Source of the DNA: an uncultured Candidatus Actinomarina sp.
GTDB lineage: Bacteria; Actinomycetota; Acidimicrobiia; Actinomarinales; Actinomarinaceae
Length of the DNA: 64,000 nt
Direction: 5' to 3'
NCBI GenBank assembly: GCA_902555055.1
Contig: CACDQN010000002.1
Coordinates: 64,094 to 128,093, forward strand
The translations under genes were made by a program, and so were the position numbers. The stretch's first letter is position 1. Each line of letters opens with the position of its first letter. Below the pieces are notes generated by a model. That model saw only the letters and a program-made list of their open reading frames with translations. It was not told the origin of the DNA and did not search any database. Positions 1 to 64,000 of the stretch are shown here, one piece after another.

Positions 1-876
1 TAGTTCATAAAGTGAAACTAACCCTGTCTCCATTCCTCCCCAGTAAGCTTCAGCTACAAATTCATCATTAATGATAGATTCAACTACATCAACATAATAT
101 GGACCCCAGTCCCAGACAGGTGCTGTTACGAATGCTCCAGGAGCAGCGTCTTGTCCATATGCAGTATTGTAAGAAATCCACTTTGCACCGGCAGCTTCTG
201 CTGCGATACCTGTAGATGGTGAATCTTGATGTTGTGCTAATACATCTACTCCAGTTTCAAGTAGTGCATTTGCAGCTTGAGTTTCAGCTTCAGGGCCAAA
301 CCAAGTAAATGTCCACACAACTTCAACGGTTGCATCTGGGTTTACTTCTTTTACTCCTGTTGCAAAAGCATTAATTCCCCTGATTACTTCAGGAATAGGA
401 AATGCAGCAACATAACCTATTTTGTTAGATTCTGTCATTGCACCTGCAGCTAAACCTGAAAGATATCTTGGTTGATACATTTTTCCGAAATAATTTCCAA
501 AGTTTGTATCATTTTTAAGATAACCAGAGCAATGTAAGAAAATGACATCCGGATATTCTTCTGCCATTTCAGCCATTGCATCTAAATAGCCGAATGTTGT
601 TCCAAATATTATATTGTAACCTTGTTCAATATAAGCTTCAGCAACTGTTCTAAATTCTGTAGCATCTTCTGGAACTAGCTCTGTGTAAGCTGTTTCAATT
701 CCAGTTTGTTCTACAAGATATTGTCTCCCTACATCGTGTGCTTGTGACCAGCCGCCATCGTCTGCTGGACCTACATACACAAATGCAGCTTTGTAATCAT
801 CTACGTCTGCGGCTCCCCCGCAGGCCATAGCAAGAATACTGATAATAATTAGGCCTACCGCCCAACTTCTTCGCAT
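1..876 (-). CDS. BMP-family (PnrA/Med-like) ABC-transporter substrate-binding lipoprotein; 3' end runs off the window
   Basis: Absent from the ORF track because there is no stop in the window. My translation from ATG 874-876 is MRRSWAVGLIIISILAMACGGAADV (signal peptide plus lipobox LAMAC). It continues KAAFVYVGPADDGGWSQAHD and GYVAAFPIPEVIRGINAF, typical of BMP/nucleoside-binding proteins. AAGGAGG Shine-Dalgarno on the complement of 881-888. Confidence 0.8.
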   Translation of the reverse strand, partial: MRRSWAVGLIIISILAMACGGAADVDDYKAAFVYVGPADDGGWSQAHDVGRQYLVEQTGIETAYTELVPEDATEFRTVAEAYIEQGYNIIFGTTFGYLDAMAEMAEEYPDVIFLHCSGYLKNDTNFGNYFGKMYQPRYLSGLAAGAMTESNKIGYVAAFPIPEVIRGINAFATGVKEVNPDATVEVVWTFTWFGPEAETQAANALLETGVDVLAQHQDSPSTGIAAEAAGAKWISYNTAYGQDAAPGAFVTAPVWDWGPYYVDVVESIINDEFVAEAYWGGMETGLVSLYEL

Positions 877-1011
877 CCTTACCTCCTTTTCATGATTTCA
901 TTATAGAACAAGCTCTTATTACGCTATTTATTTTGAGAGGAATAATTTACAAAAATAATTTATTTTTCACATGTTCACTTTTAATACTTTGATAAAATTA
1001 ACACTTACAAA

Positions 1012-1476
1012 ATGGAAAAATTAATTTATACATGGGAAGAGCAAATTTCTGATACAAACATGATTTGTGATCAAATTGAAAAAGACGAATTTACTCCCGA
1101 TGTAATTGTTGGAATAAGTAGAGGTGGATTAATTCCAGGTGTTATGATTTCTCATAAATTAAATGTACCTTTTAAACCAGTTCATGCATCTACACGTGAC
1201 TTCCCTCACTGGGAAAATTACCTTCCAAAACCTAATGATTCAAAAGTATTAATTGTTGATGATATTTGCGATAGTGGTGAGACTTTTGAAAAGTTGTCTC
1301 ATTACATTAAAGAAAACATAAATCATGAATGCGATGTTAGATTCTCTGCTTTATGGTGGAATAACGAGTGTGACTTTGAACCACACTACTACACTAGAGA
1401 TCTTGCTAAAGATACAGAAGATGTCTGGATATTTTTTCCACATGAAAATTGGTGGGAAGAGGGATCAATTAGTTAG
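1012..1476 (+). CDS. Purine phosphoribosyltransferase, Gpt-like
   Basis: 154 aa. PRPP loop VLIVDDICDSGET and GISRGGLIPG. Colinear with E. coli Gpt as I recall it. Divergent from the nucleoside-type binding protein. Confidence 0.7.
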   Translation: MEKLIYTWEEQISDTNMICDQIEKDEFTPDVIVGISRGGLIPGVMISHKLNVPFKPVHASTRDFPHWENYLPKPNDSKVLIVDDICDSGETFEKLSHYIKENINHECDVRFSALWWNNECDFEPHYYTRDLAKDTEDVWIFFPHENWWEEGSIS

Positions 1477-1878
1477 TTTTTTTGAAAATTCCTTAATCAT
1501 TCTTAACATGCTGAAAGCACCATTTCTTCTTGCGGGACTTAAAATTACTCCTAACTCAAACTCTTCCATCAAGTCTATTTCTGAATCAGCAATATCTTGG
1601 GCGGATTCATCAGAATAAATTGTTGCAATTAATGTAACAAGGCCTTTAGCAATTAAAGCGTCAGAGTCACTCTTGAAGTGTAGCTTTTCTTCTTTTTCTT
1701 CTGGGACTAACCACACTTGGCTTTGACAACCATTGACTTTAAACTCATCAATTCGAAGTTCAGGAGGAAAGTCTTCATTTAATTTTGCTTGTTCAATTAA
1801 ATACTGATATTTTTCCTGTGGATTCGGGAAAAGGGAGAGGGTTTTCTTATATTTCTCTACTTTTGCTTCAATACTCAT
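1465..1878 (-). CDS. sufE: Cysteine desulfuration (sulfur acceptor) protein SufE
   Basis: 137 aa. Persulfide-acceptor motif NGCQSQVWL, plus DSDALIAKGL. Immediately downstream of sufS. Confidence 0.85.
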   Translation of the reverse strand: MSIEAKVEKYKKTLSLFPNPQEKYQYLIEQAKLNEDFPPELRIDEFKVNGCQSQVWLVPEEKEEKLHFKSDSDALIAKGLVTLIATIYSDESAQDIADSEIDLMEEFELGVILSPARRNGAFSMLRMIKEFSKKLTN

Positions 1879-1880
1879 AA

Positions 1881-3101
1881 TTATCTTAGAATTTTTAAAC
1901 TTTCTTCAATTGCATTTGCTAAAGTATCAAAATCTTTTTCGTCATTATATATGTAACCTGTAGCTCGAAAAGTTGCGTCAATCTTTAATTTCCTATGAAA
2001 AGGCTGTACGCAATGATGTCCTGCTCTTACAGCAACACCATATGTATCGAGCATTAATGAAATATCTGTAGCATGCGCTCCGTCAACACTCATCGCAAAT
2101 GTACATCCTGCATTTTCTGAATCTGTATGGATAATATTTAAGCCATTAATTTTTTCTAAACTATTTTTTGCATAAAGTCTTAAATGATCTGAATGCTTTT
2201 GAACTTCGGCCATCGTTAAGTCTGATAGATAGTCAACAGCAGCACCAAGACCGATTGCCTCTACATAAGGAGGCGTACCTGCTTCAAATTTATGAGGAAT
2301 TGGTGCCCATGTAGCCTTATCATAATAAACTTCTTCAATCATATCCCCACCTCCATAGACGGGATCCATATTTTCTAGAAGCTCTTTTTTACCCCATACA
2401 ACACCTATTCCAGTTGGTCCCAACATTTTATGTCCGGAGACACATAAAAAATCTATTCCCAATTCTTGTACATCGACTTCTCTATGTGGTACCAATTGTG
2501 CTCCATCAAGAATAAATAAAGCTTCAGTCTTATTTTTTATAAGATTGCTTATAGTTTTTATATCGGGAAGCATTCCAGAAATATTTGATTCTCCGACCAA
2601 AGAAACAATTTTGGTCTTTTCTGTTAGTTGAGATTCTAGATGGTTCATATCTAAATTAAAATTATCATCAACATTTACATATTTGATTATTAGTCCATAT
2701 CTGTCTGAAGCCATTTGCCATGGAATTATATTTGCGTGATGTTCAATTTCTGAAAGTAGGATTTCATCACCTTCTGATAAGTTTTTACATAAAGAGTTAG
2801 CAAGTAAATTGAATCCTTCAGTACATCCTTTTGTAAAAACAATTTCATCTGGTGAATTTGCATTGATAAATTTTTTAAATTTATTTCTAACATCTTCGTA
2901 TTTAGTTGTTGTCTCAGAAGACAAGACATATGTACCTCTATGGACATTTGCATTATTTTGTTTATAGACTTCTGACATAGAATCTATAACAATGTTCGGC
3001 TTTTGGGAAGTGGCACCTGAATCAAGATAAGTAAGTTCTTTCCCATTAATTAATCTTTGAAAAATAGGGAAGTCTTTTTTAATTTTGCTTACTTGTTTCA
3101 T
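1881..3101 (-). CDS. sufS: Cysteine desulfurase SufS
   Basis: 406 aa. PLP-lysine motif SGHKMLGPTGIG and catalytic Cys loop RAGHHCVQP. Confidence 0.9.
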   Translation of the reverse strand: MKQVSKIKKDFPIFQRLINGKELTYLDSGATSQKPNIVIDSMSEVYKQNNANVHRGTYVLSSETTTKYEDVRNKFKKFINANSPDEIVFTKGCTEGFNLLANSLCKNLSEGDEILLSEIEHHANIIPWQMASDRYGLIIKYVNVDDNFNLDMNHLESQLTEKTKIVSLVGESNISGMLPDIKTISNLIKNKTEALFILDGAQLVPHREVDVQELGIDFLCVSGHKMLGPTGIGVVWGKKELLENMDPVYGGGDMIEEVYYDKATWAPIPHKFEAGTPPYVEAIGLGAAVDYLSDLTMAEVQKHSDHLRLYAKNSLEKINGLNIIHTDSENAGCTFAMSVDGAHATDISLMLDTYGVAVRAGHHCVQPFHRKLKIDATFRATGYIYNDEKDFDTLANAIEESLKILR

Positions 3102-3823
3102 AAATAGGATTCATAACCTTGTTCTTCGAGCTTGTTAGATAGTTCTAGACCACCTGATTCCACGATAGTGCCATCTACAAAAACGTGAACAAAATCAGGT
3201 TTTATATACTGAAGTAATCTCTGATAGTGTGTTACAACTAAGTATCCTTTATCACTTGTTTTCAATTTCGATACACCTTCACCAACTACTTTAAGTCCAT
3301 CAACATCAAGACCAGAATCAGTTTCATCTAATACAGCTAATTTAGGATTAAGGACTGCTAATTGTAATATTTCATTTCTTTTTCTTTCGCCTCCAGAAAA
3401 TCCCTCATTTAAATATCTATCAGCAAAGTCTGCTGTGAGACCTAACTGCTCCATGGCTTCTGCAACTTTTAACCGAAGTTCTAATGTCGTATATTCTGTT
3501 CCCTCAATATTTGTTAATGCTGTTTTGAGCATATTTACAATTGTTACACCGGGTATGGACTCAGGATATTGAAAAGCTAAAAACATACCAAGTTTTGCCC
3601 TATTGTCAACAGGCTCTTCAGTTATGTCATTTCCTTCAAACTCAACACTTCCTTTTGTAATTTCATAAACTGGGTTACCCATTACAACATTTGCTAAGGT
3701 AGATTTTCCTGAACCATTAGGGCCCATAATTGCGTGTACTTCACCTGGGTTAATATTTAAATTAATACCTTTTAATATTTCAACGCCTTCAACACTTGCA
3801 TGTAAATTTTTAATTTTTAACAT
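3098..3823 (-). CDS. sufC: Fe-S cluster assembly ATPase SufC
   Basis: Walker A GPNGSGKST, signature FSGGERKR, Walker B LAVLDETDSGLD. Start moved to MLKIKNLHASVEG (ATG, complement of 3821-3823). The 27 extra N-terminal codons in the ORF track are low-complexity. Confidence 0.9.
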   Translation of the reverse strand: MLKIKNLHASVEGVEILKGINLNINPGEVHAIMGPNGSGKSTLANVVMGNPVYEITKGSVEFEGNDITEEPVDNRAKLGMFLAFQYPESIPGVTIVNMLKTALTNIEGTEYTTLELRLKVAEAMEQLGLTADFADRYLNEGFSGGERKRNEILQLAVLNPKLAVLDETDSGLDVDGLKVVGEGVSKLKTSDKGYLVVTHYQRLLQYIKPDFVHVFVDGTIVESGGLELSNKLEEQGYESYL

Positions 3824-3898
3824 ATATCTATAGTAATTATGATTGAAAACAACTTGAATATGATTAGCGAAATAAAAATAAAAAATTACAATTAGATA

Positions 3899-5020
3899 AT
3901 GCAATTTACATTAAGTGATATACAAAACGACATAAAAGAAAATTCGACTAAGTTACTAAAAGAGAATATTGATTTACTCGATACAATTCAAAAAGTTGAT
4001 GAAAATTGTAGAATTGATGAAAAGATTTGGAAGCTAGTATTAGAGCAGGGTTGGCTAGGACTTGATGTTCCTGAATCAGATGGAGGTCTAGGTTTTTCCT
4101 TAACGGATACTTCAATTCTTTCAGAAGCTCTTGGTTATTACATGCCAATAGTCCCTGTCTTTAGTTCTGGAGTTGTTTTTAAGAATTTAATTCTAAATTC
4201 TAATGATGAGATAAAAAATTCGATTCTTCCAGAAATTATAACTGGAGACAAGATTGGCACTTTTGCAATCTATGAAAATGATAAATATTCAATTGATCAT
4301 GACAATTTACATACAAATTTAGTTAAAAATAGCGAAGGCTATGTGCTTAATGGAACAAAAAAATATGTTATGTTTGGAGATGTTTCTGATTATTTTGCAA
4401 TACTAGCAAAATATAATGACTCTTTTAAAATGATCTTACTTTCAAAAGGGTCAGAAGGCTTAGATATTAAAGAAACAACCTCATTAGATCAAACTAGGCC
4501 AATGTGTGAATTATCTATGTCAGATATCAAGATAGAAGAACATCATATAATGATTGAATCTTCAGATACATTAGATGTATGGGAAAAAGTTAAAAACATT
4601 GCACTCAGTTTTCTTGCCATGGAACAAGTTGGAGGCTCTCAAGCATGTCTTGATATGTCGACAACATACGCAAAGGAAAGAATCCAATTTGGAAGACCTA
4701 TAGGATCTTTTCAAGCAATCCAACATATATGTGCAAATATGTTACTTCAGTTGGAAAGTGCTAAATCAGTTGCATACAGTGCAGTAAGAACAGATTTAAG
4801 TGATGGCTTAGAAATGGAAATGAGTTCTCTAATAGCAAAATCATATTGTTCAGAGGTATTTAATAAATTAGCTGGTGACAATATTCAAGTGCATGGAGGA
4901 ATAGGTTTTACTTGGGAACACCCTGCACATTTATATTTTAAAAAGGCAAAATCTGATTCACTACTTTTAGGAACACCAAAATTAGCAAGAGATAGAATTG
5001 CTGAATTATTGAGTCTGTAA
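3899..5020 (+). CDS. Acyl-CoA dehydrogenase family protein
   Basis: 373 aa. ERIQFGRPIGSFQAIQH and QVHGGIGFTWEHPAHLYFKKA are typical of the ACAD C-terminal domain. Confidence 0.8.
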   Translation: MQFTLSDIQNDIKENSTKLLKENIDLLDTIQKVDENCRIDEKIWKLVLEQGWLGLDVPESDGGLGFSLTDTSILSEALGYYMPIVPVFSSGVVFKNLILNSNDEIKNSILPEIITGDKIGTFAIYENDKYSIDHDNLHTNLVKNSEGYVLNGTKKYVMFGDVSDYFAILAKYNDSFKMILLSKGSEGLDIKETTSLDQTRPMCELSMSDIKIEEHHIMIESSDTLDVWEKVKNIALSFLAMEQVGGSQACLDMSTTYAKERIQFGRPIGSFQAIQHICANMLLQLESAKSVAYSAVRTDLSDGLEMEMSSLIAKSYCSEVFNKLAGDNIQVHGGIGFTWEHPAHLYFKKAKSDSLLLGTPKLARDRIAELLSL

Positions 5021-5075
5021 TTTGAATAGACTAAATCGGTTTGAACATCACAGATATGTTGGTCTTAGGTTAAAT

Positions 5076-5225
5076 ATGAAGGTTTATGATTGTGATAATC
5101 AGTTACAGTTCGAAAAACTAAATAATAAAATAGGTGATACTGATTACATTGGATTAAATTTAATTCAATCCTTTTCACCAGATTCTTTAGATGAAGCTAA
5201 AAATAGGGGTTTTAAACCTCTTTAG
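5076..5225 (+). CDS. Hypothetical small protein (49 aa from the ATG; the ORF track extends to TTG 5022)
   Basis: Only open frame in the 191-nt gap between the convergent ACAD and MBL genes. No motif recognised. May not be a gene. Confidence 0.15.
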   Translation: MKVYDCDNQLQFEKLNNKIGDTDYIGLNLIQSFSPDSLDEAKNRGFKPL

Positions 5226-6177
5226 TTTTTGACCAGTGAGAGATATTATGTATTTCTTCTTGCTTAACCTTTCCTGAGTTTTCAAGATATTTTAAGTGAG
5301 CCATAGTTTCTTGGAAAGCTAACCGTAAATTCATATCATCCAACTTTCTTGGAAAGACATTATTTACCATTTCCCATCCAGTAAAGCTTTTCTCTTCAAG
5401 TATTGTTAAAATTTTTTCAGAACGTCGCTTATGATGAAGTTTCATTTGCTTTATACGATTATGTGGTTCTGAAATTAAATCACCATGTCCAGGTGCAATT
5501 ATATCGTGTTTTATTTTCTCAACCTTGTCTAAGGATTCAGTATATTTTGCCAACATATCACTGTCTTTACTTTCAGTTGGAATAAATGGCGTAATTTTTG
5601 GAAGTATATGGTCTCCTGAAAATATAATTTTTGAAGCTGTATCGTGTAATGAGATTTCAGTAATGTCATGACCTGGTGTAAATAATGTTTCTATATCTCG
5701 ATTAAGATTTTTTATTCTCCCTTCTTCAAGGAGAACATCAGGTCTACTTACTTTCCCTGCATAAATAGGTGTTTGTATTTCAGAAATGTTATTTACGAAA
5801 CTTTTTGGTGCACCTTGTGTAATTGCATAATTTTTTAATTCTTTAAAGCGAATAGTCCAATCATTGTATTTATCCAAATAATCAATTGAATTTTTATACA
5901 AAGCAAATGGAATACCTTCTTCTCTAATTTTTTCAGATAAACCAATATGGTCAGAATGCATATGAGTACCAATTAATAATTTGATTTCATTAAATTTTAT
6001 ATTTATTTCACGAAATTTTTTAGAAAGAAGTTCAAAATAATGATCTCCATTAACTCCACAGTCAATCATAATAAAACCATCTGTGTCATCTATTAAATAC
6101 ACATTTACGAAACCCGGAGAGCTCCAAGGAAGCTCTAAGGGTATATGGTATATTCCATCTTTTATTTTGAATGTCAT
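5212..6177 (-). CDS. MBL-fold metallo-hydrolase
   Basis: 321 aa. HxHxDH motif GTHMHSDHIG, with later TPGHD and APGHG metal-ligand motifs. Confidence 0.8.
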   Translation of the reverse strand: MTFKIKDGIYHIPLELPWSSPGFVNVYLIDDTDGFIMIDCGVNGDHYFELLSKKFREINIKFNEIKLLIGTHMHSDHIGLSEKIREEGIPFALYKNSIDYLDKYNDWTIRFKELKNYAITQGAPKSFVNNISEIQTPIYAGKVSRPDVLLEEGRIKNLNRDIETLFTPGHDITEISLHDTASKIIFSGDHILPKITPFIPTESKDSDMLAKYTESLDKVEKIKHDIIAPGHGDLISEPHNRIKQMKLHHKRRSEKILTILEEKSFTGWEMVNNVFPRKLDDMNLRLAFQETMAHLKYLENSGKVKQEEIHNISHWSKTKEV

Positions 6178-6181
6178 AAAA

Positions 6182-6268
6182 TTAGAATGTTATTAGCCAT
6201 ATGCCAAAAGATACCAATATGAATAAACCTGTTATCAGTGAGGCAATTATTAAATGTCTAGTTTGCAT
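6182..6268 (-). CDS. Possible 28-aa hydrophobic micro-protein
   Basis: My translation is MQTRHLIIASLITGLFILVSFGIWLITF*. One predicted TM helix. The stop is 4 nt before the MBL hydrolase start. Below the ORF-track size cutoff. Confidence 0.2.
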   Translation of the reverse strand: MQTRHLIIASLITGLFILVSFGIWLITF

Positions 6269-6431
6269 AGTTACATTGTAACGATTTTAAACGCAATCTT
6301 AATTTTGAACTTTATCTAAAGTTTAGTAAATTGAAAGGTGAAAATAACAATAATCATTTTTCTTGGGAACCCCAAAATAGAATGTAGTTATTATCTCGAT
6401 TAGATAGAAACCCTATCTGGAAAGAGGTAAT

Positions 6432-7796
6432 TTGAAAAAATTAACCATAATTGGTGGAGGGCCGGCTGGTTACGCTGCTGCTCTCTATGCAACTAATTTC
6501 GATATAGAGGTAACTCTGATTGAGTCAGATACTCTAGGTGGAACTTGTTTAAATCGAGGTTGCATACCAGCAAAATATTGGCTTCATGTAGCTGAACTTA
6601 ATCACGAAATAGATACATCAAATGAATTTGGTATTGAAATTAAAGATAAAAACATTAACTGGCAACAAACTGCCCAGAAGAGATTTGATACTGTTAATAA
6701 ATTAGTTAGTGGTATTGGAATGTTACTTAAGTCTAAAAAGGTAACCGTAGTAGAAGGCTGGGGTTCAATTAAAGATAAAAATACAGTAAATGTAAAAAAA
6801 CAAGATGGTGATGAGGTTGATATTACTTCAGACTTTATACTTATAGCAACCGGATCTAAACCACGAGAAATACCAAATATTAAAGTTGATGAAAAATTTA
6901 TTATTACATCTGATACAGCTCTTAATTGGGAAGAGCCGCCAAAAAAAGTTTGCGTAATTGGTGCAGGAGCAATTGGTTGTGAATTTGCCAGTCTTTTGAA
7001 TGATTTGGGTTCGCAAGTTACAGTCGTTGAATTGGCAAAAGAAATACTTCCAGGCTTAGATAAAAGAACATCAGGAGAGCTAAGAAAACAACTTACTAAA
7101 CGTGGTGTTGATTTCAAACTCTCTACTTCAGTGACAGAAATAAAAGATTCAAAAGTAGTTTTCTCAGATGAAGAAAATGCTGAATTTGATTGCGTACTAG
7201 TTGCCGTAGGAAGATCTCCGCTCACTGAAAATATTGGAATAGATCAAAATGGCATTAAGTCAAGTAACGGTTATATAGAGGTAAATTTAGAAACGCTTCA
7301 GACTAATGTATCAAATATCTATGCTTTGGGGGATATAGTTTCTGGAACTCCTCAACTTGCACATGTTGCTTTTGCAGAAGCAATTAGTGCTGTTACCCAT
7401 ATCGCTACAGGTAAAAGTAGTCCAATTAATTACAAAGCTATACCATATGTAGTTTATACAAGACCGGAGCTTGCTGAAGTAGGAATAAACTCTGACACAG
7501 CTAAAGAACAGGGTATAGTCATAAAACAAGCTCAACATAGCTTTGTGGGTATAGGTAGGGCATTAATTCAAAATCAAAACCAAGGTATCGTTAAAGTTTA
7601 CTCAGAAGAAGATGGACCTATCATTGGGGCTAGCGTTTGTGGACCTGCTGCTGGTGAGATGATACATGAACTTATGTATATGGTAGGTTGGGAAGCCTTA
7701 CCAAGTGAAGCTTCAGAATTCATACATGCACATCCAACACTGAGTGAAGCTATTGGAGAATCATTATTAAGTTTGAATGGTAAGGGGTTACATTAA
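6432..7796 (+). CDS. lpd: Dihydrolipoyl dehydrogenase (E3)
   Basis: 454 aa, TTG start. FAD motif IIGGGPAGY, redox disulfide GGTCLNRGCIPAK, C-terminal HAHPTLSE. Confidence 0.9.
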   Translation: MKKLTIIGGGPAGYAAALYATNFDIEVTLIESDTLGGTCLNRGCIPAKYWLHVAELNHEIDTSNEFGIEIKDKNINWQQTAQKRFDTVNKLVSGIGMLLKSKKVTVVEGWGSIKDKNTVNVKKQDGDEVDITSDFILIATGSKPREIPNIKVDEKFIITSDTALNWEEPPKKVCVIGAGAIGCEFASLLNDLGSQVTVVELAKEILPGLDKRTSGELRKQLTKRGVDFKLSTSVTEIKDSKVVFSDEENAEFDCVLVAVGRSPLTENIGIDQNGIKSSNGYIEVNLETLQTNVSNIYALGDIVSGTPQLAHVAFAEAISAVTHIATGKSSPINYKAIPYVVYTRPELAEVGINSDTAKEQGIVIKQAQHSFVGIGRALIQNQNQGIVKVYSEEDGPIIGASVCGPAAGEMIHELMYMVGWEALPSEASEFIHAHPTLSEAIGESLLSLNGKGLH

Positions 7797-9802
7797 TGCA
7801 GATTGAAAAAATTACACGTAAAGGGTATTCAGCATCGTTATCTAAAGATCAGCTGTGGGATATTTATAAATCAATGAAAACCCAAAGGTTACTCGAAGAT
7901 AGATTACTGAAGATGTATAAAGGTGGTCAATTAAGTGGAGCGGTATATCCAGGTATTGGACAAGAGGCCTCAATGGCTGGAATAGCAGCTGGAATGAATG
8001 AAAAAGACATTTTCGGAGGTACACATAGAGATCTTGGAGTACAAATTAAAAAGGGAGTAACTCTTAAAGAAATTGCACTGAATTTTTTCGGTAAACATGA
8101 TGGACCATCAAAAGGTAGAGATGGAAATAGCCACTTCGGTGTTGTTGATAAAGGAACTTTAATGGTTGTCTCTCCTTTGCCTGATTCAGCACCAGTTGCT
8201 GTAGGCTGGGCACTTGCCTCTCAACAAAGTGGATCTGGTGTTGTCGCTGTGGCAAACTGTGGTGAAGGAGCAACAGCTACTGGAACTTGGCACGAAAGCA
8301 TCAACATGGCAGGTGTATTAAATCTTCCAGTTGTATTTACTGTTCAAAATAATCAATTTGCTTACTCTTCACCAAATGAAACTGAGTTTGGTACTCCAAA
8401 TGTTGCTGACCGAGCAGCCGGTTATGGAATACCGGCAAAAATTATTGATGGAAATGATATTTATGAAGTTATTGATGTCATGCATGAAGCATGCGAAAGT
8501 GCACGAGAAGGAAATGGGCCATCTTTAATTGAATTAGTAACGTTTAGACATTATGGTCATGCTGGTCATGATCCTGCTGAATATGTAAATGAAGAAGTTA
8601 GAGACTTTTGGATGAAGAGGGACCCAATTGCCAGATTTGAAGACTCCTTGGTTGAGGAAGGTTTATTTTCAACCGAACAGTTTGTAAGCTTAGCTGAAGA
8701 TTTAGAAGCTGAAATAAGAGAAGCTTTAGAGTGGGCTAAAACTCAAGACGACCCTGATCCTATTAATGAAGTCGAAGATATGTTTGCTGACAGAACAACT
8801 CCAACTATTTCTAATGATGAAACTAATACAAAAACAATGAATTATATAGAGGCTATAACAAATGGATTAGATGAGTTGATGGAAAATGATGAAAATGTAT
8901 TCATGATGGGCGAAGATATAGGAGTTTTTGAAGGTGCATTTAAGGCAACAAAAGGTTTGTTTAATAAATATGGGCCTTTCAGAGTTATTGATACATCAAT
9001 TTCTGAAGGAGGGTTTACGGGTGCTGCTGTCGGAGCAGCTCTTGCTGGTAAAAAGCCAATAGTTGAATTACAATTTTATGATTTTGTATATCCTGCTCTT
9101 GACCAGATTACAACTGAAGCTGCTAAGTACTACTGGAAAGCTGGTAAATCTGTACCAATGGTTGTTCGAGGCCCTACTGGTGCTGGAACTCGATCTGGAC
9201 CCTTTCACTCTATCAGTCCAGAGTCGTTACTGGCACATCATCCAGGTATAAGAGTTGTTGCTCCATCTAATCCATATGATGCAAAAGGACTTTTGGTTGC
9301 AGCTGTTAATGACCCTAATCCAGTAATGTACTTAGAACACAAAAAGCTTTATAGAAAACCTGATTTGAAAATGGAGGTTCCACTGGGTCTTTATGAAGTA
9401 GAGATTGGTAAAGGAAAAGTAGTTAGACAAGGTACAGATATAACATTGGTTACTTGGTCTGGAATGGTGCCTGTTGCTAATGAGGCTGCTGAAGTTATCT
9501 CGAAAGAAAATATTTCAGTTGAAGTAATTGATATAAGAACAATTGTTCCACTTGATGAGGAAATAATTTTAAACTCTGTCGAAAAAACATCTAATTTGTG
9601 CATCTTGCAAGAGGATGTACCATTTTCATCAATTGCTTCTGAAATTTCTTCAGTAGTCGCTGAAAAAGGTTTTTGGAATCTTGATAACCCAATACTTAAG
9701 GTAACTCCTCCAAATACTCATATACCTTTTGCACCTGTTTTAGAAGATGCATTTATTCCTAGTGTTGAAAAAGTAGTAAAAGCCCTGAAGGAATTACAAT
9801 AA
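7796..9802 (+). CDS. 2-oxoacid (pyruvate/branched-chain) dehydrogenase E1 component, fused alpha-beta subunits
   Basis: 668 aa. The N-terminal half is the TPP-binding E1 alpha (GIGQEA, ANCGEGATATG, VQNNQFAYS). The C-terminal half, from MNYIEAITNGLDE, is E1 beta (FMMGEDIG, IVELQFYDF). A linker of about 17 aa lies at about nt 8786-8836. Confidence 0.9.
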   Translation: MQIEKITRKGYSASLSKDQLWDIYKSMKTQRLLEDRLLKMYKGGQLSGAVYPGIGQEASMAGIAAGMNEKDIFGGTHRDLGVQIKKGVTLKEIALNFFGKHDGPSKGRDGNSHFGVVDKGTLMVVSPLPDSAPVAVGWALASQQSGSGVVAVANCGEGATATGTWHESINMAGVLNLPVVFTVQNNQFAYSSPNETEFGTPNVADRAAGYGIPAKIIDGNDIYEVIDVMHEACESAREGNGPSLIELVTFRHYGHAGHDPAEYVNEEVRDFWMKRDPIARFEDSLVEEGLFSTEQFVSLAEDLEAEIREALEWAKTQDDPDPINEVEDMFADRTTPTISNDETNTKTMNYIEAITNGLDELMENDENVFMMGEDIGVFEGAFKATKGLFNKYGPFRVIDTSISEGGFTGAAVGAALAGKKPIVELQFYDFVYPALDQITTEAAKYYWKAGKSVPMVVRGPTGAGTRSGPFHSISPESLLAHHPGIRVVAPSNPYDAKGLLVAAVNDPNPVMYLEHKKLYRKPDLKMEVPLGLYEVEIGKGKVVRQGTDITLVTWSGMVPVANEAAEVISKENISVEVIDIRTIVPLDEEIILNSVEKTSNLCILQEDVPFSSIASEISSVVAEKGFWNLDNPILKVTPPNTHIPFAPVLEDAFIPSVEKVVKALKELQ

Positions 9803-9806
9803 AGTA

Positions 9807-11084
9807 ATGAGTCAAATAGTGACAATGCCACAGCTTGGCGAAACAGTAACAGAAGGCACAATTCTTCGTTGGCTAGTTAAGGTCGGAGACGAAGTTAAGG
9901 AAGATGATCCAATATTGGAAATCTCTACTGACAAAGTTGATACAGAAGTACCCTCACCATTTAACGGAACAGTCAGTAATTTACTAGTAGAAGAAGGTGA
10001 AACTGTAGAAGTAGGAGCTTCTCTTCTTGAATTGGATGGAGATAAAACAAAAACAAATGACACCCCTCTTAAAGAAGAGCCAAAAGAAGATAATATTCAA
10101 GATCCAAATCCTGATGTTGACGAGGTACAAAATCCTAATATTGTAAAGACACCTAAGGAGAAACAAAATCTTCAATTATCACCAGTTGTCAGAAAACTTG
10201 CCTCTGAACACAATATAGATCTTGAAAAAGTTCAGGGCACTGGTAAAAACGGAAGGATTAAAAGACAAGATATTGAAAAAATTATTTCATCAGGTCAGGG
10301 TGTAATCTCAACAGAAAAGATTGATGAACAGCTCCCACAGGAAAAAGAGAAAGCAACATTAACTAAAGAGTCTTCAAATAGCATTTCAAGACTTAGGAAA
10401 AGAATTGCTGAAAACATGGTTATGTCAAAGCAAACTTCTGCACATGTGATGACTTCTATTGAGGTAGATTTTGAGAATATTGAAATTGTAAGAGCAAAAC
10501 ATAAAGCAAAATTTAAGGAAGAAAATGGCTTTTCACTAACTTATCTTCCTTTTATCTCTCTTGCTACAATTTCGGCATTGAGGGAGTACTCCGTAGTAAA
10601 TAGTTCTTTTGATTTAGAAAATGGTATTCACGAAATTCATAATCATATCAACCTAGGAATTGCTGTTGACTTAAATCAAGAGGGATTATTGGTTGGAACC
10701 CTGCAAGAGGCTGATTCGTTTAATTTAAAAGGAATAGCCAGAAAGATTTCTGAGACTTCCAAATTATTAAGAGATGGAAAATATGGTTTAGATGATGTAA
10801 GTGGAAGTACTTTTACTGTATCTAACAATGGTTCATTTAATTCATTTTTAACATCCCCAATAATTAATCAACCAAATGTTGCAATCCTTTCAACAGAATC
10901 AGTTAAGAAACGACCAGTTGTTGTTCAAGCACAAGATGGATCCGATTCTATAGCAATAAGACACACTGGTATTTTGAGTATTACATGGGACCATAGGGTA
11001 TTTGATGGTTCTGTAGCGTTATTATTTCTTAATTTTATTAAGGAAAGGTTAGAGAATACTGACTGGTCACAGGAATTAGATTGA
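9807..11084 (+). CDS. Dihydrolipoamide acyltransferase (E2)
   Basis: 425 aa. Lipoyl domain with EISTDKVDTEVPSP, E3-binding domain SPVVRKLASEHNIDL, catalytic DHRVFDG. Confidence 0.9.
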   Translation: MSQIVTMPQLGETVTEGTILRWLVKVGDEVKEDDPILEISTDKVDTEVPSPFNGTVSNLLVEEGETVEVGASLLELDGDKTKTNDTPLKEEPKEDNIQDPNPDVDEVQNPNIVKTPKEKQNLQLSPVVRKLASEHNIDLEKVQGTGKNGRIKRQDIEKIISSGQGVISTEKIDEQLPQEKEKATLTKESSNSISRLRKRIAENMVMSKQTSAHVMTSIEVDFENIEIVRAKHKAKFKEENGFSLTYLPFISLATISALREYSVVNSSFDLENGIHEIHNHINLGIAVDLNQEGLLVGTLQEADSFNLKGIARKISETSKLLRDGKYGLDDVSGSTFTVSNNGSFNSFLTSPIINQPNVAILSTESVKKRPVVVQAQDGSDSIAIRHTGILSITWDHRVFDGSVALLFLNFIKERLENTDWSQELD

Positions 11085-12709
11085 GAAATCTTAATATTCG
11101 TTGGCTTGGAAAATTACCTTATTCGGAAGCTTACGACCTTCAGTTAGGAATTCATAGATCAGTTTCACAAAATAATAGTAATGATGATTATTTATTGCTT
11201 CTTGAGCATGATGGGGTTATAACTTCAGGACGTTCTGCAAACAAGAATAATTTACTAGTTTCTGAAGAAGAGCTAAATAATAGAGGAATAGATTTTTTTG
11301 AAACTGATAGGGGAGGAGACATTACCTATCATGGTGAAGGTCAATTAATTGGTTATCCAATCGTTAGACTTTCTGATCCAAAAAAAATACTGCCCTTTGT
11401 GAGGTCATTAGAAAATGTAATCATTGATACTCTAAATGAATTTTCTATAGATTCTTTTACTAAAGAAGACGATACAGGTGTTTGGACCTCTGTTGGCAAA
11501 ATTGCTTCGATTGGAATTAAGGTTAGTAAATGGACTACTTATCATGGTTTTTCATTAAATATTTTTGACAATCTTGAAGGTTTTAATTTGATAAACCCAT
11601 GCGGTAATGAATCTGAACAAATGAGTTCCATTCATCAATTTAATAATCAAATTTCTTTTGAAGATGTATCAAGTGTAATTTCTAAAAATTTTGAGAATAT
11701 TTTCAATTATGAAAAAATAGATAAACAGTTTTCTCAATTTACTCCTAAACAATTGAAGACAACTAAAGAATTCAATATTGATGAAATGGTTAAAAGGGGA
11801 GTGTTTAAACCCAATAAAAATATTATTCCAATAACAATTAAGGGAGTCTTGCCAAATGAACCTAAAAGGCCTGAATGGATGAAGGTTAAAGCAAACTTAG
11901 GAAATGATTACATCAATTTGAAAAACTTATTAAGCGAGAAAAAATTAAATACAGTATGTGAAGAAGCTTCGTGCCCAAATATATATGAATGCTGGTCAAT
12001 GGGAACTGCAACATTTATGATAATGGGTGATGTTTGCACACGAGCTTGTGGCTTCTGTGATGTTAAAACTGGTAAGCCGGGTCAACTTGATTTAGATGAA
12101 CCAAGCAGGGTTGCAGAAAGTGTAAAAGCTATGCAGTTGTCACATGCTGTTATTACTTCCGTTAATAGAGATGACCTTGATGATGGAGGGTCATTGTTTT
12201 TTGCAGATACAATTCGCGCTGTAAAAGAATTAAATGAAAAATGTAATGTTGAAGTCTTGGTTCCAGATTTTAAAGGATTGAGGTCAGCAATAGACAATAT
12301 TCTTTTTGCTGCTCCTGAGGTATTTAATCATAATTTAGAAACTGTACCGAGACTACAAAGGGAAATAAGAACCGCGGCGTCTTATGGAAGGTCATTGTCT
12401 CTTCTCGAATATGTCAAGCAGCAAGGGTTTATGGGGAAAACAAAAACCGGATTAATTGTTGGAATGGGTGAAACTAAAGATGAAGTTATCTCAGTTTTGA
12501 AAGACCTATCTAAAATCGATATTGATATTGTTACTATAGGTCAATATTTAAGACCAACAGCAAAACATAGACCAATTGATAGATACGCACCAATTGAAGA
12601 ATTTGAAGATTATAAATTACTTGGTGAGTCATTCGGCATACCACATGTTGAATCCGGTCCACTAGTAAGATCTTCATATCATGCAAAAGATTCTTTTGCG
12701 TCTGCCTAG
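11081..12709 (+). CDS. lipB-lipA: Bifunctional octanoyltransferase LipB / lipoyl synthase LipA (single fused ORF)
   Basis: 542 aa, TTG start overlapping the E2 stop. LipB part (aa 1 to about 212): GGDITYHGEGQLIGYP, KIASIGIKV, NPCG. LipA part (aa about 263-542): CEEASCPNIYEC, CTRACGFC, RSSYHA. No stop or frame change between the two parts. Confidence 0.9.
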   Translation: MRNLNIRWLGKLPYSEAYDLQLGIHRSVSQNNSNDDYLLLLEHDGVITSGRSANKNNLLVSEEELNNRGIDFFETDRGGDITYHGEGQLIGYPIVRLSDPKKILPFVRSLENVIIDTLNEFSIDSFTKEDDTGVWTSVGKIASIGIKVSKWTTYHGFSLNIFDNLEGFNLINPCGNESEQMSSIHQFNNQISFEDVSSVISKNFENIFNYEKIDKQFSQFTPKQLKTTKEFNIDEMVKRGVFKPNKNIIPITIKGVLPNEPKRPEWMKVKANLGNDYINLKNLLSEKKLNTVCEEASCPNIYECWSMGTATFMIMGDVCTRACGFCDVKTGKPGQLDLDEPSRVAESVKAMQLSHAVITSVNRDDLDDGGSLFFADTIRAVKELNEKCNVEVLVPDFKGLRSAIDNILFAAPEVFNHNLETVPRLQREIRTAASYGRSLSLLEYVKQQGFMGKTKTGLIVGMGETKDEVISVLKDLSKIDIDIVTIGQYLRPTAKHRPIDRYAPIEEFEDYKLLGESFGIPHVESGPLVRSSYHAKDSFASA

Positions 12710-12728
12710 ATTCTTATATACTTAATCT

Positions 12729-14642
12729 GTGTTTGATAAAGTAACTAAATCCATTAGAGTCCTTTCAGCTTCATCTGTCGAGAAAGCAAATTCTGGACAC
12801 CCGGGTATGCCTTTAGGAATGGCAGATGTAGGAACTGTATTATTCAAAAACTTTTTAAAAATTTCTAATAGAAATCCTAACTGGATAAATAGAGATCGAT
12901 TTGTTCTTAGTGCTGGACATGGGTCAGCATTGCTTTATAGCTTACTGCATTTCAATGGTTTTAATATTTCTGTTGATGACATGAAGAATTTTAGACAATT
13001 AAATTCTAAGACTGCTGGCCACCCTGAGCTAGATGTAGATATTGGAATTGATATAACAACTGGACCTTTAGGACAGGGTTTTGCAACAGGAGTTGGTCTT
13101 GCACTTGCAGAGACATATTTATCAGATATTTTTGGAAATGAAATTATAGATCATTATGTATATGGAATAGTTTCCGATGGTGATTTAATGGAGGGGGTTT
13201 CATTTGAAGCTGCTGAATTGGCAGGTCTTTGGAAATTAGGAAAATTAATTTATATTTTTGACGATAACAATATATCTATTGATGGGAATGTAGAAAAAGT
13301 ATCAGTCACTGATCAAAGTGCAAAATTTCAATCTCTTGGTTGGCATGTTCAAGAAATAGATGGACACGATGAAAATCAGATTATTAATGCTGTCAAGGAC
13401 GCTCGAGATAACACCTCAAAACCATCTTTAATAATAGCTAAAAGCACTATCGGAAAGCATTCTCCTAATAAGCAAAATACTAGCGGAGTACATGGTTCAC
13501 CTCTAGGTAGCGATGAAATGGAACAATTCCTAGAAAACTTAGATTGGACAAGGGATGCATTTGATCACTCTCAAGAAATTTACGATTACTTCAATGAAAA
13601 AAGAGACATTGATAATGACAAACATGACGAGTGGGTATCTTTACTTGAAGAAAAGATAAAAACTAATGATGATTTTGCTATTTTATGGAATGAATTTAAT
13701 AATAAAAAAATTGAATTTAGCCATTCACAAAAGTATGACAGAAAAGCAACAAGGGTGACGGGAAGTGAGGTTTTAAAATCCATAGGAGAATCAAATAGAT
13801 TCATACTTGGAGGATCCGCAGACCTTGCTGCTTCTACTAAACAAATAATCTCAAATTCAATTTATTCACATCAAAACAGAAGTGGACAGTCAATTGAATT
13901 TGGAATTCGAGAACATGCAATGGCAGCAGTTGTAAATGGGATTACTTTACACAGTAATTTAATTAGTTATGGGTCAACATTTCTAGTATTTTCAGATTAT
14001 ATGAGACCTAGCATAAGACTGGCATCTCTAATGAATCTTAATTCTGTTTATATCTTTACTCATGATTCAATTTATCTTGGTGAAGACGGTCCCACTCATC
14101 AACCTGTTGAACACCTAATGTCTTTAAGACTCATACCGGGAGTAGATGTTGTTAGACCAGCAAATAGCATAGAGGTACAGTATGCTTATCAATATATTTT
14201 TACTAAAAGCAACAACCCTAAATCCCTTGTTTTGACACGACAGTCGTTAGATTATGTTGAAACTAACTTGAGCTATAAAAATTTTCAAGAGGGCGCATAT
14301 GAGTTAATCAAAGGAGATGATATTACAATATTCGCTTCTGGTTCAGAAGTAAGTTTAGCAATTGAAGTATCCAAGAAGCTAAAAAATAAATCTGTACAAA
14401 TTATTAGTACTCCTATCTTGAATCAAGTTAATACTGATACTCTTACAAATTTAAAAATAAATGAGTTTGTATTTACTCTTGAACTTGGTCGCTCTATTGG
14501 ATGGCAAGATTATATTGGTAAAGTAACAGAAAGCTTTAGTATAGAAACCTTTGGAAAGTCGGCTCCTCAAGAGGATTTAACAAACTATTTTGAATTTAGC
14601 GCAGAAAAAATAGCTGAAAAAATTTTACAGCATATAAGCTAA
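12729..14642 (+). CDS. tkt: Transketolase
   Basis: 637 aa, GTG start. SGHPGMPLGMADV, GDLMEGVS, THDSIYLGEDGPTHQPVEH. Confidence 0.95.
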   Translation: MFDKVTKSIRVLSASSVEKANSGHPGMPLGMADVGTVLFKNFLKISNRNPNWINRDRFVLSAGHGSALLYSLLHFNGFNISVDDMKNFRQLNSKTAGHPELDVDIGIDITTGPLGQGFATGVGLALAETYLSDIFGNEIIDHYVYGIVSDGDLMEGVSFEAAELAGLWKLGKLIYIFDDNNISIDGNVEKVSVTDQSAKFQSLGWHVQEIDGHDENQIINAVKDARDNTSKPSLIIAKSTIGKHSPNKQNTSGVHGSPLGSDEMEQFLENLDWTRDAFDHSQEIYDYFNEKRDIDNDKHDEWVSLLEEKIKTNDDFAILWNEFNNKKIEFSHSQKYDRKATRVTGSEVLKSIGESNRFILGGSADLAASTKQIISNSIYSHQNRSGQSIEFGIREHAMAAVVNGITLHSNLISYGSTFLVFSDYMRPSIRLASLMNLNSVYIFTHDSIYLGEDGPTHQPVEHLMSLRLIPGVDVVRPANSIEVQYAYQYIFTKSNNPKSLVLTRQSLDYVETNLSYKNFQEGAYELIKGDDITIFASGSEVSLAIEVSKKLKNKSVQIISTPILNQVNTDTLTNLKINEFVFTLELGRSIGWQDYIGKVTESFSIETFGKSAPQEDLTNYFEFSAEKIAEKILQHIS

Positions 14643-17608
14643 CAACCTGTGTAAGATTTCATTTCTGATTTTGTTCTGTTTCCAGCAACACCATCTGGAA
14701 TTAACCCAACTTTACGCTGGAAAGCTTTTATAGCTTCTTTAGTATATGACCCAATTTCTCCATCTATGATTCCAGGATTGAAACCATTATTAGCTAGATA
14801 GGTTTGGATGTCTGCAACAGAATCTAGTTTTGCATTTGAGTTATCTCTAGCAATACATACATTTTGACTATTACATCCTGTATACGCTCTCATCGCATTT
14901 TTAGTTTTATTTCCAACTATCCCATCAGCGAGCAAATTATTTTCTTTTTGAAACTCTATAACTGCATTTTTAGTTTTTGGCCCTGTTTGTCCATCAATAG
15001 GTCCAGGATTGAAACCATTATTACCAAGAAACTGTTGGACATCTAATACAGAATTTATCACCAAGTTTGTATTATCTCTTGGTACACAAGCATCATTTCC
15101 TGCATTAGGATTTGCAACAGCAGTAGCACTAGCCTCCACAACTTCCGAACCATTTGCAGTCCAGCCGGCTTGGAAGTTATTAGATGCAAATAAGTCACTT
15201 GATATTAATGATTTTCCTACCATTTGATTAACTATGTAAGCAACTTCTCCAACAGAAATATTTCTACTGGGGCAAAACTTGTCTTGAATGGAACTACAAG
15301 AAGGAATTACATCATTGGCAGCGAGTATATTAATTTCATTAGTCCATTTACTTGCTCCTTCATCAGAATATTTGTCTATTGAACCAGATAATTCAGTAGT
15401 TGATCCTGCTTTGATTGATTTTATGACCATACAAGCAAATTGATCTCTAGCTACAGTTTCAGTTGGCTGAAATTGAAAAGGGCTTCCAATACAAACTTGA
15501 CTACCATAATAGGGAATTGCGTTTATTGCTTTTTGATAAATACTTTGGTCATCATCACTATAAGCATTAGGTGCATCTAAAGAAACACCTCCAATTGTTG
15601 CAACGATTGCTGCCGCTTCTTCCCTTGTTAAGGTTTTAGCCTGGCAGGCTGATGAAGTTTCATTACACTGGTCTAATAATCCGGCTCCAGATAGTAGATT
15701 TAAGCCTGCAGTTGAAGTAGCATACTGAGCTACATCTCCTGTAGATGTAGAAGATGATGTACCAGTGGAAGAAGATACGGTCGAGTTATTTACCGTGATA
15801 GGACCAATAGAAAGATTCGATATATCAGATTGACTGGAAGTTTTAAAATAATGTGAAGTAAATCCCAACTGAGATTTAATATTTCTTCCCGATTTCGTAA
15901 CTGTTCTTGATGAGCCGTTTTTAAAACCCTTCATCGTGACTTCAATAGCAGCACCTGACTCAGCAACAGATGAAACATAAATATCAGTTATTGAATCAAA
16001 ACAAGGCGTATCACCACATAGAATATTTTTCGACAGTTGATAACCAGAGAAATCATAAGACCAAGCAGCTTTGCTATTACCAACCCTGTTGTCTACTGAC
16101 CATGGGTCATCTACAGTTTGAAGGTAGGGCCATACTGTTGCTGACCCAAAGCCTACAGCATTATTGTTTGTTTTCCCTCCAGTTGAGGAAGAATAAAAAG
16201 CTTGAACTACAGAGCTTTGTGTATACCCACCATCATAAGTTATGACTTTACCCGAAGTGTTATTGACGGCCTGTACCCAGTTAGGACCTGCTATTTCTTT
16301 GAGGTATCCATAATAATATTGACTTGATGCAGTTGATCCAATATGACACCAGCAATAAGCTTGTCTTGATGTTGACAGTCCTGCATCTAAGGAAGTCGAT
16401 TGAGAAGGAATATTTTGTTTTAAGTATTGGTACACAGCATAACTTCTTCCAACTAAAGCCTGTGCCTCAAGGGCTTTAACATTCCAGTGAGAAGGCATTT
16501 CAGCTAAGCCGTATAAATACTTTTCAATGTTTACAGACAACGATACATGAAAACCCGAAGAAACATTTTTTGATCTTAATTTTAAAACTCCGTGTTTATG
16601 TTCACGTGGACCAACCCTTATTCTTCCACCTTCAGACCAACTAATTCCAATGTTGCAACTTGCTGTTGATCTATTCACTAATGGATGTCCATTAAAATAA
16701 CATCCATTTCCATTTGAAATGATATTTATAGTTGCACCACCACTAATTTTTAAAGGCCCGAATACGGATTCACATGGCCCATCAGAAGCTGCTTCAGATT
16801 TAATTTTATTAAGTGTATCAGAATCAATACTTCCTGATTGTGAAATCCCAACTGATGCTTGATAGTTTTTTAATGCATTTGAAGTTTTGTCACCAAATGC
16901 TCCATCTACAGGTCCAGGTTCAAATCCCCTTGAAGTTAAGAACACTTGGACACCCGCTGTATCTGAAAGTCCATCTTGGCAGATTGATAGCATAGGTGGG
17001 CTTGATGAAGGGAGAGTTGTTAGGTTTATACTTTTAGCATTTCTTGCTAAGCCGACCCAAAGGGCGTTACTATCTGTAGCTATTTCAGGTGAGGACAAAC
17101 TGATTTCAGATAAATTATTAACGTCAGTGTCTGTAAAATAATAGTCCACAACCTCAGTTGATGTACATGAGCTGGTATTACTACAAAAACTTGCACCAAG
17201 TTCTGTTAATCCTTTAGCTCCATATTGACTGAGCCCTACTCCATGCCCCCAGCCACTACCCGTAAAAGTAAATGAAGTTGTACTGAAAGCTCTCATAGCT
17301 TGTTTAGTTGCAGGTCCAACGACTCCATCAGCAGAGAGCCCAACTGTTTTCTGAAAGCTAATTATTGCATTATCAGTTCTTGAACCCCGGAGTCCATCTA
17401 TTGGACCAGGATTAAATCCATTACAGCTCAAGAAGGTTTGAATATCTAAAAGGTTATCTAGAGGAGCAACAGCATTATCTAAACATCTTAACTGAGCATC
17501 ATATTTTATTTCAATAGCACTTGCTTTTTGACTTGATCCTGAAAAGGGTATGAAAAAAATGAGAAATAAAAAAAATAATATAACATTTTTAAAATATCCC
17601 TGTTTCAT
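14639..17608 (-). CDS. Secreted SpoIID/LytB-domain cell-wall protein with four peptidoglycan-binding repeats and SLH-like repeats
   Basis: 989 aa with a signal peptide. SpoIID-type motifs GSGWGHGVGLSQYGAKG, ALEAQALVGRSYAV, FYSSSTGGKT. Four PG_binding_1-like repeats (GFNPGPIDG...DG(V/I)VG..T). Two SLH-like segments between the SpoIID-type region and the two C-terminal PG-binding repeats. Confidence 0.75.
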   Translation of the reverse strand: MKQGYFKNVILFFLFLIFFIPFSGSSQKASAIEIKYDAQLRCLDNAVAPLDNLLDIQTFLSCNGFNPGPIDGLRGSRTDNAIISFQKTVGLSADGVVGPATKQAMRAFSTTSFTFTGSGWGHGVGLSQYGAKGLTELGASFCSNTSSCTSTEVVDYYFTDTDVNNLSEISLSSPEIATDSNALWVGLARNAKSINLTTLPSSSPPMLSICQDGLSDTAGVQVFLTSRGFEPGPVDGAFGDKTSNALKNYQASVGISQSGSIDSDTLNKIKSEAASDGPCESVFGPLKISGGATINIISNGNGCYFNGHPLVNRSTASCNIGISWSEGGRIRVGPREHKHGVLKLRSKNVSSGFHVSLSVNIEKYLYGLAEMPSHWNVKALEAQALVGRSYAVYQYLKQNIPSQSTSLDAGLSTSRQAYCWCHIGSTASSQYYYGYLKEIAGPNWVQAVNNTSGKVITYDGGYTQSSVVQAFYSSSTGGKTNNNAVGFGSATVWPYLQTVDDPWSVDNRVGNSKAAWSYDFSGYQLSKNILCGDTPCFDSITDIYVSSVAESGAAIEVTMKGFKNGSSRTVTKSGRNIKSQLGFTSHYFKTSSQSDISNLSIGPITVNNSTVSSSTGTSSSTSTGDVAQYATSTAGLNLLSGAGLLDQCNETSSACQAKTLTREEAAAIVATIGGVSLDAPNAYSDDDQSIYQKAINAIPYYGSQVCIGSPFQFQPTETVARDQFACMVIKSIKAGSTTELSGSIDKYSDEGASKWTNEINILAANDVIPSCSSIQDKFCPSRNISVGEVAYIVNQMVGKSLISSDLFASNNFQAGWTANGSEVVEASATAVANPNAGNDACVPRDNTNLVINSVLDVQQFLGNNGFNPGPIDGQTGPKTKNAVIEFQKENNLLADGIVGNKTKNAMRAYTGCNSQNVCIARDNSNAKLDSVADIQTYLANNGFNPGIIDGEIGSYTKEAIKAFQRKVGLIPDGVAGNRTKSEMKSYTGC

Positions 17609-17638
17609 GTAATCATTTTATATAAATTGGAAAATATT

Positions 17639-18019
17639 TCATAATCCCGCATTTTTTTTCCAATTTTTAAACATTAAAAGTCCAGAGATGTATAGAAAAT
17701 AAGTAATAAAAATTAAATAAGTAACTGGGAAAAGCTCACCTTTATAGTCTGAGAAAATACTTGGAGGGAGGAACGATAAGCTTAAAAACAAAATCACACC
17801 AATAATCTTATTATTACTTAATGCATCTAGGGCTAATACAATCATGAAAAAATACATTGTAAAAGTTAGAAAAAACTCAGAACTTAAAAGTCTAATTTCA
17901 TCGAGATTGTCAAAAAAGCTTACAATCAATAGAAATAATGATGTGACAATTAATGCATTTTTATAATTAGTTTTTACTAGTGAAGCAAACATACCTATTA
18001 TTGTAAAGAATATATGCAA
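17639..18019 (-). CDS. Hypothetical polytopic membrane protein
   Basis: 126 aa, about 4 hydrophobic helices. TTG start; an alternative ATG lies 9 codons in. No family recognised. Confidence 0.45.
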   Translation of the reverse strand: MHIFFTIIGMFASLVKTNYKNALIVTSLFLLIVSFFDNLDEIRLLSSEFFLTFTMYFFMIVLALDALSNNKIIGVILFLSLSFLPPSIFSDYKGELFPVTYLIFITYFLYISGLLMFKNWKKNAGL

Positions 18020-18676
18020 TTGAGTGAATTTACTTATGTCTTTTTAATATTATGTGTGCCTTTTATTGGGTATATTGTAAATACTACAAATCCAAAAAAA
18101 GGTTTTACAATACTTTTTAGTTCAATTATATTTTTGGCAGTCTTTATCAATCCATCTATATTCACCCTTTTAGGCATTTTATTTTTAGGCCTATATGCAA
18201 AATTACTTGATAAAAAAGAAAGCAACTATCTTTTGCTTTTATCAACTATAAGTTTCTTAATGGGTTCATTTAATTTTGTTGGGTTAGAGCTTTTAAAAGC
18301 AATTTTACCAATTCTTTTAGTATCATCAGTTTTTTCACTCATGATGATTGGACACTGGTTTTTGGTAGATCCTACGATATCAAGAGTTGGTATGAAGAAT
18401 ATTGCGATATTTTCTACTTCTTTATCTCTAGGTCTTTCAGTACTTGTATTTTTTAATTTTTACGAGAGTTCATCAAGTTTATTTAATCTGCTTTCTAACG
18501 GCGTACTAAATAATGTGATAGTGTTTCTTTATATATCTGCTGCATTCTTATCTTTTGGGTCATTTAAATCTTTACAAGAGAAATCATATACGGGTGTTAT
18601 GGCAAGTACTGGTTTAAGTTATCTTTCCTTAATTGTGTCAATGGGTTCTTCTGGTACTTTAATACTTTCTATTTAG
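18014..18676 (+). CDS. Hypothetical polytopic membrane protein
   Basis: 220 aa, about 7-8 hydrophobic helices. No family recognised. Confidence 0.5.
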   Translation: MQLSEFTYVFLILCVPFIGYIVNTTNPKKGFTILFSSIIFLAVFINPSIFTLLGILFLGLYAKLLDKKESNYLLLLSTISFLMGSFNFVGLELLKAILPILLVSSVFSLMMIGHWFLVDPTISRVGMKNIAIFSTSLSLGLSVLVFFNFYESSSSLFNLLSNGVLNNVIVFLYISAAFLSFGSFKSLQEKSYTGVMASTGLSYLSLIVSMGSSGTLILSI

Positions 18677-18691
18677 CATTACTCTTAGCAA

Positions 18692-19234
18692 GTGAAGATT
18701 TATACTAAAAAAGGTGACAATGGAGATACCAGTCTTTTGTATGGGGCTGGGGTATCAAAAGATGACATAGCACCAGAAGCCTATGGTTCAGTTGATGAGC
18801 TTGTAGCTTCCCTGGGTTTAATCAGAGCAGAATCAAAATTATCAGCCGACGTTAAAGATACTATCCTCCGCATTCAAAGAGAGCTTTTTATAGTTGGTGC
18901 TGAATTAGCGACTGATAAATCAAAAAGAAAAAAGCTTTCCGAGGGAAAGACTTTGGTAACCGAAGAGATGATTATAAATCTTGAAAAAGATATAGACAAT
19001 TTAACTGAAAAAAATGGATTACCAAACTTCTTTGTTGTACCAGGTGAAAATATAATTTCTGCAAAACTAGATTGGTCTCGAGTTATTTCTAGAAGAGCTG
19101 AGAGAAAATGTGTAACTTGGTATAAAACCCTAGACATGAGTGACTCTAAAGTACTAATATATCTAAATAGATTATCTGACTTATTATGGATGATGGCGCG
19201 TGACTTTGAAAAAGATTGGACACCAAGTAACTGA
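18692..19234 (+). CDS. PduO-type ATP:cob(I)alamin adenosyltransferase
   Basis: 180 aa, GTG start. N-terminal IYTKKGDNGDTSL is diagnostic of the PduO/MMAB family. Confidence 0.85.
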   Translation: MKIYTKKGDNGDTSLLYGAGVSKDDIAPEAYGSVDELVASLGLIRAESKLSADVKDTILRIQRELFIVGAELATDKSKRKKLSEGKTLVTEEMIINLEKDIDNLTEKNGLPNFFVVPGENIISAKLDWSRVISRRAERKCVTWYKTLDMSDSKVLIYLNRLSDLLWMMARDFEKDWTPSN

Positions 19235-20607
19235 TGACTGAATTAAGCATATTATTTGTAAATGATATAAATAATGAAAAACTTTTAACATATTTTGTAA
19301 ATGATGATGAAATAAAAGATTATTTTAAGATTCATAATTTCAATGGAAAAAAGAAAGAAATGCTTTTAGTTCCAAAGCAGTATTTAAAAGATTCAAAAGA
19401 CACATTGCTTATTTCTATATCAGAAATAAGCAATGATTTTGATGCTTGCTACCTAGGTGCTGTTGCAAGGACCAAGATTAATTCAGAATGTAATATTACT
19501 TATGAAACCGGTCTTGTTGACTTTTCACAAGTTGAATCTTTTACTCTTGGGATGTTGTTATCAGGTTATAAGTTTGATAAATATTTAAGTAAGAAGAACG
19601 ACAGTGAAGAAATTACTTTAGATAAATCAATTGTTAAAAGTGAACAACAAATAACTAGAGATGCAATATATTTTGTAAGAGATTTAGTAAATACACCTAC
19701 TCTTGATAAGACTCCAGAGTATTTTATCGATGAGGTAAAAAAACTTATACAAAATGAAGATATTAGCTTAGATATTCATAATAAGGAATGGCTTCAGAAC
19801 GAAGGATTCGGAGGTGTTATCGGTGTTTCACAGGGATCAGCAAAAGAACCTTATTTACTAGTAGGTGAATATAATAAATCGGCTAAATTTAAAGTTTCAA
19901 TAATTGGAAAAGGAGTTTTGTTTGACACTGGAGGGTACTCACTCAAATCGCCTTCTGGTATGGAGACGATGAAAACAGATATGGCAGGTGCGGCAACTGC
20001 CTGGGGAATAATAAAATTAGCAGCATCATTCAAATTAAATATAGGTGTTAAAGTATTTACCCCTCTTGTAGAAAATATGGTAAGCAGTACAGCCATAAGG
20101 CCAGGTGATGTTCTCACAATGCGAAATAAAAAAACTATAGAGGTTTTAAACACAGATGCTGAAGGCAGATTAATTATGGCAGACGCACTTGCATATGCGT
20201 CGGAAGAAAATCCAAACCTTTTATGCGATGTTGCAACACTGACGGGTGCATCTTATGTAGCACTGGGATTAGATATTGGAGCAGTATTTTCAAATGATAT
20301 GTCTATTGCAAATAATTTTGTTGATGCAAATAGAAATGGAATAGAGTCATATCATGCACTTCCTTTATTCAAAAGCTATAAGAAATTAGTAAAGTCTGAT
20401 ATTGCAGATTTAAAAAACACAGGTGGTAGATTTGGTGGAGCTATAACCGCAGCTCTGATTTTAGAAGAGTTTGTGAACGATGTTCCATGGATTCATTTAG
20501 ATATGGCAGGACCAGCGAGATCTAGAAACAATGACCCTTTAACCCCAACTGGTGGAACAGGTTTTGGTGTTATTGGATTTATAAATTTTTTAAAAACTCT
20601 TTCTTAA
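19234..20607 (+). CDS. pepA: Leucyl aminopeptidase (M17)
   Basis: 457 aa. GKGVLFDTGGYSLK, NTDAEGRL, ATLTGA. Confidence 0.9.
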   Translation: MTELSILFVNDINNEKLLTYFVNDDEIKDYFKIHNFNGKKKEMLLVPKQYLKDSKDTLLISISEISNDFDACYLGAVARTKINSECNITYETGLVDFSQVESFTLGMLLSGYKFDKYLSKKNDSEEITLDKSIVKSEQQITRDAIYFVRDLVNTPTLDKTPEYFIDEVKKLIQNEDISLDIHNKEWLQNEGFGGVIGVSQGSAKEPYLLVGEYNKSAKFKVSIIGKGVLFDTGGYSLKSPSGMETMKTDMAGAATAWGIIKLAASFKLNIGVKVFTPLVENMVSSTAIRPGDVLTMRNKKTIEVLNTDAEGRLIMADALAYASEENPNLLCDVATLTGASYVALGLDIGAVFSNDMSIANNFVDANRNGIESYHALPLFKSYKKLVKSDIADLKNTGGRFGGAITAALILEEFVNDVPWIHLDMAGPARSRNNDPLTPTGGTGFGVIGFINFLKTLS

Positions 20608-23486
20608 GATTCTTCTTTTAAATTACTTATAACAAAAACTAGAGTATCACCAGTTGTCATTACAGCACCTTGGGAAACATTAGTTCCAATAATTTTTCCA
20701 TCGCAATTTTCTAAATCATTCTCTTCAAACTCTTCTTTTATGAAAAGTATTACATTGTTCTCTCTCATGAAGTCACGAATCAAGTCTTCCCCTTCTTCTG
20801 GAGTTAAGGCACAAGGAGTGATGCTTGGAATTGCTGCTGAAAATTTGTTACCTGATACTTCTAAAATAACTTCGGTGCCTTCAGGAAACTCTTCACCGTT
20901 TTCTAAATCTTGTGTTAATACAAGACCCGGAGCTTCCTCAGATTCAACCAAATTAATAGTTGGCAGTATATAGGATGAAAAAGCAATTTCCTCTGCGTCG
21001 AGAATATTTAATCCAATTAATTGTGGAATCTCAATAGTTGGAATTTCATAATATTTTTCTATGTCACTTGGGTCTAATGGCCATTCCAATATAGGTAAAT
21101 CTTTTACTACTTCGGTCATGAATTCTTTCCACATTGGTGCTGGCACACGACCTCCTGAAACATTTCTAAATATTTCACCTTTTATTTCAACATCTGTGAG
21201 AGGTAGCTGCTCTTCAGCAAAACCAATCCAGATTGATGAAGTGTACTGCGGTATAAATCCAATAAACCAAGCTTCTCTAAATCCTTGGTGCGTTCCCGTT
21301 TTACCCGCAATTTCTCTATCATCTAAAACAGCTCTGGTTCCAGTTCCATACTGAGCAGCCACTTCTAAAGTTTTTCTTACTGCAGCTGCAGCACCAGGAT
21401 CGGGAATGCTTATTCTTGGCGATACAATATGTTTGTATAAAACATTTCCTTTATCATCCTCAATTTTCTCAATTAAATATGTAGGAGCAAGGACACCATT
21501 GGTTGCAAAAGAAGAATAAGCTGAAGCAATTTCGATTGGTGTAACGGCACCTGCACCTAAAGTGAGAGATATAACTGGATCTAACTCAGAATCAATTCCT
21601 ATACGTTTTGCTGTAGAAGCAAGCTTTTCACCTCCAAGTTCAGAAGCCAACTGTGCAAAAACTGTATTAATAGATCTTCTTGTTGCTTCTTCAAGTGATA
21701 TCATTCCAGATGTATCGAGTAATTTAATTGATCTGTTATATTCTGCTTTATCCTGACATGGTTTAAATATAAATTGTGTCTCTGACTCAGTATCTATTTG
21801 TATTAAGTTTTTTTGGTTTTCAATTAGCTCAACATCAAAAATTATTGTCTGTTCTTCAGGAATTTCTTCACCTTCTTCTAATTCTCGATAAATGATTAGG
21901 TTTCCTTCCTGGTCATACTGCCCTAACGCTTTAGCGATTTCCATCATTTTTTCTTCATCTGTTTCAAACTCTTCTAAATTTAGACCAAGCGGAAATTGTT
22001 TGATAAAATCTTTGTTTTTGATTTCTTCTACATGAAAATCAAAACATTGAAGCTCAATAGATCTATCTTGTGCATCAATTTTATTAAGGTATCTATCTGC
22101 TGTTATTGATGTACCATAATTTCTTACAACCCACTTCTCACCAATTCCATCTGGAGCACATGGATAACCACAGTTTATTTCTACCGGACTTCTTGAGTCT
22201 CTGTAGCTGTATAGTTTTGCTCCTGATTCCAATGCAGCCAAAAGAGTTATAGGTTTAAATGCTGATCCTGGATTTCTCTTTCCTTGAGTAGCGAGGTTAT
22301 ATTGCTCCTCTTCAAAAGGTATTCCTGACGACATTACTTCTATTGCTCCCGTAAAATTATTAATTAGCGTTATTACACCAGTTGGACGAGTCTCATCGGG
22401 ATTTTCCTCATTTGGATCAGATGGTACCCATGTATTTAAAACTTCATTTGCGTGTTGCTGTAAAGATAGATTAAGCGTTACATATACTTTTAAACCACCG
22501 CCACCAAAGCAAGTTGTATCATCAGAAGGACATCCAAAAACTGCTTTTTTTCTATCTTCTTTAGTGTTTCCTAAAATAGCAAATTCAGGATCATTTAGTA
22601 ACTGTCTCTTTACTTCAGCAACAACATGTTCAGCTTGGGCAACAAAATTTTTAGTTTCTTTTACATTAAGCGGAGCAAGCTTTGCCGACCTAGCTTGAAT
22701 ATCTACAATAAATCCTTCTTTGAGCATTATATTTATTACATCATTTCTTCTTTCCAACACTCGGTCAGGATATTTTCTTGGATTGTAATAAGCGGGGCTT
22801 CTGATGATGACTACTAGTGTTGCAGCTTCATCCAGTGTTAACTCCTCTACAGTTTTGTCAAAGTATTCAAAAGCAGCTGATTGAATACCGTATGCACCTG
22901 CTCCCCAGTAGATTGAGTTAATGTAATATTCTAAAATTTGATCTTTTGTGTATCTTCTTTCTAACTCAGCGGCAACAACTGCTTCAGCAACCTTTCTTCT
23001 AATTGAAATTTCGTCACCAACAAATGATTGTTTGGCAACTTGAGAAGTAATAGTAGATCCACCGCGTGTCACTCCTCTTAAATTATCGAGTACCGCACTA
23101 AGAATTGCAATAAAATCTACACCCTCATGTTGATAATAATTACTATCTTCTGCTGCTAATAGTGTATTGATAACAAAAGGAGGTACCTCACTTAAAGCAA
23201 TTGGGTCACGGTTTAATCCATCATGAAGCTCATCAAGAATTTGATTATCAGAAGTATATATTACGGAAGGTTCAGACAACGATACAAAATTTAATACCAT
23301 GCCTTCTGCTCTTGGAAGAAATTTTTCTTCAAGGTTTGTAACAATTTCCATTCCTGACTTAATGGGTAAGAAAACAAAGAAACCAACCCATGCTGCAAAC
23401 ATAAAACTAGAAAGCAAAAGTAAGAACCCTGCTACATATCGAGAACCGAATCTTGATTTGTTTTCTAAATTATGAATTTGTGCCAT
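20604..23486 (-). CDS. ponA: Class A penicillin-binding protein (transglycosylase/transpeptidase) with C-terminal PASTA-like repeats
   Basis: 960 aa with an N-terminal TM anchor. GT51 motifs EDSNYYQHEGVD and RGGSTITSQVAK. Transpeptidase motifs SAFK (S408), SIN (S605), KTGT. Confidence 0.9.
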   Translation of the reverse strand: MAQIHNLENKSRFGSRYVAGFLLLLSSFMFAAWVGFFVFLPIKSGMEIVTNLEEKFLPRAEGMVLNFVSLSEPSVIYTSDNQILDELHDGLNRDPIALSEVPPFVINTLLAAEDSNYYQHEGVDFIAILSAVLDNLRGVTRGGSTITSQVAKQSFVGDEISIRRKVAEAVVAAELERRYTKDQILEYYINSIYWGAGAYGIQSAAFEYFDKTVEELTLDEAATLVVIIRSPAYYNPRKYPDRVLERRNDVINIMLKEGFIVDIQARSAKLAPLNVKETKNFVAQAEHVVAEVKRQLLNDPEFAILGNTKEDRKKAVFGCPSDDTTCFGGGGLKVYVTLNLSLQQHANEVLNTWVPSDPNEENPDETRPTGVITLINNFTGAIEVMSSGIPFEEEQYNLATQGKRNPGSAFKPITLLAALESGAKLYSYRDSRSPVEINCGYPCAPDGIGEKWVVRNYGTSITADRYLNKIDAQDRSIELQCFDFHVEEIKNKDFIKQFPLGLNLEEFETDEEKMMEIAKALGQYDQEGNLIIYRELEEGEEIPEEQTIIFDVELIENQKNLIQIDTESETQFIFKPCQDKAEYNRSIKLLDTSGMISLEEATRRSINTVFAQLASELGGEKLASTAKRIGIDSELDPVISLTLGAGAVTPIEIASAYSSFATNGVLAPTYLIEKIEDDKGNVLYKHIVSPRISIPDPGAAAAVRKTLEVAAQYGTGTRAVLDDREIAGKTGTHQGFREAWFIGFIPQYTSSIWIGFAEEQLPLTDVEIKGEIFRNVSGGRVPAPMWKEFMTEVVKDLPILEWPLDPSDIEKYYEIPTIEIPQLIGLNILDAEEIAFSSYILPTINLVESEEAPGLVLTQDLENGEEFPEGTEVILEVSGNKFSAAIPSITPCALTPEEGEDLIRDFMRENNVILFIKEEFEENDLENCDGKIIGTNVSQGAVMTTGDTLVFVISNLKEES

Positions 23487-23533
23487 ATAAAAATACTAAT
23501 CCTTATATGTAACAATATTGTACAATTAAGAAT

Positions 23534-24595
23534 ATGGAATTTTCACCAGGCTTAAGGGGAGTTGTTGCTGGAGAAACCTCTATCTCAACGGTTGGTAAAG
23601 AAGGTACTTCACTTCGATACAGAGGCTACGACGCAATTGACCTGACTAAGAATAATACTTATGAAGAAGTCGCATCTCTTATTATTAAAGACTCTTTAGA
23701 TGGTGACGAGTTTAAAGAAGCTTTTACAAAATTTTACATTGCAGCAATTGAAGATGAAGCACTTTCAAAATATCTTGAAGATCTAAAATCTTTGCACCCA
23801 CCGGTCGGAATGCACCCAATGGCTCTGCTAAGAACTATTGTATCTGGAGGTGAAGAAATCGATTCTGATACGGAAATTGAACTTGTAGCAAGAATAAGTG
23901 CAACTGTCTGTTTTGCAATCGCTTCATATCATAACACTGATACCAACCTTCTTTCAGATAAGTATTTAGTTGCCAGCTCACTTTTACCTAATGATGCTAG
24001 CGATGAAATGCTTGAAGCATTAGACGATATGCTTATTCTTTATGCTGAGCATGGTTTTAATGCATCAACTTTTGCAACGCGCGTTACTGCATCTACAAGA
24101 GCAGATTTAACTGGAGCAATTGTTTCTGGGATAGCTACCTTAAAAGGAGAATTGCACGGAGGGGCTAATGAAAGAGCTGTTGAGTTAATAAATAGTTTTA
24201 ATACAGTAGATGAGGCTGAACAAGGAATTTATGAACTTCTTGAAGAAAAGAAAAAAATTATGGGATTTGGGCATGGAGTGTATAAAGTTCAGGATCCAAG
24301 AAGTCCAGTTGTGAAAAACTGGGTCGAACAGTTAGTTGATAATGATTTTTCCAAAAATAGATTCGAAATAGCAAAAAAGATTGATGAAATTATGGACACT
24401 GAAAAAAATCTTTTCCCAAATGTTGATTTTTATGGAGGTTTGCTTCTAGCAGAACTCGGCTTTGAAGTTGATTTATTTACACCAATTTTTGTTGCGGGTA
24501 GATCAGTAGGATGGGCTGCACATTATTTTGAACAAAGAGAACAAGATATATTGATTAGGCCAGCTGCTAAATATATTGGCCCATCTGAAAGATAG
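23534..24595 (+). CDS. prpC: Citrate synthase family, probably 2-methylcitrate synthase
   Basis: 353 aa. LRYRGYD, GFGHGVYKVQDPRS. Followed by a PrpD homologue. Confidence 0.8.
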   Translation: MEFSPGLRGVVAGETSISTVGKEGTSLRYRGYDAIDLTKNNTYEEVASLIIKDSLDGDEFKEAFTKFYIAAIEDEALSKYLEDLKSLHPPVGMHPMALLRTIVSGGEEIDSDTEIELVARISATVCFAIASYHNTDTNLLSDKYLVASSLLPNDASDEMLEALDDMLILYAEHGFNASTFATRVTASTRADLTGAIVSGIATLKGELHGGANERAVELINSFNTVDEAEQGIYELLEEKKKIMGFGHGVYKVQDPRSPVVKNWVEQLVDNDFSKNRFEIAKKIDEIMDTEKNLFPNVDFYGGLLLAELGFEVDLFTPIFVAGRSVGWAAHYFEQREQDILIRPAAKYIGPSER

Positions 24596-24598
24596 TTT

Positions 24599-25984
24599 TT
24601 GGAATCAAGCAACATAGATGTTCAAATTTTAGATTATTTATCTAAACCTTTAGACAATGAAGAGAATCATTTTTTTTCAGCAAAATTGGCAATTCTAGAT
24701 ACTATTGGATGCATAATTCATGCTAGTAGTTATGAAAATATTCATAGTTTTGCAGCTGGAGAAACATCAGTAGAGTTATTTGAAAATCCATTCAAAACAG
24801 TTAAAAATTTTAATTCTCCATTAGACAGTACTTGGTACTTAACTGTCCTTACGAGATGGTTTGATTACAATGATACATTTTTAGCAAAAGAGTGGGGCCA
24901 TCCATCTGATAACTTTGGAACAATTTATAGTTTTTTTCAAAAAAATAACAGTAATAAATTTGTTGACTTTACAACTGCTTTAACAAAAGCATACGAGATA
25001 CAAGGCGCACTTTGCTTGGGTACATCATTAAATAAGTTAGGTTTTGATCATGTGTTTTTTGTCAAATTAGCATCTGGATCTGTTTTCTCCTATTTACATA
25101 GTGACGGAAATAATGACATTTTAAAAAGAACTGTTAATAATATTTTAATGGATGGACCTAGTTCAAGAGCATACCGACACTTTCCAAATGTTGGTAAAAG
25201 AAAAAGCTGGGCAGCAGCAGATGCTTCAAAAAGAGGTATTGAGTTATCATATATAAGTCGCACAGCAGATGAGATATACGAAACAATACAAAATCAAGAT
25301 GACTGGGGTTTTGAGAATATATTTATGAAAGATTCTAATCTAATTTTTGGAAAAGATTTAGATGATTGGGTTATCCAAAATGTTTTATTTAAGGTTCTTT
25401 ATCCTGCAGAATTTCATGGACAATCCGCTGTAGAAGCTGCAACTCAGCTCAGTTCAGAATTTAATCAAAATAGAGATAAACTCGACAAAATCAACTTATA
25501 TACACATGAACCTGCTGTAAGAATTATTTCAAATAAAAACGAGTTAAAAAATGCTTCTGACAGAGATCACAGCTTAGAGTACATGGTTGCAGCAGCACTC
25601 CTGTATGGTGATTTAACATATGAAATGTATGAAGATAATTTTTCAGGCTTAGTTGAGATAAATCAATTACGAAAGAAAATTCATGTACAGGAAGAGCCAA
25701 AATTTACAGAAAATTATTACGACTTTTCAAAAAGGCACATATCAAATTCAATTGAAATTTTATATAATGACAACACCTGCTCTGAAAAAATTACAATTGA
25801 GAACCCCATTGGCCATCCATCAAGACGAGAGGAAGCCCTACCTTTATTGGAAGAAAAATTTATTAAGAATGTGGAAAGTACATTTTCATTAAAAAAAGCT
25901 AATCAAGTCTGGAATGAAATTTTAAATTTGAAAAAAGATGATGAAGTTGAGCAATTATTTTCTATTCTTGTAGAAGATGAATGA
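24599..25984 (+). CDS. prpD: MmgE/PrpD family 2-methylcitrate dehydratase
   Basis: 461 aa, TTG start. Size and N-terminal LDTIGC-type region are consistent with PrpD. The context with the citrate synthase homologue supports the call. Confidence 0.75.
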   Translation: MESSNIDVQILDYLSKPLDNEENHFFSAKLAILDTIGCIIHASSYENIHSFAAGETSVELFENPFKTVKNFNSPLDSTWYLTVLTRWFDYNDTFLAKEWGHPSDNFGTIYSFFQKNNSNKFVDFTTALTKAYEIQGALCLGTSLNKLGFDHVFFVKLASGSVFSYLHSDGNNDILKRTVNNILMDGPSSRAYRHFPNVGKRKSWAAADASKRGIELSYISRTADEIYETIQNQDDWGFENIFMKDSNLIFGKDLDDWVIQNVLFKVLYPAEFHGQSAVEAATQLSSEFNQNRDKLDKINLYTHEPAVRIISNKNELKNASDRDHSLEYMVAAALLYGDLTYEMYEDNFSGLVEINQLRKKIHVQEEPKFTENYYDFSKRHISNSIEILYNDNTCSEKITIENPIGHPSRREEALPLLEEKFIKNVESTFSLKKANQVWNEILNLKKDDEVEQLFSILVEDE

Positions 25985-26849
25985 AATCTATTTACTAGTA
26001 GGAGGTGAGGCAACAAGACTTCAGCCTCTCTCAACGGGAATCCCTAAGGCGTTATTAACAGTGAGGGGTGAAAAAATAATTGATTTGATTATCCAGCAAT
26101 TTTCTAAATTAGGAAATTTTAGCTTTAATTTAATCTGTTCCAATAAGCATGAAAAACAATGGCTTGAATATAAGGATATCAGTAACAATGATATCAAATT
26201 GTTTTTTGAAACAAAAAAACTTGATACTGCTGGCTACATAATCCAAAATCTAAATTCAATGCCAGATTCTTTTTATTGTATGAATGGGGATTTGTTACTA
26301 GATATAGATCTACAGAAATTGATTACAGAATCAATAAGCGTTCCGAGTTCACTTATTGGTTCTATTGAAGTAGATGATCCAACAAGGTACGGAGTACTTC
26401 AAGTAACTGAAGAAAATAAAGTCGAAAGTTTTATTGAAAAACCTGATGATGATAGTTTTGGAAAAAAAATAAGCTTAGGTCTTTATCATTTTTACAAAAG
26501 GGATTTACAAAAAATTGTTTCAAATCTTGAAACACCTTGCTCTTTTGAACATGACGTTTTTCCAAGACTGGCAGAACAAAATTTACTACATACCTATACG
26601 GTCACAGGAAAAATGATTGATGTAGGAACGTTAGAATCTTATATTTCATCTCACTTAAATGGTGCTAAAAACTGGATTTCACATAACAATGTTTCTTTAA
26701 GCACTTCTGCAACTATTATAAATAGCGTTGTTTTAGACAACTGTATTATAGAAGATGAGGTAATAATTGAGGATTCAATAATTTCGGATGGATCAGTCAT
26801 TAAAAGTGGAAGTGTAATAAAAAACAAAATTGTGAGGACAAATTTATAA
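25977..26849 (+). CDS. Sugar-1-phosphate nucleotidyltransferase (ManC/GMPP-like) with C-terminal left-handed beta-helix
   Basis: 290 aa. N-terminal LVGGEATRLQPLSTGIPKALL (G-x-G-T-R-L signature). C-terminal hexapeptide-like repeats. Confidence 0.7.
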   Translation: MNEIYLLVGGEATRLQPLSTGIPKALLTVRGEKIIDLIIQQFSKLGNFSFNLICSNKHEKQWLEYKDISNNDIKLFFETKKLDTAGYIIQNLNSMPDSFYCMNGDLLLDIDLQKLITESISVPSSLIGSIEVDDPTRYGVLQVTEENKVESFIEKPDDDSFGKKISLGLYHFYKRDLQKIVSNLETPCSFEHDVFPRLAEQNLLHTYTVTGKMIDVGTLESYISSHLNGAKNWISHNNVSLSTSATIINSVVLDNCIIEDEVIIEDSIISDGSVIKSGSVIKNKIVRTNL

Positions 26850-27772
26850 TGAAAATCATTGTTACAGGAGGTGCAGGATTTATAGGCTCTCACCTTGTAG
26901 ATTCTTTGTTAAATGATGGCCATGAACTTTTAATTTTTGACAACTTTCTTACTGGAAAAAAAGACAATTTGTCATTTGATGGTAATTTCAGATTAGTTGA
27001 GGATGATTTTGGCTCAGAGGACTCATTAGCTTTAATTAAAAATTTTGACCCAGAAGTATGCTTTCATTTAGCTGCACAGTCTTCAGTAGTTGTATCGGTT
27101 CAAGACCCTGTCCTAGATTTTGAACATAATATTTTACAACCAATACAACTACTCCATACCTTAATCAATTCAAACTGTAAAAAGTTTGTATTCACATCTT
27201 CGGGAGGCACAATTTTTGGTGAGCCTGAGAATATACCAACCGCAGAGAATGACTACTCTAGTGAACCCGCTTCTCCTTATGGTGTAGCCAAAAAAAAATT
27301 AAATGAAATTATTAAAACGATGACATCAAATACAACTTTAAGCTATTCAATATTAAATCTATCAAATGTGTATGGACCACGGCAAGACCCACATGGAGAG
27401 GCGGGAGTGGTATCTATTTTTTCAAATAAATACTTAAATGGTGAAAGACCTGTAATTTATGGCAGTGGAGAACAGACGAGAGATTATATATTCGTGCAAG
27501 ATGTTATTTCTGCATTGATAAAATCTTCAAAAATTCAAGAAGATTTATTCTTAAATATTGGTACAGGAATTGAAACATCTGTTAATCAGTTATCAGCATC
27601 TTTAAAAACTCAATTTTTATCTGATTTAGAACCTATTTTTAAAGATGCTAGGGATGGAGAATTGCAACGTAGTGTACTTGATAATACAAAAGCAAGAAAA
27701 TTATTGAATTGGGAACCTCAATACGACTTAGATTCTGGCATGATTGAAGTTAAGAATTGGATTAATCCCTAG
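26849..27772 (+). CDS. NAD-dependent nucleotide-sugar epimerase/dehydratase (extended SDR)
   Basis: 307 aa. VTGGAGFIGSHL, and YxxxK as SPYGVAKKK. Confidence 0.8.
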   Translation: MKIIVTGGAGFIGSHLVDSLLNDGHELLIFDNFLTGKKDNLSFDGNFRLVEDDFGSEDSLALIKNFDPEVCFHLAAQSSVVVSVQDPVLDFEHNILQPIQLLHTLINSNCKKFVFTSSGGTIFGEPENIPTAENDYSSEPASPYGVAKKKLNEIIKTMTSNTTLSYSILNLSNVYGPRQDPHGEAGVVSIFSNKYLNGERPVIYGSGEQTRDYIFVQDVISALIKSSKIQEDLFLNIGTGIETSVNQLSASLKTQFLSDLEPIFKDARDGELQRSVLDNTKARKLLNWEPQYDLDSGMIEVKNWINP

Positions 27773-28467
27773 AGAAAAAAATCCTCCTCATCTTCCCTGA
27801 TTAACTCACTTGCATTCTTTTTTGAATCCTCATACTTAACTCCTCTTACAATTGCAATTGGTACATTGATAGTCTTTTCCATCACTAGCTCTGCCGCACT
27901 TGCAATTTCGTCTACAACTGCTATTTCAGTTGCATTTAGTTCATTTTCAAAAGTATCAGTTTTCCCTATGTAACTAGTTATAGGATTTATACCAGATGAT
28001 CCAATTGCAAAATTTACTTGTCCTTTTCTCCACGCCCTTCCAAAAGTGTCAGAAACAATAACAGCAATTTTTTTTCCAGTTAAATTCTCCATTTTTTTTC
28101 TATAAGAATGTGCAGATTTATTAGGGTCCTCCGGGAGTAGTAATACAGTATTTTTTTTAACATTTGATTTGTCAATACCAGCGTTAGCACATATGAATCC
28201 GTGCTTAGTTTTTGCTATTACTAGTTCACCTCTTTTTCTGATTACACGATTTACTTCACTCATTAACAAATCTTCAAAATTGTATTCATCAAGATCTCTT
28301 GACATTCCTTCACTCTTCGAAACAATTTTCTGTGTAACAACAAATATATCTCCATCCATAATTTTTCTGTTTGACTTCTTAAGAACGCTATGAGTTAGAT
28401 CTGCAAGATTGTCTCCTTCTAGAACTTCAGGCAGACCAGATATGGGAATAATTGATACTTCATTCAT
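27769..28467 (-). CDS. cofE: Coenzyme F420-0:L-glutamate ligase (CofE-only, short form)
   Basis: 232 aa. VVTQKIVSKSEG, ICANAGIDKSN. Overlaps cofD by 8 nt. Confidence 0.8.
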   Translation of the reverse strand: MNEVSIIPISGLPEVLEGDNLADLTHSVLKKSNRKIMDGDIFVVTQKIVSKSEGMSRDLDEYNFEDLLMSEVNRVIRKRGELVIAKTKHGFICANAGIDKSNVKKNTVLLLPEDPNKSAHSYRKKMENLTGKKIAVIVSDTFGRAWRKGQVNFAIGSSGINPITSYIGKTDTFENELNATEIAVVDEIASAAELVMEKTINVPIAIVRGVKYEDSKKNASELIREDEEDFFL

Positions 28468-29356
28468 AATTTAAAATCTTTCTTGCAAGACTTTCAGAGT
28501 CTTTTATTTTTTTAAATAGGATATTTTCTTCTACAGTATTCATTTTATTATCAGACTCACCAAAATGGACAATATACTTATTACCAATATTTTTGTAATA
28601 TTTTTTGATGCCTCCTATATCAGGACTGAAGCCCATATCTTCAAAATTTTTTTTCGATGGACCCTTAATGGCATCTTTGGCAATAAATGGACTTATGATA
28701 ATTACATTTTTGTGAGATATAAGTTCTTTTCTTAACTTACTAAGCGAAAGTATTGGGCCTATAGAAAGAAGTGGGTTCGAAGGTCCTATGATAACTAGGT
28801 CACTTGATCTAATTTTGCTAATTGTGGCTTCATTTACTTTTGCTAAACGTGAGCCTTCATATACAATATTTTTAATTCTTGGCTTACCTTTTTTCTCAAC
28901 AAAATATTCTTGAAAATCAAGTTTCTTATTAGTTTTTGTAATTAATTTTGTACTGATTCTGTCATCGCTCATTGGAATTATTTCACAGCTTAATTCAAAC
29001 TTATTTTTAATATTTTTTGTTATTTCGGTTAATGTTTTTCCTTGATTTATCATTTGCGATCTATAGAGGTTAGTTGCTAAATCTGTATCACCTATTCTAA
29101 AATCCATATCATAAAATTTTTTTAGTTCATTATTAACTGTAAATTTATCATTTTTTACGCCCCATCCAAATTCCCCCTCTATACCAGCAAGGTTATATAT
29201 TACAGTATCAATGTCAGGTGATAAAAATACGCCATGAATATGCTCATCATCCCCGGTATTTACAAGGATTGTTAAATCAATATCTTTTATTTTGTTGAGA
29301 CCTTTGGCAAATTTAGCTCCACCAACGCCGCCACTTATGTAAGTTACTTTTTTCAA
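28460..29356 (-). CDS. cofD: 2-phospho-L-lactate (EPPG/LPPG) transferase CofD/FbiA
   Basis: 298 aa. N-terminal ISGGVGGAKF. Size and layout match CofD. Confidence 0.85.
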   Translation of the reverse strand: MKKVTYISGGVGGAKFAKGLNKIKDIDLTILVNTGDDEHIHGVFLSPDIDTVIYNLAGIEGEFGWGVKNDKFTVNNELKKFYDMDFRIGDTDLATNLYRSQMINQGKTLTEITKNIKNKFELSCEIIPMSDDRISTKLITKTNKKLDFQEYFVEKKGKPRIKNIVYEGSRLAKVNEATISKIRSSDLVIIGPSNPLLSIGPILSLSKLRKELISHKNVIIISPFIAKDAIKGPSKKNFEDMGFSPDIGGIKKYYKNIGNKYIVHFGESDNKMNTVEENILFKKIKDSESLARKILNYE

Positions 29357-29401
29357 TTTTAAGAACCTATAAATTAAGACCTTTCAACTAATATCTTAGT
29401 A

Positions 29402-29650
29402 ATGATAGATAAGGATATTCTAGATGGTTTAGCTGAACTAGATGAGGCTGACTTAAAGAGAATTAAATTACTTGTAGATAATAAATTAAACCTTCATAAA
29501 AAGACAAAAGTTTCATACAGGTCAAAAAATATAAAATGTGGTAAAGAGTCTTGCCAAACATGCCCACATGGTCCATATTGGTATGCTGAGTGGACTGAAA
29601 GCGGAAAAAGAAAGACAAAGTATTTGGGAAAAACATTAAATGAATCTTAA
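29402..29650 (+). CDS. Small Zn-ribbon-like protein with an HGPYWY motif
   Basis: 82 aa. KCGKESCQTCPHGPYWYAEWTESGKRKTKYLGK. Reminiscent of an HGPY-motif DUF (I believe DUF6788, unverified). The stop overlaps the next gene's start by 11 nt. Confidence 0.5.
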   Translation: MIDKDILDGLAELDEADLKRIKLLVDNKLNLHKKTKVSYRSKNIKCGKESCQTCPHGPYWYAEWTESGKRKTKYLGKTLNES

Positions 29651-31826
29651 AAGTTTTTCTCCATTAATCACAAATTCAATCTTGTTCTCAATCTTGTTAA
29701 TTTTTTTAAGAATTGACCTTGTGTTTTCAGATTCTCTTCCAACAGGAGGAGACATGGGAGCACATGTTGTACCTACAAAGTTTTTTGTCTCCGAGTTATT
29801 TTCAAATTTTAAAATCAGTGGATGGTCAAATGATTGGTTTGCCGGATATCCTGCTTATTATTTCTATTTTCCATTACCCCCAATTATTGTTGCTGTCTTG
29901 AGCCCTATTTTCCCTTTTGGGATTGCATTTAAAATTATGGTTGTTGCTTCACTCGTTTTACTAGTATTTTCAATTCAGAAATTGATTTCTAATGAAAATA
30001 TAAATAGCTTATATTTTGGATTTGCTGCTGGATTGTTGTTTTTGCTAACTGAGTCGTTCACAATTTTTGGTGGTAATTTGGCCTCATCTTTAGCTGGACA
30101 ATATTCATTTACTTATTCTTTAGCTTTTGGAAATCTTTCAATCTACCTTCTTACTAAATCAAATCTAAAAAACTCTTTATTCTACAGCTCTCTTTGCATC
30201 AGTTTTTGTGTATTGTCCCACATTATTCCATTTATAATTTTTATTCCTATTTATGCTCTCTACTTTATAAAGCATAAGTCAGAAATTTTAAAGAAAATAT
30301 CTGCATTTTTAATATTCTTATTTCTAACAATTCGTTTTTCGATTTCATTATTTACAAATTTAGAATTTACAACGAATATGACTTATTCTCCATATAGAAA
30401 TATAAGTGACTTGATTAAACCTGATATCTTACCTTTACTTTTGCTGTCGATAATATTTTTATTTTCTGAAAAAAGTAAAGAGATTCTTAAGAGTTTATTT
30501 TCTTTAGATGTATATTTAATCTTTTCTTCTTTTCTTTTATTTTTTTATGGACCGGAGGGCGCTTTGTGGAATGGAAGAGTAGTTCCTTTTTTTATTCTTG
30601 GAACAATACTCTTTGTATTTAATTTATTATCTCAAAATATAAATTCACTTAGTTCTAAATTTCAAGGACGTATTTTTTTATCATTAATTTATCTCGTAAT
30701 AGGTTTTTTTCTTCTTTTCAATTATTACAGTAGATGGAACGACAGATATGAAGTAACAGTTTTATTTGTTCTGGGGTTATTTTTTATTTTGTATTTTTTA
30801 AATATGAATAAATTAAACCAATTATTTTGCTTTTTATTTATCTCTTTAACAATTTCAACAGTGAGTTTTTTACCCCACTGGCTTAATTGGAACTTCACTG
30901 GCTATGAAGGTAAGTCTGAATGGGGTGAGATCTCATCTCTATACGATGAATTAAATAATATTCCTGCCGGAAGAATTATGTGGGAACCAAATCCAGATTT
31001 AAATAAATATGGCACCCCTATGGTTTTAATGACAATACCAATGTTTACCGATCATGAGAGTGTAGAAGGATTGTATTTTGATTCAAGTATCACAACTCCA
31101 TACCACTTTGTAACAATTTCTGGTCTTGCTGAACGCCCATCCAACCCTGTGGGTGGACTTAGTTATATAAACGGAAATTTTGATAAAGGTGTTCGCCATA
31201 TGAAACAATTGGGTGTTGATTATTTCATTACATATACAGATTCAATTTCTAAGAAAGCAATAAATTCTCCTGAGTTAGAATTCTTGTTTGAATCATCTCC
31301 TTTCCAAGTCTTCAAACTTAACTCAAACAAAGTAGAGTTGGTCACATCAGAATTAATTAATTTCTCTCAGCCCTCTTTTTATGAACGGATTTCCAGTTCA
31401 GTTTTTAAAAAGCCAATTGATGAAAGCTTTTTCACTCTTTCAATGAAAGAGTTTCAAAAAGAAAACAATATTAGAGTTATTGATAAATCATCAATAGATC
31501 AAATTAAAAACAAGCTATCTACAGATGAAGCTCAGCTAAACATTACAGAATTTAATCTTAAAAATAACCAGTTAACCTTTACTACTAATCAGCCAGGTAA
31601 ATTACATTTAATTAAAGTTTCTTATTTTCCAAACTGGACAATTGAAGATGGAGATGGACCATACAGAATTACTCCATCATTTATGGCGATAGTGCCAAAT
31701 TCTAGTGATGTAAAACTTACTTTTGAAAAAACAAATTTAGAGCAATACTTATTTATATTCTCTTATTTATTTTTAACAATTTCGATACTTCTTATTATCT
31801 ATAGAATGAAAAAACATGTTAAATAA
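29640..31826 (+). CDS. Large polytopic membrane protein, putative GT-C/YfhO/GtrC-like glycosyltransferase
   Basis: 728 aa. About 12 or more TM helices in the N-terminal 420 aa, then a soluble domain of about 280 aa and a C-terminal TM helix. N-terminal loop DSLPTGGDMGAHV. The call rests mainly on architecture and on the neighbouring GtrA and GT2 genes. Confidence 0.4.
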   Translation: MNLKSFSPLITNSILFSILLIFLRIDLVFSDSLPTGGDMGAHVVPTKFFVSELFSNFKISGWSNDWFAGYPAYYFYFPLPPIIVAVLSPIFPFGIAFKIMVVASLVLLVFSIQKLISNENINSLYFGFAAGLLFLLTESFTIFGGNLASSLAGQYSFTYSLAFGNLSIYLLTKSNLKNSLFYSSLCISFCVLSHIIPFIIFIPIYALYFIKHKSEILKKISAFLIFLFLTIRFSISLFTNLEFTTNMTYSPYRNISDLIKPDILPLLLLSIIFLFSEKSKEILKSLFSLDVYLIFSSFLLFFYGPEGALWNGRVVPFFILGTILFVFNLLSQNINSLSSKFQGRIFLSLIYLVIGFFLLFNYYSRWNDRYEVTVLFVLGLFFILYFLNMNKLNQLFCFLFISLTISTVSFLPHWLNWNFTGYEGKSEWGEISSLYDELNNIPAGRIMWEPNPDLNKYGTPMVLMTIPMFTDHESVEGLYFDSSITTPYHFVTISGLAERPSNPVGGLSYINGNFDKGVRHMKQLGVDYFITYTDSISKKAINSPELEFLFESSPFQVFKLNSNKVELVTSELINFSQPSFYERISSSVFKKPIDESFFTLSMKEFQKENNIRVIDKSSIDQIKNKLSTDEAQLNITEFNLKNNQLTFTTNQPGKLHLIKVSYFPNWTIEDGDGPYRITPSFMAIVPNSSDVKLTFEKTNLEQYLFIFSYLFLTISILLIIYRMKKHVK

Positions 31827-32274
31827 ACTAATTGATAAGATTTCTAAAGATGGTTCATTCGCAGAACTTTTCAGGACCTATTTAGTTGGAGCTTTTAATT
31901 TATTATTTGGATTATTTCTAGTTTATATTTTTCAATTTATTTTGCTAGATTTTGTAAGCTTTCCTCTCAGAACCTACCTAACTAACATTTTTCAATTTAT
32001 TGTGGGTGTCACTGTTTCCTATTTTCTTTCAAGGAAATTTATATTTAAATTAAAATTTAATGACGGAAGTTATAAAGAATTTTTTAAATATGTTTCTGTT
32101 AGCTTTATAAATCTTTTCATACCTTTACTAGTCTGGTTTTTAATCAATTTATGGAACGATACTTGGCAACAAAATGAATTGTATGTTTTAATAATTACGA
32201 CCTTAATCCATGGATCGATACTTCCAATTAAATACTTAATTTATAAATTTTTTGTTTTTAAAGATTCTTTGTAA
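31816..32274 (+). CDS. GtrA-family membrane protein (polyprenyl-phosphate-sugar flippase candidate)
   Basis: 152 aa with four TM helices. Size and topology match GtrA-like proteins. Confidence 0.65.
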   Translation: MLNKLIDKISKDGSFAELFRTYLVGAFNLLFGLFLVYIFQFILLDFVSFPLRTYLTNIFQFIVGVTVSYFLSRKFIFKLKFNDGSYKEFFKYVSVSFINLFIPLLVWFLINLWNDTWQQNELYVLIITTLIHGSILPIKYLIYKFFVFKDSL

Positions 32275-32975
32275 AGTACAAATCTAAGATTGAGTAAACT
32301 TTTAATAGTTCTTGGAATTCTTTTATAGATTAAAGATACACTTGGCCTAATTTCATTTATTTTAGCTGGAACTTCTTTAAACTTTTGGCCACCTTTTTCA
32401 ATTCTAATTAAAAGCTCTGTATCGAATAGATCTTGAGTTGAAACTACTCCTTGAATATATTTATCAACGAATTCTTTTTTAATACCTTTCATTCCGTGAG
32501 TGTCAGATAGATTGGTGCCAAACAAGATTTTTAATATTATTACAAAAAATCCTGTTGCAATTTTTCTAATTAATCTTCTACCATCTTCAGATTTAGCCAT
32601 TCTTTTTGAAGCTATTATTCCAGCAAATTCACTCTCAAGAAGTAGACACTGTAATAAGAATTTTTCTGAATAATAATCTATATCAAAGGAGATAATGATC
32701 TCATTTTCACAAGCTAAAAAGCCTCTTTTCAGGGCCTCTCCATAATTTGGGATATCATTTTCTATAAGCTTTATATTTTTATTTGAAGTAGCTATTTCAG
32801 ATAATATATTTTTTGTATTATCAGTTGAACCATTCTCAGATAAGATTATTTCAAAATCAATATCTGTACGTTGACCCATCGATAAAATATTATTTAAGGA
32901 TTCTTTAACTATTTCTTCCTCGTTGTAAATTGGAATTACTATTGAAAAATTTTTAAAGGTAAAGTTTGAGTCCAT
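32241..32975 (-). CDS. GT2 glycosyltransferase, polyprenyl-phosphate sugar synthase-like (Dpm1/GtrB/Ppm1-like)
   Basis: 244 aa. IVIPIYNEEE, SENGSTDNT, FDIDYY. Confidence 0.8.
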   Translation of the reverse strand: MDSNFTFKNFSIVIPIYNEEEIVKESLNNILSMGQRTDIDFEIILSENGSTDNTKNILSEIATSNKNIKLIENDIPNYGEALKRGFLACENEIIISFDIDYYSEKFLLQCLLLESEFAGIIASKRMAKSEDGRRLIRKIATGFFVIILKILFGTNLSDTHGMKGIKKEFVDKYIQGVVSTQDLFDTELLIRIEKGGQKFKEVPAKINEIRPSVSLIYKRIPRTIKSLLNLRFVLYKESLKTKNL

Positions 32976-32996
32976 GAACAGTACAATAATTGAGTA

Positions 32997-34334
32997 ATGG
33001 CAAAAAATAAACTAGATTTAATTTTTAAATCTTATGATATTAGAGGTGTTTATGGTGACACTTTAACTAGGGAAGTTGCTTTTAAAATTGGTTATGCATT
33101 CGCAAACTTTGTTGAAGATGATTCAATTTTAATTGGTCATGATGGAAGAATTTCTTATAAGGAAATGCTAGATGCAATATCGTCTGGAATTATTTCTGCT
33201 AATAAAAATATAATTTATATAGGCCTTGTTCCGACTGATATTATATATTCTTTATCAGGTCTACTTCATAAACCTGGACTTATTATTACAGCTTCTCACA
33301 ACCCAAAGGATTACAACGGTTTAAAACTTTGCAATACAGGGGCATTACCAATTGGAGAAAATTCAGGGTTAATGGAAATAAAAGGTTTAGTTGAAAATTT
33401 TGATAATAATATTGAAATAAATGATTTAAATGAAACAACTTCTAATTTAATTGACAAATATTTTGAACATATAAAGACTTTAGTTCAGCCCGATATGATC
33501 ACTAATAAATTAAGATTTGGTATAGATGGTGGAAATGGCGCAATTGGCTCGGTTTTTGATGACTTAGATACAATATATAGTTTTAATTATTCACCTATAT
33601 ACCTAGAAGTTGATGGTAATTTCCCTAATCATCCTGCTGATCCATCTGATGAGAAAAATTTAGAAGACCTAAAAAACTTAGTTGTAGAAAATAATTTAGA
33701 TTTTGGTGTTGCATTTGATGGGGATGCTGACAGAGCAGTATTTATTGATGACAAGGGAAATGTTATTTCAGGAAGTATGATGACCACCCTGATCTCAGAT
33801 TATTTGTTTAAAGAAAATAATAATCTTAAAGTTGTACACAATGTAAACGTCTCACCTCACGCGTTAAAAGTATTAAATGATAGAAATATCCAACTTTATA
33901 GATGCAAAGTAGGACATTCAAATATAAAGAAAATGATGAGGGAAATTGATGCAGATTTTGGAGGAGAGCATAGTGCACATTTTTACTATAAAGAAAATTT
34001 CTATGCAGATTCAGCTATTTTAACTTTACTTATATTTATGAAAATTATTTCAACAAAAGATGAGAAAGTAAGCAGTATTTTTGAAAACTATAAGTTTCCA
34101 CCTAGCTCAGGTGAAGTAAATTTTACCGTTGATGATGTGCAAGAATCACTTAAAAATGTTGAGAAAGTATTTGATGTTGATTTTGACTATTTAGATGGCC
34201 TTACTTGTACTACTGAAAACTTCTGGTTCAATATTAGGGGTTCAAATACAGAGCCAAAATTAAGGGTCAATGTAGAAGGTAGATCCGAGAAGGTGATTAC
34301 AGAGGTTTTAGAGAAAATATCGAGTAACATTTAG
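32997..34334 (+). CDS. manB: Phosphomannomutase/phosphoglucomutase
   Basis: 445 aa. Active-site TASHNPKDYNG, metal site FDGDADR. Confidence 0.9.
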   Translation: MAKNKLDLIFKSYDIRGVYGDTLTREVAFKIGYAFANFVEDDSILIGHDGRISYKEMLDAISSGIISANKNIIYIGLVPTDIIYSLSGLLHKPGLIITASHNPKDYNGLKLCNTGALPIGENSGLMEIKGLVENFDNNIEINDLNETTSNLIDKYFEHIKTLVQPDMITNKLRFGIDGGNGAIGSVFDDLDTIYSFNYSPIYLEVDGNFPNHPADPSDEKNLEDLKNLVVENNLDFGVAFDGDADRAVFIDDKGNVISGSMMTTLISDYLFKENNNLKVVHNVNVSPHALKVLNDRNIQLYRCKVGHSNIKKMMREIDADFGGEHSAHFYYKENFYADSAILTLLIFMKIISTKDEKVSSIFENYKFPPSSGEVNFTVDDVQESLKNVEKVFDVDFDYLDGLTCTTENFWFNIRGSNTEPKLRVNVEGRSEKVITEVLEKISSNI

Positions 34335-34341
34335 GTTATAT

Positions 34342-35340
34342 ATGTTAGATCATGTACTTAATTTAGGTAATCAGCTAAGCACTGACTTAGTCAAATCTGA
34401 TAATTTTCCAAATTTTGATTATGATCGAATTCTAGTTGTTGGAATGGGTGGATCTGGTGTTGCAGGCGATGTTCTTAAGTTGATTTTAAACAAATATTCA
34501 TCTCTAGATATTGAAGTTCATAAAACATACAAAATTACAAAAAAACATATAGAAAATAAGCCACTTTGTTTATTTATTTCTTACTCGGGAAATACTGAAG
34601 AAACAGTAAGTGCTTTAGAAGAAGCTATAAAAGCAGATTTAGAATGGTGTGTTATTTCTAGTGGGGGGACTTTATTGGAAATGGCCAAAGAAAATAGTAA
34701 GCCTTATATTGAAGTTCCTTCAGGTCTTCAACCCAGAGCAGCATTTGGATTAATGACTAAAGCAGTTGCTAATTTTACTCCAGAATCTTTAGGAGTAAAT
34801 ATTGAACAAAATTGTAAAGATTCTGGTATTTATTTAAATGAATTACTTCATAATGAATCTGAAAATGAAATTATCAAAATAACTAAAGAAATAGCCAACA
34901 ATATAGGAAATAAGACTGTTGTTATTTATGGAGGTACTCAATTAAGTTATCTAGTCTCTCAACGATGGAAAACGCAAATTAATGAAAATGCTAAATCAAA
35001 ATCATATGTTGGATATATGCCAGAAGTTCATCACAATGAAATTTTGTCTTGGGAGGCAGATAAAGATGGATCTAAAAATAATTTTCATTTGATTTTCCTT
35101 AGAGACCAAAACGAACACCCAAAAATTAAAAATCGATTTGAGTTCACGAAAGAAATTATTCCAAAAGGCATAGAAATAACTGAAATTGAAAATATTAAGT
35201 CAGACAATTTAATTAAAGAATTATTTCATCTAGTCTTAATAGGTGATTTGATAAGTGTCTTCATGGCCGACAATTTAAATGTTGATCCATATGATATTGA
35301 TTCAATTGAAAATTTAAAAAATATGTTAAAGGAGAAGTAA
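34342..35340 (+). CDS. SIS-domain bifunctional phosphoglucose/phosphomannose isomerase family protein
   Basis: 332 aa. GMGGSGVAGD SIS loop. Lies in the manB-SIS-ahcY arrangement seen in mycobacteria. Confidence 0.7.
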   Translation: MLDHVLNLGNQLSTDLVKSDNFPNFDYDRILVVGMGGSGVAGDVLKLILNKYSSLDIEVHKTYKITKKHIENKPLCLFISYSGNTEETVSALEEAIKADLEWCVISSGGTLLEMAKENSKPYIEVPSGLQPRAAFGLMTKAVANFTPESLGVNIEQNCKDSGIYLNELLHNESENEIIKITKEIANNIGNKTVVIYGGTQLSYLVSQRWKTQINENAKSKSYVGYMPEVHHNEILSWEADKDGSKNNFHLIFLRDQNEHPKIKNRFEFTKEIIPKGIEITEIENIKSDNLIKELFHLVLIGDLISVFMADNLNVDPYDIDSIENLKNMLKEK

Positions 35341-36584
35341 TGTCATCAATTAAAGATTCAAATTTGGCCTCTAAGGGTGCCGAAGAAATCAATTGGGCTA
35401 CTAGACAAATGCAAGTACTAGAAGAAATTAGTAATGAGTTTGCATTGTCAAAACCATTAGATGGATTAAATATTGGGGCATGTATGCATGTCACAAAAGA
35501 AACTGCGAATTTAATGATGACTCTAAAAACCGCAGGAGCAAAGGTTGCATTATGTGCATCAAATCCATTATCAACCAATGACTCAGTAGCTGCATATTTA
35601 GCAGAGAATGATATTGAGGTTCATGCAATAAGAGGTGTTTCGAATGATGAGTTTTTTAAACATTTAAATTTAGTCTTAGACACAAACCCAGATATCACCA
35701 TGGATGATGGTGCAGATTTAGTTACACTTTTACATACAGATAGGTCAGATATATCAGTTCTTGGTTCAATGGAAGAAACTACAACTGGTGTAATTCGCTT
35801 AAAATCAATGGAAAAAAATGACAAACTAAGATTTCCTGTTGTCGCTGTAAATGACTCTGACACTAAACATTTATTTGATAACAGATTTGGAACAGGTCAG
35901 AGCTCAATGGATGGAGTTGTTAGAGCCACCGATATGTTAATTGCAGGTTTAAACGTTGTAGTTTTTGGATTTGGAGATTGTGGAAAAGGTGTTGCAGAAA
36001 GAGCATACGGCATGGGTGCAAAAGTTACAGTTGTAGAACCAGATTCAGTAAGAGCTTTAGAAGCTCTTATGCATGGGTATGAAGTAAAGAACAGCTTAGA
36101 AGCATCTAAGATAGCTGACGTAATTATCACTGTTACTGGAAACAAGCATGTACTGGACACTCAACATTTTGATGTTATGAAATCAGGTGTAGTACTTGCA
36201 AATGCAGGACATTTCGATGTTGAAATAAACTTGGTTGAATTAAAAAATCAATCAAGTGAAGTCAACAGAGTAAGAGATCATGTTGAAAGCTATATGTATA
36301 AAGAAAAAGAGATTCTTGTATTAGGGGAAGGAAGGCTTGTGAACCTTACTGTAGCAACTGGTCATCCAGCCTCTGTTATGGATATGTCTTTTGCAAATCA
36401 AGCATTAGCTGCTGAATGGATTAAAGAAAATTATGAAAACTTGGATCCTAAAGTTTATACATTACCAAAATCAGTAGATCAAAAAATAGCAGCAACTAAA
36501 TTGAAGCTAATGGGTGGTCAGTTAGAAATTCTATCTGATGACCAGCTTCATTATTTAGATTCCTGGGAGTTTGGCACAAGTTAA
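35340..36584 (+). CDS. ahcY: Adenosylhomocysteinase
   Basis: 414 aa. CMHVTKETANL, NDSDTKHLFDNRFGTGQS, GFGDCGKG. Confidence 0.95.
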   Translation: MSSIKDSNLASKGAEEINWATRQMQVLEEISNEFALSKPLDGLNIGACMHVTKETANLMMTLKTAGAKVALCASNPLSTNDSVAAYLAENDIEVHAIRGVSNDEFFKHLNLVLDTNPDITMDDGADLVTLLHTDRSDISVLGSMEETTTGVIRLKSMEKNDKLRFPVVAVNDSDTKHLFDNRFGTGQSSMDGVVRATDMLIAGLNVVVFGFGDCGKGVAERAYGMGAKVTVVEPDSVRALEALMHGYEVKNSLEASKIADVIITVTGNKHVLDTQHFDVMKSGVVLANAGHFDVEINLVELKNQSSEVNRVRDHVESYMYKEKEILVLGEGRLVNLTVATGHPASVMDMSFANQALAAEWIKENYENLDPKVYTLPKSVDQKIAATKLKLMGGQLEILSDDQLHYLDSWEFGTS

Positions 36585-36586
36585 AT

Positions 36587-39190
36587 TTGAGTATATTTAA
36601 AAAAGTACTTTCAGTAGGTAGTGGGAAATTAACTTCTGAATTAAATAAAATTGTTGAAGAAATCAACAGCAGAGAATCCTATCTTGAAAAATTAACAGAT
36701 GACGAAATTAAAAGTGGCTTTCTTGCATTGTCAGATAAAATCGATGATACACCTCACAGTATTGAAGTTGAAGCTTTTGCTTTTGTTCGAGAAGCTGCAA
36801 AAAGGTCAATAGGCCAAAGGCATTATGACGTTCAGCTTTTTGGAGGGCTAGTACTTCTTAGAAATAAAATCTCAGAAATGAAAACCGGTGAAGGTAAAAC
36901 CCTCGTTTCAACTCTTCCTATTTCATTAATGGCGCTTTATAAAAAAGGGGTCCATGTCGTTACTGTTAATGAGTATCTTGCAAAAAGAGATGCTGAATGG
37001 ATGAGCCCTATTTACAACTTCCTTGGTCTTGATGTGGGACTAATTTATTCCAACCAAGAATATTCCGAAAAAATTAATGCTTATAAAAAAGATATTACTT
37101 ATGGAACTAATAACGAGTTTGGTTTTGATTACTTGAGGGACAATATGGCTGTAAATAGTGAACAACTTGTTCAGGGGGATTTGTTTTACAGTGTCATTGA
37201 TGAAGTTGACTCAATCCTTGTTGATGAAGCGAGAACACCTTTAATTATTTCTGGAAAGGTCGACGACTCAACAAAATGGTATTCAGAGTTTACAAAAATT
37301 GTAAAAGGAATGAAAAATGATATTCATTATGAAATTGATGAAGCAAAAAAACAAGTTCATCCGACAGAAGTAGGGGTTGAGTTTGTTGAGGCAAGGCTTG
37401 GAATTACTAACCTGTATGAAAACACACAAACAAACTTTATTCATTATTTAACGGCATGTTTAAGAGCTAAAACAATCTTTACAAAGGATGTTGACTATAT
37501 TGTTTCAGATGGTCAGATTAAAATTGTTGACGAATTTACTGGCCGAGTTTTAGAGGGCAGGCGTTACTCTGATGGCTTACACCAAGCTCTAGAAGCAAAG
37601 GAAAATGTAAGGATCCAAGATGAGAATCAGACTTTAGCCTCTATTACATATCAGAATTACTTCAGAATGTATGAGAATCTAGCGGGTATGACTGGTACTG
37701 CTAAAACAGAAGAGGAAGAGTTTATACAAATTTACAACCTTGAAGTAATCGAAATTCCAACAAATGTTCCCATACAGCGCATGGATCAACAAGATGCTGT
37801 TTATAAAACAAATGATGCAAAATTAAATGCAGTCATTCAAGATATTGAAGATAGGAATAAAAAAGGACAGCCCATCTTACTAGGAACAGTATCAGTAGAA
37901 GCATCAGAAGAGGTGTCTAGAAAATTAACATCCAAAGGCATTGTTCATAATGTATTAAATGCTAAAAATCATGAACAAGAGGCAAATATCATTGCACAGG
38001 CTGGAAAATTAGGAGCAGTAACTGTTGCAACAAATATGGCTGGTAGAGGTGTTGATATCAAATTAGGTGGTAACCCAGAAGAGATGGCATTACAACAGCA
38101 AATTATTGAAAATAAATTAGACGATGAAAATTATCTTGAGCAAAAGATTGAAGAACTTGATAAACAAGTTGAAATAGAAAAACAAGAGGTTTTAGACCTA
38201 GGTGGTTTATACGTTTTAGGAACTGAGCGACATGATTCAAGAAGAATAGACAATCAGCTTAGAGGAAGATCTGGACGTCAGGGAGACCCAGGTGAATCAA
38301 GATTTTATATTTCTCTTCAAGACGACTTAATGAGAAGATTCCAAGGTGAAAGAATTGAATCAATTATGAACAAATTAAATCTGCCTGATGAGGAAAGAAT
38401 TGAACAAGCTATGGTCACAAAAAGCATTGAGAGGGCTCAATCTCAAGTCGAGTCTCTTAACTTTGAAATTAGAAAAAACGTTCTAAAATTTGATCAAGTT
38501 CTTAATCAACAGAGAGAAGTTATTTACAAATGGAGAAGACAACTTCTTAGATCTGAAAGTATTGAAGATTTGATTGCTGAATGGTTTAATGACGTAATTC
38601 AAGTTATAGATGTAAATATTGAGTCTTATAAGCGCAACTATGAAACTCTTGAACAATTTGAACAGTTAGTTTCAGATGAGCTTAGCGATTTACTTAGTGA
38701 TACAGTTAAAAAAGAATTTCTAAGTAAATTAGAAATAAATGACAGTCTAGACACTGTTGATAATCTTCATCTTTTGTTCGACAAAAATAAGACTCAAGAC
38801 GAAGAAAATTTTTGGAAACTTGCACGAGGGTCATCCTTATCTTTTATAGACCAAGCATGGAAAGATCACTTATCTGAAATGGATTACCTAAGATCAGGTA
38901 TCGGATTGAGAGCTATGGGTCAAAGGGATCCTCTTGTAGAATATCAAAATGAAGGATATGAGTTATTCGAGGATTTAATAAATAATGTAAAATTTTCAGT
39001 AATCAGGCTACTAATGAATTTTGATAAGACTTTAATTACACAAAGCACAAAAAAAGTCGATAAAGTTAAGACTATAGAGAGTAGCTCTGATAAGGTTGGT
39101 AGAAATGACCCTTGTCCTCTTGGATGTGGAATTAAATATAAAAAGTGTGGAATAGATAAGAAATGCAAAAAGATATCAGAAACAAATTAA
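36587..39190 (+). CDS. secA: Preprotein translocase ATPase SecA
   Basis: 867 aa, TTG start. MKTGEGKT, DEVDSILVDEARTPLIIS, TNMAGRGVDIKLGG. C-terminal Cys cluster CPLGCGIKYKKC. Confidence 0.95.
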   Translation: MSIFKKVLSVGSGKLTSELNKIVEEINSRESYLEKLTDDEIKSGFLALSDKIDDTPHSIEVEAFAFVREAAKRSIGQRHYDVQLFGGLVLLRNKISEMKTGEGKTLVSTLPISLMALYKKGVHVVTVNEYLAKRDAEWMSPIYNFLGLDVGLIYSNQEYSEKINAYKKDITYGTNNEFGFDYLRDNMAVNSEQLVQGDLFYSVIDEVDSILVDEARTPLIISGKVDDSTKWYSEFTKIVKGMKNDIHYEIDEAKKQVHPTEVGVEFVEARLGITNLYENTQTNFIHYLTACLRAKTIFTKDVDYIVSDGQIKIVDEFTGRVLEGRRYSDGLHQALEAKENVRIQDENQTLASITYQNYFRMYENLAGMTGTAKTEEEEFIQIYNLEVIEIPTNVPIQRMDQQDAVYKTNDAKLNAVIQDIEDRNKKGQPILLGTVSVEASEEVSRKLTSKGIVHNVLNAKNHEQEANIIAQAGKLGAVTVATNMAGRGVDIKLGGNPEEMALQQQIIENKLDDENYLEQKIEELDKQVEIEKQEVLDLGGLYVLGTERHDSRRIDNQLRGRSGRQGDPGESRFYISLQDDLMRRFQGERIESIMNKLNLPDEERIEQAMVTKSIERAQSQVESLNFEIRKNVLKFDQVLNQQREVIYKWRRQLLRSESIEDLIAEWFNDVIQVIDVNIESYKRNYETLEQFEQLVSDELSDLLSDTVKKEFLSKLEINDSLDTVDNLHLLFDKNKTQDEENFWKLARGSSLSFIDQAWKDHLSEMDYLRSGIGLRAMGQRDPLVEYQNEGYELFEDLINNVKFSVIRLLMNFDKTLITQSTKKVDKVKTIESSSDKVGRNDPCPLGCGIKYKKCGIDKKCKKISETN

Positions 39191-40267
39191 ATTTATTTAG
39201 CGAAAGATTAGTTTCAGCTAAGGAGTATCTTTGACTTTGAAAATAAATCAAGAAAGCTAAAAGAACTCAATTCTAAAATTAATAAAAAAGACTTCTGGGA
39301 AAATACGAAAAGAGCTCAAAAAATATCAATAGAAGCATCTTCTATTGAAAAACTCATTAACACTCTAAATAGTCTAGAAATAGAACTCAAGGAATTCGGT
39401 GAGTTGGTCAGCCTAGTTGATGACAAAGAATTAAACACAGATGAATTTTCAAAAGAGATTATGAAATTCGAACAGCAAATCCAAGAGATTGAAGACGAGG
39501 CTTTATATTTTGGGGAATATGACGACCTAAGCGCTGTTATTTCTATTAATGCTGGAGCGGGAGGTGTTGATGCTCATGATTGGGCTGAGATGTTAATGAG
39601 GATGTATACTAGGCATCTTTCTGACAAGAATATGGACTACGAAATTGAAGAAATCTCCCAAGGCGAAGAGGCTGGTATCAAGTCAGCTTCAATAAGGGTT
39701 GATTCTTTTAGAGCTTATGCAAACTTAGAAAGCGAACGGGGTGTTCACAGACTAGTTCGTATAAGTCCATTTGATAGTAATAAGCGAAGACATACAAGTT
39801 TTGCTGGAGTTGATGTAATTCCTTTAATTGAACATAATGATGAAATTAATATACAAGATGATGAGATAAGGGTTGATGTCTATAGATCTTCTGGTGCAGG
39901 TGGTCAACATGTTAACACTACTGATTCTGCAGTACGGATTACCCATTTGGAAACAGGAATTGTGGTAGCGTGCCAGGCAGAAAGATCTCAATTGCAAAAT
40001 AAAACAAGAGCTTTGGAACTTTTAAAGACAAAGCTGATTTTAAAAAAACGAGAAGATGACCTCGAGAAACTAAATGATATTAGGGGAGACCAACACGAAG
40101 CTGGATGGGGAAGACAAATAAGATCTTATGTTCTCCAGCCTTATCAACAGGTTAAAGATTCTAGGAGTAATCTTGAAGTTGGAAATGTTCAAAATGTTCT
40201 AGATGGAGATATTGCTATTTTTACAAAAGAGTATCTAAAATGGCGTAGACAGGGAATAAATGATTAA
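39163..40267 (+). CDS. prfB: Peptide chain release factor 2, requires a programmed +1 frameshift (frame 0 is 39163-39231, then 39233-40267)
   Basis: Frame 0 reads MQKDIRNKLNLFSERLVSAKEYL, then in-frame TGA at 39232-39234. The +1 frame continues DFENKSRKLKELNS and joins the ORF-track fragment 39404-40267, which carries SPF (RISPFDS) and GGQ (GAGGQHVN). Total length is 367 aa. Confidence 0.9.
39220..39235 (+). other. RF2 autoregulatory +1 frameshift site: AAGGAG-TAT-CTT-TGA-C
   Basis: SD-like AAGGAG lies 3 nt upstream of the slippery CTT, followed by TGA C. This is the same layout as E. coli prfB (AGGGGG TAT CTT TGA C). Confidence 0.9.
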
Positions 40268-40943
40268 TTTAAATAATGTATCTTTGGTTTTTCAAGGTGG
40301 TAGTGTTGCACTATCAAATATCACCACATCCATTAATGAAGGAGAATTTGTATATTTAGTTGGTCATTCAGGAAGTGGTAAGTCATCTTTTTTAAAATTA
40401 TTGTATAAAGAATATATTTCTACAAAAGGCGAGATTGAAGTAGCTGGATTAAATGTAGTAGAACTTCCAAAGTGGAAAACACCTTTATTGAGAAGAAATC
40501 TTGGTATTGTAACTCAAGAACCTCAATTATTAGAAAATCGTAATACTTATGAAAATATTTCTTTTGCTTTAGAAGTAATGGGCATTAAAGCAGAAGAAAT
40601 TGAATCAAAAACTAATACACTACTTGACTTAGTTGAATTAAATGAAAATGCTTTTAAATTTCCTAATCAGCTATCAGGTGGAGAACAAACCAGAGTAAGC
40701 ATTGCAAGGGCAATAGCAAACAATCCATTAATACTATTATGTGATGAGCCTACTGGAAATCTTGATCCTGATTTGAGTGTACAAATAGTTAGTTTGTTAG
40801 AAAAAATTAATAGAGCTGGAACAACAGTGGTGATGGCAACACATGATTCATCAATTGTTAATAGAAGAAAAAAAAGAGTAATTGAGCTTTCAAATGGAAA
40901 AATAGTTAGAGATGATGAACAAGGTAGATACATTTTAAGGTAG
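40260..40943 (+). CDS. ftsE: Cell-division ABC ATPase FtsE
   Basis: 227 aa. GHSGSGKSS, LSGGEQTRV, LLCDEPTGNLD. Overlaps the prfB stop (ATGATTAA). Confidence 0.9.
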   Translation: MINLNNVSLVFQGGSVALSNITTSINEGEFVYLVGHSGSGKSSFLKLLYKEYISTKGEIEVAGLNVVELPKWKTPLLRRNLGIVTQEPQLLENRNTYENISFALEVMGIKAEEIESKTNTLLDLVELNENAFKFPNQLSGGEQTRVSIARAIANNPLILLCDEPTGNLDPDLSVQIVSLLEKINRAGTTVVMATHDSSIVNRRKKRVIELSNGKIVRDDEQGRYILR

Positions 40944-40946
40944 ATT

Positions 40947-41822
40947 ATGAATAAATTTTCTTATGTTGTAAAAAATACAATTCTCAATATGAGAAGGACG
41001 CCCTTACTCGTATTTGCAACAATTATTGCTGTGCTTGTATCTTCTTTCTTGGTTTTTACAACTCTTTCTGCAAGGTCAATTGTACAGAATAATACCCTTA
41101 GGTGGCAGAATGGAACACATGTAGTAGTGTTTCTTGATGACAGAGTTACTACAACCGCACATAAACAACTTCAGGAGTCACTTGAGTCCTATTCAGAAGT
41201 TAGAACTGTAGATTACTTTACTAAGGCCGAAGCGGAGGATGAATTCAGAGCACTTTTTAAAGATCAGCCAGATCTATTAAGTGAAGTTGATTATGAAAAG
41301 TTACCTTCATCTTTAAGAGTGAATTTAAACAATCCATCAGATTATGAACTAATTATAGAAAGAATGGATGGTAATCCAGCAGTAAAAGAAATTAGAACTA
41401 GTGGTGAAGCCATTGAAAGGTTACTAAGTCTTACTGACACTTTAGTTGTATCTGCTTCAGCTTTTGCATTGCTTGTTGGTTTTGCTGCATTTATTTTAAT
41501 AATTAATACATTGAGACTTGCAGCTTATTCAAAAAAGAAAGAAATTAAAATTATGAGATTAGTTGGGGCATCCTCTACATACATAAGACTCCCATTTATT
41601 TTTGAAGCAATTTTTGAATCTCTGATTGGTACAAGTATTGCCGTAGGACTAGGTTGGGGAATAATTGAGTACTCAAAGAACTCAATAGTTGCCGAAAGTA
41701 TTTTTGATATTACAATTTCCGATTCCTACTTAATATATCTCACTCTAGTTCTGCTCCTTTCATCTATTGTTTTTGGACTTTTTGCATCTTTTGTTGGGAT
41801 AAGAAAGGTTTTGAATGATTAA
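40947..41822 (+). CDS. ftsX: Cell-division permease FtsX
   Basis: 291 aa. One TM helix, a large extracytoplasmic loop, then 3 TM helices. Follows ftsE. Confidence 0.85.
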   Translation: MNKFSYVVKNTILNMRRTPLLVFATIIAVLVSSFLVFTTLSARSIVQNNTLRWQNGTHVVVFLDDRVTTTAHKQLQESLESYSEVRTVDYFTKAEAEDEFRALFKDQPDLLSEVDYEKLPSSLRVNLNNPSDYELIIERMDGNPAVKEIRTSGEAIERLLSLTDTLVVSASAFALLVGFAAFILIINTLRLAAYSKKKEIKIMRLVGASSTYIRLPFIFEAIFESLIGTSIAVGLGWGIIEYSKNSIVAESIFDITISDSYLIYLTLVLLLSSIVFGLFASFVGIRKVLND

Positions 41823-43188
41823 AAAATTTATAACCTTAACAACAACTTTAGCAATTATTTCTACTCTTATGTTTCCAATGTCACTTCAAGCTATAACTGC
41901 AGAAGATCGACTTATTGAAGTTGAACGTCAACTTCAAGCAATTGCTGATCAAATTAGTAAATATGAAGGTGATAAAACAGATCTTGAAAAAGCAATACTT
42001 GAAAATGATCAAGATTTACAACAAGTCAACAGAGAGCTAGCCGAAGTACAATCTAGACTGCAAGCTGCTGAAAGAGAGCTTGAGGCAGCATTAGCTAATT
42101 ATGATGGAACCTTAGATGACTTAGCAAATGTACAACAGACAATAGTACAAGAGCAAACAAAATTAGGTAAAATTAAAAATGAGATTTCAAATGTATCTGA
42201 CGAATTATTTGAAACACAGAAGCTATTAGTAGAAGCTGATGAAAAGTTACAAGATCAAGCTGTAAGTCTTTACATCAACGGAGTTGTTAGCCCCACCACA
42301 GCATTGTTTATTGAACTTAAAGAACTATCAAAATTTCTTGTAGCTCTTGGCTATGCTGCAACTGTTGTTGATTCAGCTTATGAGATAGTGGAGCAATTAA
42401 ATGCTCTTCAGAATTTGGCTTCAACACAAACTGTATTTTTAACACAAAGAGAAGATGAGAGGCAAGAGATTGTTGATAATCTCCAAAATGAGGAGGAAAG
42501 AAAAACTCAAATTTCTATAGAAGCTGAAGAATTTGCAGAAGAAGTTGAGTTAAAAAAAGATGCTGTAGAAAGAGAAAAACTACAAGTTGAATCAAAAAAG
42601 TACCAAGTTTTAAGAGCTAGGCAAAATGCTCAGAGTTTATTAAATCAAGCTAACAAAGAATTAGAAAAACTAGACAAAGAACATGCTGATCTCGAAAAAC
42701 TTGAAGATGCAATCCAGGCTGATATTGAAAGACTCAGTAGTGTTGGAGGTGTAGCTCCTAATCAATTATCTTGGCCAGTTACAACCGGTTATGTTTCAAG
42801 TGGTTACAAATGGAGAAGAATAGGAGGTACAACAAGTTTTCATGGAGCTATAGACATAGCAGCAAGTAGGGGAACTCCTATCAAAGCAGCAGCTGGTGGT
42901 GTGGTAATACTTGCAAGGTATTATGGATTGGCAGGTAGAACAGTATTTATTGATCATGGAGGTGGTATGACTACCCTTTATTTTCATATGGATAAAATTT
43001 TAGTTTCTGTTGGACAAACAGTTGTTACGGGAGATCAAATTGGAACTGTTGGTTCTACCGGTAGATCAACAGGTCCTCATGTACACTTCGAAGTAAGGTT
43101 AAAAAATCCAAGTTCTGCAAATTGCTCTCTGCCTTACTTAGATCCAACTTCAAGAGGTCGTGTCAATCCATATTGTTTCCTAGACTGA
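41815..43188 (+). CDS. Coiled-coil M23 (LytM) peptidoglycan endopeptidase, EnvC-like architecture
   Basis: 457 aa. Signal peptide, then about 300 aa of heptad-rich Q/E/L sequence, then an M23 domain with intact HGAID (HxxxD) and GPHVHFEV (HxH). The start overlaps the ftsX stop. Confidence 0.85.
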   Translation: MIKKFITLTTTLAIISTLMFPMSLQAITAEDRLIEVERQLQAIADQISKYEGDKTDLEKAILENDQDLQQVNRELAEVQSRLQAAERELEAALANYDGTLDDLANVQQTIVQEQTKLGKIKNEISNVSDELFETQKLLVEADEKLQDQAVSLYINGVVSPTTALFIELKELSKFLVALGYAATVVDSAYEIVEQLNALQNLASTQTVFLTQREDERQEIVDNLQNEEERKTQISIEAEEFAEEVELKKDAVEREKLQVESKKYQVLRARQNAQSLLNQANKELEKLDKEHADLEKLEDAIQADIERLSSVGGVAPNQLSWPVTTGYVSSGYKWRRIGGTTSFHGAIDIAASRGTPIKAAAGGVVILARYYGLAGRTVFIDHGGGMTTLYFHMDKILVSVGQTVVTGDQIGTVGSTGRSTGPHVHFEVRLKNPSSANCSLPYLDPTSRGRVNPYCFLD

Positions 43189-43619
43189 TGAAAGTATTTG
43201 CTCAAAATCGAAAAGCGAGAAATTCCTATAATTTTGAGGAGTTCTACGAGGCTGGAATAGTGTTAAGTGGACCAGAAACTAAAAGTATTAGAACTGGCTC
43301 AGTTTCAATTGTTGATGCTTTTGCAATTATAGAAAATGAAGAAGCATTTATTATGGAAATGAATATTGAGCCTTATAAATATGCTGATCAAATTGAATAT
43401 GACCCCAAGTCACAAAGAAAACTTTTATTACATAAAAATGAAATCAAACGTTTAATTGGACTTACTTCACAAAAAGGATTTACTTTAATAGCAACAAAAC
43501 TATTTGAAAAAAATGGATATATCAAAATTGAACTTGCTTTGGCAAAAGGGAAAAAAGATTATGATAAAAGAAAAAAAATTATTGAAAAGCAGCAATTAAA
43601 AGAGATTAAAGACTACTAA
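43188..43619 (+). CDS. smpB: SsrA-binding protein SmpB
   Basis: 143 aa from ATG 43188 (MKVFAQNRKARNSYNFEE..., GIVLSGPETKSIR). The ORF-track start at 43122 lies inside the M23 gene. Confidence 0.9.
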   Translation: MKVFAQNRKARNSYNFEEFYEAGIVLSGPETKSIRTGSVSIVDAFAIIENEEAFIMEMNIEPYKYADQIEYDPKSQRKLLLHKNEIKRLIGLTSQKGFTLIATKLFEKNGYIKIELALAKGKKDYDKRKKIIEKQQLKEIKDY

Positions 43620-45135
43620 AAACTTTTTCAGTTCCAACCCTTATATCAGCAACACCTTTAAAATTATCTGTTTTATCTTTGTATATTATTGAAATCGGCC
43701 CATAGGCATTTTTATATCCATTTTCATTTGTAACTTCATGCCCTTTTTTCTTAAGAAAATTAATTTCTTTATCACTTATTTTTTCAAATTTAATTTTCGA
43801 ATGTGTGTTTGAACCAAAATAATCAATAACCCACCTTGGTTTTTTAATAATATTTTCAAAGGATTCTAAATTTAATAAATAAGGCAATATAACTTGAATA
43901 AGTAGTTGGGGTTGATATCTACCTCCTCTGGTACCTATTATGAATTCAAGATTATCATCTCTACTCCACAGTGTTGGCGAAAGAGTGTGCAGGGGTTTGT
44001 TACCAGCTTTTAAATAGTTGGGATGGTGCTGGTCTAAATTAAATCCACATCCTCTGTTATGCAGAAAAAATCCATAATTTCCGACACCAATCCTGCTTCC
44101 TATTCCATGAAAATTAGATTGAATGAGCGATACACCAAGGCCATTTTTATCAACAGTGTTCATATAAGCAGTGCCTCCACCATGGGGTTTTGGAAAATTA
44201 TACAATTCCGATTTCTTCGGATTAAAAAGTTTGATTTTTTCCTGGATATACCTTAAATCTGTTCCAATAAAGTCTTCTAATTTATCTTTATAATCGTATA
44301 AAATATTATCCCTATCAGATGCAAAAATTCTATACATTTCAATTAATTGGTGTAGATTAAATTCTCCTGATTCCATCATTTCATAGGCTTTCAATGTTGT
44401 AAGTGTTAGGTAACCCTGAGTAGGTGGTTGTGATGTCCATGCTTTATAGCCAAAAATATCAATACTCAATGGTTCTTTCCATTCAGCTTTATAATTTGAT
44501 AAATCTTTAAGGGTCAGTGTATTGGATACACTATCTGATATTGATTTTGCTATCTCATCTTGATAAAAATATTCAAGCCCTTTTTTTTGTAAAAGCTCTA
44601 ATGTTTTTCCAAGTTGAGGCCTTCTAATTTTTTCTCCAATTTCATAAGGTAAATTATTTTTATAAAATGAGAACGCAGAGGCATCACCTCCTAATTCGTC
44701 TCCGTGAGTTTTTAAAGATTTATACAGCTCTTCACTGACATCAAATCCACTATGACATAATTGAATGCCCAGTTCAAGAATATCTTCAATTGGAATACTC
44801 CCATACTTTTTATTTAATTCGCCCCAACCTGCAACGGCCCCAGGCACTGTAACAGAGTAAGGATGATTTAAAGGAATTTCATCTAGTCCCATTAATTTTT
44901 TTGGATTTACTCCTGTCCCGGCATATCCGGATGCATCTAGGAATGCAGGTTTATTTTTTTCAGGATCCCATACAATTGCAAATAAATCACCACCAATTCC
45001 ACAGGTTTCCGGAGCTACAATACCCTGAATCAAGTTTGTTGCAATAGCAGCATCAACTGCATTACCTCCTTTTCTCAGAACATTAGACCCTATGTCTGTT
45101 GATAAAAAATGTGGAGAAACTATAACATCATTCAT
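43606..45135 (-). CDS. ggt: Gamma-glutamyltransferase family protein (no signal peptide)
   Basis: 509 aa. Autoprocessing/nucleophile Thr in PHGGGTAYMNTVD. N-terminal GGNAVDAAIA. Confidence 0.85.
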   Translation of the reverse strand: MNDVIVSPHFLSTDIGSNVLRKGGNAVDAAIATNLIQGIVAPETCGIGGDLFAIVWDPEKNKPAFLDASGYAGTGVNPKKLMGLDEIPLNHPYSVTVPGAVAGWGELNKKYGSIPIEDILELGIQLCHSGFDVSEELYKSLKTHGDELGGDASAFSFYKNNLPYEIGEKIRRPQLGKTLELLQKKGLEYFYQDEIAKSISDSVSNTLTLKDLSNYKAEWKEPLSIDIFGYKAWTSQPPTQGYLTLTTLKAYEMMESGEFNLHQLIEMYRIFASDRDNILYDYKDKLEDFIGTDLRYIQEKIKLFNPKKSELYNFPKPHGGGTAYMNTVDKNGLGVSLIQSNFHGIGSRIGVGNYGFFLHNRGCGFNLDQHHPNYLKAGNKPLHTLSPTLWSRDDNLEFIIGTRGGRYQPQLLIQVILPYLLNLESFENIIKKPRWVIDYFGSNTHSKIKFEKISDKEINFLKKKGHEVTNENGYKNAYGPISIIYKDKTDNFKGVADIRVGTEKVFSSL

Positions 45136-45231
45136 AGTGATAATTATACGTATATTTTTTTATATATTTCCTTTCGAAAGTTACTTGTATAAATTGAACA
45201 ACTATAAAATTATTAAACAACAAGGAGAAAT

Positions 45232-45540
45232 ATGAAAGATATAAATGCAGAAGAGTATGCAGAACTAATTAATTCTGATTCACCAGTAGTAATTGACTTT
45301 CACGCGACCTGGTGCGGGCCATGCAAAGTTTTAAGCCCAATATTAGAAGAATTATCTGATGAAGTTGATGGTGTTGAGTTCGTTAAACTTGATGTTGACC
45401 AACATCCTGAAATTGCAGGAGCCAACGGAGTTATGGGAGTTCCAACAGTAGTCATGTTAAAAGGTGGCGAGGTCAAAGAACGCTTTGTAGGTGTTCAGCC
45501 AAAAGAAATTATTAAAGACAAAGTATCCGCACTAATTTAA
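45232..45540 (+). CDS. trxA: Thioredoxin
   Basis: 102 aa. WCGPCK. AAGGAG SD about 5 nt upstream of the start. Confidence 0.9.
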   Translation: MKDINAEEYAELINSDSPVVIDFHATWCGPCKVLSPILEELSDEVDGVEFVKLDVDQHPEIAGANGVMGVPTVVMLKGGEVKERFVGVQPKEIIKDKVSALI

Positions 45541-45541
45541 T

Positions 45542-45802
45542 TTGTTAAGAGTTATACTTTTTCTTCAAATAGCTCTCCTTGGGTTATTTATTGGTGCAGG
45601 TTATTTTGTATACCAAGAACTCTTGTTAATTTCCTTAGAAGTTGACAACGCCTTACTGGTTATTTCAGAAATTCAAGCATTATTACCAAAATTAGAAACA
45701 GCAATTAATACAGTAAACAATTTAGAAGAAGTATTTCAAAATTTGTCAGGTATAAGTGAAATTCTGAGTTTATTATTAGATCCATTGCAAAGTAATTCAT
45801 GA
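45542..45802 (+). CDS. Hypothetical small membrane-anchored protein
   Basis: 86 aa, TTG start. One N-terminal TM helix followed by a helical region. Packed between trxA and the mycoredoxin gene. Confidence 0.4.
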   Translation: MLRVILFLQIALLGLFIGAGYFVYQELLLISLEVDNALLVISEIQALLPKLETAINTVNNLEEVFQNLSGISEILSLLLDPLQSNS

Positions 45803-46053
45803 AAAGACAATTAGATTTTTATACAACAGATTGGTGTGGAGATTGTGTTAGATCTAAAGCGTTGTTGCACAAACACAATATCGAGTTTGAAGAGATCAAT
45901 GTTGATATTGATGAGAAAGCAAATGAATACATAAAGACATTGCAGGTCGATCAAAGAAGAATTCCAACCATTGTTTTTGATGATGGTTCTTTTTTAGTAG
46001 AGCCATCAGATATCGAGTTAGAAAATAAATTAAAATCTCTAAAATATTTGTAA
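45799..46053 (+). CDS. Mycoredoxin / actinobacterial glutaredoxin-like protein
   Basis: 84 aa. FYTTDWCGDCVRSK and RIPTIVFDDGS match my recollection of the GlrX_actino family. Confidence 0.75.
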   Translation: MKRQLDFYTTDWCGDCVRSKALLHKHNIEFEEINVDIDEKANEYIKTLQVDQRRIPTIVFDDGSFLVEPSDIELENKLKSLKYL

Positions 46054-46115
46054 ACAAATTGTTAATTTTAATAAAGGTCTTTGTGTAAATATTTTCATCG
46101 TTTATCTTTATACAA

Positions 46116-46904
46116 ATGCAAAAAGAAAACCTCAATATGGAGTTTGAAAGCTTTATAAATAAAGTTTTAGATGAATCAGGAAAAATTGCTCTAAATTATT
46201 TTCGCCAAATTAGAGAGCTTTCATTAAAGGGTGATGCAAGCCCCGTCACCTTAGCAGACAAAGATATTGAGGATTATATAAGATCTCAAATAATTTCAAA
46301 ATACCCGTCTCATAACATAATCGGTGAAGAGTTTGAAAATATTAAAGGTGAAGAAGATATAACTTGGTATATTGATCCAATCGATGGGACAAGAAGTTTT
46401 GTTGCTGGAAAACATGATTTTGGTACCTTAATAGCAGTTACACAAGGTGATCATTTAATAGGGGGAGTTATTGACTGTCCAGCACTTGAAGAGAGGTGGT
46501 CATCCTTTTCTACAAAGTTAACAACTGCTAATGGTTCTCTTACAAAATGTAAATCGGTAACAAAACTAGAGGATGCGGTAATGGCAACTACATCCAGTCA
46601 TGAATTTGGTATGCAAAAGTGGAGAGCATATCAATCACTTGAACATACTGTTAAGGTAACCACAACTGGGAGTGATTGTTACAATTATGGTCTACTTGCT
46701 AGTGGTTATATAGATATTGTTGCAGAGAGATTAACATCACCACACGATTATTTACCATTAATTAAAATTGTTGAAGGTGCTGGTGGTATTATGACAGATT
46801 GGGAAGGTAAAAAGCTTAATTTTGAAGATAGTAATGTTTACGTATTGGCCTCAGCCTCTGATGAGCTTCATAATTTAGCGCTAAAAAAGTTACAAGGAGC
46901 TTAA
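46116..46904 (+). CDS. Inositol monophosphatase family protein (SuhB/ImpA or HisN-type histidinol-phosphatase)
   Basis: 262 aa. IIGEEF, WYIDPIDGTRSF. Confidence 0.8.
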   Translation: MQKENLNMEFESFINKVLDESGKIALNYFRQIRELSLKGDASPVTLADKDIEDYIRSQIISKYPSHNIIGEEFENIKGEEDITWYIDPIDGTRSFVAGKHDFGTLIAVTQGDHLIGGVIDCPALEERWSSFSTKLTTANGSLTKCKSVTKLEDAVMATTSSHEFGMQKWRAYQSLEHTVKVTTTGSDCYNYGLLASGYIDIVAERLTSPHDYLPLIKIVEGAGGIMTDWEGKKLNFEDSNVYVLASASDELHNLALKKLQGA

Positions 46905-47827
46905 TGAAAATCCTAATTTGTGATCAGTTAAATGAAAAAGTTTTAGATGAACTTAAAACACTTGGGGAGTGTTTTGATATTTCATTGTCTGACAATAAAG
47001 ATGATGAAATAAATGAAAACATTGTTGATTCAGAAATAGTTGTTATAAGAAGTGGAACTGTTCTTAATAGAGAGATTTTAGAATTAGCAAAAAATATTAA
47101 AATTATCGCAAGGTGTGGAGTTGGTGTAGATAATATTGATCTCGAATTTGCTAAGACAAAAAAAATAGCTGTAACAAATGCTCCAAGTGCAAATATTATT
47201 TCAGTGGTAGAACTTACGTCCTCCCTGATTCTAAATGCAGCAAGAAAAATTCCACAGGCAGACCTGAGCTTAAAAAATGGTAAATGGGAGAGAGCATCTT
47301 TTATGGGTATTGAATTATTTGGAAAACAATTAGGAATAGTTGGATTCGGAAAAGCTGGAAAACTTTTAGCTGAAAGAATGATGAGCTTTGGAATGGAAAT
47401 CGTATTTTATGACCCCTACATAAAAGATTGGGATGGACCCGAACAAAGTACAGATTTAGATACCCTATTAAGCACCTCAGATGTTATATCAGTACATGTT
47501 ATTAAAACAGACGAAACAAAAAACTTATTATCTAAAGATAAGTTAGATTTAATGAAAAACGGATCAATAATTGTAAATACTTCCAGAGGAGGAGTGTTAG
47601 ACGAAGACTATCTTATGGAACTCCTAAGTTCAGAGCATATATATGGTGCAGGTTTGGATGTTTATGAAAACGAACCACCACCAAATACAGAACAGTTTAG
47701 AAATCTCAATATTACATCTACACCACATATAGGAGCTTCAACAAAAGAAGCACAACTTAAAGCTGGTCTTGATACTGTTGAAAATATAAAGAAAATATTA
47801 TCTGGAGATTATTCAGTAACTTTATAA
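46904..47827 (+). CDS. D-isomer-specific 2-hydroxyacid dehydrogenase (short SerA-like)
   Basis: 307 aa. NAD-binding motif GIVGFGKAGK, plus TSRGGVLDE and TPHIGAST. Confidence 0.8.
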   Translation: MKILICDQLNEKVLDELKTLGECFDISLSDNKDDEINENIVDSEIVVIRSGTVLNREILELAKNIKIIARCGVGVDNIDLEFAKTKKIAVTNAPSANIISVVELTSSLILNAARKIPQADLSLKNGKWERASFMGIELFGKQLGIVGFGKAGKLLAERMMSFGMEIVFYDPYIKDWDGPEQSTDLDTLLSTSDVISVHVIKTDETKNLLSKDKLDLMKNGSIIVNTSRGGVLDEDYLMELLSSEHIYGAGLDVYENEPPPNTEQFRNLNITSTPHIGASTKEAQLKAGLDTVENIKKILSGDYSVTL

Positions 47828-47959
47828 TTATTTAAAAAAATGGTTGTAATAAATTTAAAAAAATACAATAATTAAGTTACTAATTAGTTGTTTAGGCTGG
47901 CACCAATAACTTTTTAAAAAAACTCTTGTTTAAAAATATTATTTATTACATAATGTGAC

Positions 47960-48463
47960 ATGGAAAAAAATACATATTTAGAATCAATTAATTTTAAGTC
48001 AATTAATGTAGTCATCGCAATTTTATCAGGATTAATAACTGTTGTATTAGCTTTAGCTCCAAACACAATTTCAGGATTATTAAGACTTGAATATACCATT
48101 CAATCAACTGGTTCTTGGTTCAACTCAAGTAGAATAGTCTGGATAACTTCTTTATCAATTACACTTTTGGCACTTTGGGCAAGATACATACAAGAAATAT
48201 ATGCCCAAAAAATATTGCTAAAATTTTATAGTTTTTTCATTGGATCTTTAGCTATTAGTAACTTTTTTGGAGGAATAGAAAATACTGTTCAAAATCACCC
48301 ACTTAGTCTCGGTTTACTTGGTGTAATGATTGTTTTGAGTTCAGTTTGCTGGATGAAAAGTAGAGGCGTTGTTCCAAATACTAAAGTCTTAAATTCAGAA
48401 TCAAAATTTTCTGTTTTAAATTCTGAAGAACAAATTGATTATATAAAAGAATCCAATAGTTAA
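47960..48463 (+). CDS. Hypothetical membrane protein
   Basis: 167 aa, about 4 TM helices. No family recognised. Confidence 0.5.
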   Translation: MEKNTYLESINFKSINVVIAILSGLITVVLALAPNTISGLLRLEYTIQSTGSWFNSSRIVWITSLSITLLALWARYIQEIYAQKILLKFYSFFIGSLAISNFFGGIENTVQNHPLSLGLLGVMIVLSSVCWMKSRGVVPNTKVLNSESKFSVLNSEEQIDYIKESNS

Positions 48464-48464
48464 A

Positions 48465-49412
48465 TTAAGACGAACTATAAAGTAATTTAATTCTTTCGTA
48501 TATCGGCCAACCATTAGGAACACATCCATTAGTAGATTTTGATTGTTGCATCATTACTGGTGCAAGTGCTTTATCTGACGGACAACCACTATGTCCCCAT
48601 CCAAGGTAGTGACCTACTTCATGGTTAATTAAATAAATACGATATGTACTTAAATCAGTGCCAAAATCTTTTGCCCCTGATAGCCATCTAAACATATTAA
48701 TTACAACATTTTTTTCGTTCCTGCAAGAGTAAATTCCATTTGTCTGTAACGGATAACACAGCTCATCTACTGTTTCAGGTTTTGCAAAAACAATATTTAA
48801 ATCGGCATTCTCTGAATTAACAATTTGAAAAGACTTGGATTCTATTGTTGACCATCCTCTAGGATCATTTAATATTCCAATGACCATATTTGAAAGACAA
48901 TTCGGATCTAGATTAAGTCCTGACTCAACTTTGATTCCAATATTGTAAAAACTTTTTTTATATTCAAAAAAATTGTCAGGAAAATACCATAACCTATCAT
49001 CATTTAAAGGATTTTCTACAAGACAACCCTGAGTCATATCTACATTAGGTACTGATTTACTATTTATGATTTCTTCATTTGTTTTATAGATTGAAAATGA
49101 AGTAACCTTTATTTCCGCCCCATCACTTTCAGGTAATATACTTTTATCTTCTTCAATTTTCTGATCGGCTTCTTTTTCTTCATATTCTGAACTGACTTTA
49201 ATGTTTGGTTCATTTATAGTTTCTATTTTTTGAATTTTAGAACTTGATTCATTATCCTGGCTATCTTTTTGCATAGATACTTGGTCTTCAACTAAAACAT
49301 TTTGAGGAATTAATTGAACATATTGAAATTGAAAATTTGAAGTCCCTAAAAATATTATTCCAAAAGAAACAAGTAAAGTAGAAAATAAAGATACTACTGG
49401 ATTGATTTTCAT
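48465..49412 (-). CDS. Secreted/anchored DUF3152-like putative zinc metallopeptidase
   Basis: 315 aa with an N-terminal TM/signal segment. HEVGHYLGWGH near the C-terminus. Confidence 0.6.
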   Translation of the reverse strand: MKINPVVSLFSTLLVSFGIIFLGTSNFQFQYVQLIPQNVLVEDQVSMQKDSQDNESSSKIQKIETINEPNIKVSSEYEEKEADQKIEEDKSILPESDGAEIKVTSFSIYKTNEEIINSKSVPNVDMTQGCLVENPLNDDRLWYFPDNFFEYKKSFYNIGIKVESGLNLDPNCLSNMVIGILNDPRGWSTIESKSFQIVNSENADLNIVFAKPETVDELCYPLQTNGIYSCRNEKNVVINMFRWLSGAKDFGTDLSTYRIYLINHEVGHYLGWGHSGCPSDKALAPVMMQQSKSTNGCVPNGWPIYERIKLLYSSS

Positions 49413-49436
49413 ATATTAAATACTAGGGAAAGTCAA

Positions 49437-50009
49437 TTATTGGTCAAGATTTTTTTTATAACCCTTTTCGTCTATAAAATCTTCAGGCTTCAGTCCAAGT
49501 CCATCAGCAACTCTATTTATGTAATTAAAGTATGAAATTACTTGAACTGCTTCAGAAATTTCTCTGTCATCAAGTCCTACCTTTTTTAATTTATCTATAT
49601 CTGAACTATTAATATTTCCAGGTTTTTGTGTAAGTTTTTCAGCAAAAATACATAATTCTTTTTGCTTGGAGCTGAGATCACTTTCTTTCCAATTATTAGA
49701 AATTTGATCAACTAATTTTTGGTCTTTTGTCTCCGACCGGAGATCATATAGATGAGCTCGTATTCAGTATTCACATTCATTCGATATTGATGTTACAACT
49801 GCAAGAAGTTCTCTATCAAAACGTGAAATTTTTAAGTTTCCAAACATTGTTGAGTTATATAGTCGCATTGAATCTCTCAGAATTTCAGGTGTTTGGGATT
49901 GAATTGTAAGTATATTCCAAATTCTTCCAGCTCTTCTCATACCTTTTTCATACTCTTTTTTTAGAAGACCAGTAGATTTCTCAAATTTGAATAATTTAAT
50001 AAATGCCAT
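49437..50009 (-). CDS. AhpD-like / carboxymuconolactone decarboxylase-family peroxidase-related protein, candidate selenoprotein (TGA at codon 82 read as Sec)
   Basis: The ORF-track part 49764-50009 ends ...LLAVVTSISNECEY. The same frame continues after TGA (complement of 49764-49766) as IRAHLYDLRS...ELCIFAEKLTQKP...VISYFNYINRVADGLGLKPEDF... to TAA (complement of 49437-49439). The motif NECEY-U-IRAH matches the family motif N-x-C-x-Y-C-x-x-x-H. Confidence 0.65.
49728..49766 (-). other. Candidate bacterial SECIS: UGA followed 25 nt later by the hairpin UCUCC-GGUC-GGAGA
   Basis: The complement of 49730-49743 forms a 5-bp G/C-rich stem, with a possible sixth pair if one base is bulged, and a GGUC tetraloop. 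The stretch is strikingly GC-rich against an AT-rich background. The spacing falls in the 16-37 nt range used for bacterial SECIS prediction. Confidence 0.5.
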
Positions 50010-50039
50010 ATAAATTATCTTTACTTAGAATTAGAGAAT

Positions 50040-50483
50040 ATGCAACTGCCAAATGAACTTAAACAAACAATCGACAATAATGCCTTCTGCGCGATAGCAA
50101 CAAAAGTTAATGAAAAAGAGCTTCAGAACCATTTGATGTGGATCGATTATGCAGATAATAAGATACTAATTAATACAGAGCAAGGAAGAAAAAAAACTGA
50201 AAATATAAGATTAGATCCTTATTTGACTGTTGTTATCTTTCACCCAAGTGAAATGTATCAAAGTTGGGAAATTAGAGGGACTGTAGAGAATATTATCCAG
50301 GATCAAAGCGCAAATGATCATATTGACTTTCTCTCAAATCGTTATTTAGGAAAGCCCTATAAAAGACCAAAGGAAGTTTCTTGGGAGCAAGCCAATATTA
50401 AATCAAGAGAAATATGGGAAGTGACCGTAGATAAAATTATTTCTATGGTTAGCAGACCTCAGGAAAAGTCAACTTCAGAATAA
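50040..50483 (+). CDS. Pyridoxamine 5'-phosphate oxidase-like (PPOX-class, possibly F420-dependent) protein
   Basis: 147 aa. Size and pattern fit a split beta-barrel flavin/deazaflavin-binding family. cofD and cofE are present in the window. Confidence 0.55.
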   Translation: MQLPNELKQTIDNNAFCAIATKVNEKELQNHLMWIDYADNKILINTEQGRKKTENIRLDPYLTVVIFHPSEMYQSWEIRGTVENIIQDQSANDHIDFLSNRYLGKPYKRPKEVSWEQANIKSREIWEVTVDKIISMVSRPQEKSTSE

Positions 50484-51103
50484 AACTTCAAAAATGGATT
50501 ACTTTCAAAAATGTTTTGATTGTCACCTAAATAATCTTTGATTAAGTTTTCTGAATTCAATGAAATATCCCCACCTCTCGAATCAGCATGTCCTGATTTT
50601 CTAAATAATTCTTGAGGAATTTTTTTCATAAATCTTTTAAAATTTTCTTCAGATATTCTTAAGAACTTAGCAAGAGAAAGCTCTACTTTTACTGATTGGG
50701 GGAGAACGTTGCAACTGTATACATATAAAGAGGCAAACATTGCCCAGTCAAGACTCGAAGGTCTTCTTCCTTTTTCAAAAACTGTAAAATCATAATCAGG
50801 AAAATAAGAATATGGCGAATATGCTAATCCAGCTTTATCTGATAAAACTTTATAAATATATCTATCTAATAACTTAATATCCATGTTTGGAATACTATTT
50901 TCAATACTTTGCTTACTAATTTGAAATTCACTCTCTGCAGGGAAGATATTTATCTTATTAATTGCTATTTTTCCATAATAATTTTCTATTTCTACTTCAA
51001 GTTGAGTGGTTTTAGGTATGAAGATTAAACCTTCATTGTCATTTGAATCAATTACAACTTGTAATTTTTCATTAAGTTCAAAGTTATTGTTATTTATTTT
51101 CAT
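50459..51103 (-). CDS. Hypothetical protein
   Basis: 214 aa with no TM helix, signal peptide or recognisable motif. The 3' end overlaps the PPOX gene by 25 nt. Confidence 0.5.
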   Translation of the reverse strand: MKINNNNFELNEKLQVVIDSNDNEGLIFIPKTTQLEVEIENYYGKIAINKINIFPAESEFQISKQSIENSIPNMDIKLLDRYIYKVLSDKAGLAYSPYSYFPDYDFTVFEKGRRPSSLDWAMFASLYVYSCNVLPQSVKVELSLAKFLRISEENFKRFMKKIPQELFRKSGHADSRGGDISLNSENLIKDYLGDNQNIFESNPFLKFYSEVDFS

Positions 51104-51155
51104 ATTTAAAATATAGTAATTCTCAAGTATAATTTTAGAACTAATAAAACTGTAT

Positions 51156-51493
51156 GGGGGTGAACTGGCTTCGACTTTGAAGCGAGTCTCTCAGTAGCGA
51201 GTCGAGGGTCCTAGGGCCTCGTTAAAAACGTAGGAAAACAATATAACTGCCAAACCTAAGTTGGCTTTAGCAGCCTAACCGCTGCTCGTCACCTATCGGG
51301 GCTCCCACCTCGGATAGTACTGGCGTCGAAATGTGGGATGCTGAGTTGGGTTACCGACTAACTCTTAAGATTTAGGTAAACCTGTTAGGTTATAGGTTCC
51401 GATGACTTGCCTAACTGTAAAACATCGGATGCGCTCGGAGAAGCTGTTTGATAGCTTGGAAGGACCGGGGTTCGACTCCCCGCACCTCCACCA
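51156..51493 (+). ncRNA. ssrA: tmRNA (SsrA)
   Basis: The 5' GGGGGUG pairs with the 3' CACCUCC, including a G3:U pair, followed by ACCA. T-arm CGGGG-UUCGACU-CCCCG. The tag frame 51234-51278 reads GAA AAC AAT ATA ACT GCC AAA CCT AAG TTG GCT TTA GCA GCC TAA, giving (A)ENNITAKPKLALAA*. The resume codon is uncertain. Confidence 0.95.
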
Positions 51494-52672
51494 ATGAAAA
51501 AAATATATGACGTCGCTATTATCGGTGCTGGCATTGTTGGTATGTCTACTGCTCTTAAGCTTCAAGAAAAAGGAAAAAATGTTCTTGTGCTTGAAAAAGA
51601 AAAATCTCCTGCAATTCACCAATCCGGCAGAAACTCAGGAGTAATTCACTCAGGAATTTATTACAAACCACAATCTTTTAAATCAGATCTCTGTATTAGG
51701 GGAAGAGAATTATTGATTGACTTCATGAATGCAGAAAATATTCCATACAGAATTGAAGGTAAAATAGTGGTTGATAATGATATAGAAAAAATTGCTGAAT
51801 TAAATAAAAGAGCTGAAGACTTAAACATGTCAGGTGTGAAAGCTCTTGAAAGAAATGAAATATTAGATTTGGAGCCAAATTGTAAATTTAAATCAGCTTT
51901 GTATGTGCCACAAGCTGGAGTAGTAGATTATAAAGTAGTTACTGAAGCAATTTCTAAAAAGTTTGTAGCTCTTGGAGGTACAGTTGAATATTTTCAGAAA
52001 ATTAAAAATATAAATTCACAAAATGATTTGAAAGTCCTTACAAGCGATAAAGATTCTTTTTCATCTGAATATCTTATTAATTGCGCTGGCCTTTTCTCTG
52101 ATACTGTTGCAATCTTAGATAACATTGAACCTAATTTAAGAATTATTCCCTTTAGGGGAGAATATTTTGTTTTTAATGAAGAAAAGTCTCATCTAGTAAA
52201 TAATATGATTTACCCAATTAGTGATCCAAATCTTCCATTCCTAGGTATACATCTTACTAAAACTATTGATGGGAAGATTGAAGCTGGGCCAAATGCTGTA
52301 TTAGCTTTTGCTAAAGAGGGGTATAAGTGGAGTAATATCAATATCTCTGAATTTAGTAAAACAATCTTATATAAAGGAATGTGGAAATTAGGTAAGCAAT
52401 ACTTTGGTACGGGAATTTCAGAAATGTATAGGTCCTTAAATAGAAAAGTATTTTTGAAAGAAATATTAACTTACATCCCTGATGTTGAGCTCAGTGATTT
52501 ACAACCTAGAGTAGCCGGTGTTAGAGCACAAGCAGTAAGTTCTAGTGGCGACTTAATTGACGATTTTGTATTTGAAGAATCTAATAATTCACTGCATGTC
52601 CTAAATGCACCTAGCCCTGCAGCAACTGCATCTTTAGCTATTGGTGAGTTTATCGCAAAAAAAGTTAATTAA
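51494..52672 (+). CDS. lhgO: FAD-dependent L-2-hydroxyglutarate oxidase/dehydrogenase (LhgO-like)
   Basis: 392 aa. DVAIIGAGIVG, HQSGRNSGVIHSGIYY. Confidence 0.8.
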   Translation: MKKIYDVAIIGAGIVGMSTALKLQEKGKNVLVLEKEKSPAIHQSGRNSGVIHSGIYYKPQSFKSDLCIRGRELLIDFMNAENIPYRIEGKIVVDNDIEKIAELNKRAEDLNMSGVKALERNEILDLEPNCKFKSALYVPQAGVVDYKVVTEAISKKFVALGGTVEYFQKIKNINSQNDLKVLTSDKDSFSSEYLINCAGLFSDTVAILDNIEPNLRIIPFRGEYFVFNEEKSHLVNNMIYPISDPNLPFLGIHLTKTIDGKIEAGPNAVLAFAKEGYKWSNINISEFSKTILYKGMWKLGKQYFGTGISEMYRSLNRKVFLKEILTYIPDVELSDLQPRVAGVRAQAVSSSGDLIDDFVFEESNNSLHVLNAPSPAATASLAIGEFIAKKVN

Positions 52673-54428
52673 TTTTTTCACCGGTTTGTACCGACCACAG
52701 TTTAGAGTAAATACCTTCAATATCTAAAAGGCTTTCATGATTTCCAGATTCAACAACCCTTCCATCTTCTAAAACATAAATAATTTCTGCATTTCTAATA
52801 GTGGATAAACGGTGAGCTATTGCAATAACTGTTCTCCCTTTTTTAAGTGTATTTATTGATCTTTGAATTGCTGCTTCAGTTTCATTATCTACTGCTGATG
52901 TTGCTTCATCTAGAATTAGGATTTCTGGATTTTTTAAAATAGCTCTAGCTATTGATATTCTCTGTCTCTGCCCTCCAGAAAGTTTTTGACCTCTTTCTCC
53001 TACAATCGTATTTTCCTTATTTGGTAATAAATTGATAAATTTATCAGATTCAGACAGTCTTGCCGCTTCCCACACCTCTTCATTAGTCGCATCAAGATTT
53101 CCATAAGCAATATTTTCAAAAACAGTACCTTCGAACAAGAAAATATCTTGGCTCACCAAACCAATCTTGTTTCTCAAACTTTCAATTTCTAAATCTTTAA
53201 TATTAGTTTCATCAAACTTTATTTCTCCCGAGGTTGAATCATATAATCTAAGAATTAATTTTATTAATGTAGATTTTCCAGAACCCGTACTACCAACGAT
53301 TGCAGAAGTCTCACCTTTTTTAATATCTATAGAAATATTATTTAATACTGGGAAATTTTTAACATACTCAAAATTTAGATCTGAAATCTTAATTTTTTCA
53401 TTGAAATTATCTAGTTTTGTACTTCCGTTGCTTATTGTTGGCTGAGTATTTTTTAAATTTACAATTCGTCTGAATGATGCCATTGCTTTTTGGTAAGCAT
53501 CAAATATGACACCTAGTTCAGTTAATGGCCAAAGTAACCTTTGCGTTATAAATAACATTACAGAATAAGTAGCAACTTTAATTTCACCATCTAAAGCAAG
53601 AAACCCTCCTATCAATAGTGTTGCAGTAAATCCAAATAAAATTGCTATTCGAATAATTGGAATAAATGCTGCCGAAAGTCGTATTGCATGATAGTTCGCA
53701 CTTTTAACTTCTTGCGACGATACTGTTATCCTTTCACTTTCTTTTCTTTCTCTATTAAAACTTTTTACTGTGAGTATTCCTGTTATGGAGTTTGAAAGAT
53801 TTGCATTTAAGTTTTCAATATCATTTCTAATTTTGGTATATCGCTCCGCAATTCTGCTTGTAAATCTAAGTGATCCGAAAATAATTATTGGAATAGGGAT
53901 AAATGCAAAAACTGCGACTAATGGAGAAATATATAGAAATGTACCACCAATGACCAAAACAGTAGTTGCAGTTTGTACAAGTCTGTTTGCACCATTATCT
54001 AAAAATGTTTCTAACTGATTGACGTCATCATTTAAGATTGCCATTAGTCTTCCAGATGATTTATTTTCAAAAAAAGCTAAATCTAGACCAAGAACATTGT
54101 TAAAAGTGTCAGTTCTTAAAGAGTGTTCAATGTCTTGTGAAATATTTCTCCAAGTAACTGCTGCAATGTAGTCGAATGCCGATTCAAGACCCCAAATAAT
54201 AAAGGTTAGAACTGCGAGGATTATTAACTGTTGACGCCTATCGGTATATCCAAGATTACCAATAAAGGAATCCGAGCCCTCTACAACTATATCAATAGCA
54301 ACACCAATTAAAATTGGAGGAGCAAGATCAAATATCTTATTAAGTATTGAGTAAATTATTCCTCTCCGCACCTTGGTGCCTTGATCAAGTGCGTAGTTGA
54401 ATAAATCCTTTAAATTATTTTCTCTCAT
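52665..54428 (-). CDS. ABC exporter, fused permease/ATPase (MsbA/multidrug type)
   Basis: 587 aa. Six-TM domain, then GSTGSGKST, LSGGQRQR, ILILDEATSAVD. Confidence 0.85.
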   Translation of the reverse strand: MRENNLKDLFNYALDQGTKVRRGIIYSILNKIFDLAPPILIGVAIDIVVEGSDSFIGNLGYTDRRQQLIILAVLTFIIWGLESAFDYIAAVTWRNISQDIEHSLRTDTFNNVLGLDLAFFENKSSGRLMAILNDDVNQLETFLDNGANRLVQTATTVLVIGGTFLYISPLVAVFAFIPIPIIIFGSLRFTSRIAERYTKIRNDIENLNANLSNSITGILTVKSFNRERKESERITVSSQEVKSANYHAIRLSAAFIPIIRIAILFGFTATLLIGGFLALDGEIKVATYSVMLFITQRLLWPLTELGVIFDAYQKAMASFRRIVNLKNTQPTISNGSTKLDNFNEKIKISDLNFEYVKNFPVLNNISIDIKKGETSAIVGSTGSGKSTLIKLILRLYDSTSGEIKFDETNIKDLEIESLRNKIGLVSQDIFLFEGTVFENIAYGNLDATNEEVWEAARLSESDKFINLLPNKENTIVGERGQKLSGGQRQRISIARAILKNPEILILDEATSAVDNETEAAIQRSINTLKKGRTVIAIAHRLSTIRNAEIIYVLEDGRVVESGNHESLLDIEGIYSKLWSVQTGEKIN

Positions 54429-54438
54429 AAATTTTTAT

Positions 54439-54843
54439 TTATTTGCTTATTTTATTTATTCCGTCTCTTATTTCTTTTAGTAGCTGAACTTCTTTTGACT
54501 CTGCTGCTACTACCGTTTCATCATCGTCATCCGAAACAACTTCTTCAAAGTGGTTGTATGCTTTAATTACTAAAAACATTACAAATGCGATAATGGTGTA
54601 GTTGATGACTTCCCCTAGAAAGGCACCAAATGATCCTGCACTCACTCCTGATGATGGGTCAATGTCACCAAATAAACCAAGAGTTTCTAAGTTTGGTACA
54701 TTAATTAACAAACCGATAACTGGTTCAATTAGTCTTTTTGTAAAAACATCAACAAGAGATTTGAAAGAAGCACCCATTACAAATGCAACACCAAGTTCAA
54801 CAACATTTCCTCTATTGATGAAGTCTCTAAATTCTTTTATCAA
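54439..54843 (-). CDS. mscL: Large-conductance mechanosensitive channel
   Basis: 134 aa. MIKEFRDFINRGNVVELGVAFVMGASF is a typical MscL N-terminus. Confidence 0.9.
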   Translation of the reverse strand: MIKEFRDFINRGNVVELGVAFVMGASFKSLVDVFTKRLIEPVIGLLINVPNLETLGLFGDIDPSSGVSAGSFGAFLGEVINYTIIAFVMFLVIKAYNHFEEVVSDDDDETVVAAESKEVQLLKEIRDGINKISK

Positions 54844-54895
54844 TTTTCCTCCAATTGTTTTTATAAATAATAGAATACATGTAATCTAATTACCT

Positions 54896-56302
54896 ATGAG
54901 AAAATATTTATTAACTTTTTTAGCTTTACTTCTAATTACATGTTCTTCTGAAACACAGCCAGCAGCTGTCGATTCAGAAGAAAATTCTACAGAGGTTACA
55001 ATTGCTGATACCACAACAAGCTCTACATCAACTTCAACGACAACAACTGTTGTCATTGAAGAACCATATGCCCTTGACGAATTTGGTATTGAACTTCAAG
55101 AGCCTCCATCAGAAATAAAAGAACAATTATCTGAATTAATGACTTTTATTGAGAGAAGGGTTGGACTTGAATTTACTGAAGATCCGTTGTACCACCTTTA
55201 TACCCTTAATAATTATCAAGAATATAATGCTGTTTCGTTTCTTGATGATTTTGAGGAAGATTATGAAGAAGGAGAGTGGGAACGGGCAGTACTTTCTGAA
55301 AATATGTGGGGTCTAAATGACTTTTCACCAGACCAACTTTTAAATTTACAAGTTGAATTCCAAAGATGCTTTTCAGCTGGCTCCTATAATTTACTTGATA
55401 AAACCTTAAGATTGCCAATTAAATCAGGGCAGAAAAAACTTAATTTTTATGAGCAACGAGTAATTGTTCATGAATTAGTACATTCACTTCAAGGTCAACA
55501 TTTTGAAATTTCTGAGTGGTATCAGGAAATGGACGAGTTAGATGACTTTTCAAATTATCCAGGTGTAAGAGCCCTGATGGAAGCTCAAGCTGATTGGGTA
55601 GAGGCAAAGTGGGTGGATAGTCTTGACTCATATGACCGCCAGACTATGCAGGCTCAAATTCCAAATATTTCATGTCGTGTTGAACTCCCAGCATATTTTT
55701 ATATTCCATCAGACCTTTACTACACTTATGGTCCAATTCTTGCCAGAGAAATTATTAACCAAGGAAAAATGGCTGCATTAAATGAAGCATTATCTGAATA
55801 TAGAGAAACTGGCTTAACAAATCTTCCAACTTCTGAACAGATATATGATTCAACTAAATTCTTTACAAATGAAAGATATGAAACAGTTGAAATATCAACT
55901 TTGACTATTCCTAATTTTGAATTGATTGAGGAGGGAACAATTGGATCCCTTGATTTAGTATATTTACTTCAAAGCACTGTAGGTCCTAGAGATGCCATTA
56001 CCGCAGCAGTTGGTATTGGTGGAGGGTCATGGAAAGACTACACAGATTCTTCTGGTAATTTGATAATGACCGTCAAGATAAGTGGAGATACAAGTACTGA
56101 TCTTGATGAAATTTATCAAACTTATACTTTATGGGCAGAAACTCAGAAAAGATTTACAGAATCTGAAGTCAAATACGAGGGTACTCTTTATAAAGGATCT
56201 ACTAATGTTTGGATATCAAGAGATAGTAATTTTGTAAAAATGGTTTTAATCCAAGATATGAATGTATTTGAAGAAATTGCAAACCAGTTAGGTGACTTAT
56301 AA
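54896..56302 (+). CDS. Lipoprotein with an HExxH motif (putative secreted zinc metalloprotease-like protein)
   Basis: 468 aa. Lipobox LLITCSS, Thr/Ser-rich linker, VIVHELVHSLQGQHF. Confidence 0.55.
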   Translation: MRKYLLTFLALLLITCSSETQPAAVDSEENSTEVTIADTTTSSTSTSTTTTVVIEEPYALDEFGIELQEPPSEIKEQLSELMTFIERRVGLEFTEDPLYHLYTLNNYQEYNAVSFLDDFEEDYEEGEWERAVLSENMWGLNDFSPDQLLNLQVEFQRCFSAGSYNLLDKTLRLPIKSGQKKLNFYEQRVIVHELVHSLQGQHFEISEWYQEMDELDDFSNYPGVRALMEAQADWVEAKWVDSLDSYDRQTMQAQIPNISCRVELPAYFYIPSDLYYTYGPILAREIINQGKMAALNEALSEYRETGLTNLPTSEQIYDSTKFFTNERYETVEISTLTIPNFELIEEGTIGSLDLVYLLQSTVGPRDAITAAVGIGGGSWKDYTDSSGNLIMTVKISGDTSTDLDEIYQTYTLWAETQKRFTESEVKYEGTLYKGSTNVWISRDSNFVKMVLIQDMNVFEEIANQLGDL

Positions 56303-57122
56303 CTTAGTGGGTACTTTTTATATTTGCCCAACCCCTATTGGCAATTTAGATGATGTCTCTACAAGAATCTTAGATACACTAAAAAATGTTGACTTGATAT
56401 ATTGTGAAGATACAAGAAGAGCAAAGAAACTTCTAGATAATTTTCAAATTACTACACCCGTAAGTTCTTACTTTTTAGGTAATGAGCATAAAAAAATAAA
56501 AGAAATTTCATCCTTTCTATTAGAGGGAAAAAATATAGCTTTAATTTCAGATGCAGGCACACCTTTAATTTCTGACCCCGGAAGTGAATTAATTTCTCAC
56601 TTAGTAGAAAACAAGCATGATATTGTTTCAATACCAGGGCCATCTAGTGTTCTAGTTGCGCTGACAATTTCAGGATTCGATTTAAGTGAATTTCAATTTC
56701 TTGGCTTCATACCTAAATCTGGTAAAGAGAAAATTGATTTTGCATTAAAATTATTGAACTCTTCAATGACATCTGTGTGCTTTACTTCTCCAAAGAGAAT
56801 AAATAAAGATATATTATTTTTTCAAGAACAGGGGCTAAATACAGAAATTGTAGTTTGTAGAGAGTTAACAAAAAAATTTGAAACTATCTACAGGGGTTCT
56901 ATTGATGAAGTAGGAGAACAACTCTTTGGTAAACAGTTAAAAGGTGAAATAACATTAGTAATTGCTGCTCCTGAAAAAGAAGTAAATATAAATTATGATT
57001 TGGATTCTTCTTTAAAAGTATTTATTGATAATGAAGTTCCTAAAAGAGAGATTGCAAAAGCAGTATCTAATATAACCGAATACTCAGTTAATGAAATTTA
57101 CGACAGAATTAAAGATCTTTAA
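56292..57122 (+). CDS. rsmI: 16S rRNA (cytidine1402-2'-O)-methyltransferase RsmI
   Basis: 276 aa, GTG start; an alternative GTG is at 56307. FYICPTPIGNLDD. Tetrapyrrole-methylase fold. Confidence 0.85.
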   Translation: MTYNLVGTFYICPTPIGNLDDVSTRILDTLKNVDLIYCEDTRRAKKLLDNFQITTPVSSYFLGNEHKKIKEISSFLLEGKNIALISDAGTPLISDPGSELISHLVENKHDIVSIPGPSSVLVALTISGFDLSEFQFLGFIPKSGKEKIDFALKLLNSSMTSVCFTSPKRINKDILFFQEQGLNTEIVVCRELTKKFETIYRGSIDEVGEQLFGKQLKGEITLVIAAPEKEVNINYDLDSSLKVFIDNEVPKREIAKAVSNITEYSVNEIYDRIKDL

Positions 57123-57348
57123 TATCAGATATACAAATATTACATAAGAACTTATTTTTTAATTGAAGTGAGATATCTTTTGTATCGCATATAGTGCAGA
57201 TTTGACTGCCTTTGGTAATAATAAGCTTATTATTTTCTACATACATAGATATTTCGGAATTCGATTCAATATTTAAGGCTTTTCTAATAGATTTTGGAAC
57301 AACAACTCTTCCAAGATTATCAATTTTACTTCTGTTACCTTTACTCAT
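57109..57348 (-). CDS. AbrB/SpoVT-type DNA-binding domain protein with a C-terminal CxxC...CxxC
   Basis: 79 aa. IDNLGRVVVPKSIRKALNI is a swapped-hairpin AbrB-like motif. The C-terminus has CTIC-x13-CNIC. Confidence 0.6.
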   Translation of the reverse strand: MSKGNRSKIDNLGRVVVPKSIRKALNIESNSEISMYVENNKLIITKGSQICTICDTKDISLQLKNKFLCNICISDIKDL

Positions 57349-57378
57349 ATTTTTATTTAATCCTATGCTTATATAGTA

Positions 57379-58158
57379 GTGAATAAAAATGAAACTTTAG
57401 AGCAATTTAAATGGGTGGATACTCATTGTCATTTGCAATTAACAAAGGACAAAATAGAAAATTTATACCTAGATAATATTGAATATTTGATTATCCCTGG
57501 TGTTGATATCGAATCTTCTTTAGAAGCTAGGGATGTTTCACTATCTTTAAATAAAGAATCATACTGGTCAGCAGGCCTTCATCCACACGAAGCTGATAAA
57601 TTCGAGAACTTAAAAGAAACTTTTGATGATTTATTTAATGAAGCTGATTTAATTGGAGAAACAGGATTAGATTATTACAGGAACCTATCAACAAAAAGAA
57701 ACCAAATAAACAGTCTTAAGTATCACTTGGATGTTGCAAATCAACTTTCTAAGCCAGTTATTCTTCACTGCCGAGATAGTTTTTCAGATATGTTTGATGT
57801 TCTCTCTGAGGGTGATTACAAAAATCCTATCATTCTCCACTCTTGGACAGGCGGTAATAGATGGACAAAAAAATTTATTGACCTTGATGTATATTTTTCT
57901 ATATCTGGAATTGTGACGTATGATACAGCACATGATCTCCACTCAGCTGTAGGTAAAATTCCTACAAATAGATTACTTTTGGAAACGGACATCCCTTACC
58001 TGGCACCAAAACCACACAAGGGAGAAGTAAACAAACCCTCATATATTATTTACACTGCGCAGAAAGTGTCTGAGTTATTAGACGTAACTCTTGAAGAGCT
58101 TTCTTCACTCACAATTTCAAATAGCAATAGGCTGCTCTCAAGGACTACAAATGAGTGA
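57379..58158 (+). CDS. tatD: TatD-family metal-dependent hydrolase/DNase
   Basis: 259 aa, GTG start. VDTHCHL, ILHSWTG, LLETDIPYL. Confidence 0.9.
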   Translation: MNKNETLEQFKWVDTHCHLQLTKDKIENLYLDNIEYLIIPGVDIESSLEARDVSLSLNKESYWSAGLHPHEADKFENLKETFDDLFNEADLIGETGLDYYRNLSTKRNQINSLKYHLDVANQLSKPVILHCRDSFSDMFDVLSEGDYKNPIILHSWTGGNRWTKKFIDLDVYFSISGIVTYDTAHDLHSAVGKIPTNRLLLETDIPYLAPKPHKGEVNKPSYIIYTAQKVSELLDVTLEELSSLTISNSNRLLSRTTNE

Positions 58159-58942
58159 GTATGATTGGATAGAAAAGTTAGAGAAACAACCTAATTATAA
58201 ATTAGGCCAAAATTTTTTAATCGATACTAATATTTCTAGGAAAATTACTAAACTCGTACAAGGCCAATTGGCAGATCCAATTATTGAGGTTGGACCAGGA
58301 ACAGGATCGCTAACCAATGAACTTTTAAAAGATAATTACAGGATTAAAGCTGTTGAAATTGACTCAGATGCTTCTGAGTTACTGAAATTAAGATTTCAAG
58401 ATGTACCTAATTTAGAAATATTTAATGAAGATGCAATGACTTTTGATTATGCAGAACTTACAGGTCCATGGTGGATTTTTGTTTCAAATCTTCCATACAA
58501 TATAGGTACGAGACTATTAGTAAAACTTATTGTTGAAGTTCCTGTTATACACAGATATGTTGTGATGGTTCAAAAAGAGGTGGCCCAAAGAATAGTTGCT
58601 GATCAAGAAAGTGATGATTATGGTGCTTTATCAGTATTATTTGGATTATTTACAGAATCAAAAATTCAATTTGATGTGTCAAAAAATTGTTTTTATCCTC
58701 CTCCCAAAATTACCTCATCTGTGTTAACAATCCAGAGAGAGTCTTTGGTAGATCAAGAGATGAGACTTGATGCTTTTGAGATATCTAAAGTCGCATTTCA
58801 ACAAAGGAGAAAAAAAGTGAGAACATCACTTTCATCAATTATTAGTGAGGAACAACTTGAAGAATTAGATATTGACATTAATAGTAGAGCAGGTAACTTA
58901 AGTCCTAATGATTATCTTAAAATAGCAAAGGCTCGACAATGA
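58151..58942 (+). CDS. rsmA: 16S rRNA (adenine1518/1519-N6)-dimethyltransferase
   Basis: 263 aa from ATG 58151 (MSEYDWIEKL...). LGQNFLID, VGPGTGSLT, NLPYNI. The ORF-track start at 58091 lies inside tatD. Confidence 0.9.
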   Translation: MSEYDWIEKLEKQPNYKLGQNFLIDTNISRKITKLVQGQLADPIIEVGPGTGSLTNELLKDNYRIKAVEIDSDASELLKLRFQDVPNLEIFNEDAMTFDYAELTGPWWIFVSNLPYNIGTRLLVKLIVEVPVIHRYVVMVQKEVAQRIVADQESDDYGALSVLFGLFTESKIQFDVSKNCFYPPPKITSSVLTIQRESLVDQEMRLDAFEISKVAFQQRRKKVRTSLSSIISEEQLEELDIDINSRAGNLSPNDYLKIAKARQ

Positions 58943-59760
58943 AGCTTCTTTCATCTGCAAAAATTAATTTAAATCTAGCAATCTTACCTGCAAATGACAG
59001 TGACTTGCATGAACTTATATCAGATATTATTCCAGTTGATATTTTTGATGAGATAGAAATCGAGGAAAACAAAAAAAATAGTATTGAGTATGACAAAAAA
59101 GAACTTAATACAGTACATACGACTGTACATAAGGCACTTGAGTTAATTGAAAAATGTAATCCAAACTTTGATAAGAAGTTCAATATTAATATTTCAAAGA
59201 ATATTCCAATTGAAGCTGGATTAGGAGGAAGTAGCTCTAATGCTGGAACTGTGATTAGTTACCTATGTAGAGAGTACGAACTAAATGTTCCTTCATACAC
59301 TGAAATAGCACATTACATAGGAAGTGATGTACCATTTTTTGTCCATGGTAGTGCGGCAAAAGTAGAGGGGATTGGAGAAAGGATTACTCCTTTAAATGCT
59401 ATTCCGAACATGAATCTAATAGTTGCAGTTCCTAAATTTGGTTTAAGTACAAAGGAAGTTTTTAACCAATATGACAAACTTAAGTTGATAGACACGCCTA
59501 AAGATAAATGGAATCAGATTGATATTTTTAATGATTTATTTTATGCTGCATCCTATTTACGACCTGAAATTATTGATATTAAAAATCATTTAGAAACTGA
59601 GTTAAATGAAACGTTTTATATGTCAGGTAGTGGGTCTTCCTTGTTTGCAATTTTTGACGATGAAGCAATTCATAATGAGTTAGATTCAGAAAATTTCAAC
59701 TTACAATCTATTTACATAACTAAGAAAATTGATTGTAGTTTCTCTCAAAATGATGATTAG
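58939..59760 (+). CDS. ispE: 4-diphosphocytidyl-2-C-methyl-D-erythritol kinase
   Basis: 273 aa. KNIPIEAGLGGSSSNAG (GHMP kinase motif). Confidence 0.9.
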   Translation: MKLLSSAKINLNLAILPANDSDLHELISDIIPVDIFDEIEIEENKKNSIEYDKKELNTVHTTVHKALELIEKCNPNFDKKFNINISKNIPIEAGLGGSSSNAGTVISYLCREYELNVPSYTEIAHYIGSDVPFFVHGSAAKVEGIGERITPLNAIPNMNLIVAVPKFGLSTKEVFNQYDKLKLIDTPKDKWNQIDIFNDLFYAASYLRPEIIDIKNHLETELNETFYMSGSGSSLFAIFDDEAIHNELDSENFNLQSIYITKKIDCSFSQNDD

Positions 59761-59779
59761 AATATATTTGCATAACAAT

Positions 59780-59854
59780 TGGGGGATGGTGTAATTGGCA
59801 ACACATTGGGTTTTGGTCCCAACGTTGAGGGTTCGAGTCCTTCTCCCCCAGCCA
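59780..59854 (+). tRNA. tRNA-Gln (anticodon UUG), CCA encoded
   Basis: Hand-folded cloverleaf. Acceptor stem TGGGGGA/TCCCCCA (U1-A72, G73). D stem GTGT/ACAC. Anticodon stem TTGGG/CCCAA with loop TT-TTG-GT. T arm GAGGG-TTCGAGT-CCTTC. Confidence 0.95.
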
Positions 59855-59865
59855 ATTTTAAACAA

Positions 59866-61227
59866 ATGAGAATTACAGGGATTATTTTAGCAGCAGGTAA
59901 AGGGACAAGAATGAAGTCCGATTTACCAAAAGTTTTGCACACTGTTCTAGGAAAAAAGCTCATATCTTATGCTATCGATTCAATTTCAGGTATTGATGAT
60001 ACCTATGTTGTTGTTGGTCATGAGGCAGACCAGGTAATACAATCCATGCCGTCAGACATAAAGACTATTATCCAACATGAACAAAAAGGTACTGGGCATG
60101 CAGTTTCTGTTGTAATGGAATCAACCTCTTTTCAGGAAGATAATTCTGAATATATTTTAATTATTCCAGGAGATGTCCCCCTAATTAGTGATGTTGATGT
60201 TGAGGAATTAATCAATAAAGTTATATCAAGTGAATCTTCTGTCGGCTTTTTGTCTTCACATGTATCTAACCCTTTTGGTTATGGAAGAGTAGTGAGGGGC
60301 AAGGACACAATTGAAATAATTGAAGAAAGAGATTGTTCTGAAGACCAAAAGAAAATAGATGAAATTAACTCTGGAATTTATTGTTTTAAAAAAGATTTCC
60401 TAACAAGATACATTAAAGAACTTGATACATCAAATGCTCAAGGTGAACTTTACATAACTGATTTAATAGGTATTGCAAATAATGAAAAAAAAGATATTGT
60501 TATAGTACAGGTAGACGAACATTCAATACAAGGAATTAATTCGATGGGCCAACTAAATGAAGTTGAAGACACATTGCAAAAGAAAATAATTCAGAGTTTC
60601 ATGGAGGATGGAGTTTACTTCCAGGATCCAACATCAACATACATAGACGAATCAGTCAAAATTTCATCAGGTGCAAAAATATTTGCTAATTCGCATATTA
60701 AAGGAAATACAGTTATCGAGGAAAATTGTGAGATAGGTCCTAATGCTCAAATCAATGATTCACATATCGGACAGGGTTCTAAAGTCATTAATTCTGTTAT
60801 AGACGAATCAAAAATAGAATCTAATGGATCAATTGGGCCATTTGCACATATAAGACCTGGATCAGAGCTAGCCGATAATGTAAAAGTTGGAGCCTTTGCA
60901 GAAACAAAGAAATCAAAAATTGGTAAAGGAAGCAAGATTCCTCATCTCGCTTATGTTGGAGATGCTGAACTGGGTACTGAAGTAAACTTTTCCGCTGGAG
61001 CTATCACTGTTAATTATGATGGAAAAAATAAACATAAAACAGATATAAAAGATGGAGCTTTTATTGGATCCGATGTAATGCTTGTTGCTCCTGTAACAAT
61101 TGGTAAGGAGGCAATGATAGGAGCTGGTTCAGTTATTACAAAAGACGTTCCAGAAAAATCTTTAGGTATAGAACGAAGTGATCAAAAAAATATCGAAGGC
61201 TATGTTGATAGGAAAAAGAAGAAATGA
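59866..61227 (+). CDS. glmU: Bifunctional UDP-N-acetylglucosamine pyrophosphorylase / GlcN-1-P acetyltransferase
   Basis: 453 aa from ATG 59866 (MRITGIILAAGKGTRMKS). C-terminal hexapeptide repeats. The ORF-track N-terminal extension runs through the tRNA. Confidence 0.95.
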   Translation: MRITGIILAAGKGTRMKSDLPKVLHTVLGKKLISYAIDSISGIDDTYVVVGHEADQVIQSMPSDIKTIIQHEQKGTGHAVSVVMESTSFQEDNSEYILIIPGDVPLISDVDVEELINKVISSESSVGFLSSHVSNPFGYGRVVRGKDTIEIIEERDCSEDQKKIDEINSGIYCFKKDFLTRYIKELDTSNAQGELYITDLIGIANNEKKDIVIVQVDEHSIQGINSMGQLNEVEDTLQKKIIQSFMEDGVYFQDPTSTYIDESVKISSGAKIFANSHIKGNTVIEENCEIGPNAQINDSHIGQGSKVINSVIDESKIESNGSIGPFAHIRPGSELADNVKVGAFAETKKSKIGKGSKIPHLAYVGDAELGTEVNFSAGAITVNYDGKNKHKTDIKDGAFIGSDVMLVAPVTIGKEAMIGAGSVITKDVPEKSLGIERSDQKNIEGYVDRKKKK

Positions 61228-62201
61228 TTGAACAACCTGGTAAAAAGAAGATGCTTATATTTTCTGGTTCTTCAAATATAGAGCTAGCTCAAAAAGTTGC
61301 AACTAACTTGGGTACTGAACTTGCCGAAGTTGAGAGAAAATCATTTGCAAGTGGTGAAATTTATTTAAGACTGGCTGATAGCGTAAGAGGAGCTGACTGT
61401 TTTGTAATGCAAAGTCATTCAGGAGATATAAATAAAACCATCATGGAACAACTTCTCCTAGTTGATGCTTTAAAGCGCGCTTCTGCAAAAAGAATTACAG
61501 CTGTTTTACCTTTCTACCCTTATTCAAGACAGGATAAAAAAGCGCTACCTAGAGAACCTATTTCTGCAAGATTGATTGGTGATATGTTTGTTGCTGCAGG
61601 GGTTGATAGATTAGTTTCTATTGACTTACACACACAGCAGATTCAGGGATTTGTAGATCAACCGTTTGACCACTTAACTGCAATGCCATTGTTTGTTGAT
61701 TATTTTAAAGAAAAATTTAATGAACCAATTTCTATAATCTCTCCCGATGCAGGGGGTGTGAAGAGAGCAACAACATTTGCAAAACATCTGGAGGCATATG
61801 TTGGTTTTGTTCATAAAAAAAGAGATCCAAAGATTCACAACGAAGTAAAGTCATTTACGGTAATTGGAGAGGTCGAGGATAGACATGCAATCTTACTTGA
61901 TGACATTATTGATACAGGAGGTACTATTGCTGCTGCATCAAGAATTCTAAAAGAACGAGGAGCACTATCTGTAAATGTTGCTGCTACACATGGTATATTT
62001 TCTGATGGATCGGTTGAGATACTTCAAGATGCACCAATAGACAATATAGTAGTTACTGATACACTCCTTCAAAATGGTAATTCCTCACAATTAGGAAATG
62101 TTAAGGTGCTTAGTGTTTCAACAATAATAGCAAATGCACTAACATCAATATTTACAGATGATTCTGTATCCGCCTTGTTCATGGGCGAGAATGTTTTATA
62201 A
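61224..62201 (+). CDS. prs: Ribose-phosphate pyrophosphokinase
   Basis: 325 aa. YPYSRQDKK, DLHTQQIQGF, LLDDIIDTGGT. Confidence 0.95.
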   Translation: MIEQPGKKKMLIFSGSSNIELAQKVATNLGTELAEVERKSFASGEIYLRLADSVRGADCFVMQSHSGDINKTIMEQLLLVDALKRASAKRITAVLPFYPYSRQDKKALPREPISARLIGDMFVAAGVDRLVSIDLHTQQIQGFVDQPFDHLTAMPLFVDYFKEKFNEPISIISPDAGGVKRATTFAKHLEAYVGFVHKKRDPKIHNEVKSFTVIGEVEDRHAILLDDIIDTGGTIAAASRILKERGALSVNVAATHGIFSDGSVEILQDAPIDNIVVTDTLLQNGNSSQLGNVKVLSVSTIIANALTSIFTDDSVSALFMGENVL

Positions 62202-62210
62202 GGAGACGAT

Positions 62211-62450
62211 ATGGCAGATAAGTTAAAAGCTAAAATTTATATGGTTGGATCTACATCCGGTATTGAAGTAGAAGTAGATGATAAAGAAAAATTTTTAGAA
62301 GAAATCAAGAACTTGTCTTCTTCCAATGATTTTTATCTTCACTCTGATGACGATGGTGAATTAGCTCTTAATACCAGCTTGATTCAAGCAATAGAATTTA
62401 ATGATGAAGATGGTAACAAAAGGGGAGTCGGACTAGTTTCTAGTGATTAA
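62211..62450 (+). CDS. DUF3107-like small actinobacterial protein
   Basis: 79 aa. Its length, acidic composition and C-terminal ...AIEFNDEDGNKRGVG resemble my recollection of DUF3107. Confidence 0.55.
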   Translation: MADKLKAKIYMVGSTSGIEVEVDDKEKFLEEIKNLSSSNDFYLHSDDDGELALNTSLIQAIEFNDEDGNKRGVGLVSSD

Positions 62451-62724
62451 CTACTAAGCCAGTTTTTCTATAGTGTCTTCTAATTGATTTTCTTTCATCT
62501 TCAGTCGTTCCGCCCCATATACCTGAATCTTGATTTGTTCTGATTGCATAATCGAGACACTCATTTATTACAGGACACTCAGCACAAATTAATTTTGCAG
62601 CATTAACTTTCTTCATAGCTTTCATGGATGACCCAACTGGGAAAAATATATCTGAGTCAGTGTTTGCACACTCTCCTTCTAACATCCAATCTTCTTGTTC
62701 TAAGTCAAAATTTAACATTTGCAC
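62440..62724 (-). CDS. whiB: WhiB-family [4Fe-4S] transcriptional regulator, WhiB1-like
   Basis: 94 aa. Four Cys (C-x27-C-x2-C-x5-C: GECANTD...ICAECPVINEC). FFPVG, QDSGIWGG turn, basic tail. Confidence 0.9.
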   Translation of the reverse strand: MQMLNFDLEQEDWMLEGECANTDSDIFFPVGSSMKAMKKVNAAKLICAECPVINECLDYAIRTNQDSGIWGGTTEDERKSIRRHYRKTGLVVNH

Positions 62725-62737
62725 ATTCCTTAATACT

Positions 62738-62755
62738 TTGTGAAATATTTCACAA
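62738..62755. promoter_or_regulatory. Perfect 18-bp palindrome TTGTGAAATATTTCACAA, a CRP/FNR-family (TGTGA-N6-TCACA) binding-site candidate
   Basis: Lies in the 77-bp spacer between whiB (start codon at 62724, minus strand) and the divergent GDPD gene (TTG at 62802). It is a perfect match to the CRP core consensus. Confidence 0.55.
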
Positions 62756-62801
62756 GCTAGTTAAATTAATAGTACTAAACTCTAATTTATATGGTGGTAT
62801 T

Positions 62802-63455
62802 TTGAAAAATATTTTCGGACACAGAGGATTACCTCAGATTTACTATGAAAATACATTTGAAGGTATAAATAAAGCCTTTGAATATTGTGATTTTGTCGAA
62901 ACAGATGTCCGCTTAACTAAAGATAATAATCTAATACTGTTTCATGATTCAAACATTGCAGGAAATTTAATTAAAAATATGACACTCAAAGAAATTGATG
63001 ATGCTTTGAATATACCTATTGATGAAATAACACTTATTTCAAGAGATCAAATCCACGGAAAAGTTAATTTTGAAATTAAAACTGATACATTAGATGATTC
63101 AGATATTGATATTCTTTTTCAAAAAATGTTAGGAATTCTAAATTCTACTGATATTGTTACATCCTTTAACTGGAAATCAATTCAGTCTTTCAAGCCTTTA
63201 TTTAATAGTCATTATGGAATCATTTTTGATAAGGAGGAACAAATTTATCAAGCTCAAGCACTATCTAATCATGACAGTGATCTATTTTTTATGGTTCATC
63301 ACAATTTAATAGATAATAGGAGCTTCAGCCTTCCGCTAAATCGAACTGTACTGTGGACAGTAAACAATGAGGAAGATTTTAAAAGATATATGGAAATGGA
63401 TATATACGGTATAGTGACAGACATTCCTGATACAATGCAGTTATACAGAAAGTGA
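62802..63455 (+). CDS. Glycerophosphodiester phosphodiesterase (GDPD) family protein
   Basis: 217 aa from TTG 62802 (MKNIFGHRGLP...ENT...ETDVRLTKDNNLILFHD). The ORF-track start at 62628 would overlap whiB and its promoter. Confidence 0.7.
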   Translation: MKNIFGHRGLPQIYYENTFEGINKAFEYCDFVETDVRLTKDNNLILFHDSNIAGNLIKNMTLKEIDDALNIPIDEITLISRDQIHGKVNFEIKTDTLDDSDIDILFQKMLGILNSTDIVTSFNWKSIQSFKPLFNSHYGIIFDKEEQIYQAQALSNHDSDLFFMVHHNLIDNRSFSLPLNRTVLWTVNNEEDFKRYMEMDIYGIVTDIPDTMQLYRK

Positions 63456-63459
63456 GAAC

Positions 63460-63906
63460 ATGGTTTTAATTGACGATTTAAGTACAGCTTTAAAAGAGGC
63501 GATGAAAGCAAAAGATAAACCTAAATTAGATGCAATTCGTCAAGTCCAAACTGAGATAGCGAAAAAGAAATCTGAAAAAGGCGAAGAGACTACAGATGAA
63601 TTAGTACTTGGTGTTATTTCTTCTTATGTAAAGAAAATGGCAAAAGCTGTTGATGAATATAACTCTCTTGGAGAAAGAGGAGCTGAAATGGCAGAAAAAA
63701 TTCAATTTGAAATCGATTTCTTAAGTCAATGGCTACCAGAACAACTTAGTGAAGAAGATGTAGAAAAATTAGTTGATGAAGTGTTAGCTGAACTTGGAGA
63801 AGTTGATATGTCTCAAATGGGAAGAATTATTGGTGCTGTTATGGCAAAAGGTGACGGTATCGATGGTTCAATTGTTAGTAGAATTGTTAAGGAAAAAATA
63901 ACTTAA
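63460..63906 (+). CDS. GatB/YqeY domain protein
   Basis: 148 aa. The helical K/E-rich pattern, including MGRIIGAVMAK, is typical of YqeY. Confidence 0.8.
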   Translation: MVLIDDLSTALKEAMKAKDKPKLDAIRQVQTEIAKKKSEKGEETTDELVLGVISSYVKKMAKAVDEYNSLGERGAEMAEKIQFEIDFLSQWLPEQLSEEDVEKLVDEVLAELGEVDMSQMGRIIGAVMAKGDGIDGSIVSRIVKEKIT

Positions 63907-63918
63907 AGCAACTTCCTT

Positions 63919-64000
63919 ATGAAGGTATTAAAAGGTTTTATCTTAGTTTTCTTATCGTTCAATATATTCATATTGCTTTTAACATATTTTCTAAATGTTA
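63919..64000 (+). CDS. Start of a hydrophobic (membrane/signal) protein, truncated by the window end
   Basis: From ATG 63919 the frame reads MKVLKGFILVFLSFNIFILLLTYFLNV and is still open at the window end. Confidence 0.3.
   Translation, partial: MKVLKGFILVFLSFNIFILLLTYFLNV

Follow-up and report, generated by a model that had tools for sequence, protein, structure and literature searches.

In the AhpD of Mycobacterium tuberculosis (the TIGR00777 type), which is reduced by lipoyl-DlaT/Lpd and in turn reduces AhpC, the second cysteine of the CxxC motif is the reactive nucleophile. A related AhpD-like protein (TIGR01926/COG2128), with the motif in the form CxxU, has been catalogued as a selenoprotein family from ocean metagenomes since 2005 (PMC1088965). 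The Sargasso Sea data contained 27 AhpD-like CxxU sequences (PMC1088965), and the GOS survey yielded 299 sequences of 'AhpD-like 1' in 37 samples (PMC2398784); the protein is listed as TIGR01926, CxxU in PMC13188914, and the family is also listed in PMC9312934. It is among the commonest marine selenoprotein families, and the initial annotation of the locus described here was right that AhpD-like selenoproteins had been predicted from marine metagenomes (PMC1088965; PMC2398784; PMC13188914). The presence of selenocysteine (Sec) machinery in Candidatus Actinomarina is reported in one preprint, in which selC, selA, selD, and a divergent selB were found in every one of the 84 Actinomarina genomes that are complete, along with about five predicted selenoproteins per genome (bioRxiv 10.64898/2026.04.03.716425). 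The initial annotation had known of no description in this lineage, a statement largely overtaken by that preprint, although the AhpD-like gene is not named there.

The present gene lies in a 64,000-nucleotide stretch of DNA from an uncultured Candidatus Actinomarina sp. (assembly GCA_902555055.1, 133-kb contig CACDQN010000002.1, positions 64,094 to 128,093), referred to here as the window. Sequence and comparative data indicate that positions 49437..50009 on the minus strand very probably form the complete gene of a 190-residue AhpD-like (TIGR01926/COG2128, CxxU) selenoprotein, with Sec inferred at UGA codon 82 (49764..49766). The reverse complement of this region reads as 81 amino acids ending in SISNECEY, a TGA (49766..49764), 108 sense codons, and a TAA (49439..49437), so that the full gene comprises 190 codons including Sec82, followed by TAA. 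The TGA at codon 82 is the single in-frame TGA of this open frame. In-frame ATG, GTG, or TTG codons occur only at positions 1, 24, 48, and 55, none of them 3' of the TGA, and the C-terminal 108 codons and stop (49437..49763, minus strand) can be translated solely through readthrough of UGA82. The joined 190-residue product and the lack of a downstream start were both as first described. Stops are expected at 7.5% of random codons given the base composition, and the probability of 108 open codons is then 2.3e-4, close to the rough figures given earlier (about 7 percent and about 1e-4). Orthologues are 186-190 amino acids long and colinear from M1 on; one of them, 97% identical, comes from the SAG AG-333-E10. 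A six-frame scan of the window recovered five TGA-interrupted open frames with at least 40 codons in both halves; the four others are antisense shadows of long genes, and the scan yielded no further credible TGA-split (selenoprotein) gene in the window.

Public records mis-annotate the gene as an 81-residue fragment. The N-terminal 81 codons with the TGA (49764..50009, minus strand) appear in the list of open reading frames and are annotated publicly as a complete protein; the exact 81-residue sequence was found on 72 contigs from independent sources in a protein collection, under the label 'alkylhydroperoxidase family enzyme'.

Assignment to the AhpD-core/carboxymuconolactone decarboxylase (CMD) family, proposed from the sequence at the outset, was borne out by profile searches with the joined protein. 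Its score with TIGR01926 (peroxidase-related, AhpD-core) was 142.7 bits, above the cutoff of 81.8, with residues 15-177 aligned to model positions 14-177 of 178 across the TGA, and it matched Pfam CMD at 45.1 bits. The M. tuberculosis-type model TIGR00777 scored 19 bits, below its cutoff of 191.95, and NF041238 (AhpD_rel_CFYUT) scored 57.4 bits, below its cutoff of 175, with a match to the C-terminal part alone of this 357-position model. Homologues of solved structure (PDB 6k40, 2oyo, 3c1l, 2pfx, and 2prr) were recovered at E = 5e-26 to 4e-19. The TGA lies over the second CxxC cysteine in the alignments to 6k40 and 2oyo (N-R-C-V-Y-C-A-V-S-H versus N-E-C-E-Y-[TGA]-I-R-A-H), the placement at the second redox Cys that had been predicted. 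The active-site motif N77-E-C79-E-Y-U82-I-R-A-H86 (49752..49781, minus strand), in which UGA82 is the second member of the redox pair C79-x-x-U82, combines with E67 (49809-49811, minus strand) to give the AhpD signature E-x11-C-x2-[C/U]-x3-H. E67, N77, and H86 are invariant in the alignments, and Y81 varies little if at all. Fold and motif are fixed by the sequence matches to solved structures.

In the mechanism that these data suggest, UGA82 would not be taken as a stop in translation. The mRNA hairpin UCUCC-GGUC-GGAGA, with its apical loop 25 nt past the UGA, would serve as a bacterial SECIS element that recruits SelB-GTP-Sec-tRNA(Sec), and Sec would be inserted. Family knowledge predicts that the product is an all-helical AhpD-core/CMD-fold oxidoreductase in which Sec82 would take the place of the second CxxC Cys of AhpD-type enzymes, and in which C79-x-x-U82 would form a selenenylsulfide/selenol-thiol pair served by an E67/H86 proton relay.

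The core of the SECIS-like hairpin (49730..49743, minus strand) has a 5-bp stem, UCUCC/GGAGA, closed by a GGUC tetraloop, and is encoded by D89-L-R-S-E93. The hairpin was confirmed where the initial annotation had placed it; the distance of 25 nt from the UGA given there holds for the apical loop, while the stem begins at 20 nt. RNAfold adds two pairs (U-A and G-C) below a bulged A, extending the hairpin to 49728..49746, and folds the 20-nt segment as ((.(((((....))))))). at -6.9 kcal/mol, compared with -6.2 kcal/mol for the core alone. This extension is a prediction in the present allele; high-GC relatives have a regular helix of 7-8 bp as the lower stem, and in them the 60 nt after the UGA, including the equivalent hairpin, typically fold at -13 to -25 kcal/mol. 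Under the bSECIS model (PMC13188914), the upper stem has 4-16 bp and carries an apical loop of 3-9 nt whose first two positions include a G (usually as G[G/U]); the loop follows the UGA at 16-37 nt, and the minimum free energy must not exceed -7.5 kcal/mol. The present hairpin agrees with it in loop (4 nt), stem (5 bp, or 7 with the bulge), G position, and spacing, 25 nt being typical of bacterial SECIS elements as had been claimed, but narrowly misses the energy limit (-6.9 versus -7.5 kcal/mol, in a genome of 32% G+C). A search with Rfam found no SECIS family in the window at the gathering threshold or in 49650-49800 at E up to 10. The Rfam SECIS models gave nothing significant in any Actinomarina genome (bioRxiv 10.64898/2026.04.03.716425), so this null result is uninformative. 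A rival local fold of the present allele, at -9.6 kcal/mol, takes up part of the 5' stem, and single-sequence folding 3' of the UGA was not significant (z = -0.36, -1.21, and -1.72 for 71, 47, and 20 nt, respectively). The argument for the hairpin therefore depends on comparison among sequences.

That comparison shows the hairpin to be conserved across phyla and covarying, the behavior proposed as its test. At the same codons in different phyla, 83.9% of cells are paired, compared with 30-50% when the 3' partner is shifted by 1-3 columns. Pair 24-37 occurs as CG in 59 sequences, UA in 16, and UG in 2, with none unpaired; pair 25-36 as CG in 72 and UA in 2; and pair 21-40 as CG in 39, UG in 19, UA in 10, and GC in 2. 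Compensatory CG-to-UA changes are thus seen in three pairs, and the observed covariation score was reached in 0 of 500 shuffles. The loop start G[G/U] is constant as well: all 77 distinct sequences have G in alignment column 29 and either G or U in column 30. Some of this conservation could be due to the conserved D-L-R-x-E peptide, but codon choice and synonymous sites argue that the peptide is not the whole explanation. The Actinomarina hairpin draws on the rarest codons (CUC, CGG, UCG): in the window, CUC accounts for 4.7% of Leu codons, CGG for 1.4% of Arg, UCG for 4.6% of Ser, and GAG for 23% of Glu, and the joint probability of the codons chosen in the hairpin is 5.6e-6 under this usage. 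In a set of 11 Actinomarina sequences the encoded amino acid is invariant at 97 codons, of which 83 vary synonymously at the third position, whereas codons 89 and 91-94 show no synonymous variation and the sole change at codon 90 (CUC to CUU) preserves a G-U pair. When both strands of the window, 128 kb of sequence together, were searched for G[G/U]NN tetraloops on a 5-bp stem with at least three G-C pairs, two matches were returned, the present hairpin and one inside tmRNA; only in the former is the loop preceded by a TGA at a distance of 16-37 nt.

UGA82 might instead be decoded without any Sec system, through low-level near-cognate incorporation of Trp, Cys, or Arg or as a code-4-like sense codon, to give a selenium-free product. 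UGA is the leakiest of the stop codons, and full-length database proteins show W at residue 82. Such a reading might also draw on the failure to find selA, selB, selC, selD, or tRNA-Sec in the window, in a 10-kb upstream flank, or in sequence flanking 60 related loci; the 10 kb past the left window edge contain only pyrimidine, ABC-transporter, and Suf genes. The sel genes are, however, reported for the genus (bioRxiv 10.64898/2026.04.03.716425), and the supplement to that report puts selA near 0.92, selC near 0.10, and selD near 0.08 of the chromosome. From its gene numbers (MscL #877, SecA #896, SufC #924) and a total taken as about 1,150-1,200 genes, the window falls very roughly at 0.75-0.8 of the chromosome. 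The W itself is an artefact of code-4 gene calling: the DNA behind such entries has TGA, and translation with table 11 does not give the stored protein. A genuine Trp codon was considered and rejected (the DNA of L001-L008 reads TGA), and TGG was absent from the aligned codon in all 89 homologous sequences examined. Position 82 is the catalytic Cys in the solved homologues, and the only sense alternatives found there are Cys, which is functional, and rare Arg variants. Nor does UGA behave as a sense codon in the window, where TGA terminates 13 of 54 long ORFs, among them the three that the initial annotation had cited as genuine stops; since TGA serves as a stop elsewhere, recoding at UGA82 is local. 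Finally, a conserved, covarying hairpin at SECIS distance and under selection at the nucleotide level would have no role in simple readthrough. Decoding without selenium is therefore improbable.

A second possibility, of about the same low probability, accepts Sec insertion but makes it minor or conditional, a selenium-dependent switch, with the 81-residue N-terminal peptide as the main functional product. To our knowledge, termination by RF2 competes with Sec insertion in all bacteria studied, and the hairpin of the present genome is weak, at the -6.9 kcal/mol given above. The 81-residue fragment, however, would stop just short of the catalytic residue and lack the fold's second half, and the downstream half is under strong selection. 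This alternative is moreover a question of efficiency and leaves the identity of the gene unchanged.

The remaining alternatives turn on conservation of the UGA and of the codons that follow it. A nonsense mutation (for instance from TGT/TGC or TGG to TGA) might have cut a Cys-type AhpD-like gene and left its remnant to decay; the 81-residue fragment is all that public records annotate, and some broken genes do exist in streamlined genomes. Yet in homologues of 40-97% identity from Actinomarina, Chloroflexota, Acidobacteriota, Gemmatimonadota, and Planctomycetota 88 of 89 sequences have TGA at the identical codon and one has TGC, the comparison with TGT/TGC that had been proposed as a check. 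A family survey of a genome collection covered the best 80 of at least 586 genome matches; more TGC forms at the aligned codon were found in L092-L099, and T-x-x-C forms keep the second Cys alone of the CxxC pair. The downstream part, far from decayed, contains no further stop, carries the family-invariant F-N-Y-I-N-R motif, and is under purifying selection, with a median dN/dS among Actinomarina orthologues of 0.16 over its 102 compared codons (83-184) versus 0.05 over codons 1-81. The pseudogene reading is effectively refuted by these data and is highly improbable. A sequencing or assembly error hiding the TGT/TGC of an ordinary CxxC enzyme, for which single-base errors in SAG and MAG assemblies do offer a precedent, is excluded for practical purposes and is the least probable reading of all, because the same TGA recurs across different samples, in single-cell genomes and MAGs obtained independently and in the Tara, JGI, ENA, and Logan assemblies. 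As far as sequence can tell, the comparison among homologues is the decisive evidence for the selenoprotein reading.

From family knowledge, the selenoprotein is likely to act in hydroperoxide detoxification or in the re-reduction of a peroxiredoxin-type partner, and its reductant is likely to be a dithiol, whether that of a lipoyl-E2/dihydrolipoamide system or a different one. A lipoyl-E2 gene directly precedes the AhpD-like gene in the closest relatives outside Actinomarina (Acidimicrobiia). At ten Sec-form loci the AhpD-like gene is preceded on its own strand by a lipoyl-E2 gene, and at nine of them 0-4 nt separate the E2 stop from the AhpD-like start; several Cys-form loci are arranged likewise. 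Clustering of neighboring genes over 80 loci was noisy owing to high-GC shadow ORFs, and only the E1/E2 linkage, checked by motif and Pfam, was kept from it. At the Actinomarina locus neither E2 nor a peroxiredoxin adjoins the gene, and no ahpC is nearby. We tentatively suggest, as a possibility that is itself rather doubtful, that the TIGR01926 CxxU proteins are the selenium-dependent counterpart of the mycobacterial AhpD/DlaT/Lpd system, recharged through the lipoyl group of E2, and that the Actinomarina enzyme, read by way of a minimal SECIS element, is among the few clients of selA/B/C/D. If so, in a cell with a genome of about 1.1 Mb the AhpD-like enzyme would help to justify the upkeep of selA/B/C/D, and an unusually minimal 5-bp GGUC SECIS would be read by a divergent SelB.

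The gene belongs to an already known selenoprotein family and is not a new kind, and it leaves general knowledge of selenoproteins and recoding unchanged. What it offers is a corrected annotation, from a public 81-residue 'alkylhydroperoxidase family enzyme', or a metagenome protein with a spurious Trp, to a full selenoprotein. A selenoprotein family that ranks among the most abundant of the surface ocean is now tied to a named and very abundant lineage, and the Sec machinery reported for Actinomarina gains a concrete, plausibly antioxidant client.

Among known systems, the AhpD-like selenoproteins (COG2128/YciW, TIGR01926; Zhang and Gladyshev, 2005; 2008) show no essential difference from the present one: the TIGR01926 match is above cutoff, Sec is second in the CxxU motif, the habitat is the surface ocean, a bacterial SECIS lies directly 3' of the UGA, and Cys homologues are known. 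The catalogues were, however, drawn from unbinned reads and carry no lineage, whereas the present gene is placed in Candidatus Actinomarina, and its SECIS is a minimal 5-bp GGUC hairpin within the D-L-R-S-E codons. NF041238 (Sargasso Sea 'hypothetical protein 1') is likewise an AhpD-related marine CxxU selenoprotein, yet of a different family. The closest solved structures, Deinococcus radiodurans AhpD (6k40) and the 'uncharacterized peroxidase-related proteins' 2oyo, 3c1l, 2pfx, and 2prr, are colinear over residues 16-177, and in 6k40 and 2oyo N-x-C-x-Y-C-x-x-x-H aligns residue for residue; all are Cys proteins of modest identity, and no Sec form has been solved. M. tuberculosis AhpD shares the CMD/AhpD-core fold and the E-x11-C-x2-C-x3-H signature, and possibly the lipoyl-E2 link, given the E2 gene immediately upstream in Acidimicrobiia relatives, but it is not an orthologue by the TIGR00777 score, and the present protein has Sec for its second Cys. 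The SECIS of E. coli fdhF is likewise an intragenic hairpin that closely follows the UGA (codon 140), and the MG1655 sequence bears out the statement of the initial annotation that its apical tetraloop is an identical GGUC. It differs in having its loop 18 nt downstream on a two-part helix of roughly 40 nt, as against 25 nt and a 5-bp stem (7 with the bulge extension) in Actinomarina. Where Actinomarina has GGUC on 5 bp, a 7-bp stem with the 6-nt loop CG[G/U]GNN is found in most relatives from other phyla.

The AhpD-like gene (50009..49437, minus strand) very probably encodes a selenocysteine (Sec) protein. Direct reading gives an ATG and 80 sense codons ending in T-S-I-S-N-E-C-E-Y, a TGA at codon 82 (49766..49764), 108 further sense codons and a terminal TAA (49439..49437). 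ATG, GTG or TTG occurs in this frame only at codons 1, 24, 48 and 55, so independent initiation of the part beyond the TGA is impossible; the initial annotation's description of a TGA-interrupted frame with a 108-codon continuation lacking a start was borne out when frame and start codons were re-read. At the base composition of the window (G+C 0.30-0.36), 7.5% of random codons are stops and 108 open codons have p = 2.3e-4, in keeping with the earlier estimate of about 1e-4. When all six frames of the window were scanned for open frames interrupted by TGA, this gene and four antisense shadows of long genes emerged. TGA is a genuine stop elsewhere in the window, as had been claimed: it terminates 13 of 54 long ORFs, the three sites originally named among them.

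By homology, the product is a predicted AhpD-core thiol/selenol oxidoreductase. Scored with C in place of U, the 190-aa protein reached 142.7 bits against TIGR01926, "peroxidase-related enzyme" (cutoff 81.8; residues 15-177, on both sides of the TGA), and 45.1 bits against Pfam CMD (cutoff 23; residues 41-91), which supports the proposed colinearity with the AhpD-core/CMD family. Membership in the M. tuberculosis-type AhpD family (TIGR00777; 19 bits, cutoff 191.95) and in the AhpD_rel_CFYUT selenoprotein family (NF041238; 57.4 bits, cutoff 175) was rejected on scores below cutoff. The nearest solved structure is D. radiodurans AhpD (6k40, E = 4.8e-26), and the other nearest structures (2oyo, 3c1l, 2pfx and 2prr) are "uncharacterized peroxidase-related proteins". 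The alignments with 6k40 and 2oyo place N-R-C-V-Y-C-A-V-S-H over N-E-C-E-Y-[UGA]-I-R-A-H, so that UGA82 falls on the second CxxC cysteine, the position to which it had been assigned from the sequence. The residues spaced as E67-x11-C79-x2-U82-x3-H86, which we take to be the AhpD-core catalytic signature, are invariant or nearly so in alignments.

Dozens of orthologues in the protein collection (186-190 aa, 72-97% identity) all carry "W" at residue 82; among full-length entries, "W" stands at the Sec codon in P0001-P0036, P0056 and P0059-P0064. A true Trp residue is ruled out as a gene-calling artefact, since the DNA of all three entries sampled (P0001, P0004 and P0059) has TGA and none of the entries yields its stored protein when translated with table 11; this indicates that the gene caller used a code-4 model on short contigs. 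Selenoproteins in the collection can thus pass as Trp proteins. Proteins of the window match, exactly or nearly so, proteins named as Candidatus Actinomarina sp., and the best genome match for the gene is the Candidatus Actinomarina single-cell genome AG-333-E10 (97% identity). Scanning a single genome for each GTDB species gave 586 confirmed relatives, and the best 80 of the 586, which were kept, came from Actinomarina and other Acidimicrobiia, Gaiellaceae, Acidobacteriota, Chloroflexota, Latescibacterota, Gemmatimonadota, Planctomycetota, Calditrichaceae and Neomarinimicrobiota. Across the window and homologous loci L001-L088, the codon aligned with UGA82 is TGA in 88/89 and TGC in 1/89, the outcome of the orthologue comparison originally proposed. 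All of L001-L008 have TGA at codon 82, including a 67% G+C homologue of only 44% identity. Among nine Actinomarina sequences, codons 1-81 had a median pairwise dN/dS of 0.05 and codons 83-184 one of 0.16, the latter value indicating that the part past the TGA is maintained as protein. A sequencing error at the TGA is ruled out by its conservation in homologues together with purifying dN/dS downstream, and a pseudogene by the 88/89 conservation and the downstream value of 0.16.

The SECIS-like hairpin UCUCC-GGUC-GGAGA (49743..49730, minus strand) had been placed 25 nt after the UGA; this holds for the apical loop, but the stem begins at 20 nt. The bacterial SECIS model (PMC13188914) asks for a loop of 3-9 nt, an upper stem of 4-16 bp, G in the first two loop positions, a UGA-to-loop spacing of 16-37 nt and a free energy of -7.5 kcal/mol or lower. 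The hairpin has 4 nt, 5 bp, GG and 25 nt, all within these ranges, but at -6.9 kcal/mol it narrowly misses the energy threshold. The GGUC loop is shared with the E. coli fdhF SECIS, as had been stated: the MG1655 sequence shows ...GCA-GGUC-UGC..., although there the loop lies 18 nt past the UGA (codon 140) rather than 25 nt. An Rfam search found no model matching the hairpin, and single-sequence folding of the region gave no significance. In this allele a competing fold overlaps the 5' stem: within 49720-49766 (minus strand), GAGCUCAU...AUGAUCUC can form a stem of -9.6 kcal/mol that ties up part of the 5' arm of the SECIS. This allele shares the competing stem with relatives of 97% identity, but other Actinomarina species do not conserve it.

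Evidence for selection on the hairpin comes from comparison. It occurs in every lineage, in the codons for D-L-R-x-E(-V), GAC CUC CGG NNN GAG GUC, and in the majority of lineages it has a 7-bp stem with a CG[G/U]GNN loop. Where x is Ser (UCG), in Actinomarina and three high-GC genomes, an extra C-G pair closes the GGUC tetraloop; in Actinomarina, Thr ACA in place of Val GUC abolishes the lower stem. In a gap-free alignment of 77 distinct sequences, 83.9% of cells were paired in this helix, against 30-50% when the 3' partner was slid by 1-3 columns, and 0/500 shuffles reached the covariation score. Pair 24-37 was CG in 59, UA in 16 and UG in 2, with none unpaired; pair 25-36 was CG in 72 and UA in 2 (Leu CUC/Glu GAG to Phe UUC/Glu GAA); and pair 21-40 was CG in 39, UG in 19, UA in 10 and GC in 2. 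The 5-bp Actinomarina stem uses the genome's rarest codons (CUC, 4.7% of Leu; CGG, 1.4% of Arg; UCG, 4.6% of Ser), and for this peptide such a combination of codons has a joint probability of 5.6e-6. Among 11 Actinomarina sequences, synonymous variation is seen in 83/97 invariant-amino-acid codons but in none of codons 89 and 91-94, and the sole change in codon 90 (CUC to CUU) preserves a G-U pair. A 5-bp stem (at least 3 G-C pairs) with a G[G/U]NN loop matched only once more on both strands of the window, inside tmRNA. Within the 40 nt that follow the TGA in an H-G-E-D-[L/F]-R subgroup (L066 and L078, partly L047 and L053), the usual 3' arm is absent (GAA ACA or GAA ACG); CUCCG pairs instead with an upstream CGGAG, giving a hairpin about 10 nt nearer the UGA, which may be an alternative SECIS register in this family.

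Four assemblies carry Arg at the position aligned with 49764-49766 (CGA in L100:601-1164, AGA in L101-L103, which are independent copies of one protein). These codons are exactly one substitution from UGA and all four loci retain the full GACCUCCGGGCNGAGGUC hairpin. They resemble recent replacements of Sec by Arg, a change expected to abolish CxxU chemistry. The Cys forms nearest to this subfamily (L037, L092-L099) read N-S-T-R-Y-C, the first motif Cys being Thr and only the Sec-equivalent position being retained. Their Arg codon can be AGG and their Leu is Tyr or Phe. Some of them have a weakened hairpin (-4.6 to -5.2 kcal/mol), but others do not (-9.8 kcal/mol).

Neither tRNA-Sec nor any sel gene turned up in the window, in the 10 kb adjoining it on the left or in the regions flanking 60 related loci. 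A preprint, "Actinomarina, resolved" (bioRxiv 10.64898/2026.04.03.716425), reports selC, selA, selD and a divergent selB in 84/84 complete Actinomarina genomes, with about five predicted selenoproteins per genome and no selenouridine synthase; an AhpD-like or peroxidase-related selenoprotein is absent from its text and tables.

The gene is flanked by a divergent PNPOx-like gene (50040-50483) and, 24 nt downstream, a DUF3152 metalloprotease-like gene (48465-49412), with tmRNA (51156-51493, plus strand; tag AKPKLALAA) about 1.1 kb upstream. The order tmRNA, 214-aa ORF, PNPOx-like, AhpD-like, DUF3152 appears conserved across Actinomarina; tmRNA lies at the same offset in 9/9 genome loci (L009-L017), flanking ORFs having been examined in some metagenome contigs only. 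In ten Sec-form loci of Acidimicrobiia-type MAGs (L020, L021, L025-L029, L033, L034 and L036), a lipoyl-E2 gene (Biotin_lipoyl, E3_binding and 2-oxoacid_dh) lies upstream on the same strand, the AhpD-like start falling 0-4 nt past its stop in nine and 336 nt past it in L029. Several Cys-form loci (L037, L093 and two JGI places of P0046) share this order, and in Acidimicrobiia-type relatives the E1-alpha and E1-beta genes are found farther upstream. This adjacency is reminiscent of M. tuberculosis, whose AhpD has lipoyl-DlaT/Lpd as its reductant, and suggests by analogy a lipoyl-dependent redox partnership. It is absent at the Actinomarina locus, so the reductant is a matter of inference. About 38 kb away, still within the window, there is an E3-E1-E2-LipB/LipA cluster; its 542-aa ORF (11081-12709, plus strand), with LipB/LplA-type catalytic and lipoyl synthase radical-SAM domains in the Pfam list of an identical contig, appears to be a LipB-LipA fusion immediately following the E3-E1-E2 genes.

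The initial annotation's finding is correct and well argued, and the family itself is already known. AhpD-like selenoproteins had, as it stated, been predicted from marine metagenomes: "AhpD-like protein" (COG2128, CxxU) was among the new selenoprotein families described from the Sargasso Sea, where it had 27 sequences (PMC1088965), and as "AhpD-like 1" it ranks fourth in abundance among prokaryotic selenoprotein families in GOS, where 37 samples yielded 299 selenoprotein sequences, compared with 902 Cys homologues (PMC2398784). Only the explicit assignment of the gene to Actinomarina and the anatomy of its minimal SECIS are not already in print. Reviews list AhpD-like protein as TIGR01926 with CxxU (PMC13188914; PMC9312934), and the window gene falls within this family by every sequence-level test of membership.
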